Below, one piece after another: positions 1-64,000 of a stretch of DNA of 64,000 nt (positions within the stretch are counted from its first letter, which is position 1; each line of letters opens with the position of its first letter). This DNA comes from Sphyrna mokarran (lineage: Eukaryota): the NCBI GenBank assembly GCA_024679065.1, contig JAGIQG010000015.1, positions 33,976,001 through 34,040,000 on the forward strand. Reading direction: 5' to 3'. A model generated the notes under the pieces. It did no database searches. It was not told the DNA's origin and worked only from the letters and a program-made list of their open reading frames with translations. A program made the position numbers and the translations under genes.

Positions 1-29
1 AATGTGCACCATTAAAGATATGCTGCAGC

Positions 30-180
30 AACTCACTGGGAATGGGTGGAGGGACAGCAAATGATAGGATTACTACCTGCAAGCTGCTCCCCATCCTCAC
101 TTGGAAATACATTGCCATTCCTTTTACTGTCACTGGGTCAAAATCCTGGAACTCTATGGACTGCAATAGTTCAAGAAATT
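30..180 (+). mobile_element. 3' fragment of old CR1-Zenon-like LINE
   Basis: 'cttggaaatacattgccattccttttactgtcactgggtcaaaatcctggaactct' matches the same family at 62490-62600. Confidence 0.5.
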
Positions 181-879
181 TGTGGTTAGCCATTTTGGGC
201 TGAGTTCAAGTTACTTGAAGCTCTTAAAAGTGTCATTGAGCTTTTCCAGCTTAACCATTTTCACAAAGCACAATTGGGTATATTCAATGATCTTTTCCCA
301 TTCATGAGCTCCTTAAACTTAGCACAGCATCTTAGTCTTTGAGGCTTGACAGCTATGTCTCTGTGGTTCCATTGACTTTATAAAATCTTGAGGTTTCCTG
401 ACCCCCTGAGGGGAAAGGACTTCATACTCCTGCATTCTTCCTGTGCCAAAGCCTTCCCTTAAAGACAACTAGGAATGCCAAGGTGATAATTGAGGTTTAT
501 GAAGACTTATTTCTAGACATTTAATAGTGTAAATTTTATTGAAGCATGAAATAGCTGTCTAGTCGGTTTTAACTGAAATGAGATTTTTCAGTTTTGTTTC
601 AAATTCATCTAAATAGCTTGAACTTGTCCTTTCTATGATACCAAAATGACTCATTACACTTGATCTTAAATATTAACCAAGTTTTGTTTTCCATATCAGC
701 AAAAATGTAACTTACAAATTCAGTGCCTCTAAAATCCATTTTGAAATTAAATGGACCATTTAGAAGTTACATTATCTACAAATCAAACTGAATTATCCTA
801 ATCACTTTAATTGATTCATTGTAGATGAGTAATTTCTATTTCATGAATTTACAAACACCAATCCTGGGTTATACAAGTT

Positions 880-1300
880 AGATGATATACTTGGTCAGTG
901 GCATTGCTGGGAAGTCTGAGCTCCTAGACTCCTCCATCAGCCTTGAAGTAAATGTGTTCTTTCTTTCACTACTCCTAGAGCAGTGGAGGTGAACCTGATC
1001 AAGGTATACAAAATTGAGGAACATAGGATGGAAACATTTCTTAGTGGAGTTAATATCCATGGGCATAAATTTTTAAAGTTGGAGTAGGGGAGGAAGCACT
1101 TGCCCACCCAGAGGATAGTGAGAATTTGGAACTCTGCCTGAGAGGGTGCTGGAGATGTGAATCCTCAACATTTGAGAAGCCCTTAGATGAGCACTTGATG
1201 CTATAACATACAAGACTATGACCCAAGTACTGGGAAATAGGATTAGAATAGATAAGTGCTTGGTAACTGACATGGAAACAATGGGCTGACAGGTCTCTGT
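880..1300 (+). mobile_element. degenerate CR1 LINE 3' end
   Basis: decayed 'LEQWR.RGDLIEVYKI' coding remnant, 'tggaactctgcctgagagggtg' and the 'atgggctga...ggtctctgt' tail. Confidence 0.6.
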
Positions 1301-1574
1301 AAAGCTGACTAAAATGGAGTAAAAACAGGCTGACGCAAATTCAAACTTTCTGTATCTCAGCCTTTTGTATACAATGAAGCTAATTTTCTGTTACAAATAG
1401 GATGTTCATGGCTAAATGAGTAAATCTGTTCATGTTGAACATTTTATTTGGGAAGTGGATAAAACAGTAATACAGTTTTTGATACCCAATCAGAAGTATT
1501 TGCCCTTTGCTAAGAGTTCCTTCCCCAAAAGGGTAGCTACAAAGCTGTACTGGCTTTAAACTGACATTTGTGAA

Positions 1575-1730
1575 ATTCTTTGCCACAGAAGGCTGTGGAG
1601 GCCCTGTCATTGAGTGTCTTTTAAGACAGGTTCCTGATAAGAGGATCAGGGGTAATGGGGATGAGAAAAAAATCATCCAGGCAGACTCAATGGGGTGAGT
1701 GACCTAATTCTACTCATGTATTCTGATCTT
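1575..1730 (+). mobile_element. CR1 LINE 3' fragment
   Basis: near-identical to 17390-17580 and 63700-63900 ('cagaaggctgtggaggcc..gtcattgagtgtc'). Confidence 0.7.
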
Positions 1731-2048
1731 AATGCACTTTATTTGCATTAATTTTTGCTTTGGGTTGCCTATGGTTGACTTTGGCTTCAGATTATGACAG
1801 ACCTAAACCACTAGGTGGCAAAAGACTGCTAATGTGTTATCTCTCAGTAGCCTGGCTGAATTAGCAAGATTGCTACTAAAGGGAGACATGACCAAGCTTC
1901 CCAGAACAACACTGTTGCATCTGGTGCTGATAGTTTGCATTATTTCTACCAATATGCAAGTCATTATATAGTCAGTTTGGGCTTTGGCTTTCTTTTGAAA
2001 CCACTTTATTATTGCTTAATGTAACTTGCTCATTTCTATTTGACATAG

Positions 2049-2205
2049 TGCCAGCCAAGCCAACAACCACAAACTGTTTTATCTGTTTGAAGCCATCAAA
2101 TTTCAAGGACCCATGCTCACAATGTGACCATTTAATATGCCAACATTGTAGCAAAGTGTGTGATCACTGCGCAAGGACTTGCTGTTCACTTTGCTCATTT
2201 GATGA
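2049..2205 (+). CDS. SIVA1: SIVA1 apoptosis regulator, penultimate coding exon (Cys-rich zinc-binding region)
   Basis: AG at 2047-48, GTGAGT donor at 2206; encodes VPAKPTTTNCFICLKPSNFKDPCSQCDHLICQHCSKVCDHCARTCCSLCSFD with SIVA-type CxxC spacing; SIVA1 is the known convergent neighbour of AKT1. Confidence 0.88.
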
Positions 2206-2261
2206 GTGAGTAATGCTTTGGTTTTTTCTTGTGGTTTGCATTCTATAAACTCCACGTATAG

Positions 2262-2692
2262 ATGACATTGGTCCGCCTTGTTATTTAACGAGGGGCATAC
2301 ACGCAATGGGTCATGAGGACTGTTCTTGGATCTTTTGAGAGTATCCTACTGCTTCACATTGTTAGTGTATGCTTGACCTGGACGATCTCATGGGCAACAC
2401 GACAGCTCAGTGACTATCGCTGTGCTGTGCAGATACGTGGATTTGGGCCTGTCTGTCAGAGTTTGCACATTCTCCCTTTGCTTGTGTGGGTTTTCTCCAG
2501 GAGCTCCAGTTTCCTCCCACATCCCAAAGATGTGCTCTTAGGCTAATTGGCAAAACAAATTCTCCCTAAATTGTCTCAAATTTGGTTTTTAATCCATAGA
2601 TCTATAAACGTGGGTAGAGGTGGGAACATCGGGATGGCAGTGTGGGCTCGTTGGGCCGAAGGGCCTGTTTCCTGTGCTGTTTTGTTCTTTGT
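2262..2692 (+). mobile_element. 5'-truncated copy of the V-domain-bearing CR1 3'UTR
   Basis: colinear with 51770-52215 (gtcc.ccttgtt...gtgtatgctt..ctggac.atct.atgggcaaca.gacagctcag...V-domain...gggccgaagggcctgtttcctgtgctg); no tRNA head. Confidence 0.75.
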
Positions 2693-3472
2693 ATATACAC
2701 TTTTGCAAAAGCAACAGTTTTGCATAAAACATTTTGATTTGTAAATGTTCTGTTAAGCTTGATGTGCAGATAACAGGCAATATTTGCAATAATACAGGTG
2801 ACATACTTATTACTGACCCCCACTTTTGCTGGGGATGTTTTTATTTGTTACTTGCATATTAGGTCAAGATTTAGGATGGATTGAAAGCACTGAATTCCAA
2901 CCAGCAGCCAAAATTCTCAGCTGCAGTATTAGCCTCTTAGATGGGGTTATAGAATTAATTCTCATCTGCTTTTAAAAAAAATTCACAGTTGAAGGATGTG
3001 GAATGATTTATATCAATGTAATTTGTAGAACACATCTTAAAGCTTTGACACAAACAGTGGAAGGTAAAATTAAGTGATTATCAAATCATGAGTGGCTAGA
3101 GACAATTGTCTTCTGTCAATATCCACCCAAATAGAATTTTTGTTTAATTAGATGGATATGTATTTATGAAGAGTCAATTGCCCCAAAGACCTTGCCACTG
3201 CATCAGTACCTTGAAATTTCAGTACATTGTCTGGGATAAAGATTAATGAAGTATGTTGGTGGCTAAAATTACTGTGCTTCAGAATTTTCCATTGATCACC
3301 AAATTCTGCTTTTTTGCCTATCTCAACTCGTATAGCATCAAGAGTTTGTATACATGCAACCATATGGTAATGTTGTGGTTAAATTGCTCATTTGATTATA
3401 TCAATAGTTTTTGTATATACAACATTTGCACTGCCTATAATTTGTTTCTTATACCATCTTTTATTTTTCCAG

Positions 3473-3521
3473 TTATAATGAAGCCTATGATCAGGTGTTC
3501 TGTTATGGCTGCTTTCCATGA
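3473..3521 (+). CDS. SIVA1: SIVA1 terminal coding exon
   Basis: strong acceptor ttttatttttccag; phase-2 join gives D-YNEAYDQVFCYGCFP*, like the human SIVA1 end DMYEKVLCTSC; TGA at 3519-3521. Confidence 0.88.
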
Positions 3522-3653
3522 AGAGGGTGAAGTTTGACCTGGCTCTAACTTGTACAGAAATGTTTAAATTTAAAATGCATTAACCTGATCACTATACAAA
3601 ATGAAAGTGACATTCTACTTGTAATATACTGTTTTTAATTGTGTATTTGTATA

Positions 3654-3659
3654 AATAAA
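3654..3659 (+). terminator. SIVA1 polyadenylation signal
   Basis: AATAAA about 130 nt after the stop, upstream TGTA motifs, downstream T-rich tract. Confidence 0.7.
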
Positions 3660-6084
3660 GCTTTTTGTATTTTTATTATAGTACTCATTACTCACTTGAA
3701 TACACATTTTTGCATAAGAATTAGGAGCAAGAGTAGGCAATTGAATCCCATTCTGCTATCATAGCTAATCTCCATCTCCTCCTAACTACAATTCCCTGCT
3801 TTTCCTCATAGCCCTTTATCCTGCTTTTGATCAAATATCTGATCTATTGATTGTATTATCCTAATAAGGACTGAAATTAATTAGATTTACATGTGTGCAA
3901 TCAGACACATTGTCCACCAATTAGAAAATCAGCACCAATTCTTCACTGCCCTAAGTGAAATTGAAAATGTATCCTGACAACCTAACAAGAATCATGATGT
4001 GCCTGTCCAAAAACCCAGCTAACTGATTATATCAAATATCACATGATGGTGCTGAACCACTGTACAAGGAAGGCCGCATGTAAAAATGCTTGGTTGCCAG
4101 ATAATGGTCTGAGCAGGGGGAAGCTGGGAATTTACCCAATTTTATTTCTTGATAAAGGGGCTGAATGACTTAATGAGCTTTAATTCTAATTGGCATCCTG
4201 CACATGATGAATCTTGTTTTGTCTGGGAATTCTTTGTAAACTGAGCTACCATGTCTAGGTCTAATTTCCCCCCCTCCCAGACTTCTGGAGTTATTGGGAG
4301 TAGTAGTTTGTTTCATTGTTTTTTGGTGTGCTCCAAGTATCTAATTATTCCTTCTCAGTTTTCTTGGTATTACTCCCAAAGAAAATAATCAATGCAGGTT
4401 TCAGTTAAATGGGATTTTTATGTTCAGCTGAATAGATAGGCCAGTTTGAAATTGAAAGATGAATTACTTGTATATCCTTAATGTGCTGAGAGTCCTAAAG
4501 GAGACACTCAAACCACTTGCTGACAAGGATGTGACTGGCTGAAATAAGCCAGCACTTCAACTGCTAGTTGTCAATTGATCTTGCTTGTAACTGATTTTAT
4601 TACTGTTCATTCACATAGTACCTTTTCTCTTCGCTTTGAACCTGTGCCTTCCTGCTGCCATAATTGATTTTTGTCACTTCCCTTTTCTCTGTAATGTGAG
4701 CAAACTGATTCATGTTTAAGCTCCTAAGAGCTTCCACTTAACCCTCAACTTGGCATGCTGACATGTGTTCCTCCATGTTTAACTAGCTTCCTCTTTAAAG
4801 GCATTGATATCTTTTTTTGCAAGTTGGACAGTACACTTGTGCTGCCACTAGAGTGTACTGCTGAGCTGCAGAGCAAACACTTGTCATTTTGTTCTGGTTG
4901 TTTTTATTCATTTGTGGGGAGTGTTGCTGGCCAGATGCCGATAGTTACTGCCCATCTCAAACAGCCATCAAGAAGGGGGTAGTAAGCTGCTGCCTTGAAC
5001 CACTGAAGTCCATTGAGTTTGGCTGTATCTAAAACACAAGTGCAAACTTGTTTACATAATTCCTTTCATGACTCAGGCTCCCCAAACTCAATACTGCAAT
5101 TTACTGAGATTCAGCATGCAACTCATGGTAAGATTGCATCTGTTTTAATTTAATACAATGAGATTTTTAGAAAGTCCACCAATATTTTTACAGTTTAAAA
5201 CTGATCCAAGACAAGATTGTGGGCACATGCCACACCACAATGGTCCCACATTCAGTTCCTCTTTTGGAGGCTTGTGTAAGAAGAGCTTTGAGTTATGTAG
5301 TTGGGGTGGGGCCTAAACACCACTTTACAAGGGTGCCCACAATCTCAGTATTCTAGGAGGACCTGCTGTCCTGAAAATCAGCATGTTCTCTTCACACATA
5401 CCCCCCACAAATTGCTGTTCTGTGCTGCCAGGGTGCTTAATGGGTATCACTCACTCAGCTATGCCCCTGATCACCTGGCCTTTGAGCCCTCTGCTGTGAC
5501 CATCGTGCCAGATTTCTGTTGGTGAAGATGTATACTGATTTGCACTGGTGTATCCTTTCAGCAGAGAGGAATGATCATGTATGAATTTGGTAATGAGATT
5601 GAGATCCAGTCAATCCTAGGAAAATTGGCCTCTTGGCCTTTCTGGGTGCAATCTGGTTCATGTCAATGGAAAGGGGCTGGGATGATTAGTAATTTGTTGC
5701 CAGGTGTGAAACTGGTTTTTTAGGCTTGCACATTATTCTCTGGAATCTTGAATTGCCCCTGCTCCTCCTCCCCCCCACCACCACCATGAATTGTCATTAA
5801 TCTTGATGCAGTTTTATTGTCATCGGTATTCATTTCAGATTGCAAAGTGTGTGGAATCCAAAACTTGCAACAGTTAGGGGCAAAACATCCAATGAGATTG
5901 GCAAAAGCTGCTCTAAAATAACTTGATAAACTAGCATCTTAGTTATTCTGTCATAAGAGGGAAAACAATTTAAACAAGTTATCTTCAGAAGAATTAACCA
6001 GAAAACAAGCAGCACTTTGATCTTTGCTTTTTGGTCTGATCATTCCTATCCAATATTTCAAAAAACATTTATTTCTATTGCCTT

Positions 6085-7625
6085 CATCTTTTAATTTGAT
6101 TTATTGTCACATGTATTATATTGAAAAATATTGTTTCTTTGTGCTATACAGACAAAACATTGTACATGGGGACAAAGGAGCAAATGTAGACTGTAACGTT
6201 ACAATCATAGCTAGAGTGTAGAGAAAGATCAGCTTAGTGCAAGGTAAGTCTATTTAAAAGGCAGTAGGGAAGAAGCTGTTCTTGAATTGGTTGATACATG
6301 ATCTCTTTTTTGTATCTTTTACCCAATGGAAGAAGGCAGAAGAGAGTATGTCAGGAGTGTTTGGTGTCCTCAATTATGCTAGCTGCTTTTCTGAAGCAGC
6401 AGCAAGTGTAGACATTATCAATGGATGGGAGGTTGGTTTGAGTAATTGACTGGGCTTCATGCACAACCATTTTAGTTTCTTGTCTTAGAGCAGGAACTAT
6501 ACCAAACTGATATGACTGGAAAGCTTGTGTTCTATGGTGTAGCTGTAAAAGTTGATGAGAATTGTAGTGGCTGTGCCAAATTTCCTTAGTCTCCTGAGAA
6601 AGTAGAGGTGTTGGTGGTCATTCTTAACTAGTGTCCATTTGGAGGGATCAGGAGAGATGATTAGTGATCTGGATACCTAAAATCTTGTAATTTTCAACCA
6701 TTTCTTTGTCCCTATTTATGTAGACAGGGGCATGCCCTCCACTACATTTCCTGAAATTAATGATTATTTGTTTTGTTGACATTAAGGGAGAGATTATTGT
6801 CATCGCACTGAACATCGGAGTCTCTATCTGTGCCTCATCATTGTTTGAGATCCGACCCACAATGGTGGTGTCATCAGTAAACTTGAAGATCAAGTTGAAG
6901 TGGAATTTGGTTACATAGGCATATAAGGGATATAGTAAGGGACTGGGGACACAGCCTTGTGGAGCACCAATGTTGAGGATGATCACGGAGGTGTTGTTGC
7001 CTACCCTTACTGACTAGTTATGAAGTTGAGGATGCAGTTGCAGAGGGAAGAGCACCAAGCCTCAGGCCATGAAATTTGGAGGTGAATCTGATAGGAATAA
7101 TAGTGTTAAAGGCTGAGCTGTAGTCTATAGCTAGAAATCTGATATTAGTGTCTTTGTTATCTAGGCATTTCAGGGTTGAGTACAGGGCCAAGAGGATGGC
7201 TTCTGCTGTGGACCTATTGTGGTAGGCAAACTGTAGTGGATCGAGGCACTCTGGAAGACAGGAATTGATTCATGCTGTGACAAACCTTTCAAAGCACTTC
7301 ATAATGATGGCTGTCAGAGCGATCGGACAATAATCATTATGGCATACTGCCCGGCTTTTCTTTGGTAACGGGATGATGGTCATCTTCTTGAAGCAGGTAG
7401 GGACCTCAGATTGGTGTAAAGAGAGGTTGGAGATGTTTGTGAATATCCCTGCCACCTGGTCCGTGCAAGATTTGAATGCTTGTCCAGGTACCCCATCTAG
7501 GCCGGTTGCTTTCTGTGGCTTGACTTTTGAGAAAGCTGCTGTGACGTCCACAATGGTGATTTTGGATACAGGTTCACCCAAGACTTCAGGATCGGTAGGC
7601 GTACTCTTGCTCAAAACAGGCTGAG
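6085..7625 (-). mobile_element. Rex1/Babar-clade LINE, 5'-truncated and decayed
   Basis: RT peptides KATGLDGVPG, NDYCPIALTAIIMKCFER, GAPQGCVPSPLLY, FTDDTTIVGRISNNDE; 3' tail 'tacatgtgacaataaatcaaat'. Confidence 0.85.
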
Positions 7626-8494
7626 CTCATAGTTCAAACTGAATTTTAACCATTAAACCATCCCAGAGATTTAAGATTATGTCAAAGAATAGTTCAGAGT
7701 CCACATTGGTAATATTTTTAAATTTAAGCCAGTTGACCAGAAATAAAGTTAGAACCCTATTGAACTTTGCATAAATCGACAATTCAAATACTCAGAACAG
7801 TTTCTGCTGTTAAATTATTATCCTGTGTAGTCCAAGTCCCTATAGTAATAACTCAAAAGCAACATTCCTCCAGTTATGTATCCCCATATTCCTATTCAAG
7901 CCACTCATGGCAGATACATGTTCACACATGGACAATGCCCTGTAAACCATGATGATTTTTAGCCTTTCTAGTTGTTTCCCTTATTGCCGCAGTTAATGGA
8001 AATCATTAAACTCTAGCTCTTCACTAATTCTAATATATTTAGAAAGTGATGAGAAATACTGTCAACATCTCAAAGTCGTTCTCCCTTCATTATCCTGCAA
8101 GAACTAAACACTTAACTATCAGTCATCCTCCATCTGCAGCCACTCCATTCCATTTGAAGAGCTAAAAACAATTCCTTTCTGCAGAATCAATTTCAACAAA
8201 AGCTTCAGTTATTTAATCTTTCAAACCTTGTCCCTTTTAAATGGCCTTCTAAATTATACATTACATTGCATAACACAGTGAAAGTAGATTTTTAAAACAC
8301 CCTAAAATTAGACCCCCAACACTCCTACTCAAAAAATGGTAAAATCATCAAGCTTACAGGGCTTTGGTTCAACATAAGAGGCATGTTATTTCTGCAATCT
8401 AAATCAATAATTAGTGACCACATATTGCCATGACTTTGAGTATATTTTTAATTACAAAGATCCAATTCAGATTTCTGAATCACACTTTGTTCTT

Positions 8495-8736
8495 TGTGCA
8501 TTCGCCCCGTGCTTGCGTGGGTTTTCTCCAGGAGCTCCAGTTTCCTCCCACATCCCAAAGATGTGCTCTTAGGCTAATTGGCAAAACAAATTCTCCCTAA
8601 CTTGTCTCAAATTTGGTTTTTAATCCATAGATCTATAAACATGGACAAGGATCGCGGGTAGAGGTGGGAACATCAGGGTGGCGGCACGGGCTCGTTGGGC
8701 CAAAGGGCCTGTTTCCCATGCTGTTTTTTTCTTTGC
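8495..8736 (+). mobile_element. short copy of the V-domain-bearing CR1 3' end
   Basis: about 130 nt almost identical to 2485-2610, then the same gggctcgttgggcc tail. Confidence 0.75.
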
Positions 8737-8837
8737 ACCAATAGTTGTTATCAAGTTGGATGGCAATATGGAATATCCTTAAGGAATCAGAAGAGTATAA
8801 CTTAAAGCCTGCTTAAAAAGTTAATTGTCATATTACA

Positions 8838-9125
8838 GAATTCCTACAATGCAAAGAGGCCATTTGGGCCACTGAATTGTACCAGCTCTGTGACAGAATA
8901 TTTTATTCAGGAACCCTTCCATAACCTACACCTCTTGGGACACAAAAGGACAATTTAGCACAGCTGATCAATCTAGCCTGCACAACTTTCAATGTGGGAG
9001 GAACAGACACACAGAGAAAATCCACACAGAGGGAGAATGTGCAAACTCCACACAGACTTGAGACTGGAATCGAACCTAGGTCCCTGGAGCTGTGAGGCAG
9101 CAGTGTTAACCAATGTGTCACCCCA
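8838..9125 (-). mobile_element. HE1-like V-SINE
   Basis: tRNA-like head (ggttaacactgctgcctcacagc, ggttcgattcc) plus V-domain tgtgtggagtttgcacattctccc. Confidence 0.85.
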
Positions 9126-12124
9126 CATTTTTCCTTTCTAAAAGTAAAGCATTATTTGAAGATACAGGTCAAAGAGAATTACATCCTTAGTATCATTCTT
9201 AAAAAAGTGGTTCCTATCTTTCTTACAGTAGATGTTCCGGATCTATTTGATAATCTCTAAGGAAGAAGAAACTAATTTATTTTGCAATTACGCTAATTGT
9301 GTTCTGTTGGATTAATCGGCCATCAGTGACTTTGGGTGTTTATTTTATTTTCCAGCTTAATATATTTCCTGAAGTTTAAAAGAACAACAGATCAGAAGCT
9401 ATACCTTTAAGTAATAAGGACCCTAATTTACTGAGTCCTTAGAGATGCACAAAAAAATACAAGTATTTTCTTAATTGTTGATTCCATCTTACTGCCTAGC
9501 TGTTGTGTGGAATTGGATCAGAACTGAAATTCTGACCTTTCATCTCCATCATCTGACCTAAAATCTATTAAATTTTGTATAAGAATTCCTGAAAAGTACC
9601 TTAGCACATTTTCTTTTAGTTTATTAAAGGTAAGACAGAAATACAAGTTGTTGACTTGAATAAAGATTTTGAAGTTTGTTCTCCAGCTTAGTAATTTCGA
9701 AATACATTAGAGCAAAAACTAATAGAATTTTGGATATGGGAAGCTCTAGGGTAAATGTTTACAAAGCAGTATTTAATGGAACATGCAGCCTACATAGAAT
9801 TGTTCTACTTTACAGATAGGATCTTCATTACTGTTGAAAAAGCATAAAATGTCTTCTCCATACTTGGGTTTCTTTTAAGGAAAAATTTTCCATTCAGCAT
9901 GACCTGCAGGAATATGCTTGCAGTATGTATCCAATCTATAGTTATTGATAATAACACTAATTGTATATATTGCCAAAAGGAGTGGCATTTAATACAAAGG
10001 ATTTCTGATCACTTCTGTCTTCTGACTCATGCCATCCTTGGCTGCTTGAAGGTCGAGCACTATTAACAATGTAACTACCAAATGAATCTTTTGCTTCATT
10101 CAAATACTTCTTTATATTTTGGCAAGTCTTCACAATCCTCTTTTTGCTATATAAGCTGACTGGCTGAGCTATCAGGTAAAGTTGCCCCTTTCCCATACAT
10201 AGGCCACAATGATATTTCCCCACAGTGTGGCATAAATTAGAAATTAAAAAAAGCACAAGTCCCTGATCACAATCAGAATATCATTTCATTGCAAGGCTCC
10301 GTAGAGTGACATAGTTCATAACACTGCTCTCAAGTGAACCCTTTGGACATGTTGCAATTAATAAACTGTTAGAAGTGCTGAAAGATTTGTTTTCAACTAT
10401 TGGTAAGTAGTGGCTTTAAGGCAATTCATCCTTTAAACCTGAGAAAGAATAACAGCCACAATAGCTAGTAATTTTTGTTGTAAACTAAAATTACAAGAAC
10501 ATATTTATTTCAAGATTAATTAATGTCATGTTTCAATTTTCAAAATAAACCAGAAGGCTCCTTTTACAAGGATATTCTGCTTAAATGGATTTGATTTTGA
10601 AACAATTGGCATATGAGTTCAGTCTGCTGTTTTAAAAGAAGGTACACATTTCAAACCCTGAAACTTAATCAGCTACGCTCAATGAGTTATATAGCTCTTA
10701 TTATTTGCATATTTAAAAATACTAAAAATGTTTGCGGTATGAAGTAGGTAGATGACACTTTCCTTTATATCTGACCTTAAAATGTAAAATAATACTTGTA
10801 TGAGCTTTCTGTTCCTCTATAAGCCAGTCACTACGAAACAGACTATTGTGCTGACACATATGTAAACCTTTTAGCGAACAATTTACAAGACCATTCAATA
10901 ATCACTCCTTGCAGCTTAGCTCCAAGTTTGCTGGAGTTTTAAGGAATGGCAGTTAGTTTCTTTTTATTAAAATTACCCTTTATAAACGTCACGGCTTTTT
11001 AGATTTAGGATTTGCAATCTGTTGCTTCAGGGTTCAGGCCGATCACATCTACCCAGGGCAGATGCAGTGACAGCTGACACATGTTCCCACTTCTGCAAAA
11101 CAAAGAATGATTCAATCTGTCAGTCATTCACAACTGCTTTTATGCAGAGTTACCGAGCAAGTCTAGACCCTGAAATATTTGTCTCTGGCTAGGAAAGAAA
11201 ACACGGTCGGTCCCCACACTATATTGTGTGTGGCAGTTTTGTCCCAGTATGAATGTAGCACGCAGTACAAGGGCCGTGACCTTTCTGGCCAGAGTGGATC
11301 TGTGCACTCAATTACTGAAGAGTTTCAGATTAGCCAGTTCTGCCAACTGCTTTCCCTAGTATGATAACGGCACCCCATCAATCAAAGACAAAGTTGACTG
11401 GTATTTTATGTACAGCCATATATGCAACTGGCTGATGATGTGAACCAGCCTACCAATGAGCCGCAGAACATTTTCAGCAAAAATAGAATCTGAATGGTAG
11501 TAAATTGTTGCCTACAAAACAGCTGCATGGATGAGATTTTCAATTAGATTATGGCAGCTTAGTAACCTTCACACATTCGTTTGGTGAAAAGTAAGACGTC
11601 TAATGACAATAAAAAGAGACCGAAATTGTCTGTAGTTCAATATTATTAAATTATTAATGTGAGCACAGGTGGCTTTGTGGCTATGTTGTGTTTTTTTTTC
11701 CTCCTACTGTTGGTTCCAGGTTTGAATTATAGTGGGAAATGAAGCTGGATCCTTATGTGAGGTGAATTCTCAAACTTCTAAGCCTGCTGTTCAATGCCAA
11801 TTTCAGAGTGGAGGCTGCATGTGCACCAGATGGTGAAATGCTGTTATGGGCACAACAGCTCTCCAGATTCAGGTTTTCTTGATGTCCAAGTTCCATACCT
11901 ATCATGGGGATGGTATAATGCTTCCCCACCTCCCTTCCCGAAAAAAATTAAGACGCACTGTAAATATATGACTAAAATGTGATTCTATATTAACATATAA
12001 TTGAATGTTGGCTTTAGAATAGATGCATTTTGATTCCGGATTTCTATTGAACATGACTGTAATGATTAGTAAACATTAATTTGTAAGATCTCATTGACAT
12101 GCCTATACTATTGGTCAGCAGCAT

Positions 12125-12395
12125 TTTATTTATTTATTAGTGTCATAAGTAGGCTTTCATTAACACTGCAATAAAGTTACTGTGAAAATCCCCTACTCAT
12201 CACATTCTGGCATCTGCTCAGATACACTGAGGGAGAAATTAACATAGACAATGCACCTAACAGCACATGGGAGGAAACCCACACAGACACAGGGAGAATG
12301 TGCAGACTGTGTACTAACAGTCACCCAAGCTGGAATTGAACCTGGGTCCCTGGCACTGTGAGGCAGCAGTGCTAACCATTCTGCCATCATGCTGC
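12125..12395 (-). mobile_element. V-SINE with Rex1-like tail
   Basis: tRNA head, V-domain, tail ttttcacagtaac...cctacttatgacactaataaa. Confidence 0.85.
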
Positions 12396-13314
12396 ACAGT
12401 AATTTTTAGTTTACTGGGACAAATGTACAGAAACATGTGCAAGAACATTTAGCATTGGTACCATTTGAAACAGGTGCAAAATGGATTCAAATGGAAGTGT
12501 TTTTCTTTCATTCATGGGACATGGACGTCACTGGCTGGCCTGTATTTATTGTCCGTTTGTTGTTACCTGAGGGCTTACACCCAGTTTTTCACTTCAGGTA
12601 TGTATTTACAATGTATCAGGAGCAGAAAATGGATGGAAATCATAAAGAGTTGGGAGAACAATAGAGAAGTGTTAGAGTAGAAACAGTTCTTACAGTCTTA
12701 AATAGCTGTACATGACAGTCAAGTTGATTGGTAGCATTTAAAAGCTGGATAGGGGAAAGGACTAAAACATTGCAGGCAAATTAAAGATTCAGAAACCCAA
12801 GTCAATCTTCAGTTAGCTAATGGACTAGCCAGTCCGTAATCCAATTTGATGACTGCAGAAATGGAGATGGTGCTAAATGAGGAATTTGTAATAAGGGTTT
12901 ACCCTCAATATTGCTTCAAAGTGACATCTCTAAGAATCTGCAAATGGTATGTCTGTCAGAGCACGACTTTCTATGATAACCAATGGATGTGCCAATCTTG
13001 TGTTGCATGTACAAACCCATACCACAAAAGAAGTTTATTTAATCCATCTTCCCTGCTTAGACTATCCAATTAGTCCCACTCCTCTGCACTTACAACCCTG
13101 TCATTTTTACCCCTTTAATTATTTATCCAATTCCTTTTTCCAAGCAACTATTCAGTTTACCTTCACCGTCTTTCATGCTGTGCTTTCTAGATCACAACCT
13201 GTTGCATTCTCTCCTCATCTCATAACAACAAACTCTTTCGTTAGTTATTTTGAATCCGTCTTAAATTTTAAATCTACTGATGTGTAGAAGGGAAGGATTG
13301 GGGTGGGATGGTGA

Positions 13315-13487
13315 GGAAGATGTGCTGGTTAGCTGGATTGGCCATGGTGAATTGCCCCTTAGTGTCAGGGGCATTAGCAGGGTAAATATGTGGGGTTAGG
13401 GAAATAAGGCCTGGGTGGGACTGTGGTCAATGCTGGCTCACCAGATTGAATGGCTTCTTTCTGCATTGTAGGGAATTCTATGATTCA
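13315..13487 (+). mobile_element. HE1 SINE 3' half
   Basis: gatgtgctggttagctggattggccatg...ctgcattgtagggaattctatgattc. Confidence 0.75.
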
Positions 13488-14109
13488 AAAAGGACATAAA
13501 ATGCCACTTGCATGGCCCAGCCTAAAATTTAAAGTGACTAAATTGCACTCGCCTTAACATTGCTATGTCCTCTTCACAAACTTTAAGGTTTCCGTTATGA
13601 GTAAATGAACAAACTCATTTTGTAGGCATGACAACGACTGTATGTTTCACATGTCAGAAAAGAGCATGTGGTTAAAAATTAATATGTAAATTAAATCAGC
13701 AAGGTTTCCCTGCATTAATAAAAGCATGTTCCACAGTCAGCCTTGCGTGCCTTAACCAAGTGATTATTTGTAAGCCTTCTTTCACAAGGCTGTTCAGTCA
13801 AAAAGGGCATCCCAATTAACTCCAATTCAATCCTTGGCCAAGAAAGGAGCATTAAAAATCTGATGTGGAAGTAATAAAACCAACTGTAATTTCCCTACTT
13901 CTATTCAAAATATAATGAGTTAACTCAATGCAGATCCCAGGTTGAGCCTCACATTTTCGCAGCTTACATAGCTCTGCTACTTACTGTTAATTCAGCTAGA
14001 GAATCTTTCTAGAAGTATCTAGCACCATAGCTTTGCCCATTAGAACCAGGTATTGTTGTTAGTGTGGAACTCTGTGCCACAGACTAACTGGATGATGACT
14101 ATACAGCTA

Positions 14110-14412
14110 TTGAATCATAGGGTGCAAAAGAAGGTCATTGAGCCCATCGAGGCTGTGCCGATCACAATCCCACCCAGACCCTCTTCCCATAACCCCACAT
14201 ATTTATCTTGCCATTCTCTTGATACTAAGGGTCAATTTAGCATGGTCAGTCATTTTTGGACTGTGGGAAGAAACCAGAGCACCCAGAGGAAATTTCCGCA
14301 AACGGAGGGAGAATGTGCATATTCCACACAGACAATGACCCAAGACCGGAATTGAACCCGGATCCTGGTGCTGTGAGGCAGCAGCACTAACCACCGTGCC
14401 AAGGGCCACCCC
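14110..14412 (-). mobile_element. HE1-like V-SINE (CR1-type tail)
   Basis: full head, V-domain and tail on minus strand. Confidence 0.85.
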
Positions 14413-15599
14413 ATTTTGCTATCCAAGCAGCAAACTGCAGATCTGACTGAGGACACAATTGGAGCACAAGGCCTATCCTAGCTAACAGGGAAAGAAGAAC
14501 GGAGCTTAATTAGAGAGGGAGTTTAATGGCAGAAATATAAGTTAGATGTATTGTAGTGGACTTACAAATTTAGCCTTTGCAATCAGGAAAAGGATATAAA
14601 CATATGTTTCTGAATTATTTAAATGAAACATTGTTTTACAGCAAGAGAAATATGGGCAAACATAAAAAAAAGTGCATTTATTTAACTATAAAGAAAATAC
14701 CCTACTGAAATATATGGTCAAGTGCTTAAATGGAATACAGTACAAAGCATTGTAATTTATTGTATGGCTGTTTGAGTTGAATGCTTCTATATACTCAGAA
14801 TCAACATAAAATATTTTGAACTTGACTACAAATAACATCTGGGTTGCTGAACAGATGTCACATTCTAGTAGTAGCTCAAGAGAGTATAGTCTGGCTGTCA
14901 TACCACCTGGACTTGCATTAAGTGCCAAATGGTGATGGCTAAACTGCCACATGGTGCAGGTTAATCTGTTACTTACAAAAATGCATTTATTTTACAGCAA
15001 AGGAAAATGAGATTCAAGTCATGAAAGCTCAGATGAAGAACCTGGGCAAAAAGGTATTTGACCCATACAATAATTTCATACATTGACTTTCAAAGAGTTT
15101 CACATGAAGAGGGACATAAAAGATCACTGTATTTTGGCATTTTTGCATTTAAATATTATACACTATTGCAAAGGATAAATGGCACAGAAACAGACTATTT
15201 GGTCTACCAACATTTATGCTCCACGTATCACAGCCCTCTATTCACTTAGCCTTCATTGGCTTTGTCTGGCTTCCCATCTAATGCATCTACACTACTTATG
15301 TCAACCTGTTTCAAGTTCTCACCACTTTTTGGGTAAAGTAGTTTCTCCTGAATTTCTATATTGGATTTCTTGGTGATTATCTAATGTTGATATCCTCTGA
15401 TTCTCCTCTTCTCCTCAAGTGGAGACATTCTCTCCACGTCAGCTGAAATCAAAACCTTACATGATTTAAAAGATTTCCTTTAGTTCACCACTCATCCTTC
15501 TTTTAAAAGGATACCCAGCCTGATCTATTTACCCATACAGTTCTGATCGCCTTTGTTAACTTTCTCTGCAACTTCTCCATTGCCTCTATATCCTTGTTA

Positions 15600-15800
15600 T
15601 GAGTAATCAGTTAACTCAATTGACTGGATGGATGGTTCATGATTCGGAGCGATGTCAATAGCATGGGTTCAATTCCCTATGCCAGCTGAGGTTATTCATG
15701 AAGGCCCCACCTTCTCAACCTTGCCCCTTACCTGAAGTGTGGTGACCTTCAGGTTAAATCACCACCAGCCAGCTCTCCCCCCTTTAAGGGGAGAACCTCT
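15600..15800 (+). mobile_element. tRNA-headed SINE fragment of a different family
   Basis: A/B-box-like 'taactcaattgactgg' and 'gggttcaattccc'; body unlike HE1. Confidence 0.5.
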
Positions 15801-15814
15801 CAAAGTACTTTTTT

Positions 15815-16070
15815 AAAGATTAGTGTCATAAGTAGGCTCACATTAACACTGCAATGAAGTTCCTGCGTTAGTCCCCTAGTTGCCACACTCTGGCGCCTGT
15901 TCCAGTACACTGAAGGAGAATTTAGCATAGCCAATGCACCTAAACATCATGTTTTTCAAACTGTGGGAAGAAACCACCTATGCAGACTCCACACAGACAG
16001 TGACCCAAGCCTTGTACCAAATGCAGTTCTCTGACGTGGTGAGTGCTAACCACTGTGCCATTGTGCCACT
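15815..16070 (-). mobile_element. V-SINE with Rex1-like tail, internally deleted
   Basis: same tail as 12125 and 23396, V-domain remnant. Confidence 0.8.
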
Positions 16071-16719
16071 CACAGAACATGTTTTATTTGTTTTGCTTCA
16101 AGGTCTAATATAGTTTAGCAGAACTTCCCTACATTTCAAGAGATAAAACAGTGTTTGTTTTGCTTTTTTCCCTGTGGCTTGTTAACCTGTAGTTAGAGAT
16201 TGAGTGATTAAGGGATTGATGTATTTGTACTCCAAAACAACTTGTTCCTTTGCTGCACCAAGATATGCACTGTCCAAATAACATTGTATTCTTCCTACAA
16301 AAATCTACTATCTTGTATTTTTTTATTTAACTTTACTTGCCAATTATTTGTCCATTCTATGAGTTTATTAATGAGTCCCAGTAATTTCAGTCCTAAGTAA
16401 TAACTACCCTTCACCAATCTCTACCCCCGACCCTCCCCCCACCAGAAACGACAAGTGACCTGGAACAGGAGCATCATTCCAAAGAGAGTGCCCAATGGAG
16501 CAGGAGGGAGGAAGGGCCAGGGTGCTGGAAAGGAAGTCTCAAAAAGGGATTTACACATAAAGCAGCCCTAAGAAGACAGTCTACTTCAGCGACAAGGACA
16601 GGAATCAAAAACAGGTCTGTTCAGTAAGTTTAAAGGTAAGGAGCAGCTGAAAGACTCCAAATTAAAGAGAGCTAGAGGAGGCAAGATTGAAAACAAAGTG
16701 GGCTTGAGAGAACGCAGAT

Positions 16720-17585
16720 AGTATTGAGGAAGCAGGACTTGGACAGGTTAAGAGACTGGACAAAGAAGTGGCAGATGGAATACAATTTGGAAAAGCATGA
16801 GGTCATGCACTTTGGAAGGAGGAATGAAGGCATAGGTTATTTTCTCAATGGGAAAATGCTTAGGAAATCAGAAACACAAAGAAACTTGAGAGTCATTGTT
16901 CAAGATTCTCTTAAGGTTAACATGCAGGTTCAGTTAGTAATTAGGAAGCATAGAAAGGCAAATGCAACATTAGCATTCGTATTGACAGGGCTAGAATACA
17001 AGGGCAGGGATGTACTTCTGAGGCTGTATAAGGCTCGAGTCAGACGCCATTTGGAGTATTGTGAGCAGTTCTGGGTCTCATACCTAAGAAAAGGTATGCT
17101 GGCTTTGGAAATAGTCCAGAGGAGGTTCACAAGAATGATCCCGAGAATGGACAGCTAGTCACATGAGGAGTGATTGAGGTCTCTGGGTCTGTACTCCTTA
17201 GAATTTAGAAGGGGGGACATTATTGAAACTTACAGGATACTGCGAGGTCTGGATAGAGTGGACATGGAAAGGGGGTTTCACTAGTAGGAAAAATTAGAAC
17301 CAGAGGGCACAATCGCAGGCTAAAGGGAAGATCCTTTAAAACAGAGACAAGGAAGAATTTTTTCGGTCAGACAGTGATGAATCCATGGAACTTCTTGCCA
17401 CAGAAGGCTGTGGAGGCCAGGTCATTGAGTGTCTTTAAGACAGAGATAGATAGGTTCTTGATTAAAAAGGGGGTCAGGGGTTATGGGGAAAAGGTAGGAG
17501 AATGTGGATAAAAAAAAACAGCCATGATTTAATGGCAGAGCAGACTTGATGGGCTGAGTGGCCTAATTCTGCTCCTAATTCTTAT
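16720..17585 (+). mobile_element. CR1 LINE RT C-terminus and 3'UTR
   Basis: DLDRLRDWTKKWQMEYN..VMHFGRRN..LYKARVRRHLEYCEQFW..QRRFTRMIP; same subfamily as 63090-63910. Confidence 0.92.
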
Positions 17586-18890
17586 CCAAGCAGACAGCCA
17601 AAAATTGGCGACTCCTTACTATGAGTGTTTGGATAGTGGTATCGTGCTTGGTATGGCCAAATATCTGAGTATATGGAAGATGAAGCTTGAACTCATGTAA
17701 AGATCCAGGGGGAAGGAACATTAGAAGGAGAGTTTGAAATACTGGAAGTGGATCCTTGTTGAAGGCATCTAAATAAGTGTCACTTGAGAGAATTCTAAGC
17801 AAGTTCTCTGAGTGTGGAGATTGGGATCCCTAATGAGAAAGATAGAATTTCAATAACACCAGTTGACTCACAAGCTTCTGAGGGGAGTAGGAGGGGAGTG
17901 AGAAATTCATCGACTCTGTTTTGGTGGCATCTGTCACTTGGTTTTGGAGTGTGAGGTATCCAACACAGCTTATCAATTGGTTTATATGTTCCATATACAT
18001 ACTGTTAATACTTAAAGTATAAGATCGATATTATAAATTGTCATTTTTACAAATTTGTATGTTTCTGTAAGTGTATAGTAGGAGTGAAAGAATAAGTTGA
18101 TTTGGTGGTGCTTGTATTGAAATCTTTCCAACCAGTTTTATCTAGTGATATATAGTTCATTTTTCTTGTTTAATAAATGTTTTATGTTTTTGTTAAAACT
18201 TCAGCAGCAAACTTCTTTGAGTTTGTTTAGTAACTTCCTTCCCTGGTTTTCATAGAACCATAGAATCCCTACAGTACAGAAAGAGGCCATTCAGCCCATC
18301 AAGTCTACAATGTCACCCAGGCCCTATCCCCTTAACTCTGCATATTTATTCTGCTAATTCCCCGATATTATGAGACTATTTAGCCTGGCCAAATAAGCTA
18401 ACCTGCACATCTTTGGATTGTGCTTGTGTGAGTTTTCTCTGGATGCTCCGGTTTCCTCCCACACCCCAAAAACGTGCTCTTAGGTTGATTGGTACTAAAA
18501 AATTGTTCCTAAATTAGTCTTCCCTCAATCTGGTTATGGTTTTGTTATTGTGAAGTCCAATAGGTGTAGACATACGTCATAGCTAGAAGAGACACTCGCA
18601 ATGTTAAAATAGGCTCATTGGGCCGATGGGCCTGTTTCCCACGCTGTGTTGTTCTTTGAAACCGGAGTACCTGGAGGAAATCTGCAGACATGGGGAAAAC
18701 ATGCAGACTCCACAGAAACAGTCACCCAAGGCTGGAATTGAGCCCAGGTCCCAGGCACTGTATGGTAACACTGCTAACTGCTGTGCCACCGCCTTTTCTT
18801 TAAAAAATTTAAGATTTATCAAACCAGGTTTCATCCTGGGATCTAAGTTGTCCAGCAATAACATCAGCTGGCGTCAAAGCATAACTGCAA
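17586..18890 (+). mobile_element. probable solo-LTR-like repeat interrupted by a SINE
   Basis: T-rich region with AATAAA (18172) continues after the SINE to an LTR-like end '...agcataac'; recognised by texture only. Confidence 0.35.
18250..18793 (-). mobile_element. HE1 SINE split by a plus-strand V-domain CR1 3' fragment (about 18421-18658)
   Basis: SINE reads ...catctttggattgtg | gaaaccggagtacc...; the insert has V-domain plus gggccgatgggcctgtttcc tail. Confidence 0.8.
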
Positions 18891-18994
18891 CATTTAAAAA
18901 CTTTGTTTTTGATTCCAAACTGCTAACATAAATTGTGACCAAAAGTGGTCCCAACACTGAACTTTGCAAGCACCACTATCCTCCTTTATATAAA

Positions 18995-21145
18995 AATAAT
19001 CATGCAGTGGGAATGTCACTAACAAGGCCAGTAATTGTTGCCATCATTGAGGTGTTGATAAGCCATCCTCCTGAATCACTGCAGTCCATCTGATGCAGGT
19101 ACATTGAAAGTAAAGTGAGGAAGGGAGCTGTAAGTTTATAATTCCAATCAGGACGGTTTCTGGCTTGAAGAGGAACTTGCAGGTACTGGTGTTCCCGTGA
19201 ATATGCTCTCCTTATCCTCATACATGGAAATGGTCATCAGCTTGAAAAATGCTGTCAGAAGTGGCTCGACGAGTTGCTGCAGAGGAGTTTGTTAACATCA
19301 TATACTAATGCTGCTAGTGAAAGGATGAATGTTTAAGGTGGTCAACAAGTCGCTGATCAAGTGGGCTGCTTTGTCTTGCTCATTGAGCTTCGAGTGTTAT
19401 TGGAGCTGCACTCATCCAGGCAAGTGGATAGTATTCCACCACACTCCTGATTTATGGTTTCCAGTTTGTGAATAGACCTTTTGGTGTAAAGTGGTAAATT
19501 ACTCATTCACAAGCCCATAATTTCATAACTGGCAGAGGTATCCCAAAGGTGCAGTGAGGAACCCCCACGCTCTCCAAAGTCTCCCAGGTAAGGATCACCC
19601 AGATTTTCGCCGGCAAGTTCAAACTTCTATTGAGCAATTGCCCTCCAACCAGAACCATTCAAAAGCATGATTTAAATCACAAACTTTAGATGGTTCAACT
19701 GTCTTACAACAAGAGTTGTCCAGGAAAAGTTAGAAGAATTAAAAGCAATTTTAACCCCTGGGTAACTTTTGAACCGACTCCCCTGCCCCTCGCCCACTTA
19801 CCTTACACGCTTACCTAGGAATCTACACTGCAGCGATGTTTTGAAGATGAGATGTTTAGGCTCCAACGATCACAACCATCTTCATGCTAGGCACGATGAT
19901 TCCAACCAATCGAGAGTCCTCCCAGATCGCTCCAATTCCCATTGATTTGAATTTTGCTTCAGCATGTTGGTGCCACATCTGGTCAAATACTGCCTCCTCG
20001 TCAAAGACAGCCACTCATCTCCACTCTCAATTCAGCCCTTTTGTCCATATTTGACCAAGACTGCAATGAAGTCTGGAGGCAAATGTCCCTGGTGAAACCC
20101 AAACTGAACATCTGTGAACAGGCTATTGCTGTGTAAGTGCCACTTGATAGCAACACCATCCAACACTTTGCTGATGATTGAGAGTAACCTGATGGGTTGG
20201 TAATTGGTTGGATTGTTGGTTAGATGCCAGTGTTGTTGCTGTACTGGAACAGCTTGGCTGGAGGCACAGTTAGTTGTGTAGCACAAGTCTTTATTACTGC
20301 TGCCAATATTTTGTCAGGGTCCAAGGACTTTGCAGCCTTCAGCCATTTCTCGATACCATGTGGAGTGAATTGAATTGGATAAAGACTGGCAGCTGTGAAA
20401 CTGGGGACCTCGGGAGGAGACGAGATAAATAATCCACTTGGCACTTTTGGCTAAAGATAGTTGCAAATGCTTCAGCCTCGTCTTTTACACTTAGCTCCCC
20501 CATCATTGGGGATGGGGCAGTTTCATTTGGTCGTTTTAATTGTCCATCGCTAGTCTTTAATGGTTGTGGCAGGCCTACAGAGCTTTGATCTGCTCCATCG
20601 ATTGTGACACTGCCTAGATCTATCACATACTGCTTCCCATTTCAAATGGATGTAGCTTTGTGTTGCAGCTTCACGGATTTGGCATTGCATTTTTATACAT
20701 TTCTGTTGCCTCTCCTTATATGCCCTTTTGCAGTCCTTATTGAACCAGAGCTAAGCCCCCAGCTTGGTGGCAATGATAGAGTGGAGGATATGCTACACAA
20801 TGAGGTTACAGTTTATAGTTGCGTACAATTCTGCTGCTGCTGATAGCCCACAGAACCTCATGGATGCTTGGTCTTCAGCTGTGAGATCTGTTTGAAATCT
20901 ATCTACACAATGGAGAGCATCCTCAATGCGAAGGGAAGACTTTGTCACCACAAAGATTGTGCAATGGCCAACCATACTAATACTGCCAAGGCCAGATGCA
21001 TCTGACAGGTAGACAGATGAAGGCAAGATCAAGATCAACCTTGCTGCAGACCCAGTCTGGGAAATATGTCCTTCAGGACTGAGCTTGCTACATAACAGTA
21101 GCAGTGCTACCAAGCCATTTTTGATGGTGGGCTTTGATAACAACC
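18995..21145 (-). mobile_element. old CR1-Zenon-like (jockey group) LINE
   Basis: NPTNYQPIRLLSIISKV, QFGFHQGH, EAFATIFSQKC and LDPDKI remnants in several frames. Confidence 0.75.
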
Positions 21146-21164
21146 AAGATTTTACATAGAAACA

Positions 21165-21570
21165 TAAAAAAAGGAGTAGGTGATTTAGCCCTTCAAGCTT
21201 GTTCCATTATCCATATTCCTCACTCCTGCTCTCTATCCATATCCCTTGACACCTTTAGAAATCTACTTCCTTCTTAAATATATCTCATGATTTAGTCTCC
21301 ACAGCCTCATGTTATAGAGAATTTCATAGGTCTTTGCTCAGTAGGTGATGAGCATTTCTCCTCATCTCAGTGCTAAGTGGCCTACATCATATCCTGTGAC
21401 TATGACCTCCTTGTTCTAAAGCTCCCAGCCAGGGGAAACATCATGCCTACATTGAATGCAGGTCCAGTTGATCCAATCTCTCCTCATATGACAATCCTTC
21501 CATCCCAGGAATCTGAAATCTTGTCCCTATCTGCTTTAAGCTCAGTATATTTCCTTTTTTGCTTCTCTCT
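21165..21570 (-). mobile_element. degenerate CR1 3' fragment
   Basis: reverse of the CR1 tail (catagaaacata...ggagtagg...cccttcaagc). Confidence 0.55.
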
Positions 21571-21787
21571 TGCTCTGACACCCTCAGTTTTACCAGTCAT
21601 TACTAGACATTCTAATTTCTCTTTCCCAAATGCATCCCCAAGGAACTGTAATTTTCTTCTAGTGATGAATGGTACCGCCAAAGATTACTTACATCTTTTG
21701 CAACAAAAACATTGCAGCATTCTGAAAAATAAATGTAATGTTTTGTGTGACCTTAAGGATATGGCCTATTAGTTGTCCACTACTACA

Positions 21788-21793
21788 TTTATT
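21788..21793 (-). terminator. probable AKT1 polyadenylation signal (second candidate at 21881-21886)
   Basis: minus-strand AATAAA at the end of about 1.4 kb of repeat-free sequence after the stop. Confidence 0.5.
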
Positions 21794-23172
21794 TGACATA
21801 CACAAGTAACTAATTTTATAACAGAAAGGAATAGTCAATGTATAACATCCAATGAAAAAGATTCCAGACATTTCATCTGCTTTATTTGTTCATTTTTGAA
21901 GGAAAATGGTACATTATACATGTAAAAATACAGTGGACAAAATTGTGGTAACTGCTTTTCTTTATCAGTTTGGTAGTTACCTTGGACCTTCCAAATGCCA
22001 AGAGAAAAACAGGAAATACTGAGTGTTTTTATAGAACATTCATTCCATAAATAATATATTGACTGCTAGCTCAATCTTCCATGTAGCTACATCACAGGCT
22101 AGAACAGGAAGTAAGCAACCTTGAGGGAATGTGACTGATGATTGAACAGAATCTTTACAGTGTGGACGCATGAAGATGGACATTTTTCTGTTCCGTTTAG
22201 GACAATAACATACAGAAACAAACTATAAAAAAATTCCTCACATTCGCTGACATATGTTAACTTACTAAATGTGACATTGGTGGAATTGATTTAATTGAAA
22301 ACTCTGATAAATAACACTCGCAGTGTACCACATCCAAAGATGCCCAGCAAGTGACCAAGAAATGGCAGGGATAAAAAAACGATAAAGCATTTTTATATAA
22401 AAAAAAACCAAGTTGCATCCTTCTGCAGCAGATTTCAAGAGATGGATCTTCTTCTAGATCCCAATTTGTTTCCCTCACAAACTACAGCAAAATTCCTGCT
22501 GCTGCAGATGTTATGCCTCACTGAGGCCATTTGATGTTTACACATAATAAAGAGGTAAACAAATTGCAGAAGTTCTGGCTCAACTCCAGACCACTTTATA
22601 ATACATTGGACCAGTATGCTTAATGAGTTGTCCGTGTCTTAACAGGTTGACTTATTGCACTAGCTATTAGATTAGTCAGATCTTAGGTTCATCTTGCAGC
22701 AGACCAGGCAGAGATAGATCATCACCTAACTTACATAGGCAAGAAAATATCTTGCCAGGATTCAATTACAAATGATCATTTTACTGTAACAGAATTTTAA
22801 ATCTACTTTTAAAGTTGGGTAATTTCAATGCAGACCATAAATATATAGTGATAATAAAGGAGAGTTCAGTTCAAAGTATCAGTTTCCACTCTCCTGTCAA
22901 TCAAATTGATGCCAGTATATTCCAAATGCATGCTCTTATGATTGGTATCTTAAAGTAGGTCACTGCATAGGAACCAGTATTTAAAAGTAGCTCATTTTCC
23001 ATCATCATGTCACAAATGACGGAGAGATTTTGTTGAAAAAGGAACCTTTTCTTTCCCAATTACTTACAAATCAACCAGATAATGCTGAAAACCTCTCGGA
23101 CACATTTTTGGTTAGAAATCCTTAAAATCCGATCAGATTTCCTTTGTTCAATTTATTTTAAGGCCGTCAAGT

Positions 23173-23252
23173 TCAGTCCCTTCCACTGGCTGAGTAAGAG
23201 AACTGGGGGAAATGTGGTCTTCTCTCATTGTCTATGGATTCCATACTGCCAT
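23173..23252 (-). CDS. AKT1: AKT1 last coding exon (hydrophobic motif)
   Basis: acceptor ttgcacag; (D)[25 protein letters not shown]; 80 nt; S473 equivalent at 23197-23199. Confidence 0.96.
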
Positions 23253-23395
23253 CTGTGCAACACAAGAGCCTCATCAGTATTGAAGAAGAGTTTACATTCT
23301 TAAAAGTGTGTCTGAAATTATACGGTCAGAGCAATCTTGGAGATTAGAAATAATCACATTGCATCTATTCCCATATTGGAGTCGATCAGTATATC

Positions 23396-23680
23396 TAAAG
23401 TTTATTTATTAGCGTCACAAGTAGGCTTACATTAACATTGCAAAGAAGTTACTGTAAAAATCCCTGTAGTTGCCACACTCCAGCATCTACTCAAGCACAC
23501 TGAGGGAGAATTTAGCACCTAACCTCCACATCTCTTGGACTGTGGGAGGAACCCAGAGCACACAGAGGAAATCCGTGTGCAAAAACCCGGGGAGGAAGTG
23601 CAAACTCCACACAGAGTGTGCCCCAGGACCCGCATGCTGTGATGCAGCAGTGTTAACCACTGTGCCACCATGCCACCCTC
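23396..23680 (-). mobile_element. V-SINE with Rex1-like tail in the last AKT1 intron
   Basis: head, V-domain remnant and tail ending aataaataaacttt. Confidence 0.8.
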
Positions 23681-23757
23681 AATAAACAACGTTTGAAAAG
23701 CATTTCTGTCCTTTCATCCTCTCTAATTCAGGCATGTAAAAGTGTAATGTAAAATAC

Positions 23758-23860
23758 CTCGATCAGGTGGAGTGATTGTTATTATTTGTGCTGTAAATTC
23801 TTCATCAAAATATCGCGTGTCCATCTCAGATGTCACCTGAGGCTTAAACGGTGGAGTAAG
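23758..23860 (-). CDS. AKT1: AKT1 exon (turn motif)
   Basis: [34 protein letters not shown]; AG/GT; 103 nt. Confidence 0.96.
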
Positions 23861-24004
23861 CTGTTAAATATACAAAATGGCATTATTTTGCTGCGCTTAC
23901 ATCATTAAAATAAAACAAGCTAATACTCAAATTGCAGCGAATACAGGAATAAAAGTGATAGTTTAGTCAGATAGCAATGTCATCGAATGTAGGATTTTTT
24001 AAAA

Positions 24005-24325
24005 ACTCATTTCACAGAATCGAGTGTCGCTGGCTGGACCGGCATTTATTGCCATTCATAACTGCCCTCCAATCCAAAAGGCATTTCAAATTCAACCACA
24101 TTGCTTTTGGTCTGGGTAAGGCTGGCAGATTTCCTTTCCTAAAGGACATTAGTAAATCAGATGGGTTTTTACAACAATCGACAGTATTCATCATTAGACT
24201 TTAATTCCAGATTTTTTTAAAACTCAAGTTTCCTCATCTGCCATGGAGGGATTTGAACCCAGGTCCCTGGATCTTGTCCTGGATCTCTGGATTACGAGTC
24301 CAGTGACAATATGCCAGCCCCTCCC
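24005..24325 (-). mobile_element. tRNA-derived SINE sharing its tail with the Zenon-like LINE
   Basis: head 'gtcactggactcgtaatccagag...gggttcaaatccc', tail 'gcaataaatgccggtccagccagcgacac'; other copies at 44460-44700 and 60170-60570. Confidence 0.65.
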
Positions 24326-24904
24326 TATAATTGACTTCCTGCCTTTAATGGTTTCCAAAGGGGCTTTGGTGCTGACGAATGGAACATCTTCAATTTCAAG
24401 ACACTAATAACAGCTTCTTGCTTAGGCTTTGCAAATCTGTATGTACAGTGTGAAAAGTATTTCATTGTACATCGGCTCTAAGCTAAGCAAAGTACTCTGC
24501 TACAACAACATGCTTTAGACTGGTTGCTGCTTTGGGCTTTACCGCACATTTACAGAGTACCTGCTCACCGGTCCAGCCTCCCTAATCAAACATTTTCTGA
24601 ATCACACAAAACAAAGACATGGTGCGAAAGAAATGAGAAAGCAACAGGAAAAAACATAAAAAAGATAGGAGGAAGGGAAACAATAGAATTAAACAGAATA
24701 GTGCTGTCGGGCATTGATAGGATAAAATCATCTGTGATTTCGGAATACAAACTAAGCTCTGATTTTGAAGGTCTTATTGGGGATTTGTCCATTATAAATT
24801 AAGGGCCCCCCCATCCCCAAAAATAGATTTTGTTCAGTAAATCATGCAGCCATTGCTATAGTACAAACTGAATTACTGAATCAATTCAAACATTTTTTCA
24901 TCAC

Positions 24905-24992
24905 CTTCTTCTGATAGACATCTTGCCACTCGATTCCAGCAAAGAACTTGTCTTGCATTATTTCCTTTGCATCATCACAGCCACCACCCAAC
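24905..24992 (-). CDS. AKT1: AKT1 exon
   Basis: [29 protein letters not shown]; AG/GT; 88 nt. Confidence 0.95.
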
Positions 24993-25936
24993 CTGGTGAG
25001 GAATATATCAACAAGTTGCATTCACATAGCACTTTTATCACAGAAAAATATCTCTCAAAGCCTCACGGGATTTAAATTATTCTGAGCCAAACAATCCTTC
25101 AGCAATTTGCATACCACATGCATGGAATTAGAGCTGGCTTAGACAAAAACATTATTTAGCCTGATGCAAGTTAAACTCATTCAGTTGATAATTAAATCTA
25201 CCAGGTTAAAGTATCATGGATTCAACAGTGACATCTTCCAACATATCGGTGAAAGCATAATTACATTGCTATGCCCAGACCACATCACTTCCTGAAATAG
25301 CATTACTTCTAATGAAATGCAGCGACTGTAAGCAAACATATTAGCAATATTACCCAGCACTAGCATTGAGATAATTGACTAGTTAAGCCTCTTTGCATCA
25401 ATTAACTGAAGGAGGAAGAGACATTGGGAACAATTGCTGTTCATCTTTGAAACATGCCATTGAAAATCCATCTGAACAGTTACTTTTCTTTGAAGTTTAT
25501 TTATTAGTGTCACAAGTAGGCTTACATTAACATTGAAATGAAGTTAGTGAAAATCCCCTACTGGACTTCAATTTAATAATTCAAGTCTCACATATAGCAG
25601 TCTTTAGTACTACATCGAAACTAAGTGTTCAAGTCTGATCTCTCAATCTCCGACCCAGAGTGGAAGTGCTGCCAACAAGCCAAGTAGATACAAGTATTAA
25701 CTAATCTTCTAAAGTGGTTTTAACTATGCAGGTTACATGCTAAAATGGCAAAGAGAATATTCGTATTGGTAGAGGAAGGCGATACAAATATATATCAGTG
25801 GTGAAATTTTGAAACCATGTGCTCGACAAGTGTCTTGACTGAAATTGAAAATTTAGCTTTGATAATATTGGGTTTCCGCCCTTGAATGTGTAAGCATTGT
25901 TCAGGCTTGCAAGCATTGCTGGTGGGATTGCTTCTA

Positions 25937-26224
<288 letters not shown>

Positions 26225-27334
26225 TTACAGAGATAAATATGATTACCTGAAAGACCAAACATTGATATAAGTGTGCAATCCAAATTATTTTTAACCCTTA
26301 TAAGGATTACTCACTTTCAGGCACAAACCATATTGACAGGGAGGAAAAATAATCCAATGAACAATTAGGTACTTCACTAACTACAAGCGCACCTGTTGTT
26401 GGCAACTAAATAAACAAGCTATATTGGTTCTATAATCATTGGGTAAACTTCATACCATAGTGTATAAACAAACATATGATGCCTTCATTCATGTCCATAA
26501 ACATAGAAATAGAAGCAAGACTAGGCCATTCGGCCCTTCAAGCCTGCGCCGCTACTCATTTTGATATGGCCGATCATGAAATTCAATACCCTGATGCCTT
26601 CACCAACATCCCCCCAACCTCTTCCCCTATCCCCTGTCAGTATCTTAAGCTCTTTGGCCCTAAGAGCTATTTGTTCAAAAATCTGTCACCCCAAAAAATG
26701 TGCTGATTGTTCTTTTAATATACACAAATTAAAGTAGTTGACACAACTTATGTCACAAATCTCCATAAAGGCTTCACAAGAGCTCAAAGAGCCTAGGCAG
26801 AAAGTGGAAAGAACATAGCAAGTGGGGAGGTCAAAGCGTTAGGGTTAGTTGAGATGTTCAAAGAAAGAACTAAAGCAACTTTGCAGAAGCAGACTGAGTG
26901 TAGGGATAATTTGTCCAAAGGACTTGCCGCTAGATAAGGAAGATTAGGCCAAAATCAGAGTGCATAAGAGCTGAGAAATAAGACTGTAGAATATGTAGGC
27001 CCTCTAGTATTGAAAGAATATCAAAAACAATCGAAAAAGTCACAGTTTGAATGTTAAATTTGGTGACGAATCATACTTCTGAAGAGTGATTTAAGAAATT
27101 AGGATTTTTGTCACCAAACCTGAAAAGATTAAATATGACCATTACAGAACTTGTATCAATCTAATACTTGGTGCAGCTGCAATATTGAAGAATCAAAATC
27201 AGAACTGCCAATTACTCATTCAGTTGAGAGTCGTGTTGCATTATTCCTGGCGCATCTTGATAGGGGTGTTCAAGGTAACGAGGAACATTTATAAATGGTC
27301 TTTTATGTAGAAAAATGTTTCAAAATGCTTCACA

Positions 27335-27630
27335 GAAAACAAAGAAAATTACAGTACAGGCCCTTCAGCCTCCAAGCCTGCACCAATCATGCTGCTCATC
27401 TTAAACAAAACACTCTACCTTTTCGAAGACCATAACTCTCTACTTCCATCCTATCAATGAATTTGTCAAGATACCGTTAAAGGTCACAATTGTATCTGCT
27501 TCCACCAACTCCCTCAGCAGTCAGTTCCTGATCCCTATTACCCTCTGTAAAAAAACTTGCCTCATACAATCTTGCCCCTTAAACCTATGCCCCCTTGTAA
27601 TTGACTTTTCCACCATGGCAAAAAGCTTCA
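27335..27630 (-). mobile_element. CR1 3' fragment
   Basis: reverse CR1 tail 'aaagaaaattacagtacaggcccttcagcc' and 'tctgcttccaccaactccc'. Confidence 0.6.
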
Positions 27631-30027
27631 CATTTTTGTTTCGGATCTTGGATCATTTTGGATCAGAGCCATGAAGAAAACAGACACCGACAAAAGGAGG
27701 AATTATAAGGATGAACAAAATCTTGTTCAAGGAAGTAAATTTGAAGTCTTGATGGAGAAGCAACAGGCGCAAGAGTTTCAGGAGGAAATTCTTGTCGGTA
27801 GCAAAAAGCAGCCGATTACATTATTGTGAATGCTAAGGCAAAGGGTGGGAGACAGGTGTGAGATAGAAGATTGGCATTAGAGGAAAGGAGAATTTTAAAT
27901 CCAAGACATTAGAGAACTGGTATCAATTCAAGTCAGACAGGAGATGGTGATAGGCAAGCAGACTCTGGCAGCACAGATTTTGAGTTGGAGGTTATGGAGG
28001 GTAAAGGATGGAAGTGGAATGTTGGAGTAAATAGATCTGAGATAATGAAAGTCATTACAAAAAGTGAAGAAAATTTAAATTATGATTTTAAAATAAGAAT
28101 GTTCAGTAATTTTTATCTAAAAGTACATAACTGGAATGTCTGAAACAATGTACTGAAAGATTTGCACCATGAATATTGCTGTGGTAATTACAGATGCAAT
28201 GTACTCCAAAAACAAATCCTTCCTCTCTATCTATGTGCAAGGGGTTAAAATGATAAAGGTCTGAATTCTGGGGTAGGAATGAGAGCTAAATTGGCAGCAT
28301 TTGCTACCATTATTCCTGACAGTAACTTTGGAGTATGCAGTTAAACACAGAAATGCAGTAAATACAGAAATGTTTAGTCTGTGATTCTATACTTCCCAAT
28401 GGGGTCACTGTAGGGAAGCATCTTTCCCCACCCCCCCAAGTCTGCAATCAACTGAGAGTCAATGAACTAACAAAAACTTCCCCTTTTACACAATTAATCA
28501 CAGTTAAAACCCTTGAACAAGTTACGTCTAGTTGATTGAATGCTATAGTAAATTCATAATTATTGTTGAACAGTTTCACTGACCCAGAAAACCTAATTTT
28601 ATAATCGTGAAATATCAAGTGTTATTTTTGGATTGTAGTGAAGAAATTTGACATTTTAATTGCTTATGGCATGTTAGTTTCTATCTTAATCCTAGGTGCA
28701 CGGACAAATCATTCATTTTGATTGCTATACAAAATAGTGCATTTTACTTCCTATTTTGCAGTCTATGGAAATTCTTCAGTGCAACTGGCTGCTTACCCCG
28801 CTTGCTGACATCGCTGTTGCTGGGCACCTGGAGACCCCCTTTGACTTGATGCCAGGTTCAAACTGACATCAAGAAAAGGGAAATCCACACCAAAAAGGTC
28901 ACCATTTCTCTGGGTAGTTTTCTTTGAGTCAGTAATGAGTATCTTCACTTCATTGCTGGTCACAAGATCTAGGTCAATTTTTTCTAAATTTATTCTTGGG
29001 ATGCTGGCATCGCTGGCTAGACCAGCATTTTTGCCCATTCCTAACTGTCATTGAGAAGGTGGTGGTGAGCTGCCTTCTTGAACCGTTGCCATCCATGTGG
29101 TGCAGGTACGCCACAGTACTGAATCTATTTCATAAAACATGAGACTCAACCAGTTTAAAATAAAGATCACTTCAGATCAATGGCATAACCTGATTAATAT
29201 GCATAACCTCACTGATTTAACAATTCTTTGTTTGTTGAGTCCACTATGAATTCCAAATACAATTTAAAAAAATTTTTTTTGGAGTTCATAATCAGATGTC
29301 TTCTGAAATTACCTCAACACATTTGTAGGGTGATTTCACCAATCTCCTTATCTGCATTGCAAGCTGGTGTAACTGCTCATTTTTAATTCTTAATAACATT
29401 TGTGGAGAAATGTAGAACTCATCTCCTGTCAAGAATCTGAGCAGGTATTATGTTACTTACACACAGGTCTATTTACAGCAGCTCCTGCCTGTATGATTCA
29501 AAGCAAGTGACAGCTGGTTGTACAGCTGCCCCATATATGTACAGGAGGAACACAGCTGCTTGCCAGCCAGAATTCCAGGAGCCACACTCATCAACTCTTT
29601 TAAGAGTAATCAGATTGTATTTTACTGTTCAGAAGGGACAGCCTGGACCCCAAAATTCCTGGATTAATTTATCAGCAAGACTGAAAATTTAGAAAAGACG
29701 CAACTTCCAAATAAGATGCTTTTAACTCACCACAAGTTAAGTAGGAATAACCTGATTCCTCCCCCCTCTCTTCAGGTGCTTGTAATAAAACGCACTGCAA
29801 GTCAGTATTGCAAGGTCCACAGCTGTCACTTCACATCCCCACACTAGAGTTCCCGATCTGTATCACACTAACTGCCCTTTTACAGGCAGGAACAGCCAGC
29901 AAGTCGTACTGCAGTGGTCCAACCAGTGTACTAGCCAGAGTAAGTTGTGCCCACAACACTGCTACTGGCTACTCCACAAGAGTGTGAAGCAAGTACAGAA
30001 GTTTAGTGTCTAAACAGCAATACATAT

Positions 30028-30312
30028 TCGCTAAGAACAAGTGTAGTATTTGGTTTTACACTTGATATAAGTCAATGAGATTACACTGAGGCTTCTTTTG
30101 AAGTAATTCTTTTAAAAACGCCATCCAGGCCTTTTGGGTAAGATGAAGTTCAGATCAAGCACTGCAGGGAGCGTAATGCCGGCTTCTATCGGCTTGGGTC
30201 TTCTTGATTGAGCCCAAGACAAGAAGAATGGGGTTCATCTTGTTAGCTTGGACCTCTTGTAGAGACTTTGATTAGATCAATTTGGCTTTTAATTGAATAT
30301 GACAAAAAAAAT
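30028..30312 (+). mobile_element. U2 snRNA-derived multimeric retroposed element (pseudogene or SINE-like)
   Basis: 30030-30058 gctaagaacaagtgtagtatttggtttta and 30128-30149 ggccttttgggtaagatgaagt match the U2 5' region; ends in A8. Confidence 0.6.
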
Positions 30313-30764
30313 CTAAGCAGCATTAAAACATTCCCTATCCACACAACAGCAAACATGCTGAAAAGAGTCGGGGGTGGGTGCTTGCTTAAATCTGGTTTCT
30401 GCAATGATAGTCATTTGTAGAAACTGCCTCAAATAATTAATGGTTGAGCCGAAGGGCCTGTTTCCACACTCTCTATCTCTATGTAAATCTCTATGACTCT
30501 TATACAGTAAAGGTCTCAAACTGCAGTTTTAAAAATAAACATCAGCTTCGTTTTCAATTATAAGCAGCAGCCTGGTCCTTGGTCCTTGTGAGGAAGGTTG
30601 GGGGGGTGATCAGAACTGCAGATAAGCAGTCCACTGGTCTACTGCAGGGCTTCCCTAGGGTGCTGTGAGTAATGGGCACCTACAATCACTCCATGATTTA
30701 GTTTGATAAGTTTTCTTTGGTTTAGTTCTAACTGAACTGCACTTTCCCATTTCTTTCTGCCTCC

Positions 30765-31082
30765 TGGGTGGCACGGTGGTTAGCACTGCTGCCTCACAGC
30801 ACGAGGGACCCAGGTTCGATTCCCGGTTTGGATCACTGTCTGTGTGGAGTTTGCACATTCTCCCCATGTTGGAGTGGGTTTCCTCTGGGTGTTTCGGTTT
30901 CTTCCCACAGTCCAAAAGATGTGCTGGTTAGGTGCACTAGCCATGCTAACTTCTCCCTCAGTGTATCCAAACTGGCGCCGGAGTGACTAGGGAATTTTCA
31001 CAGTAACTTCATTACAATGTTAACGTAAGACTACATGTGACATCAATAAAAGAAATAGAGAAAAATAAATAAAATAAAATAA
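30765..31082 (+). mobile_element. full-length V-SINE with Rex1-like tail
   Basis: ggcacggtggttagcactgctgcctcacagc, ggttcgattccc, V-domain, ttttcacagta...gtgacatcaataaa, A-rich end. Confidence 0.9.
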
Positions 31083-31097
31083 TGGAGCACGGCAGAT

Positions 31098-31226
31098 TTA
31101 TTCTGATGAAAGGTCATAGATCTAAAACTTTAACCCTGTTTCTTTCTTCACAGATACCCGTCTGATCCAATGGGAACTCTTAGCATTTTCTGTCTTTATT
31201 TCAGATTTCCAACATCTGCAGTACAA
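31098..31226 (+). mobile_element. Penelope-like terminal repeat fragment with degenerate hammerhead core
   Basis: ctgatga-a-aggtc(ata)gatct-aaaac then 'cacagat...agcattttctg...tcagatttccaacatctgcag'; related copy at 40938-41068. Confidence 0.55.
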
Positions 31227-31269
31227 AAAATCTCCATTTATTTCATTGTGGCTTCTCTGTTGATGACAC

Positions 31270-32280
31270 TGGGCGCGGTCTTGAGCCTTTTCTCTCTGAG
31301 GCGAGATTGTGGACGAGCCTTAAAACCTGGCAACATCCGGAAATTGGAAATCTTGCTGGTGAGACTCAAGATTTATGATTTTCCCCTTCCCTCGCCGGTG
31401 AGGTAAACAGGTGAGAGCCCAATTTCAATAAATTTAACTATGATTATACACTCCCCTCACTAAAAATTTCTCAACAGGTTTGACTATCTCTGGGGGTGCA
31501 AAGGTGAGCATAGATCCCAGAGTAGAGGGATATGGCCAGGCAGTGCTCTGGCAATGCCATTCTGTGCAGCAGTACCAGGGATGGGCCCAAGGGGGAGCCC
31601 ATGTACTTGTGGTGGTGGTGGGGTGGAGTGGGCACCGAGGGGAGGGGAATGTGAATGCCAGTGTTATTGGGGGAGGGGATATGATGATTGGATGACTGTT
31701 AGGGATGGGGAGGAAATGCCAGTGATAATGATGTGGAGGGAGTCATGTCTCTGACGATGGAGGAATGCGGGTGGGTGTACAAATAATGATTGTGAGGAGG
31801 AGAAGATGTAAGTGATGAGGGGGGGGGTCGTGCAGGGGGATGATGAGGATACAGGTGATGATCGTTTGTGGAGGGAGGGGGGTGGGGGGGGGGGGGGAGA
31901 AGAGCAGTAAATTTTGGGTGGGATTTTCCAGCTGCGCATGCCACAAGACCAGCAATTCCACCCAAGGTCAACCTTATATGGTCCACCAAATTTCCCGACC
32001 TGTCCACTACAATTCCCATGGTGGGCAAGACCGGAAAATCTTGCTGTGTGTGTTCTGAACAGGGCACCCTTTCAAGACGACGCCCCAATCTCAGTGGAAC
32101 CTGTTCCCGGCTCTAAGGGTCTGCCTCACCAGAGTGACGGTGTGAACTGTAGCCAAGCTTCTTTTCCCAGATGATAATGCTCAAAAATCTGGAGAGAAAA
32201 CTGCTCAGTGAAGCTGGAGAACTTACACCAGTTTTCCCACCAGAACTAACACTTTGCCAAATTCTGGTAAGATCACCTCA
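31270..32280. repeat. non-autonomous element with purine-rich interior and imperfect terminal inverted repeats
   Basis: starts gggcgcggtctt, ends ggtaagatcacc; G-rich low-complexity middle; similar design at 46750-47635. Confidence 0.4.
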
Positions 32281-32519
32281 TTGTGTCAGTTTTCAGAATC
32301 AATTCAAGAGGCACATTCTTCTCTGCAAACTCCACTTTTAAGTAATTAGCAGTCTATAATATGGTGTGGATTAGAACCAAAAAAAAACATATTCAGGGTT
32401 GAAATGAAGACACTTGATGTCAGCTGTGCCATCAGATGTACTTATTGGAGAGTGAGTTGACCCAAACTGTTATCATACACCAGTGGCCAGAGTTTTTCAT
32501 TATTATTTCAAGGGATTCA

Positions 32520-34350
32520 AGTGTCCTGGGTCAACATTTGTTACTTACCTCTACTCGCCCATGGAGGTAGTTAATGGTGGTCAACAGGATTTATGAACCA
32601 CTGCAACGCATCTGTTGCTACTAGGAAAGAAGTTCCAGGGTTTTGACCCTACTGGCAGTCAAAGAACATCAGTATAGTTCCAAGACAGGATATTGTATGG
32701 CATGGAGGGGAACTTGCAGGTGCCAATGTTCCCACTCAGCTGCTGCCCTTGCTCTTCTAGGTGGTGGAGGTCATGTGTTCAGAAAGTGCTAACTAAGCAG
32801 CCTTGGTAAATTGCTGCAGTGCATTTTTTTAAATGTTACACAGTGCTGCCAGTGTGAATCGTAGAAACCTGCAGTGCAGGAGGAGGCCATTCGGCCCATC
32901 GAGTCTGCACCGACCACAATCTCTCTCCAGACCCTACCCCCATATCCCTACATATTTTACCAGCAAACTTACACATCGCATGACACTAGGGGGTAATTTT
33001 TAGCATGGCCAATCAACATAACCAGCACATCTTTGGACTTTGTGGGAGGAAACCGAAGTACCCAGAGGAAACCCACGCAGACACGAGGAGAATGTGCAAA
33101 CTCCACACAGCCAGTGACCTAAGCCGGGAATCGAACCCAGGGCCCTGGAGCTGTGAAGCAGTAGTGCTAACCATTGTGCTACCATGCCAGTTGTGAATGG
33201 AATGCCAAATAAGCAGGTTACGTTGTCCTGAATGGTGTCCAAATTCTTGAGTGTTGCTGGAGCTACATTCATTCAGGCCAGTGGAGAGCATTCCATCGCA
33301 CTCTTGACTTCAGAATCCTACAGAGTAGAAGAGGCCCTTCAGCGCATTGAATCTGCACTGACACAGACCTGCCCATCTAATCACATTTGCCAGCACTTGG
33401 CCCATAGCATTTTGTAGATGGTGGACAGGCCTTAGGGAGCAAGTGATGAATTATTCACTGCAAAATTCTTAGCATCTGAGAACACAGATATTACTGCTTC
33501 AAAATAAGGAGAAGTCAGTTAGAACAGAGTTGAGGAGGAATTACTTTTCTGAGGGTAGTGAATCTCTGGAATTCTCTGCCCATTGAAGCAGTGGAGGCTA
33601 CCTCGTTGAATATGTTTTAAGTCACAGGGAGATAGATTTCTGATCAATAAGAGAATTAAGGATTATGGGGAGCAGGCGGGTAAGTGGAACTGAACTACTA
33701 TCAGATCAGCCATGATCTTATTGAATGGTGGGGCAGGCTCGAGAGGCTACTCCTGCTCCTATTTCTTATGTTCTTATCTAACCTGCTCTTTTAGCTATGG
33801 TATTTATACGGCTGGTCCAGTTCAGTTTCTGATCAATGGTAACCCCCAGGATGTTGATAGTAGGGGATTTAACAATGGTAATATAATTGAATGTCAAGAG
33901 GTGATAGTTAGACTCTCTCTTGTTGGAGATGACCAGTACCTGGGACTTGTGTAGCACAAATGTTAACTGCTACTTATTAGTCCAAACCTGAATGTTGTTC
34001 AGATCTTACTACATGTAGATACTGACTGTTTCAGTATCTGAGGAGTTGTAAATGGCATCAAACACTGTGTAAGTCATCAACAAACATCCCCTCTGACCTT
34101 AGGATGGAGGATAGGTCATTGATGAAGCAGCTGGAGATGGTTAGGGCTAAAGCCTACCCTGAGGAACTCCTGCAATGTTGTCCTGAGGCTGAGAAGTCTG
34201 ACCTCCCACAACCACAGCCACCCCCCTTTGAGCCAGGTGTGACTCCAACAAGTGAGTTTTCCCCGTTTCCCACCAACTTCAATTCTGCTAGGGGTCCTAA
34301 TTGCCACTCAGACAATCTCTGCCTTGATGACAAGGGCAAGTGCGCTCAAC
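32520..34350 (-). mobile_element. CR1-Zenon-like LINE fragment with nested HE1 SINE (32860-33188) and CR1 piece (33520-33778, +)
   Basis: APATLKNLDTIQD and 'ctcaggacaacattgcaggagttcctcagggtag' (GVPQG) remnants. Confidence 0.7.
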
Positions 34351-34866
34351 TCATTTCTACTAATTGTCAATTATTATTGTTGTTCCTGTGTCATGGAATG
34401 ACATGCCCTTTAACATTATTATTACAGGTTACGTTGAGCCCTGCTGTGTTGTTGCAATGTTCCGTGCACTGATTTTCTGAAACCTGCTCCAACAGCACAT
34501 TCATTCGTTGATTTTACAAAGCTGTTGGTTCTTTGAGTACCAAGTTCAGCAATGCAGCTACCAGAGGGTGAGCGAGAAACTGATCAGTTGTATTTCCATA
34601 TGTAAAAGTGCTGCAATAAGAGCATGGGGACAGTTATTCACTTGGCCCTCGGCCAGATTATTGTACGAAACAAAAATCCTCATTAAAAAAAAAAATAAAG
34701 CAACTAGTCAGTCAAGTCGTCATAATCAAATTTCACCATCATGTGCTTCGCCCTGCTAACTTCAATATCGAAAGATCACAAGGTTTTTCCATCAACAGAA
34801 CCAGCAGCTCAGCTTTGCAAGTCACCCCTTTCTCTGTGGTTCATTCCATCTAAGCACCTTTGAGGC

Positions 34867-34902
34867 TATATATATATATACACACACACATACATATATA
34901 TT
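34867..34902. repeat. (TA)n(CA)n microsatellite
   Basis: directly visible. Confidence 0.9.
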
Positions 34903-36974
34903 AAACCTTAAGAGACCTTTTGGTCTCTTTATTTTCCGGCAATAAAAGGTCATATTTGACTGAGCAGAGCAACCCAGTCCTCACCTGACACCCACGCAGA
35001 TACACTTCCAGCAGGGATTGCTGGATAGTGAGCAGTAGTGGCAATCTTCCTAATAGAAGCAACTGCCATCAATGCAGCAGCCCTCTGCTAGCTCACAAGC
35101 CTGCAATGGATCTTTACGGGCAAACGCATTAGGGAAGGGGGGAGGTGAAAGTAGTTTGGTGGGGGGGCGGTAGTCGGTGCTCTAGAAGGATTCCTGACTC
35201 TATAGGTTTTACACATTTCATGGAGGTACCATCAATAAAAGTAACTTCAATTAATCACAGGCTGCTGTTAAATAACTCAGCTGCAAAAATAAAGGAAGTC
35301 AGATGGTATCCGCAGAATGTCCACACCACATCCTCATTTGTGAATATTACGCTGAAACAATGAAAAAAAGCCAAAGTCTGTTAAAATGGGTAGCACTAGA
35401 ATATCACAAGGACAATGCATGACAGCTGCTTAACACAATTTACAAGAGAAACCAAGGCAGTTATAAACATTGAAGCCTTTGATAACCAGGAGCTCACATT
35501 TCCAAGATGCTACCATCCCCTGAACCAAATTCCATCATGCAGCTAAAAACAACTATACAACAACTGTGTAAACAGAGGCAACTATTTTACATTCCAGTGC
35601 CTAAGTTAAAAGATGACATTAAGGCAACAGGAGCATCTACTTTTTTTCACTGAAGGAACATCATTCCTAGGTTAGCAATCCTTTAGTGTGCAGTCTTGAA
35701 TTGTAAATCATCACCTCAACACAATCTTCCAAACTTGAATGAAGAATCAAGCTGTACTTATTTAAACTTTCTTAGCTTCAAACATCACAAGCTCTTTATT
35801 TATGTTGTTCCTTTGCCCATGTTCTGCTTTTATTAATGGCATTATTTACAATCTATAAAACAATAGTCCACATATAAAACTCTATTTGGACTTTTAGAAG
35901 GTTGAAAGGAATGTTCAGTTTCATTACCTGTACAATCACAATTCCTATTAATCATTTCCAATTTCTTTAGTCGATTTCAGAACACGGAGATAGAATATAC
36001 CTGCAGCTGTGGTCTTGAGTCACACATTTCTAATAATGTAGTATTTAAAATTGTGCCTCATTATTGATAATACTTACTACCAATTCCTTCATTATGCAGC
36101 TGTGCAGAATATTGCTGAACTATTTATCTGGGTTGCAAAAAAAGCTGATAATCTATTAGCCAACACTTCTTACTAAGTCCAGGAACTAGCATTTGAACTG
36201 CAACTGAAAGTGGTATTATTAAAGTTTACAGTCTCACTTCACATGGATTTACAGAAATTGAGGACATGTTGGAAGGGTGATGGATCTCAACCATGCATGC
36301 ATACGTACGTACAATTAGATCTCCTATGATTATTAAGTAATGTTTCAATACTTTTAGTTTGGACTATATATTGATTTGTTGTTTTAACAAGAGTGCACAA
36401 AAAGACAAAGTGCAGGAAGACATTTGTCCAAAATGAACCAAAGCATTTTTAAATGATTTGTATAAAATATTATTGTGCAGCAAGCTCCTCACAGACCTAC
36501 TGTTTGAAACAACTGTTCAAAACCTAAGAATTTTCAAAGCAAGCTGAGAGACTGATGAGAAGATAGTGAGTTAAGTGCGGTGAAATTTAAGAAAAAGATA
36601 ATCACTTAAGGTTTCAGAGTTATTGAAGTGATACTTCTGTGTTACAGACATGCAAATGAACTAAACCAATGCTTCACAGTGTGGTATTTTCAAAAGGAAC
36701 CAAGTGTCTAGCAACAAAATCTTGTGGTTACAGAGGAGGAAGCATGAAAAATTAAGAAATATTTTTAAACTAACAAGGTAACAAGCTGCCATTCACAAAA
36801 ACAGTTCATGATTAACCAGTACTTCTTTCAAAGTAAATCCTGATTTTTCAGTTTGGAGCTGTAACTTAGTCCATTTACCAATTAATTTAATTTAACACAT
36901 TATTTACAAAGGAATCTTTAAACTGTCTTAGGTGCCTTCGCTCAAAATTTACCCCAAAGCTAGCTAGTGCCGTG

Positions 36975-37320
36975 CTAAAGGAAAGGATTTGCAATTACAG
37001 AGCATATTTCATAGCCAGTGGACATCCCAAAGCATTTTCCAGCCAATGAGGTATTTTTGAAAGTTAGTAACTGTTGGAAAATGCACTTGCCAATTTAGCA
37101 CAAAGTTCTGCCAACAGCCATGACGTATATGACAGCTTTAAAAAGAATTGGTTCAGAGATAAGTACTAGACAAAACATTGGGAATATTCCTGTTCAAATA
37201 TTGTCATAGAATCTTTCATCTCTACCCAAGAGAGTAGACAGGCCTCGGTCTAATGTCTCTTCTGAAGGATAGCGTTCCTGACACTGCAGCATTCCTTACC
37301 TGCTGTACTGAAACGAGTCT
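36975..37320 (-). mobile_element. ancient DeuSINE (SacSINE1/AmnSINE1-like)
   Basis: 'ggacatcccaaagcattttccagccaatgaggtatttttgaa' Deu-type 3' part; related copies at 45890-46120 (+), 47940-48215 (+), 61735-61960 (-). Confidence 0.6.
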
Positions 37321-37636
37321 GAATAGGAAGCTTTTCCAGTAACTTTAGATCCCCAGGACAAAATGTCCATCCAGACAACAGCACAAATCAGCTCTGAACT
37401 GACACCTGCACTCAAACTGAGGATGGATCACGCATCAGAATGCTGAGAGACTGAATTAATTGTTGAGATTCAGCCGAAACAGAGCAACAGGTTGTATTTT
37501 ATCTCACCAGGCAACACTTAGTGCTAAAAGTGGAAAGTAAACGTGATAAGCATCGTTGTGGTGATTGTTCGACAAACTGGTTGCAAGAGACCCAGAGACA
37601 GGTTACAAACGTTTATCTGAGATTTTAACATGTAAA

Positions 37637-37738
37637 GAGAGCACAATCACAGGGAGATCCCTGATACAGCACTCTCCCCTAATACACCATTCCACAAGGA
37701 GAGCATAATCACAGAGAGACCTCTGATACAGCACTCCA
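37637..37738. repeat. two-copy direct repeat, about 38 bp unit, 62 bp period
   Basis: gagagcacaatcacagggagatccctgatacagcactc / gagagcataatcacagagagacctctgatacagcactc. Confidence 0.85.
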
Positions 37739-38085
37739 CTAAGTCCCAAATTGCCACTATATTTATACACTGTTAATCACATACATTGTTTAATTGCCAA
37801 TCTGGTCTACAGAAGTTTATTATTAAACCCAAAGCAGGATTATCACCTCATAGCTAGAGACTTTCCTAGTCCTATTTTCCCAGAGATCACATTTAATCTG
37901 CTCTGACTCAATATCTGACCTTCGATCAATAAACAACCAAGGCCTTACTGGAGAGACCCTGCTGCGAGAGTCCTGATGATCTCAAATCCTTAGGGTGCTC
38001 AAGTTTCACTTCAATGCTAGTAGCATTCAACTAACATGTAGTCTTATTCTAAAAATCTATTAATTTCCCCAACAAGCGTGTTTCA

Positions 38086-38298
<213 letters not shown>

Positions 38299-38527
38299 CT
38301 AAAATAACATTAAACAACAGCACATTCAGCATAAAATGAACTAGTGATCATTTGGCTTGTACTGGTAAATACATTTTCATAAACTGAGGGAAATGTCCTG
38401 ACACAACCTTCATCAATTTTGTGATCTGAAATATTTTGAGTGCTTCAGTTTCTCTTCGTAAAAAACCTTGATGTTTCTTTTCACAAAGAAAGTGATATTT
38501 ATCACATCATTCCAGCGTATTTTCAGA

Positions 38528-38882
38528 TTAAACACTTCTCGCTGCATCAGGAAAGCAGCCAGCAAAATCAAGGACCCCCACACACCTTGGCCATACTCTC
38601 TTCCACATTCTTTCATTAGAAATAAGCTAAAAAGGCCTGAGATCATGTGCCAATCAATTCAATAACAGCTTTTTCTATGCTGCTATCAAACTTTTGAATG
38701 GACATATTAAGTTGACTTTCTCTACACCCCAGCTATGACTGTAACACTATATTCTGTACTCTCTTCTTTCTTTCTCCCCCATGCACTTTACGAGCGGAAT
38801 GTTTTGTCTGAATAGCACACAAAAAACAATACTTTTCACTGTATCCCAATACATGTGACAACAATAAACTAAATTAAATCAG
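38528..38882 (+). mobile_element. Rex1/Babar LINE 3' end
   Basis: TSRCIRKAASKIKDPHTP peptide; tail ttttcactgtatcccaatacatgtgacaacaataaa. Confidence 0.8.
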
Positions 38883-38917
38883 AGTCAAAGCTGGTAATGA
38901 CATTGTGCCTTCCCTAC

Positions 38918-39043
38918 CTTAAGATCTCGGTACACTACATTTTTCTCAGAATGGAGGTAATCCAAAGCAGAGACAATCTCTGCTCCATAGAAACGGGCAC
39001 GGTCCTCAGAAAAAACACGTTCTCTTGACAAATGAAAGAATAA
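38918..39043 (-). CDS. AKT1: AKT1 exon (catalytic loop)
   Basis: [42 protein letters not shown]; HSEKNVV is AKT1-type; 126 nt. Confidence 0.97.
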
Positions 39044-39472
39044 CTGAAATAAAAGCAAGCACGGGAAGTTATTCAAAATATTCACCATGGCGTTCACATT
39101 TCAATTACAAGTCATTTACTTGCAGCTTGCCAAATGAGCAACTCAAATTCAATGCCCATCTGTGCCGTGTTAGTTCATTTCAGCCAGATGTTTGAGATAT
39201 TACAACTTCAGCACCACTGCATTAAGCAACAAGGGGAAAAAAACATCTAGGATTCCCACTTCTGAACATCCCTGATGGAAGCTTTGTTAAATGAGGACTT
39301 TCAGGCAGTGGTGCCAGCCCAATGATCAGGCAACTGGGCCGCTCAGAACAGAAGGAATTAACCTGTACCCAGCAAGGACTTAATATCCTAAAAACAGTAG
39401 CTAAGGGAAGCTAATTGGAACAAAGACAAAAGTTTCAGATGGCGTTGTTCAATTAACAAATTTCCTCCATAC

Positions 39473-39541
39473 CTCGCCTCCATTTGCGTAATCCATAACA
39501 AAACACAAACGGTCATTTGTCTGAAAAGAATATTTCAGTGC
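39473..39541 (-). CDS. AKT1: AKT1 exon (hinge)
   Basis: [23 protein letters not shown]; 69 nt; AG/GT. Confidence 0.96.
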
Positions 39542-39762
39542 CTTTAAAGAGAAAAATAATTTAATTAGAAACTTCATTTAATATGACTAAGCAGTTAATT
39601 TAAAAATACCACCATTAAGTAAGTAGGTGAGGATGCGGTTTTCTTAGCTCTACAATCTCTCATAGCAAATCAGATTGCAATGAAAACACATCACTGACTA
39701 GATAAGGTCCCTGTAGCAGCTAGGCATGGCTCACTTAATAAAATACACATCAAGCAATTCTT

Positions 39763-40105
39763 TCACAGAATCCCTAAAATGCAGAAGCAGCTTTTCAGTC
39801 CATCGAGTCTGCACTGACCCTCCAACAGAGCATCCCACCCAGACTTGATCCCTGTAACCCCACTTGATTCTCCACTAACCTTCCTAACCAATATATCTTG
39901 GGAAACTAAAGGACAATTTGACATGGCCAATCCATCTAGCCTACACATCTTTGAACTGTGGTAGAAAACTGGAGCACCTGGAGGAAACCCATATGGGCAA
40001 TGGGGAGAAATGTGCAAACTCCACCCAGACAGTGATCTGAGGCCAGAATTGAACTTGAGATCCTGGTGCTGTGAGACAGAAGTGCTTACCACTGTGCCAC
40101 CATGC
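39763..40105 (-). mobile_element. HE1-like V-SINE
   Basis: complete head, V-domain and CR1-type tail. Confidence 0.88.
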
Positions 40106-40199
40106 TCTGGTTTTAGTTTTGTTAGAAACAAGAGACTGCCTAACCTTGGACACTAATTCTCAGTTAAATGGTTATGAAGCAAAAATATTAAAACAAAAA

Positions 40200-40510
40200 G
40201 GCAGCACAATGGCACTGCTGCCTCACAGTGCCAGAGACACAAGTTCAATTCCAGCCTCGGGTCACTGCCTGTGTGGAGTTTGCACATTCTCCTTGTGTCT
40301 GCGTGGTTTCCTCCGGGTACTCCGCTTTTTTCCTACACTCCAGAGATGTGCGGGTTAGGTTGATTGACCATGCTAAATGGATCCTAGTGTCATGGGGAAT
40401 TAACAGGATAAATAGGTGGGGCTAAGGGGATAGGATCTGGGTGGGATTGTTGTTGGTGCAGATTTGATGGGCTAAATGGCTTCCTTCTGCACTGCAGGGA
40501 TTCTATGGTA
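40200..40510 (+). mobile_element. HE1-like V-SINE
   Basis: complete copy, inverted relative to 39763-40105. Confidence 0.88.
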
Positions 40511-40937
40511 TATAATTCAAGGAGTTGTTTTTTAAGTGAAAATCTTGGATGAAAATTCTATTTGCACATAGATCAGCCAGGAAGTAATTCTTGGTCTGTA
40601 CAAGACACAATTTATAAAGTAGTTCACAAATGAGGGATCTCAAAATACCTGTGACTGCAAATATTGTGCAAGACACTAAATGCAGCTTGTAAACGTGTAT
40701 AATGATACATATGCAGTGGCACAATCAATACAAAAAAATTCCCTGAAAAAATAATTTTTAAAAAATGTTGATGGCAATGTACTCAACATACGATTTATAA
40801 TTGAAGTATCCATGATAATAAAGGTGAATAGAATTTAATTACTTGATCTTTAGTTTAAATATAGTCATTGCACTAATTTATTTTCAAATGTACCCAGCAT
40901 CATGATTGCAGCCAAGCACTGCAACTGTTAAAAATGA

Positions 40938-41068
40938 GCTCTGACAAAGACTCATCCAGACTCAATATGTTGGCTCTCTTTTCTCTCCACAGATGCTGTC
41001 AGACCTGATGAGTTTCTTCAGCATTTTCTGATTTTCTTTCAGATCCAGCATCCGCAGACTTTGCCTTT
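40938..41068 (+). mobile_element. Penelope-like terminal fragment
   Basis: ctctgacaaagactcatccagactc...ctctccacagatgctgtcagacctgatgag...cagcattttctg. Confidence 0.55.
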
Positions 41069-41774
41069 ATGTTAAAATGTATGTTACGTGGCCTCTCTCA
41101 AAATACAAAATCAAGCAAGGTAGGATTCGGAAAAGAAGGTCCAAGAATCAACTTAGGCCTAGTATTGATAATGACGTCAATTCTGACAGAGTCATAGAGG
41201 TTTACAGCATGGAAACAGGCCCGTTGGCCCAACTTGTCCATGCTGCCCTTTTTTTTAAAAAGCCAGTCCCAATTGCCTGCATTTGGCCCATATCCCTGCA
41301 ACATGTGGTCACTTTGTGCTATCGCAGCCAGATCAGAAAAAAAGGTCAATTCCTTTCTCTCAATCTAAAACTCTGAGATCCACCATTTCAAATCTTAACG
41401 CACTTCAGGTCCTTTCCGCATGGTGGAATCAAATGTCAGGAACTTGAAATTTCTTCCAGAACAAACGTTCAGCAATTCTGCATCACCATGTCAAGCAAGC
41501 TGCTTTCACCATCAACAAGAATGGACAGTAGAAAAATACGAGATTCAATTCAGAATTCAAGAAGTGCACTTCAAAAGTCAAAAAAAAGATACACTTTTCA
41601 AAACCCCATTTAAATGTTTTGTTTTAAGAGTATCCTTAATATGAACGAGAGAGAGAGAGACTGTTTAAATTAAAAAGTGTAATTTTTCAAAACTTATTAT
41701 TAGTCACAAATTGGATGCATGCGTGAACTGAGACAAAAGAATGGGTAATTGATATTGACTGAGTGAGTACCTAC

Positions 41775-41840
41775 AGTTAAGAATGGATGCCTAGAATTTT
41801 GTAACACTCTGTTTTCCGTCACAGTGTGTGCTACTTCATC
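41775..41840 (-). CDS. AKT1: AKT1 exon (alphaC helix)
   Basis: DEVAHTVTENRVLQNSRHPFLT; 66 nt. Confidence 0.96.
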
Positions 41841-42016
41841 CTGCATAAAAGATAAAAGCAGATTTAGAAAACCAATATTGAAATAATCGCACTGAATTTC
41901 AACTCAAATAACAGATGTCGAATGAATAAATTGCTTCATATTGGTAAAATAAGGTTTTACTGAAAGCTCTTAAGTCATTCTGCAACAGCAGTCACAACAA
42001 GCTTGTGAAGGGTTAC

Positions 42017-42148
42017 CTTTGCTACTATTACTTCCTTCTTAAGGATCTTCATGGCATAATACCGTCCGGATGCTTTCTCCTTCACTAAAATCACCTTTCC
42101 AAACGTTCCTTTTCCAAGTAGTTTTAAGTATTCAAAGTTATGCATAGT
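42017..42148 (-). CDS. AKT1: AKT1 exon (Gly-rich loop, AMK lysine)
   Basis: [44 protein letters not shown]; 132 nt. Confidence 0.97.
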
Positions 42149-44069
42149 CTGTAACACATCAAACAATAACCACAAACTGTCCAGCAGAAAACAAGCTTAG
42201 CCCCAATGCACTCCTACAATGTCAGGGTCATAGTACAGTTGCTGTAGAAAGGTTTATTTTACAATGTCCTCATGGTCACATAAGAAAATCTTATTTGGAA
42301 TGTGCTAGTGGATTTTTCAGGGAGATGCACTGAGCTGATTGACAGCAGTTTCAGAATTTAACTGTGAATCAATACCTTTTGGATTTTGTTGCATCCTAAT
42401 GTGCTGACACATATTTTAATCATTACTTATGTATTCTCAACAACATTGCTCTCGATTTAATCGTTAATGGGTCAGGTTCACAAGCAGGGACTCTGCTGTC
42501 CTGGGGTTGCATTACTCTGCTGAAACAGCGACAGTGGTATAAAATCTAATATTCCAGAAGGAGACCATTCGGGCTATCGAGTCTGCACCGATCACAATCC
42601 CACCCAACCCCTATTCCTGATGCTCTACATATTTACCCTGCTAGTTCCCCTGACACTAAATGGCAATTTATCATGACCAATCAACCTGACCGTGTGTCTT
42701 TAGACTGTGGGAGGGTTTTGTACAAATCAAAGCAATATTAAACATTTGGAAAGTTCAAAGTTAAACTAAACTGGGTGGAAAAAGATGTCAAGATGGTGGG
42801 AGTGATTTTTAACTTCAGCTATGGTGGAAAACTGGCAATGGCGATCAGCCATCCATTATGCCAGAGTTACCCAAACCTTTCTCACAGAACCCTGCTGACC
42901 TCCCAAGCGTACTGACAGAACTCCTAAGAAACGTGCGGATTATGTTGGAGAGTTGAACAGGAGCTGCCTTTCACAAGTGCTGCGGTAAGACACAGAAACT
43001 ATGCTACTCAAGGCTTGTTTGGGTGATTTGGTCTTATCTAATTTGAATCTATATGATATTTGTGTTACATTTTTGCAATTTATTTTGCTTTGCAAGTTCT
43101 TTCCACCCTGGGATGCGCAGTACTGCATTGTATGGTATAATATTTCAACTTGTTCATTAATTATTCCAGGCAAGAAATGTGCAAAGGAACTTAACTCTGG
43201 CTTTAACATTGATTCCTATGGGAACCCACAAGTCTTTTAAAGTTGTTTTACTTAAAGTCACAATCCCAGAAACTGAACTACAACATTAAGTGAGGAACCA
43301 CTGTAGAATCAGCAATAATGTTTTCCTGCCATGGCACAATGTGAAAATTAGCCCCATTGATGTCCCAAACTTGCTTCATAATTATCCACTGGAGAAATTA
43401 TTATGTTGTACCAAATTTACTCGGGAAAAAAAAACAAATGTGGACACGGGATAATAGGAGAAAATGATGAAAAAGCAAAACAAAAATATCATTGTACGGA
43501 ATCAAGGAGTTCAGACAGTAAATAAATTTAGATGCATAATTACTTATATGAATCTTACATCCATGCACACTTTACATTGATGTTTTTCCATTATAAATTC
43601 CTACATCCATATTTAAAATGAAAACTAATCCCTCCACAGGTTGCAGGATCTAATTATCATATGAAAAGTTTCAATTTCAGTTACTTCAGGATTAACAATG
43701 GAAATGTGAAAACAGGATGTCTGATTTTTAAAAATGAGGACCCAATTACATCTGTGCCTCATCCAGTTTTCTGTATATTATACATAATCGTAGGGCATAT
43801 TCTCTACATAGTAGATTTGTTCCTTCATATTTGTGGAATTTTATACTTGTGCTAGAGTCAGTTTCTACATTAGCTGGAGGATTATGTTTCACTTTGTGAA
43901 AGTGAGTGTATCATGAAGCGGGAAGATAGAGCAGAGTTTGTAAGCAACAGATTTGCTTTCAAAGAGGAAGAATAATTTATGCAAATATGAATGTTTGGTC
44001 TAGTGGGGAAGAATTTACATCTAGAGGAACAGAGGTTAAAAACTTGCCGTGGAAAGCAATTTTTTAAAA

Positions 44070-44700
44070 TAATTGTTCGTCCGTGAGATGTGGCTTTTGC
44101 TGGAATGCTTTATCACCCATCCTTAATTGCCCTCGAGAAGGCAATGGCGAGTTGCCTGCAGTTCACATTGTGTAGGAATACCCACAGTGCTGTTAGGATG
44201 GAAATTTCAGGAATTTGCCTGAGTGGCAGTGAAGGAACAGTGCTTTTAATTCCAATTCAGGATGATGTGGAGGGAAGCTTAACAATAATGCTACTTCCAT
44301 GTAGTGGTACTCTTGTCCTTCTGAGTGGTAGAGGGCGTGTGTCTGAAAGATGCTGTCGAAGGACGTTTGCTAAGCTGCAATAATGCATCTTGCAGATGGC
44401 ACACACTGACACTACTGTGTGTTGAGAGAGAGCATGTTTAAGGTGGTGGATTGGATGGCAAATAAATAGGCTACTTTATTGTCTATCCCTGAGGGCAGTT
44501 AAAAATCAACCAAATTGCTGTGGGTCTGGAGTCATATGTAGGCCAGACCAGGTAAGGACAACAGATTTCCTTCCCTAAAGGACATTAGTGAACCAAAATG
44601 GGTTTTTACAACAATGGTTTCATGATCATCCTTAGATTTTTATTGAATTCAAATTTCACCATCTACCGTGGTGGGATTTGAATTCAGATTTGAACCCATG
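44070..44700 (-). mobile_element. Zenon-like LINE 3' end plus tRNA-SINE fragment
   Basis: same sequences as 19000-19400 and 24100-24260. Confidence 0.6.
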
Positions 44701-45299
44701 GACCTTTCCATGATCTGCCCCTCGCCCACTCTGATTCCTATGGCAGGTGGAACTGGAAAATTCATCTCATAAATCCTGGGATTCTGGCATTCAAAAAAAA
44801 AACTACTGAAATAGCAGAACTGAAAATGAGTTGCACTTTAAAATAAATACACCAGGAGCCAGAGTCAAACTTCTGTCCAGATAAGTTAGGGTTGACTGGA
44901 AACGGTGCCAATACCATAAACAAATGATCCTGGGTATGTGGTGAAATTAAGGTGAACAGAACTGACACAAAAAAACTAAGGTAAGACTTAAAAAATAGAA
45001 AGACCAGAATAGGAAGAGGATAAAAAGATCAAAAGGTAAAACAAAAAGCAACTGACGATGCGTTTCTAAAGAAGGACAAAGATGAACAAGATGAATCCAG
45101 CCTTCCCATATTTCCACTGAATACAACAAAACAAGTTAGTACTCCAGATCTCTAACCTTCCATATGAGGCTGGCAGATCACAATCAATTTTACCTGAATT
45201 TTGGTCAGGGAGAGGGGGGTGGAGATGGGTAGAAGAAAAAAAATTAACGTTCAACTTTTTCAGTTTTGTCAAGAATGTTCATTATTCAAACAAGCATAT

Positions 45300-45535
45300 T
45301 ATCTTTGCTCATTGGACCCCAACATGTAGAAGAGGTATCGTGATAACCTAACATTAGGCAAAATTGCATTACATTGTGAACTGGCGTTCACGTGAATGCC
45401 AGCGGGAGCTATGAGTTTAGCTTCGGCAATTGACCGCAAATTAAACCTGGTCGCCTTAATGGAAATTCTGATTGACGAACATGACTTGTGTTGATTAATA
45501 AACTGGAGCCTACAATATAGTGCAATTTCAAGGCA
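45300..45535. promoter_or_regulatory. putative conserved non-coding element or enhancer
   Basis: repeat-free, CpG-retaining; 22-bp near-palindrome around CACGTG; TAAT and TGATTGAC motifs. Confidence 0.4.
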
Positions 45536-45559
45536 GATATTTTTTGGTTGAGACATTGG

Positions 45560-45882
45560 AGGAGCACTGTAGCACATTGGTTAGCACTGCTGCTTCACAG
45601 CTCCAAGGACCTGCGTTCGAATCTTGGCTTGGGTCACCGTCTGTGTGGAGTTTGCATGTTCTCCCCGTGTCTGCGTGGGTTTCCTCCGAGTACTCCAGTT
45701 TCCTCCACATTCCAAAGATGTGCAGGTTTGGTTGATTTGCCTTGCTAAAATTGCCCCTTAGTGTCCTGAGATGTGTAGCTTAAGGGATTAGCGGGTAAAT
45801 ACGTAGGGATATGGAGGTAGGGCATGGGTGGGATTGCAATCAGTACAGACTCAAGGGGCCAAATGGTAGGATTTCTATGATT
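45560..45882 (+). mobile_element. HE1-like V-SINE
   Basis: complete head and V-domain, CR1-type tail. Confidence 0.88.
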
Positions 45883-46446
45883 AAAATGAAGGCAGTTTCC
45901 ACTCCATCCCATACTTTAAAGAAAAGCAGCAAAAATACTTCCCAGAGTCCGAACTGATATTTTCAATTATTGCTGCTGTGCATGGGACCTTGCAGTGTGC
46001 AAATTGGGTGCCATATTTGCTACAATAATAACTGCATTCCCAAAGCATATTCATGGGCTGTAGAGCACTTAGAATCATTCAGAGGCTGTGAAAGATGCTA
46101 TATAAATTCAAAGCTTCCTTTGGCTTATGAAATCGCAACCAACAGAATACGTTTTCCCACTCACCTCACATTCCTTCACAGGGGAAACAGAAACTTCTAA
46201 ATTAATTACTGATAACACTTGATGGGTGTTTAATACACTTGGATGACATTTCTTGGACTATTTTAATAGGGTTGTTAAAAACATACGCAATGGGACATTG
46301 TATTAATGCTTTCAGTAATTAACAGCAACAGCTGTTATTTTCAATCTATAGGGTATTTCTACAATATATCAAACATAAATATTCTGTTAAATAATGAAAG
46401 TTGTTACATATTTGATGCCCGAGTTAATGTAATTAAGGTATCCTAC

Positions 46447-46591
46447 CACTTTGTGTTTTGGTCTATTGTGAGAAACGTCCATGCCATCTGTCCATGAATT
46501 ATCATTCGGGGACTCAGAATGGTAGTCCATGATTTCCTCCTCTTGCTTAAGACTATCTGCTACTGTTTGGATGGCTTTTGTCCATTCTTCC
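46447..46591 (-). CDS. AKT1: AKT1 exon (PH C-terminal helix and linker)
   Basis: [48 protein letters not shown]; 145 nt; phases fit both neighbours. Confidence 0.93.
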
Positions 46592-49417
46592 CTGTAAGAT
46601 CATAATTAAAGATCACCATTCCAAACCTTACTTGCAATAAGATAAATTACAGATGAAATATTCCCAAAACACTGCACCTTCAATGCATTTAATCATCTTG
46701 TTTTTTTTTTGTAAACAAGAGGAACATTTAAATGTGTGACAACCTATGGAAGGGCAATCTTTCATGCAAATACCAGTGGGGGCTCAAGATCCGAAAGTTT
46801 TTGTCGGCAAGAACATGACTACGCACCTTCCCCATCCCACGCCAGTGACGTCATCCGATTCACACTCATAACAGGCTGGATTTGAATAAGCTTTGATATA
46901 ATTAACAAACCACCTCCCCCTCACTAAAGGTTGACACCCCTGCTGTATATTGACACGGTGCCAATATGACAGCATGTCAGCACAGTTTACAAAAAGTTCA
47001 TCCCTAGATGTGAATCTGTCATGAGGATTCTCCCCGGTAAGTATGGTTCCCGGGGAGGGGCATGGCCATGCAGTGCCCTGGCCATGCCCCCGAGCACGGG
47101 TTGGCACTGCCAGGGTGAGACTATGCTCATGCTAACTTGATAATGCCATCACATGCTCAGGGGTAGGAGCCTCATGTGCATGGGAGGGGGGATACATTTA
47201 GATATTGTCAAGGTCGGGAGCAGACAGAGAAGCTGGGATTGCCAGCATGGGAGGGTGGGGAAGGCAGGCAATGATCAGGGGGTGTTGGAGAGAAGGGGCC
47301 AATGGGCGGGGAGGGAAGAGATGATTGTAGAGAAGAGAATGATCACCTGGAGATGATGTAGAGAAGTGCTGACTCCGATGGGGGGGGTGTTTACTCAGGT
47401 TATGATCAGAACGCCCTTTAAAAGTTCTCTGTGCAGCCAGGTATTGGAGTGTTTTGAGGACCCACACCCTTACACGTTGACATGAATACCACCCTGCACC
47501 TCCCTTCCCCCTGATTTTTTTGGCAGAATGTGGAAAGATCTGGAGAGGAAACCGGCCTGTTTCTCCGGAGAGAATCATGCCTGCTTTCTTGCCAGATACA
47601 ACACTCTGCCGCATTTTGGTAAGAATTTGCCCAATATTTTAACCGAGCTGTTCATCACAAAGCATCTTCTACTTCAGATAAAGTAATAAGTAGCTAAACT
47701 GCGACCAATTCTATTGAATGCTTGGCTTTCTCCCCTAACTAAAACTAGTTTTTAAAATCTGAAGTTGCTATATTTTCTGCATCAAAGCTGCAATCAAAAA
47801 TTGGTTTTCAAAAAAAGCCCTCTACGTTTTCAGGCCATTAGAGATGGGAACATTTTTCTGTCATAGTGATTAAGGAGGTCAGATTTACAGCCACAATAAA
47901 CGACTGCAGATTGTATATATCCCCTTCCAGGACTGAAGAAAATCGAGGCACTGAAGAAGTGTTGCATTGTCATGTTTGGCGTGAGACATTAAAATGAGGC
48001 CTTACTCAGGCAGACATATATATAAAACACAGCACTCTGTTGAAGAGCAGCAAGAGAGTTATCCTGGTCAATCGACATCACAAACACAAGTCGTTTGATG
48101 ATTCCCGTGTTTCTGTCATCGAAGTTTGGGTAGATGCAAAATTGGCTGCCTCGCTGCAATAGTGACGACACTTCAAAAGTACTTAATTGGCTATAAAGCA
48201 GTAGGAGATGCCCAGTGGCTGTTGTCTTTCCCCTTTCAATGGGGGCTTGGTGCACAATGGTAACCAGCCACAAACAATTCAGCAGCACTAAAAACATCAA
48301 ATCTGAGGTAAAACAAAATATCAATCCCTTAATCCATGACTCAACTCCAACAAGAGAAAGTAACACGTTTCTTCGTTTCTCCAGTTCTCCCTTATTATTT
48401 AAGACTGTTTTCCCATTACAATTTTTACTTTCTTGTTTTCCACTCTTCTCTGTTCTTGCTTCCTTTCATTTTCTTTATCTATCCAAATAATGAGATCTTT
48501 TTTTCCTTCCTTCTCCAAATGCTGCGTCAGTTTCAACAGGAAATGCTTTCCCAAAACCAGTAAATGGCCAAACAGGTTCGGGGAAGGCACCTGGTACTCT
48601 TTCTTGTGGTAAGAAACCATTACATTGAATGCTGGGCTCAGCTACTTTCCCTTTATCTAACTCAGTGGCTGCGTGCCCATGTTTCAAAGAGTGCTGCTGT
48701 TGGGGATTCGGCCACAAGCGTCACTAACAGCAACAGTTACTGGGGGAACAAACAAAAAACATCAAATCACTCTCTTGCAGCGCGAAAAGGATTAAAATAT
48801 CAGCCTTCGGGTTCATAATGCAAGTCATTTTCACTTTTCCCCCTTATGCGCATTTACACCTCCATTACATTGTTCGTAGAACAGAGTGTATATAACTTTA
48901 GAACTGTAAACTGAACATTTCAACAATGCATCAGAGACAAAAGCTCGAAGTTAAATGGTAGAACTTAATGACTAGAAAATTTGTAAGCAGTGTTATAAAA
49001 GGCTAGGATTGATTCATAGAAATTATAGCACAGTAAGTGGCCATTCAGCCCATCAGATTCATACAAGTACTGGCATTTCAAGTGGAACTAATATTACATT
49101 CCAGCCCTTTGTCTTCTCCTCCTCATATATTATTTTTAGCAAAAACTTAACTGATTCTCATTTGACTGTGATGTTGTCACTCCACAATCAAGCCACAAAG
49201 TATATAATTTTCCAATAAAATTGTGAAAAAATATTCTTGCAATTATGCCCTTCCATTTCTCTTTGAATTCAAGACCAATACGACCCTTTCAGAAACTTGA
49301 AACATCACTATTAGACCTTAAACCTTTCTGTCCCAGTAAAGACATCTTAATTTTTCAATGCCTTCATAATCTCATCAGCGTATAATTGAAAACCATATGC
49401 AGTTGCTTAAAGTCCTT

Positions 49418-49685
49418 TCATAGAATCATACTGTGCAGAAGGAGGCCATTCGACCCACTGAATCAGCACCGATCACAATCCCAGCTAGGCCCTATTCCCA
49501 TAACCACATGTATTTACACCAGCTAATCCCCCTGACACAAGGAGCAACTTAGCGTGGCCAATCCACCTAACCTGCACATTTTTGGACTGTGTGAGGAAAC
49601 CAGAGCACCAGAGGAAACCCACGCAGACACGGGAAGAATGTGCAAACTCTACACAGATTGTGACCCAACCTGGGAATTGAACCCA
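49418..49685 (-). mobile_element. HE1-like V-SINE
   Basis: B-box, V-domain and tail. Confidence 0.85.
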
Positions 49686-49969
49686 ATCTAAAACTTTGAT
49701 CTAAAACCATATAAGAAAGGAAAAGTAGCAAAGTTAGTCAATATTCTTAAAAGACATCAACAACATACTAGTAGTGACATTAGACCTCAGCTTTCTTTAA
49801 AAATATTTCAATAGCAAAATAACTTTTAAGAATATGGAAGTAATACACTGGCCATGCATTATTAACTCATTTGCTTGTGTTAACATTTTTGTGCTGTTAA
49901 AAGAAAACAACCTCCTCCTGCTGCTCAGTATTGTCTGCTGATAAACACACATCCTTTACTAAGACATAC

Positions 49970-50081
49970 CGTTGCTCTGGGGTATCAACATGAAATGTTC
50001 GTTCAATTACTGTAGTCCACTGGAGACAGCGAATGATAAATGTGTTTGATTTTGGTCGCTCCGTCTTCATCAGTTGACATT
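49970..50081 (-). CDS. AKT1: AKT1 exon (PH domain)
   Basis: (Q)[37 protein letters not shown]; 112 nt. Confidence 0.96.
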
Positions 50082-50839
50082 CTAACGGAAAGATGAAATT
50101 AGCCTGAAAATGACATTTCTAAGCATTGTACTTTCACTGCCAGGCATCATTAATAAATACAACTCGATAACACGCCTCTCAGTTCCAATCTCCAACTCCA
50201 CATTTCAACCGCACTTTGCAAGAAGCAGGAAGTTCAACCCAATGCTTCCCTCGTGTGTGGGAATCGGGCAGCAGGCAACACAGGGAAATTCAGCATTGAT
50301 CAACCTGTAAGTGTGACCTGATCACATCAGCAGAAATACCCTCTGGCATGTGGAATGGCATTCCAAAAAAACAGATCAAATGAAGGGAGAAAAAAAACCA
50401 GAAAAGCAGGATTTATATATAAACATCGAACAACCTGAATGACTTTTAGGTGCCAGCAATTTTATTAGGTTTGCAGTTTAGTACACACTGAAAAATTATT
50501 CTGAAATGAAGGTTAAAGGGATAATTTGGAACGAAAGGAAAAAACTGGAAAAAAATGTTGGTAGCTAACACAGAAGGGCACAACAGGAGATGTTAAACTA
50601 TATGGTGGGCAGGGCCATATCTAAAAACTTCTCACTTTGCTGGCATTTTGTGGTTCACATCACTTTGCCATTGCTTTAATCTTGTCTTTGACTGAATTTA
50701 CGTCCTACGAAAGTTAGCTCTACCGTGCCTCGAAAGCAGTTGTCTACATTTACCCCAATCCCCCCTGACTTCAATCAGCCAATACTGATCTCAGCCTCTT
50801 CTATGTTCCTCTCCATTTTCCCCATGAATAATGATGTTT

Positions 50840-52428
50840 AAAGTTTAACTTTATTTATTAGCGTCACAAGTAGGTTTACATTAACACTGCAATGCGGTTA
50901 CTGTGAAAATCCTCCTAGTCGCCACATTCTGGCAGCTCTTCCGGATTTAATCCGGATAAATGCGAGGTGATGCATTTTGGCCGGAATAATGTAGAGGGGA
51001 GTTATAGGATAAAAGGTAAAACTATCCAGAGTATAAGAGATGCAGAGAGACCTGGGGGTGCAAGTTCACAAGTCTCTGAAGGTGTCAGTACAGGTGGAGA
51101 ATGTGGTAAAAAAAGCATATGGTATGTTAGCCTTCATAGGAAGGGGTATAGAATACAAGAGTAGGAGTCTGATGTTGCAGGTGTATAGAACGTTGGTTAG
51201 GCCTCATCTGGAGTACTGCGTCCAGTTCTGGTCGCCGTACTACAGGAAGGATGTAGAGGCCCTGGAGAGAGTGCAGAGGAGATTTACCAGGATGCTGCCT
51301 GGTATGGAAGGGCTGTCTTACGAGGAAAGATTGAAAACACTGGGGTTGTTTTCCCTTGAAAGACGTCGGCTGAGAGGGGATCTTTTAGAGGTATATAAGA
51401 TTATGAGGGGTATAGATAGAGTAAATGGTGGTAAGCTTTTTCCACCATTAGAAATGGATAGAACGAGGGGTCACGGGCTCAGGGTGAGGGGGGCTACGTA
51501 TAAGACGAATATTAGAGGCCAGTTTTTCACACAAAGGGTAGTGGGGGTGTGGAATGCACTGCCGAGTAAGGTGGTGGGAGCAGGCACGCTAGGGTTGTTT
51601 AAGGGTCTCTTGGACAGCCACATGAGCGGTCTGCAGATAGAGGGATATAGCAGGACTGTTTGAATATCGGGAGGACCAAATAGTAGTAGACTATCTTTTA
51701 GTTTCGTCTCAGGAATGTCTTAGTTTTTTTTAGCATGTTTAATTAAGTCTTATTTGTTTCCGCAGGCAATTCAGTCCACCTTGTTGACCAACAAGGGGCA
51801 TGCATGCGGCATGTCATGCGAGAGCTGCTCTTGGAGGTTGCTTCAGGAGTTGCCTAGTGCTTCACGTCGTCAGTGTATGCTTAAACTGGACCATCTGATG
51901 GGCAACATGACAGCTCAGAGACTATCACTGTTGCTGTGCTGACACATGGATTTGGGCCTGTGTCTGCAGGAGTTCGCGGGTTCTCCCCGTGGTTGCGTGG
52001 GTTTCCTCCGGGTGCTCCGGTTTCCTCCCACATCCCAAAAATGTGCTCTTAGGCTGGTTGGGTAACAAATTGTCTCTATATTGGTCCCTATATGGGAATC
52101 TTCAACAATAGGCATAGCCTAAAGTCAAGGATATGTCATTAAGATGTTAGGACGGCGGCGTGGGCTCGTTGGGCCGAAGGGCCTGTTTCCTGTGCTGTGT
52201 TGCTCTTTGTTCTTTGTTCTTCAGGTCCGCTGAGGGAGAATTTAGCATGGTCAATACAAACTAACCAGCATGTCTTCCAGACAGTGGGGGGAAACCAGAG
52301 CAACCAAAGGAAACCCACACAGACACAGGGAGAACGTGCAAACTCTGTGCAGACAGCAGCCCAAGCCAGGAATTGAATCCGGGTCCCTGGCACTGTGAGG
52401 CAGCAGGAGTAACCACTGTGCCACCCGG
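50840..52428 (-). mobile_element. V-SINE (Rex1-like tail) split by a LINE insertion: 50840-50941 plus 52220-52428
   Basis: the halves rejoin as gccacattctggcagctc|ttcaggtccgctgagggagaatttagc, matching the intact copy at 15880-15930. Confidence 0.85.
50942..52219 (+). mobile_element. young 5'-truncated CR1/HER1-like LINE with a long V-domain-containing 3'UTR
   Basis: FNPDKCEVMHFG, one frameshift near 51035, then an open 207-aa ORF (RPHLEYCVQFWSP, LERRRLRGDL) to TGA 51663; UTR ends (ctttgtt)n. Confidence 0.92.
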
Positions 52429-52449
52429 ACTTTGTTTTGGTAAATCTCT

Positions 52450-54355
52450 GGTGCCATACTAATGCCAAAAAGCAATCACTTGTAGTGGTAAAATCTACAA
52501 TGAGTGATAAAAGTGGCAATTTTCCTTGAATCAGGTTGAGGCTCCAGCTGGTAGCATCCCCACTTAAAAGTCTCATTTGGAAAATACCTTGGTTGGTGTC
52601 AGCTCTTTAAACATTGGTCCCAGAGTGGGAATTGGGTGACGTTCTCTCACTATCACTTCATTCACCTGTTGCATGTCAGCACGGAGTTTAATGTCACCAT
52701 TTGGTTTAGGCATGACCACAACAGGGTCCACCCACAGTGTTGGTGCTTTAACTGGCTCAACGATGCCTCGATCAATCAGTTCCTCGAACCTTGCTTCCGC
52801 TGTTCCTCTCAGACGAAACATGTTCTGTGTGTAGGCTGAGCTCTGGGCTTCATGTTCTTGTCAATGGTTAATCTCACTTCATTGTTGTGTAACTTCCCAT
52901 TTCCTTGAATCACTGGTCTAAACGCCTGCCTGAGCTTTATATAGGGTTTCAGAGAATGCACTTTCAATCTGATGTGTAACTGCCCCCACTCCGACACCTA
53001 CTCCCTTTCCCACACCCTCCAACACTTGGGCAGCTTCCCTGCTTAGTAGAAGCTTGCCATCTTCCTCAATCACTACAGATTCCGCTTCTTTTTTCCAAAT
53101 CCCAGCTCTCATTTCTGCAAAGAAGCATCCAATAGTTTGAAGAGGGTGTTAGATATGTAAAAATAAAGCTTTGTGGCACATTTTTGAGGTGAGTTCATTG
53201 TCTTCTGTTGCTCCCACAGTGCTCTCTCAGTGACATTACAGTCACTGCCTGAATTTACAATCCTGCTCACTTCACCAATCACTGGACCTTTCTCGTGGTA
53301 GACAGAAAACACATATCCCCGATTGCTATTTGTGTCCTCATTCTCTGTATTCTCTTCGACTCATCTCACAATTGTGCTACTTTCATCTCTCCTTTGCGTG
53401 GTTTGACAGGTTTCCCCCCATTCAGGCTTTACTATTGCACTCCTTGGCAAAACGTTTGCTCTTTACCCACACCTTTTTCAAACATATCCCTCACGGTAGG
53501 GCAGCAGGTATCTTTTCCAAGGTTCCCAAATTATCACATTTTAAACACTCACTCTCAGAATTTCGCTGCTTACACTTCTGGATTCTGCTGCGCTATTCCG
53601 TCAACTTCGACTTTTATCTTGCCAATAGCAGAGATGGGAACCAGTGAAATTTCATGCTGTGAAATTATCCGTCTGCTGCCTCCAATACAGCTGCTATTTT
53701 CAAAACATCATCCAACATTAAGTTACCTCTTTCCAATGGCTTGCACTCCAACTTGCAACGTTGGAGTGCCTGATCCATTATCTAGTTATTCAAATTTGTT
53801 GCAAAATAGTTACATCCCTCCAACGTCTGGACCTCAAAACGGGTCACAAATTCAGTTTCTGTTCCCTTCTGTCTAATTGACAGAAACACGCCTTTGGAAT
53901 GTGATGTTTAGCGTTGCCATGTAATCCTTCAAAAGATTTCACCACACATTCATAATCCACCTCACCTCCTGCCTCAAGCAACATCTTGAAGATTTCCCTC
54001 AGCATCTGAGCAACAATAAGGACCACTGCTGGGCTTTATGCTGGGCACATACCTCAGACTCCTCCAGCCATGTTTTCCAGTTCACATTGACAGTACTGGC
54101 AGCATCCACCAGATCAAACATCTCAATTCCCCAGGTGGCAGACACTACCTGCTCCAGCAAACACCCACGACAGAATCCTAAATATCTCAGTATTCATCCC
54201 TGTCACCAATGTCATATCTCAGGCTAAAGGAATAACATTCAGAGTCACAAATTTAGCTACAAGGGTCACTTTGCTTAATCTGCCATGTTGGCTAACTCCT
54301 GGCCATGTAGTAAGTGATGCTGGTTGACCTGCATCAGTACGCAACGTTTGCTACA
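52450..54355 (-). mobile_element. decayed Ty3/Gypsy LTR retrotransposon (5' LTR, gag, protease, start of RT)
   Basis: LTR TG(54355)...CA(54210) followed by PBS-like tggtgacag; RT start LIDRGIVEPV..WVDPVVVMPKPNGDIKL.ADMQQVN..RERHPIP; many stops. Confidence 0.8.
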
Positions 54356-54404
54356 GTATCCAAGTACTCAAAGGCATTTGGTTACCTTTATGACAATTAC
54401 TGCA

Positions 54405-54860
54405 CATTTGAGAAAAGTACAATCTAATCAAGGGCAGTCAACACAGATTTGTAAACGGTGTGTCATGCTTAATTATTTCCATTGAATTCTTGAAAAAATT
54501 AGAGTATAAACAAAGAATGCACTGAATTTAGATTTTCAAAAACTGTTTGGCAAGGTGCCACAAAAGGGACTTGTTGCATAAATTAAAGTTAATGATATTC
54601 AAGGATAAAGGAATGGCTGAAGGATAAAAAGCAAAGGCTACGATTAAATGAATGCTTTTGTACTGCCAAAACGTACAGGGGCGTGCCCACAGATGTATGT
54701 TGGGACTTCTCTTGTTCGCAGATAAACAAATGACTTGCATAACGGCAATAATGATATTCAATTTCACTCATCTTAAACTGTGGGAAAAATTGCAGGAGAT
54801 CACAAGATGTGTCAGGCAGAGGAGGGAAGTTGGCAGATGAGTGTCAAATACAATTCAATG
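54405..54860 (+). mobile_element. very old CR1 RT fragment
   Basis: LDFQ(K).FGKVP(H)K and LFAD remnants. Confidence 0.55.
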
Positions 54861-54914
54861 CACGTAAGCAGAGCCCATACTTATCCAGCGGTGAGCGTGG
54901 GGCTAAGACTATTT

Positions 54915-55560
54915 CTCCCCAATGCCTCTCCCCCCCACCCCACTCATTATTCTGTCTACTACTGCGCCCACCCTGACTACCCCCACATCACTGATTACCC
55001 TCGCGCCCAATGCTCCTGCATACCACCCCAAATATCTCCCTCAAACTATAACTATCCCCTGACCCCGTCACCCACCCACCCACCCCAACTATCTGCCCAG
55101 TCCCTTATCTAACCCGCCCAACCATTACCAACCCCCCTCCCGATTATCACCCATCTCCTCATCTCAACTATTTGCCCACTCCCCTACCAACCCTTTTTGA
55201 CTATCCCCCGACCCCCTCAACCATCCTTCGACTATCTGCCCAGTCCCTTACCCAACCCTCCGAGTATTCCCCACCCTCTCCTCCTGACAATCCCCCACCC
55301 ACTCATCCTGATGACCTGCCCACTCCTTTACCCAACCCTTCCCAACTATTCTCCCCACCTACTTACTTACATCTTGACTATCATCTGATCTTTTTGCCAA
55401 TCTGCCAATCCCACGTCCACCTCCTCACCCCCTTGACTATCTTCCCCACCTCCTTACCCACTTCTGACTATCCCAACTCAACTATCCCTCCATTGACTAC
55501 AGCCCCCTTCCTCCCCTCCGTTTACCCCTCACCTACCTCTCTAAGGCCCCAAAGCTCTGG
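54915..55560 (+). repeat. C-rich degenerate tandem repeat (cccc.gactatc units)
   Basis: recurrent gactatc/ctatctgcccagtccctta with very few G on +. Confidence 0.8.
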
Positions 55561-57594
55561 AAATCCTACCCTACATATCATCTCTGTGAGCAATATTTGA
55601 CCATCTGGTTGACTATCTCCTCGTGACACTGTGTCAAATTTTATTCCATATGCTTCTGTAAAGCCCTTTGGGAAATTGTTTTCTATAAATAAGGGGGATG
55701 ATTATGGGGTAGCAGTGCTATTTGTCCTTCCTTTCCAACACCTATGACTTTGAATGATAATATTTGAATAAATGTCACTGTGCATCTTGGCCACACCAAG
55801 ACCAATGGAAGGTCGTCATGTCCCTTAAAGAGGGTGGAAGCTGGTTTTAACAGCAAGTGGCATCTGGCTTAATGAGGATTGGAAATAGACATATTACTAC
55901 GGGAGGACGGAACAAAAAAAAGGGCTATGGTAGCAAATACAACAAAACTTGAAAAGATCCATACAAAAAAGGAAGAAAAACATTAAAATGACTGTATATT
56001 AAAATAAGATGAAATATGCCTTTCAGTTTATTTATGAACTATACACACAGTTGACAGAAGGAAATAAAGGAAGATTGATATCTTACTTCAACTACAAAAT
56101 CAATCTCTTTCCTCGCTTGCAGGTTTGCAGTTTGCTGATGTGGCAGTCTACAGATGCAAACAAGATTAACAAGAATTCTATCTACTAACAACCATTACAA
56201 ATCAAGAGTGTCATACAGGAAGTCCTTGTCGCATGGAACAATATGCTGCCTAATTAGCCATTTCTATCATTACAACCACATTATTAGATCATAGGCTAAC
56301 TTCAAGACTTTGGTTAACAAGAACCACACATGCTGCACGAACACCAATATGCTGATTCAAAACAGCACTCAACACACGGTTATTTTGCTGTACACCGACA
56401 GTTAAGAATAACCAATTTTTTTCTAGTATTGTCACCAGCTCTGCAATGATCAGGACAAAGCACACAAGGTACAAACAATATCCATTTAAGGCAACGACTT
56501 TCAAACTTTTCCAAGAAGGGTCCCAAGCTAACACACTCCCAGGGGCCTGCTTCTGGGAATCCTTCTATTTTTAACATAATCAAAGAGCCCACGTCACAGG
56601 TACACATCACACAGTCCCTGAGTACTCATTCAATTTTCCCTGATGGAGTGCTGTTTAGCTCCCTTTCTTTTTCCAACTCTTAGCCTCAAAACTGTCCTTC
56701 ACAGTGTTGTTTTTTTTTTCCCAGCTGACTAGCAAAAGCTAAGCAAAGCTGCCAACATCATTTCAAACCCTCATGAAATTAATCTTTTTCAATCCAAGTG
56801 CAAGCTCCCAACTGGGTGGTGAAGCATAAAGGCTTCTGGCCTTCAGCTGCTCCCTCTTTCCCAGATCCCGGCAGACTACTTGAGAGTTTCAGGATTATGT
56901 TAGAAACATTTCCATCTCAAAGTTCACTTTAATGGCAATATGAATCACACAGGCCTTGTATCCAGGTAGAAATGTTGCTTAACTACTCTTGACACCACAA
57001 CCCTTTTTAATCCTGAAGCATAACTACTTACAATCCAACATTCTCAACACCACCCTGGGACTTGAGACCAGCAGTATACCCATTGTAAACATAGATGCTG
57101 CTGCCATTGCCTTCAAGTGTGAATACCTTATAGCTTTGTTCCAGCAAAAATAATTCGGGCCTTCCTTTAATTTTCAACGGCCATGTCACCCAGTCGGTTG
57201 CCAGGTAGACTTTAGAACAGGTCACATGACTTTTCATTTTACCTTAAATTTAGAGACAAAATCCCAAAACATAACAATCTTATAAGTCTCACAATTGTAA
57301 CACCTGTAAGCCACCAGAAATACCTCTTGCTCCTGTACCACGTAAGCCGAGGCTGTCACACAGTGTCACATACTTTCAGAATGTTGCGATCGGTAAATGA
57401 GAGAGTATTTTTTAATAGAATTGAGATCGTCAGATAGAATTTGCCTTTTGATGAAATTAATACAAACAAATTGACCTGTGGACAGCTTCATTCAGTGATC
57501 TGTTTTTCTTTGGATATTTTAGTTTTTTTTTAAATTTTACATTTTCAAATACTGAGGAGGGAAAGACGAGAATGAAAGATTAGGTCATACGTAC

Positions 57595-57723
57595 GTGCTA
57601 CGGAGAAGTTATTCAGAGGTGTCTCTAGTTGGTCTACATCTTGTGGCCTCTCTTTATAACCAATAAACGTACCGTCAGTCTTCAACAAAAAATACCTGGG
57701 CCTCCATGTTTTTATGTATTCTC
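57595..57723 (-). CDS. AKT1: AKT1 second coding exon (PH domain)
   Basis: (G)[42 protein letters not shown]; 129 nt; the ATG exon is outside the window. Confidence 0.97.
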
Positions 57724-57919
57724 CTGGAAATACAGAGAAGCAGAATCATAATGAATATCAACCACAAAGAATATGCTCAAAACAGGCAATCCTTGAATCT
57801 CCATGGTTTGACTTGCACAGATATCAGAGATATTTTAAAATATGTACAATGGCCTCAAATCCACAGCTTATGAGGGTCTGAGAAAGGCCTTCACAATTTT
57901 CTCTAGTAAACCAACTAAA

Positions 57920-58266
57920 TATAGAATCATAGAACCTACAGTGCAGAAAGAGGCCCTTCGGCCCATGAAGTCTGCACCAGACACAATCCTTCCCAGGCCT
58001 TACCCCCATATCCCCACACATTATACCCACTAATCCCTCGAACCTACACATCCCTGGACATAAGGGGCAATTTCTTAGCATGGCCAATCATCCTAACCCG
58101 CACATCTTTGGACTGTGGGAGGAAACTGGAGTACTTGGGGGAAACCCACACAGACACAAGGAGAATATGCTAACTCCACACAGACAGTGACCAGAGCCAG
58201 GAATTGAAGTCAGGACCCTGGAGCTGTGAAGCAGCAGTGCTAACCACTGTGCTATCATGCTACCCT
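57920..58266 (-). mobile_element. HE1-like V-SINE
   Basis: complete copy with catagaa tail. Confidence 0.9.
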
Positions 58267-58667
58267 AACATCGCGGGGATCAGAGAGGCCTGCCATTTAA
58301 ATAGAATTGTGGGCTGGGACACATCAGGAACTCTCTTCACAAGAAGAACAGAAATCCCTGAATAAGGATCTTGACCACATTATAACAATTAAATAAAATC
58401 TTATTCTTCAAGACTCCAGGCCAGAACAGTGACCAACGCATTAATCCATCCTTAAATGAAGTAGAGCTACTATGTTTAGTTCCTATATAGTTCGTTCAAA
58501 CTTAATTCAGTAACAGTTGCTTAATTTTAGTATCTCACAATGCAGTAAGTTTTGGAAAATAAATCTTTCGAACACATCATGAATAGTCTCGATAAACATC
58601 CTCCTAAATTAATCAGGTTAGTGGCCTTGTAACTTTCCATTTCTAAATGATTGAATCCCATTTTAGT

Positions 58668-58963
58668 AGCATAGTGGCATAATGGTTAACACTGCTGCCA
58701 CACAACACCAGGGATCGATTCCAGCCCTGGTCGATTGTCTGTTTGCACATTCTACTAGCGTCTGCCTGGGTTTCCTCTTGGTGCTCCAGTTTCCTCCTGC
58801 AGTCCAAAGATGAGGAGATTAGGTGGATTGGCCATGCTAAATTGCCCCTTAATGACCCAAGAAGTATAGGTTATGGGGACCTAGTGGGATAAATACATGG
58901 GGTTACAGAGATAGAGCCTGGGTAAGATGCTCTGTCTGAGAGTTGATACAGACTATGATTCTA
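58668..58963 (+). mobile_element. HE1-like V-SINE
   Basis: head, V-domain and tail, inverted to 57920 copy. Confidence 0.85.
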
Positions 58964-59095
58964 CCAATTTAAATTCCGTTAGCTAAAAACGGCATCCAAT
59001 ATTTCACTGACATCTGACGTAACCACATAAAAATGGTCAGTCACTAGACTTTACAGCATAAACAAACGGCTGCAGAGAATACAAGATGCATTTTA

Positions 59096-59109
59096 ACACA
59101 CACACACAC

Positions 59110-59143
<34 letters not shown>
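59096..59143. repeat. (AC)n followed by C33 homopolymer
   Basis: directly visible. Confidence 0.9.
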
Positions 59144-59144
<1 letters not shown>

Positions 59145-59887
59145 CGAGCACAACACCATCCTTCCATATTTGAAAGGAAGATTTATCCTCTCTCCTCAAT
59201 GGCAAGGGTATGTAAGTGACATTCCAAGTCCCTGCCATCGTCACACTCAGGCTGGCCATTATAAAAGTACAGGTCTGTGCTCACTCACTATCGTTCTCCC
59301 CTTTCCCTTCCATTTCAGGAAATGAATGGTCTCCAGATGGTAGCCTGTTACATGGGTGTAATACTGCACTCTAGCCACTCTGTGGCACAGCATGTTAGAA
59401 CATCAATGCACTCCATCAATGCCATCGCGCAAATATTAAACATAACTTCATATTGACTACCGGTTTGATTATTTTTAAAAAGTACGTGTGTTGAGTTTAG
59501 ACGTTCCCAAAATTAGGTCCCAGCAAATTCACAACTTCATGGTAAAGTGTCAGATTCCCCAGGCCCCAGTACAAGAAGCAGCTTCAGGCTTTTTAAACGC
59601 TGCTGTTAGGCCATCTGTAATTATTAATACAGTACTATTCAGCAGCAAAACGATTTGTCATTACAGAAAGAGAGTTAATTCTCGAGGGCACCTTCATTCA
59701 CAAACAGCGCAGTTGATACACCACTCCTTCAATCACAGCCAGATGTCCCACCATTACTTTAATGTAGTGAGCCAACTGTAAAAGTGAAGGATGTGCATCA
59801 ACAACAGATATTTCTTGAAAGTAATTCCTCTACTGAACCTACTCATTCTTAGCAGTGAGTGTTACTGTATGCGCACGCTTGTGTGCG

Positions 59888-60160
59888 TGTCCCCACGCAC
59901 CCCAGACATACTCTTTTCCACCTTCTTCCTTCGGGAAAAAGATACAAAAGTCTGAAAACATGTGTTAATCGACTCAAACTGCTTCTTCTCTGCTATCATC
60001 AGACTTTTGAATGGACCGACCTTGCATTATGTCGAGCTTTCTCTACATCCTCGTTATGGCTGTAACATTCTGCACTCTTTCTTATGAATGGTATGCTTTG
60101 TCTGTATGGCACACAAGAAACAATATTTTTCACTGTATACCAATAATAAATCAAATCCAA
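59888..60160 (+). mobile_element. Rex1/Babar 3' end
   Basis: PTHPRHTLFHLLPSGKRYKSLK peptide, tail aataaatcaaatc. Confidence 0.8.
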
Positions 60161-60910
60161 ATACTGACAAGAAGTGTATTTATTATTTATCCCTCACAGA
60201 CCTGAGAAGACAGTGGGTCTTCATACAACCGACAGGCTTGCTAGGCCACGTCTGAGGGCAATGAAACTTCAGCCATGTTGGTGTGAAACTGGAGTCATTG
60301 ACAAGTCAGACAGGGTGAGGACAGCAGATTTCCTTTCTTAATAAGGACACAAGTGGCCTCTGGGCTTTTATTGACCATCCAACCGATTTCTGGTCATTTT
60401 TGCTGATATCAACGTTTTAAAATCAGTAAATCCATTAAAAAAAAATAAAGATTTTTTTTAATCTTAAAAAAATCCATTAAAGAAATAAAATCCTCAAACT
60501 GTCATTGCAGAATTTGAACTTGTGTTTAACGCCCAGTAATACAAGTTCTGCACCACCATAGTGCCATTATTTAAAGGATATACCAAGGGAAGGCAAGGCA
60601 TCTCCTCCAGGGAAAGGTGTATAGATACGGAGCAGTCTGGCAGCAGGTGGACTGGCCATGCTAAAACTGTCCCTTGGTGTCCCAAGATATGAAGGTTAGG
60701 GAGATTAGCAAGACAAATACATAGGGTTAGGAGGTGGGGTAGGGTCTGGGTGGAATGCTCTGTTGGAAAGTTAATGCAGACTCGATGGACCGAGTGGCTT
60801 CTGCCTGCACTGTGGGGACTGTAGGTGTTTCCTGCACAAATCCCAAAAGCTGACACTGGCATCCGTTTGAGAACTGTTAGAAATACCTTCTCAGTTGGTT
60901 TAGTCAATGG

Positions 60911-61843
60911 TGTAATGAAAAGATAATTATCGCAACTTACTGATGGGGATGGAAATAGATATAGAAAGATATGACTTGCATTTATACAGCAGCTTCATGA
61001 CCACAGGATGGCCCAGCACGCTTAACAGCCAATTAAATATTTTTTGGGGGGCTATAGTCACTATTGTAACACAGTAGTCATGGGCAGGGAAGAGAAAGTA
61101 ATTGAAAACGTGGACAGAAAGTAAATGTGCACACAAAAACACACTGATGGGAAACCAAAGAAATTAAAACATCAAGAAATAAATATCGATTGGAAACTAG
61201 AAACATCACTTGACTCTATGTTTTGCGCAATTTATTTTTCATGTTGTGCAGATATTGATTTTTCAAATGCGTGGTTAATAATGCAGCTAAGGACTGGGAA
61301 ATTCTGCAACGCTGCTCAGAACTAATATAACAATTAGAAGGTTATTTTTCTCAGAGATTGGGCAATGTTTTTAAATACATAATCCTGTGTCAAATGACAA
61401 ATTTATAACCACTGTTTATTAATTTGATTTAATTAAGATCATACATCAAGTGTTTCAATCTGCAAAGATACATCAGAAACAATTTCCAGGATAAAGGCAA
61501 AAATGCAGAAAGTGCACAGGTTATTCATCATCTGTACAGAGAAATGACAAGTTTACAATTCAGGAGCATAATAACTCAGTTTCTAAGTTTGATCTTTCAA
61601 ACTGATACGAACCAAGAATAGGGTGAAAATTCAACAAGGTTTTTCAGTTTTTGAAGTGTAATTCAATCGTTGATGTAATAAAATGATAAGTTATCGCAAC
61701 TTACTGATGGGGATGGAAATAGATATAGAAAGATATGACTTGCATTTATACTGCAGCTTCATGACTACAGGATGGCCCAGCACGCTTAACAACCAATTAA
61801 GAATGGTTTTGAACTGTAGTCACTATTATAACACAGTAGTCAT
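60911..61843. repeat. local direct duplication of about 170 bp (60911-61081 and 61674-61843)
   Basis: shared ttatcgcaacttactgatggggatggaaatagatatagaaagatatgacttgcatttata...aacacagtagtcat. Confidence 0.9.
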
Positions 61844-61979
61844 TTTTTGCACAGCAAGGTCACTCAAATAATACATTTATTAGTGACCAGAAAACCTATT
61901 TTAACTGTTAAATATCACTCTTCCTCAAAACAGTGCCATGGGATATTTTACGTCCATTTGAGAAACAGGATATATCCAT

Positions 61980-62660
61980 TGCCCTTTGAGATTCAATGGG
62001 ATCACCATCACTGAATCCCCCACTATTAACATCCTGGAGGTTACCAGTAACCAGAAACAGACTAGACCAGCCATGTAAATACGGTAGCGACAAGTGCAGG
62101 GCCAAGACACGGAGTTCTGCGGCAAGTAACTCACCTCCTGACTCTCCAGAGCCTCTCCACCATCTACAAGGCACATGTCAGGAGTGAGATGGAATGCTCT
62201 TTACTTGCTTTGTTGAGTGTAGTCCGAGAATACACGATGCTCAATATCATCTGAGGACTGGACAACACTCCATCCTTCACCTTCAACATCCACTCCCTCC
62301 GCCACTGGTGCACAGTGGCAGCATTGTTACCATCTAAAATTATGCTGGAGCTACTTGCCAAGTGTCCTTTGACAACATCTTCCAAGCCTGTACCTCATCC
62401 ACTTGAAGGGCAAAGGCAGCATATGCATGGAAACAGTAAATGCACGGAAACAGCTCAAGACACAAGCTACCCTCTAAGTCACAGATTAGCTTGACTTTGA
62501 ATCATACTGCTGTTTCTTCAATGTCACTGGATATCCTGGGACTCCCTATCTAACAGCACACTGGGAATACCTCGGCCACATGGACGGCAATGCTTCAAGA
62601 AGCTGCCTCACTGCCACCATCACAAGGCCAATTAGGGGTGTGTAACAAATGCGAATGAAG
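61980..62660 (+). mobile_element. CR1-Zenon-like LINE 3' part
   Basis: STIYKAHVRSEME remnant, tail ggccaattaggggtgtgtaacaaatgc. Confidence 0.7.
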
Positions 62661-63094
62661 AATGAAAAATAATGGATAGACTCAGTTTAATATCTCTATC
62701 TAATAACAGCACTAGCAAAAAAAGGGCAGCACCCAAAATAGGACATAAAACGGCCTTCAACAACTCCAGGAATGTTTTCGTTGTCTTATTAGTGGAAACA
62801 TCTTTTGTAATTGAAGATTTCACCTAAACAATAGCTGGTTCCTTAGCAGTCATCAACCTCGCCATATCACCCATATGTTCTTTCATCCCACAGTTCCACG
62901 TTTTGGGAGCATGGCCATGTTTAACTGTCTTAATTAACTAAACATGTGTAACAATTAGGATTTAAAGCCCACGTTGTGGAGGTTTTTAAAAAATTGTTCA
63001 TCCCACGTTTATTTTGTTGTTCACAGCTTTGCTTTCAATCATGCACTATAGGAAATTACCTTCCTCATGATGACAAAATTTCAGTGTTTCCAGG

Positions 63095-63912
63095 TAAGGA
63101 AAGTGGAATACAATATGGAAAAGTTGAGGTTATGCACTTTGGAAGGAGAAATGGACACATGGACTATTTTCTAAATGCGGAAAAGCTTAGGAAATCAGAA
63201 ACACAAAGGGATTTTCAAGTCCTTGTTCAAGATTCTCTTACAGTTAACGTGCGGGTTCAGTCAGCAGTTAGGAAGGCAAGTGCAATGTTAGCATTCGTGT
63301 CGAGAGGGTTGGAATACAAGAATAAGGATGTACTTCTGAGGCTGTATAAGGCTCTGGTCAGACCCCATTTGGAATATTGTGAGCAGTTTTGAGCCCGTAT
63401 CTAAGGAAGGATGTGCTGGCCTTGGAAAGAGCACAGAAAAGGTTCAAAAGAATGATTTCTGGAATGAAGAGCTTGTCATATGAGGAACGGTTGAAGACTC
63501 TGAGCCTTGGAGTTTAGAAGGATAAGGGGAGATCTTATGAAACTCACAGGATACTGAGAGACCTGGAAAGAGTGGATGTGGAGAAGCTGTTTCCACTAGT
63601 AGGAAAATCTAGAACCATATGGCACAATCTCATGCTGAAGGGACAATCCTTTAAAATAGAAATGATGAGGAATTTCTTCAGCCAGAGAGTGGTGAATCTG
63701 TGGAATTCTTGGCTGCAGAAGGCTGTGGAGGCCAGGTCATTGAGCATTCTTAAGACTGGGATAGATAGGTTCTTGATTAATAAAGGGATCAGGGGCTATG
63801 GGGAAAAGGCAGGAGAATGGGGATGAGAAAAACATCAGCCATAATTGAATGGCACAGCAGATTCAATGACCGAGTGACCTAATTCTGCTTCTATATCTTA
63901 TGACCTTATGAT
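63095..63912 (+). mobile_element. CR1 LINE RT C-terminus and 3'UTR
   Basis: EVMHFGRRN...LYKALVRPHLEYCEQF, RNFFSQRVVNLWNS; tail cttatgaccttatg. Confidence 0.92.
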
Positions 63913-64000
63913 CTAAAGTTTTCATTCTGACCTGGCAGGGTCTAGCATACCTTCAGTAATACTTTACTTCTGTTACTATTTATTAATTCTGCCACAAATA

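Follow-up and report, generated by a model that had tools for sequence, protein, structure and literature searches.

An intron of an AKT1-like gene in the shark Sphyrna mokarran contains a copy of a dispersed retroposon family that is built from pieces of U2 small nuclear RNA. The copy was found in a 64,000-nucleotide stretch of genomic DNA (the window), and the family to which it belongs, referred to here as family A, is a fixed unit of approximately 310 nt with an A tail, target-site duplications, thousands of copies and five subfamilies. Taken as a whole, the window copy is probably the dead remnant of an old U2-piece retroposon that was likely moved by a Keno-like Tx1 element and likely transcribed from U2 genes that it had invaded. 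A sequence-only reading of the same DNA had proposed either an snRNA-derived, SINE-like family or the by-product of a U2-targeting element. As alternatives these did not hold; it appears that the two apply together, i.e., a family that is also tied to a U2-cutting, Tx1-like LINE.

The copy in the AKT1 intron

The window copy (30027-30311; all of its parts are given on the plus strand) is decayed, with 82% identity to the family-A consensus, the mean of its sister copies being 86%. It is flanked at 30009-30022 and 30312-30325 by target-site duplications of 14 nt that share 12 of 14 letters. The host intron (26192-38169, minus strand) was placed by flanking exons, splice sites and gene identity. 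The gene is AKT1-like, its best solved relatives being RAC-alpha, and its exons and relatives bear out the earlier statement that the element lies antisense to AKT1.

Two U2 5'-end matches about 70 nt apart had been noticed from the letters, and both are significant against the genome's own U2 gene (L031): positions 30030-30058 match at 25/29 and positions 30128-30149 at 20/22, the gap between them is 70 nt, and each match beats 2,000 of 2,000 dinucleotide shuffles (p = 0.0005). The first belongs to a U2-derived head (30027-30058) that aligns with U2 nt 17-48 of the same gene (p = 0.0005), includes the branch-site-pairing motif and is 5'-truncated by 16 nt. Next to it lies an inverted copy of U2 nt 11-36 (30056-30082), recognised from the inverted repeat, from folds and from a pair table over 75 copies. 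The predicted pairing between head and inverted copy comprises 23 pairs in the consensus, of which nine remain in the window copy, and the plus-strand head region of the window copy folds no better than its shuffles (z 0.05). The linker that follows (30083-30123), defined by the consensus and its fold, consists of a short hairpin and a T/A-rich stretch; it has no similarity to U2 (p = 0.74) and is likely the old tail of a left unit.

The second U2 5' copy (nt 7-32; 30124-30149) opens a body that aligns with that of a related family, family B, described below. Within this body, module 1 (30171-30201) is derived from a diverged U2 nt 31-62, and module 2 (30236-30291), which ends at an Sm-site-like T run, from a diverged U2 nt 40-105. 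These assignments are made on the consensus (p = 0.007 and p = 0.002, respectively); taken from the window copy alone, neither module scores as U2-like (p 0.23 and 0.76). In module 2 the window copy lacks 11 nt near 30253, seen as an alignment gap, whereas the orthologous contig of sequencing run X7 has nine of these letters. The repeated 8-mer (30152-30159), the two modules (about 30183 and 30236) and the A8 end (30304-30311) of the sequence-only reading are indeed present in the letters. Tandem Repeats Finder reported nothing at the element.

An insertion at the same site was recovered from runs X7 and X10, which represent two other related organisms, and the orthologous contigs are approximately 5-6% different when flank and element are taken together. 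Run X3, which extends only 27 nt into the element, was left out of this count, and run X2, taken as RNA by guess only, gave no contig of the window copy.

A dispersed and old family

The window copy belongs to a real, dispersed retroposon family. Its non-U2 part is not single copy: searches of the 2.77-Gb genome returned 896 family-A candidates with the window copy as query and 1,691 with a better-kept copy, 40 candidates being scored each time and full-length matches being 68-85% identical to the query. Three family-A copies in 80 evenly spaced 10-kb samples (800 kb) correspond to approximately 10,400 copies genome-wide (95% range 2,100-30,400). The best copies, at 45 distinct loci, are 81-92% identical to a consensus of 311 nt, and 37 of the 45 start within U2 nt 1-25. 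Shared ends and target-site duplications, for which the sequence-only reading had proposed a search, were both found. The internal structure and the ends are the same in all 45 loci examined, an A tail is present in 75 of the 89 copies that reach the 3' end, and a duplication score of at least 8 was obtained in 16 of 71 copies, compared with 1.05% of shuffled pairings. A second family-A copy lies within 1.5 kb at 13/45 loci, and copies are often joined head to tail with hardly any spacer or none.

Rfam U2 (RF00004), which had been suggested as a check, did not recognise the window copy, giving no match at E ≤ 5 and none at the gathering level for the region or for the whole window. Among eight loci examined with the same model, three gave a match at E ≤ 0.15, the best being L004 (E 2.3e-6, 45.9 bits vs. 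a cut-off of 46).

Clustering of 75 copies gave four subfamilies, each 86-87% identical to its own consensus. A fifth is a well-supported clade whose copies are on average 92.5% and at best 97% identical, these values being based on 15 copies picked for perfect heads, and it looks younger. Identity to the consensus, together with the insertion shared by X7 and X10, indicates that the family is old and that the window copy is likely dead. Family-A insertions are also usable as markers for shark phylogeny. Two further arrangements were observed. One family-A copy is flanked by two U4 genes at distances of about 300 and 500 nt (L113/L115, G000:C882, 100.20 Mb), which may be chance. At L010:1002-1029 and at about position 2239 of the same locus, U2 nt 3-30 is fused with an unrelated repeat, in the opposite orientation to the family-A copies.

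Anatomy of the element

The family-A consensus opens with U2 nt 1-45 (44/45). In individual copies the U2 match is patchy beyond nt 35-39 (44 copies anchored), and the heads of the subfamily consensuses end at about nt 37-40. The inverted U2 nt 11-36, the T/A-rich linker and a body common to family B follow in this order. In all five subfamily consensuses the head is predicted to form one long hairpin, in which the bases that pair with the branch site are paired with a probability of 0.94-1.00, compared with 0.54 in U2. By folding onto its inverted copy, the head would hide the bases that pair with U6 and with the branch site. Selection on this hairpin was not detected: an excess of changes towards G.U pairs in the 3' arm is not significant (6/15 vs. 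1/8, p = 0.35).

The body of family A contains a duplicated U2 31-62 and ends after an Sm-site-like T run, and a stem-IIb-like hairpin occurs in every consensus, formed by differing letters. Family B (L087-L111, e.g., G000:C1:60037817-60038014) is a unit of approximately 225 nt with an A tail; its U2 sequence is nearly whole but diverged and contains internal duplications. It gave 2,278 search candidates, with two copies in the 800-kb sample, and is likely the ancestor of the family-A body. Each of the five subfamily consensuses of family A contains 3-5 internal runs of at least four T, which argues against transcription by RNA polymerase III; the same argument is made in PMC4494074.

Junctions in U2 and the neighbouring LINE

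Junctions were surveyed in all 48 Rfam U2 matches of the genome; this set is biased towards copies with most of U2 preserved and would therefore not show junctions further 3'. Eight of the 48 matches have an A tail directly upstream and no U2 5' end, and all eight start at U2 nt 38-46; upstream of these starts lies family A in four cases, a LINE in two and an unidentified tail in two. Six other U2 copies start at nt 26-41 without an A tail; 5 nt upstream of one full-length copy there is an A run. The 3' junctions between LINE and U2 lie at nt 38 (L318), at about nt 41 (L352) and at nt 46 (L136). A pattern search for U2 junctions gave seven distinct loci, with family A upstream at five, family B at one and neither at one; this search forces the junction to lie near nt 35-43, and its positions are therefore not counted as evidence for site choice.

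The family-A copies linked to U2 do not form one clade (at least three changes are forced), and therefore the U2 site was hit repeatedly. A lean of target sites towards the U2 site, judged from the bases after the tail, is weak (7/71 vs. 3.3%, p = 0.01), and 26 of the 30 copies in the tree set are without the U2 3' half. A single read-through source for the U2-linked copies was considered and rejected, as these are not a clade and the U2 3' flank is no proof of read-through, being carried by many plain U2 retrocopies as well. Many U2 retrocopies (L304-L335) have 29-42 nt of the gene's 3' flank, which suggests copying of unprocessed pre-U2.

Close to a U2 gene array lies a broken U2 (nt 46-191) with a LINE tail joined to it. 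This LINE gave 1,814 search candidates and has shark relatives. Its pieces match the reverse transcriptase domain PF00078 (RVT_1) above the cut-off (30.5 bits) and zf-RVT below it, and no endonuclease domain was detected on nine decayed pieces. Its domain layout and a zinc-knuckle-like ORF1 piece suggest that it is Tx1-like. Family A abuts this LINE above chance: a family-A copy lies within 17 nt, on the same strand, at 6 of the 24 LINE loci (chance approximately 4e-11), and both are joined to U2 at nt 38-46. A U2 3' half after the LINE was found at 0 of the 24 loci other than the query. The 800-kb sample, which was unselected, contained one LINE 3' piece only; it was situated about 270 nt upstream of a family-B copy, at the place where the LINE tail would end. 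The sequence-only reading had suggested a search for a LINE with the same tail as the element; none was found, and the best match between the 3' ends of family A and the neighbour LINE is 9 nt (E 0.91). From the arrangement of these copies, it is nevertheless likely that family A was mobilised by a Tx1-like partner LINE, whose endonuclease and reverse transcriptase would have moved the unit, using the A tail for priming and preferring the U2 site only weakly.

Other loci also combine U2 and LINE pieces. Four near-identical U2 genes with a spacing of approximately 8 kb (L130-L133, G000:C949, 17.32-17.35 Mb) have LINE 3' pieces in their spacers. At L180, L318/L345 and L352, an A tail (a LINE tail in two of them) is joined to the U2 3' half, which is followed about 350-375 nt further on by the 5' part of U2 (nt 1-45 to 1-57) and then by LINE pieces. 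These layouts likely remain from an old U2 array of short period into which the LINE had inserted.

Source copies in U2 genes and transcription

At one locus, L136, a whole family-A copy sits inside a U2 gene, between the promoter region with U2 nt 1-37 (nt 4-37 matching at 100%) on one side and U2 nt 40-191 with the 3' flank on the other; the order is upstream flank, U2 head, body, A tail, U2 3' part and 3' flank. The upstream flank matches that of intact U2 genes, and the promoter region has a deletion of approximately 11 nt. The branch of this copy (0.15) is no shorter than those of its sisters, so that it does not stand out as a master copy, and the copy is not basal in the tree. A search with promoter and U2 head, in which 40 of 266 candidates were scored, gave eight loci with a promoter flank, six of them intact and two broken at nt 37-39. 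At L342, a promoter-bearing U2 breaks off after nt 39; a few bases that resemble the fifth subfamily come next, and after these a LINE piece. No U2 3' half was found within approximately 19 kb downstream. Perfect U2 5' matches without a promoter are family-A heads in 20 of 22 cases. L353, one of the 22 loci checked, carries a 5' extension of 13 nt that matches the upstream flank of the L342 U2 gene at 12/13.

L136, L342 and L353 fit U2-resident source copies, whose inner A tail would have served the LINE enzyme as its priming site. On balance, a U2-promoter source seems plausible for at least some subfamilies. RNA polymerase II, starting from the U2 promoter, would have transcribed copies resident in U2 genes, and this might also renew their heads. 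More tentatively, there might be a lineage that lives off U2 genes by landing at nt 38/39, taking the promoter and the U2 5' end as its head and, through the fold-back, stopping this head from pairing with U6 and the branch site; such a lineage would mean that SINEU was born a second time and separately, possibly including a U4 piece. If this is true, a lineage resident in U2 genes would explain in concrete terms how SINEs with snRNA heads come to be transcribed.

Alternative explanations

The partner might be a different LINE (of L1, RTE or CR1/L2 type, or Utopia), in which case the Tx1-like LINE would adjoin the element only through a shared preference for open sites. Target-site duplications of 10-18 nt fit an enzyme of the L1/Tx1 type, all six adjacent pairs are in the same orientation at such short distances, and the lone LINE 3' piece in the 800-kb sample lies upstream of a family-B copy; against this background another partner appears improbable, although the element and the Tx1-like LINE have no 3' tail in common, the clade of the LINE is derived from its domain layout, and the same U2 junction is used by Utopia (PMC4640811). 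A second alternative covers the transcription step only and is not exclusive of the others. It keeps the family and its Tx1 partner and dispenses with U2-resident sources: copies would be transcribed from host-gene or other upstream promoters, their heads would be renewed by template switching onto free U2 snRNA, and the copies in U2 genes would be dead-end insertions. Template switching has been argued for SINEU-2 (Kojima 2015, PMC4494074), and the frequent head-to-tail joins, the lack of U2 gene flank at 21 of the 22 perfect-head loci and the non-basal position of L136 are consistent with it. However, it does not predict that heads end at nt 37-40, where the LINE cuts, and both the breakage of two of the eight promoter-bearing U2 loci at that place and the U2 gene flank on L353 speak against it, so that we regard this route as rather unlikely and retain transcription from copies in U2 genes as the preferred reading.

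The stretch after the head might have come from U4 snRNA nt 20-47, which would make the element a U2-U4-U2 chimera and not a U2 fold-back. The corresponding part of the window copy is 30065-30092 (p = 0.058). For subfamily 1, the genome's U4 matches at 22/27 without gaps (shuffle p = 0.0015; 1 of 9,638 masked background windows), and in all four subfamilies tested U4 scores at least as high as the U2 reverse complement. Nonetheless, U4 was picked after looking, and the likeness is weaker in the other subfamilies (76, 88 and 346 of 9,638 windows, 76 applying to the subfamily of the window copy). Over 23 positions the U4-like bases form pairs with U2 11-36, and there U4 is itself matched at 8/9 by reversed U2; behind eight partial U4 copies, no U4-headed relatives were found. 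It appears that the U2 fold-back accounts for much of the resemblance, and a U4 origin is doubtful. Far less probable still is co-option of the window copy, whose antisense, U2-complementary bases would serve as a cryptic branch point or as a U2 decoy in the AKT1 pre-mRNA. The antisense orientation is real and the insertion has been kept in two related organisms, but the element is 3.8 kb from the intron acceptor, the branchpoint-like site falls within a predicted hairpin stem on either strand, the window copy is among the more decayed copies, and the divergence between orthologous contigs extends over flank and element together. The branchpoint-like sequence to which the sequence-only reading had drawn attention thus found no support, the copy that contains it being as decayed as its sisters, and the window copy is likely neutral in AKT1 and probably unimportant in itself. 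That the two U2 matches are due to chance or to independent truncated U2 pseudogenes would agree with the missing Rfam match of the window copy; this explanation is refuted by the genome copy counts and the 45-locus consensus and, given the shared structure and ends, the duplications and the subfamilies, retains practically no credit.

Relation to known snRNA-derived elements

SINEU-1/2/3 were found in crocodilians, with none reported elsewhere in the accessible text, and their transcription was left as an open question (Kojima 2015, PMC4494074). The shark family resembles them in its U2-derived head, its length of less than 500 nt, its A tail, added heads, partial duplications, internal T runs and tandem insertions. 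In both cases there is no LINE with the same tail and a Tx1 partner is proposed from shared sites, and family B, as a rearranged near-whole U2, is like SINEU-3 (PMC4494074). The features by which the SINEU kind is recognised, namely a U2 head, an A-tailed unit of less than 500 nt with shared structure, target-site duplications and internal oligo-T, were all found. The two groups differ in that the host is a shark, no U1 part was recognised, and an inverted copy of the head gives a long predicted hairpin. Moreover, the shark family targets U2 itself and not Mariner-N4, and it has copies in U2 genes, which the accessible part of PMC4494074 does not report. A Mariner-type target preference was not seen among the 45 loci, where near-flank sequence is common to only six pairs, three of them family B. 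The family is thus termed SINEU-like and kept apart from SINEU-1/2/3, with which it was compared through the U2 parts only; the shark family is likely of separate origin.

Two U2-specific retrotransposons, Keno, of the Tx1 clade, and Utopia, which has a restriction-like endonuclease, share a 3' junction at U2 nt 39, close to the junctions at nt 38-46 of the shark element and LINE, and weakened specificity has been reported for crocodilian Utopia (PMC4640811). Unlike these retrotransposons, the shark element codes for no protein and has no end in common with the LINE, and unlike Keno as described in PMC4640811, the shark LINE lies mostly outside U2.

R2 is autonomous and strictly site-specific, whereas the shark element is non-coding and most of its copies are dispersed. 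The two are alike in that both are promoter-less and proposed to share the transcript of the gene that they target, the 28S rRNA gene in the case of R2 (cited in PMC4494074). Retropseudogenes of snRNAs and snRNA-LINE chimeras (PMC4494074) are likewise retrocopied snRNA pieces with duplications, and plain U2 retrocopies are numerous in this genome; however, those are one-off events, whereas the shark element is a fixed unit with subfamilies.

No shark U2-derived SINE was found in the literature searched; Repbase, Dfam and subscription journals lie outside this search and may hold the family. The accessible parts of PMC7245038, PMC5381603, PMC4758252, PMC8010984 and PMC5786205, which refer to snRNA-derived SINEs by way of PMC4494074, name no shark case, and the term 'U2 snRNA' is absent from the accessible text of PMC5499810, which deals with shark SINEs. 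The shark family was previously unplaced and has a testable transcription route. With two abundant U2-derived families in a shark, the SINEU design likely arose again, and copies in promoter-bearing U2 genes make the question of SINEU transcription open to experiment.

Some other features of the window may be mentioned. Positions 30443-30483 contain the end of a short, high-copy repeat that is very deep in all four sequencing runs, and a perfect run of 33 C at 59111-59143 is either real or an assembly artefact. Approximately 450 nt downstream of the element, at 30761-31000, lies a copy of a tRNA-type, shark SINE-like repeat, which we take to be HE1-like.

What the first reader, a model, noticed from the sequence alone, without database searches (positions are those of the whole stretch)
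50942..52219. Young CR1 LINE whose 3'UTR contains a V-SINE core domain, with four copies in the window
Seen: after the RT stop (51663) come about 290 nt of unique UTR, a V-domain block (about 51955-52065, tgtgtctgcaggagttcgcgggttctccccgtggttgcgtgggtttcctccgggtgctccggtttcctcccaca), and then the CR1 tail, with no tRNA head. The same order recurs at 2262-2692, and V-domain plus tail at 8495-8736 and 18421-18658, each truncated at a different 5' point. The spacers between V-domain and tail differ, implying several subfamilies. Known: HE1 SINEs take their 3' tail from a CR1-type LINE, and the origin of the V-domain is unclear. Inference: an autonomous LINE lineage captured (or donated) the SINE core and keeps it, the reverse of the usual direction of borrowing.
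Basis: partly seen in the sequence, partly recalled or inferred. Interest (0 to 1): 0.75.

Follow-up and report, generated by a model that had tools for sequence, protein, structure and literature searches.

The report
CR1 retrotransposon carrying a captured SINE
In this shark- or ray-like DNA, one jumping-gene (CR1 LINE) copy carries the worn remains of a short parasitic repeat (a V-SINE with its promoter broken) in its tail end, and three shorter copies share that end, which suggests the LINE absorbed its own parasite rather than only lending it a tail.

Summary
The layout is real. At 50942-52219 a 5'-truncated CR1 ORF2 end is followed by about 240 nt of UTR, a V-domain and a CR1 hairpin tail. 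The block sits inside one split SINE, with a candidate 5-bp target duplication. Three shorter copies share the 3' part, and the four group apart from 13 ordinary SINE copies (100/99). So a whole SINE 5' part was taken in, and its Pol III promoter was lost before amplification. The direction is SINE to LINE; donation of the V-domain by the LINE is unlikely. Weak point: only one copy links ORF2 to this UTR, so a one-off template-switch chimera is not excluded. Repbase, Dfam, HER1 and the 3' ends of published shark CR1 consensuses could not be seen. Related captures are published (MER6, Ingi-3_AC). Verdict: new variant of a known kind, interest 0.5.

The parts
50844..50941 (-). 3' part of the host SINE (HE1-like, AT-rich tail type), split by the insertion
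   Evidence: blastn hits 80-86% to other window SINEs; empty-site comparison
50937..50941 (+). left copy of a candidate 5-bp target-site duplication (right copy 52218-52222, overlapping the tail repeat)
   Evidence: junction print-out; short, so not proof
50942..51663 (+). 5'-truncated CR1 ORF2, region C-terminal to the RT core; one frameshift near 51035; stop 4 codons after the conserved Gly-Tyr
51664..51773 (+). proximal 3' UTR, single-copy in the window, T-rich, no CR1 hairpin, origin unknown
   Evidence: nhmmer: self hit only; tail scan negative; no Rfam match near gathering score
51774..51900 (+). distal 3' UTR shared with the 2271 copy (92/121 identical), origin unknown
51901..51960 (+). 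degenerate tRNA-derived SINE head; A box eroded, 18-nt deletion removes the T-arm/B box
   Evidence: anchored profile test 37/60 identical + 12 transitions, 0 of 3000 random windows, 0 of 1000 shuffles; box scan
51961..52031 (+). V-domain-like block (boundary set here from the alignment)
   Evidence: 62/71 identical to the window SINE consensus; alignment
52032..52083 (+). post-V SINE body with sites diagnostic for the four LINE-type copies
   Evidence: 35/51 to SINE consensus; 5 diagnostic columns
52084..52149 (+). variable spacer (three variants among four copies)
52150..52219 (+). CR1-type 3' stem-loop and short terminal T-rich repeat
   Evidence: alignment A1; consensus fold, 14 pairs, 4 with changes on both sides
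52220..52440 (-). 5' part (head, V) of the host SINE
2261..2692 (+). second copy: distal UTR + degenerate head without B box + V + spacer + tail; candidate 5-bp duplication at 2256-2260 / 2691-2695
8493..8736 (+). third copy, starts inside V; same variant as the 2271 copy
18420..18658 (+). fourth copy, starts inside V; inserted antisense inside another HE1-like SINE

Best explanation
A CR1 lineage of an elasmobranch lost its usual short 3' end just after the Gly-Tyr codons of ORF2. It now ends in a long 3' UTR: about 240 nt of unknown origin, then an HE1-like V-SINE from its first base (head, V-domain, post-V body), then a CR1 hairpin tail. Most likely route (inferred): a master copy with a damaged 3' end read through, or its reverse transcriptase jumped templates, onto a same-orientation V-SINE, and a CR1-type tail there became the priming signal. 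The SINE's internal Pol III promoter was then lost, so the SINE part can move only inside the Pol II LINE transcript. Reverse transcription starts at the hairpin, and early stops give the short copies that look like headless SINEs. SHOWN: order of parts in one copy, single block in a split host SINE, head homology, shared B-box loss, one origin of the four 3' parts, staggered 5' ends. INFERRED: family-wide ORF2 linkage, capture route, autonomy, any function of V in the LINE RNA.
For: The whole block interrupts one SINE whose halves resume without loss, with a candidate 5-bp duplication. There is no CR1 hairpin between the stop and 52150 and none after 52219; stop-to-hairpin distance is 507 nt, whereas in the three plain CR1 ends in the window the hairpin lies within about 70 nt of the Gly-Tyr codons. 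Head homology: 0 of 3000 random windows and 0 of 1000 shuffles for 51901-51960; 4 of 3000 and 4 of 1000 for the 2271 copy. An unanchored profile of the two UTR+head stretches finds an intact SINE head as best non-self hit, E 0.0027. A B box with at most 1 mismatch is in 13 of 14 SINE copies and 0 of 2 LINE-type copies that span the head. The four copies are one side of a branch against 13 SINE copies, 100/99. The ORF falls in a distinct CR1 sub-lineage (support 98); the 3 of its 4 database relatives that reach the C-terminus all stop exactly 4 residues after Gly-Tyr, one (93% identical) with the same last residues. So the altered ORF end is a lineage trait, not damage to this copy.
Against: Only 1 of 4 copies joins ORF2 to the UTR, and 51664-51773 has no second copy in the window. 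The 2271 copy does not extend detectably upstream of 51774 and is a different variant (76%). The head is too eroded for an unanchored search with the SINE-head profile to find it (no hit at E up to 50); a plain local alignment was significant for the 51774 copy (13 of 5000 shuffles) but not for the 2271 copy (960 of 5000). The target duplication is 5 bp and overlaps the tail repeat. The tail is closer to the plain CR1 end at 41231 than to the HE1-like tails in the window, so it may be the LINE's own and the exact route is open. No DNA downstream of the protein relatives could be seen.
Confidence: 0.7

Rival explanations
1. The 3' part is a non-autonomous retroposon family (a promoter-less V-SINE with a 5' extension, transcribed from flanking DNA). 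The ORF2 link at 50942 is a one-off template switch from its RNA onto a CR1 mRNA.
For: Only 1 of 4 copies has ORF2. Template-switch chimeras and SINE families transcribed from 5' flanks are described for SINEU and SVA (PMC4494074, passages).
Against: The junction would have to fall at or after the stop codon, and relatives share the same unusual ORF end. The three short copies have staggered 5' ends, as LINE truncations do. The same paper notes that only a minority of copies undergo a switch.
Confidence: 0.17
2. The 3' part is an ordinary, independent Pol III V-SINE that inserted next to or into an older CR1 copy.
For: A head is present. HE1-like SINEs cover about 8% of the window, so neighbours are common; nested CR1/SINE composites occur in coelacanth (PMC4255032, passages).
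Against: B box missing in both copies. 127 nt upstream of the head are shared by two copies. No leftover CR1 tail on either side.
Confidence: 0.05
3. The LINE is the donor: the V-domain arose in a CR1 3' UTR and SINEs took it from there.
For: LINE UTRs have supplied SINE middles (RTE, Vingi; PMC5786205, sections read). The V tree is unrooted.
Against: The LINE carries a tRNA-derived head remnant colinear with V, with a derived deletion. V-SINEs reach from vertebrates to cnidarians and bivalves (PMC4824008, passages), far older than this sub-lineage. Other CR1 ends in the window lack V.
Confidence: 0.03
4. The structure is real but already sits, unremarked or described, in HER1, Repbase, Dfam or a de novo shark library. 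This can be true together with the best explanation.
For: Stuart et al. 2026 list many elasmobranch CR1 consensuses (PMC13343379 supplement).
Against: Their section on element structure does not mention SINE-bearing 3' UTRs ('SINE' occurs once in the text). Kojima's Repbase-wide LINE-SINE comparison reports only RTE and Vingi as sharing SINE middles.
Confidence: 0.35

Closest known systems
HE1 V-SINE / HER1 LINE pair of sharks and rays (table row in PMC3747384; PMC4824008 passage; the original papers were not read)
   Same: tRNA head + V + CR1-type tail layout; the window holds at least 14 such SINE copies, and the captured part is colinear with them
   Different: Here the SINE part lies downstream of an ORF2, has no B box, has its own diagnostic sites and a different tail variant. 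Calling the window SINEs 'HE1-like' rests on recall of the layout; no HE1 or HER1 reference sequence was compared.
Chondrichthyan canonical CR1 LINEs (PMC13343379)
   Same: ORF2 C-terminal region 59-72% identical to named shark and ray proteins, up to 93% to unnamed records; conserved 3' hairpin
   Different: 3' UTR about 556 nt instead of under 100; ORF ends 4 residues after Gly-Tyr; SINE-derived block
MER6 MITE (PMC6887750, abstract and passages)
   Same: A nearly full-length V-SINE captured by another transposon, with loss of its own promoter, then spread by the host element
   Different: Host is a non-autonomous Mariner-derived DNA element; the SINE has no part in its transposition, whereas here it sits just upstream of the priming hairpin
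Ingi-3_AC and RTE-1_DAn (PMC5786205)
   Same: LINE consensuses that contain Ceph-SINE-like or tRNA-like sequence; recombination with a SINE proposed for Ingi-3_AC
   Different: Ingi-3_AC: 5' UTR, about 70 nt, other clade; not a head+body block before the tail
Bov-B variants with SINE- or CR1-derived ends (recalled; not confirmed)
   Same: Autonomous LINE that picked up other retroposon sequence at its ends
   Different: RTE clade; recalled only

Membership tests
CR1 LINE | ORF2 sequence groups with vertebrate CR1 | tested here: met
   Tree with shark, ray, turtle and bird CR1-type proteins; 72% to a full ORF2 with endonuclease + RVT_1
CR1 LINE | 3' stem-loop followed by a short terminal repeat | tested here: met
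CR1 LINE | frequent 5' truncation, short or no target duplication | tested here: met
   four different 5' starts; candidate 5-bp duplications
CR1 LINE | full-length element with endonuclease, RT core and ORF1 (autonomy) | not testable with these tools
   copy is truncated at 50942; no host genome available
V-SINE (HE1 type) | V central domain | tested here: met
   62/71 to the window SINE consensus; no published V consensus was compared
V-SINE (HE1 type) | tRNA-derived head directly 5' of V | tested here: met
   degenerate but significant; ARAGORN and Rfam find no tRNA
V-SINE (HE1 type) | intact A and B boxes for Pol III transcription | tested here: not met
   B box absent in 2 of 2 copies; A box 2 mismatches in one, not found in the other
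V-SINE (HE1 type) | element starts at the head | tested here: not met
   two copies share 127 nt upstream of the head
HER1 (catalogued LINE) | identity to the HER1 consensus and its 3' UTR | not testable with these tools
   no Repbase/Dfam; V-SINE paper not held
Bipartite non-autonomous LINE | 5' and 3' LINE ends joined, ORF deleted | tested here: inconclusive
   5' end of this lineage unseen; origin of 51664-51900 unknown. PMC5786205 lists ORF-less bipartite forms only for RTE, Ingi, Vingi, R2

The most novel reading that the evidence does not exclude
An autonomous, still fairly recent elasmobranch CR1 lineage has carried a promoter-dead V-SINE in its 3' UTR through several subfamilies, and keeps the V-domain under selection while the Pol III boxes decayed. 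At sites where the two longest copies agree, V matches the SINE consensus at 54 of 56 and the head at 32 of 51 (p 1e-5). If so, V works in cis at the RNA level for CR1-driven retrotransposition (stability, RNP loading or escape from silencing), and this LINE is a natural construct for testing what a conserved SINE domain does.
Probability: 0.25. Interest if true: 0.75.

Novelty: new variant of a known kind. Interest (0 to 1): 0.5.

Why it matters
The textbook direction is that SINEs borrow LINE tails. Here a LINE appears to have taken in a SINE and to spread its conserved core. The function of SINE conserved domains is stated as unknown in the papers read (PMC4824008, PMC5499810). A LINE that keeps V without Pol III transcription would separate V's role from the SINE promoter and make it testable by deletion in a retrotransposition assay. 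Practically, short copies of this lineage would be counted as HE1 SINEs in shark repeat annotation. It does not explain where V came from.

Tried and rejected
Rfam scan of 51600-52450: 4 matches, all far below gathering score, no snRNA/5S/7SL head. ARAGORN: 0 tRNAs in the window. Unanchored SINE-head profile missed the LINE-borne head. Extension of the 2271 copy upstream of 51774: score 0, so a T-rich resemblance seen was rejected. Genome-contig scan: 8 loci, 46-55% identical, stray CR1 ends in bacterial assemblies, none similar to 51664-52219. Plasmids and phages: no match. Longer-protein search was crowded by bird CR1 models; the 50%-representative search added no close relative with a full C-terminus. 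Supplement of PMC13343379: consensus cells are cut at 400 characters, so the 0 hits for a V motif say nothing about 3' ends. Folding: whole UTR z -1.7; head-remnant hairpin z -2.75 in one copy and -1.4 in the other, V fold not consistent between copies, so no structural role is claimed. 'V is better conserved than its surroundings within the lineage' was tested and is not shown: between the two longest copies V is 56/71, head 51/57, upstream UTR 92/121, spacer 20/52, tail 47/51. Literature searches (listings and abstract starts, with the passages cited) showed no report of a V-SINE in a CR1 3' UTR; most subscription papers are not in that library. Rows left out: SINE 49683 from the head profile (head disrupted), SINE 18790 from the V tree (too short).

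Full report
Setting. The window is 40% GC animal DNA rich in CR1 fragments and tRNA-headed SINEs. Among named vertebrate relatives of the ORF, the closest are from sharks and rays (Stegostoma 71%, Hypanus 66%, Leucoraja 63%, Chiloscyllium 62%), so the host is inferred to be an elasmobranch. The names HE1 and V-domain are applied from the published layout (PMC3747384 table; PMC4824008 passages) and from recall; no reference sequence was available.

Observation. The ORF runs 51037-51663 (208 aa) and continues upstream to about 50944 across one frameshift. It is ORF2 downstream of the RT core. CpG o/e is 0.54 against 0.24-0.27 for the other two CR1 ORF copies and the window, so it is relatively young but not intact. 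Self-BLAST finds the three other copies: 2271-2692 matches from UTR position 51774 to the tail (76%, E 5e-75); 8493-8736 and 18420-18658 start inside V. Spacers fall into three variants. The block 50942-52219 interrupts one minus-strand SINE whose two halves resume without loss, with a candidate 5-bp duplication. A scan for the tail core with up to 6 mismatches finds none between the stop and 52150. Stop-to-hairpin distance is 507 nt; in the plain CR1 ends at 17550, 41231 and about 63870 the hairpin lies within about 70 nt of the Gly-Tyr codons.

Correction: there is a head. Aligning the four copies with 14 window SINEs shows that 51901-51960 is colinear with the SINE tRNA head. I built a profile from 13 SINE heads and scored the 90 nt before V, anchored at V, with one free deletion; the null windows got the same freedom. 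The 50942 copy gives 37/60 identities, 12 transitions, 11 transversions and an 18-nt deletion of the T-arm; 0 of 3000 random windows and 0 of 1000 shuffles score as high. The 2271 copy gives 4 of 3000 and 4 of 1000, with the deletion placed differently by the optimiser. In the reverse, unanchored search, a profile of the two UTR+head stretches finds an intact SINE head as best non-self hit (E 0.0027). Against this: the unanchored head profile did not find the remnant, and plain local alignment was significant for one copy only (13 of 5000 versus 960 of 5000). A B box is present in 13 of 14 SINE copies and in neither LINE-type copy. The two remnants are 51/57 identical to each other, so the B box was lost before these variants split.

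One origin. On V plus post-V, the four copies form one side of a branch against 13 SINEs (100/99; bootstrap not fully settled; unrooted), with 5 diagnostic columns. Their tails share one variant, closer to the plain CR1 end at 41231 than to the HE1-like tails. All 11 tails aligned fit one hairpin, 4 of 14 pairs with changes on both sides. In a 30-sequence protein tree the ORF groups with four unnamed records (support 98); the three that reach the C-terminus stop exactly four residues after Gly-Tyr, as this ORF does, while most other shark and ray CR1s in the alignment run 5-9 residues. This is indirect evidence that the unusual 3' end is a lineage trait.

Mechanism. The simplest account is a CR1 master that lost its short 3' end right after Gly-Tyr and gained about 240 nt of unknown sequence plus a V-SINE from its first base. 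Read-through into a downstream SINE and template jumping during reverse transcription both predict a SINE complete at its 5' end; the data do not separate them, nor say whether the present hairpin came from the SINE or the LINE. With the B box gone, the SINE part needs an upstream promoter, which the LINE supplies. Reverse transcription from the hairpin with early termination gives the short copies. Confidence 0.7. The main rival (0.17) is a non-autonomous family plus a single template switch at 50942, because only 1 of 4 copies carries ORF2. An ordinary SINE beside a LINE (0.05) and LINE as donor of V (0.03) fit poorly.

Is V kept on purpose? At sites where the two longest copies agree, V equals the SINE consensus at 54 of 56 and the head at 32 of 51 (Fisher p 1e-5). 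This fits selection on V and relaxation or counter-selection on the promoter. It also fits capture of a V-SINE family with a different head, since heads vary among V-SINEs while V does not, or later conversion by abundant SINEs. Within the lineage V is no better conserved (56/71) than the head (51/57) or the upstream UTR (92/121). Folding gave nothing consistent. So retention is seen; selection is not shown.

Prior knowledge. Kojima 2018 (PMC5786205; abstract, passages, parts 1 and 3 of 5 of the main section) compared all Repbase LINEs and SINEs and reports only RTE and Vingi as sharing SINE middles. [quoted passage not shown] Luchetti 2019 (PMC6887750; passages) describes MER6, a MITE that captured a nearly full V-SINE which lost its head. 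Stuart 2026 (PMC13343379; passages, section 15, supplement listing) catalogues elasmobranch CR1s without mention of SINE-bearing UTRs in what I read, but its consensus cells were cut at 400 characters, so the 3' ends were unseen and may bear on novelty. PMC5499810: abstract, introduction and methods only. PMC4255032, PMC13295347, PMC4494074: passages. Ogiwara 1999 and 2002 were seen only as references; the 2002 paper is not held. Nine library searches showed no report of this structure, which is weak evidence given the library's gaps and the lack of Repbase and Dfam.

Verdict. Observation partly confirmed, with one correction that fixes the direction of transfer. It works like a CR1 LINE with an extended 3' UTR; its 3' part is SINE-derived but fails V-SINE membership (no B box, does not start at the head). 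New variant of a known kind. Interest 0.5; 0.75 if genome-wide linkage and selection on V are shown (probability about 0.25).

Noticed in passing
window 12125-12400(-), 23395-23685(-), 30755-31068(+), 50844-52440(-) versus e.g. 32855-33195(-), 57915-58270(-): The window's V-SINEs have two tail types behind the same head and V: a CR1 hairpin tail and an unrelated AT-rich tail. Three of the second type group together on the V tree (81/92). A local case of SINE tail exchange; partner LINE of the second tail not identified.
   Followed up: partly
window 23395-23685(-): An ordinary SINE copy has an 18-nt deletion of the B box at nearly the same place as the LINE-borne head but does not group with the LINE-type copies; probably an independent deletion between short direct repeats flanking the T-arm.
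   Followed up: partly
window 50942-52219 and 18420-18658: 2 of the 4 copies are inserted antisense inside HE1-like SINEs; about 0.04 by chance at 8.3% SINE cover, noticed after the fact.
   Followed up: partly
window 8480-8500: The left flank of the third copy resembles the element's own terminal T-rich repeat, suggesting microhomology at the target site.
   Followed up: no
window 16691-17587(+), 62952-63900(+), 41190-41310(-): Other CR1 3' ends with short UTRs and different tail variants; the first two belong to another CR1 clade and are degraded.
   Followed up: partly
L001-L006; proteins P0109, P0114: Vertebrate CR1 ends on short contigs in bacterial assemblies, and shark-like CR1 ORF2 proteins named as bacterial: most likely host DNA contamination.
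   Followed up: no
window 51911-51941 and 2402-2428: The head remnant can form a re-registered hairpin (z -1.4 and -2.75); a similar hairpin forms in some intact SINE heads.
   Followed up: partly
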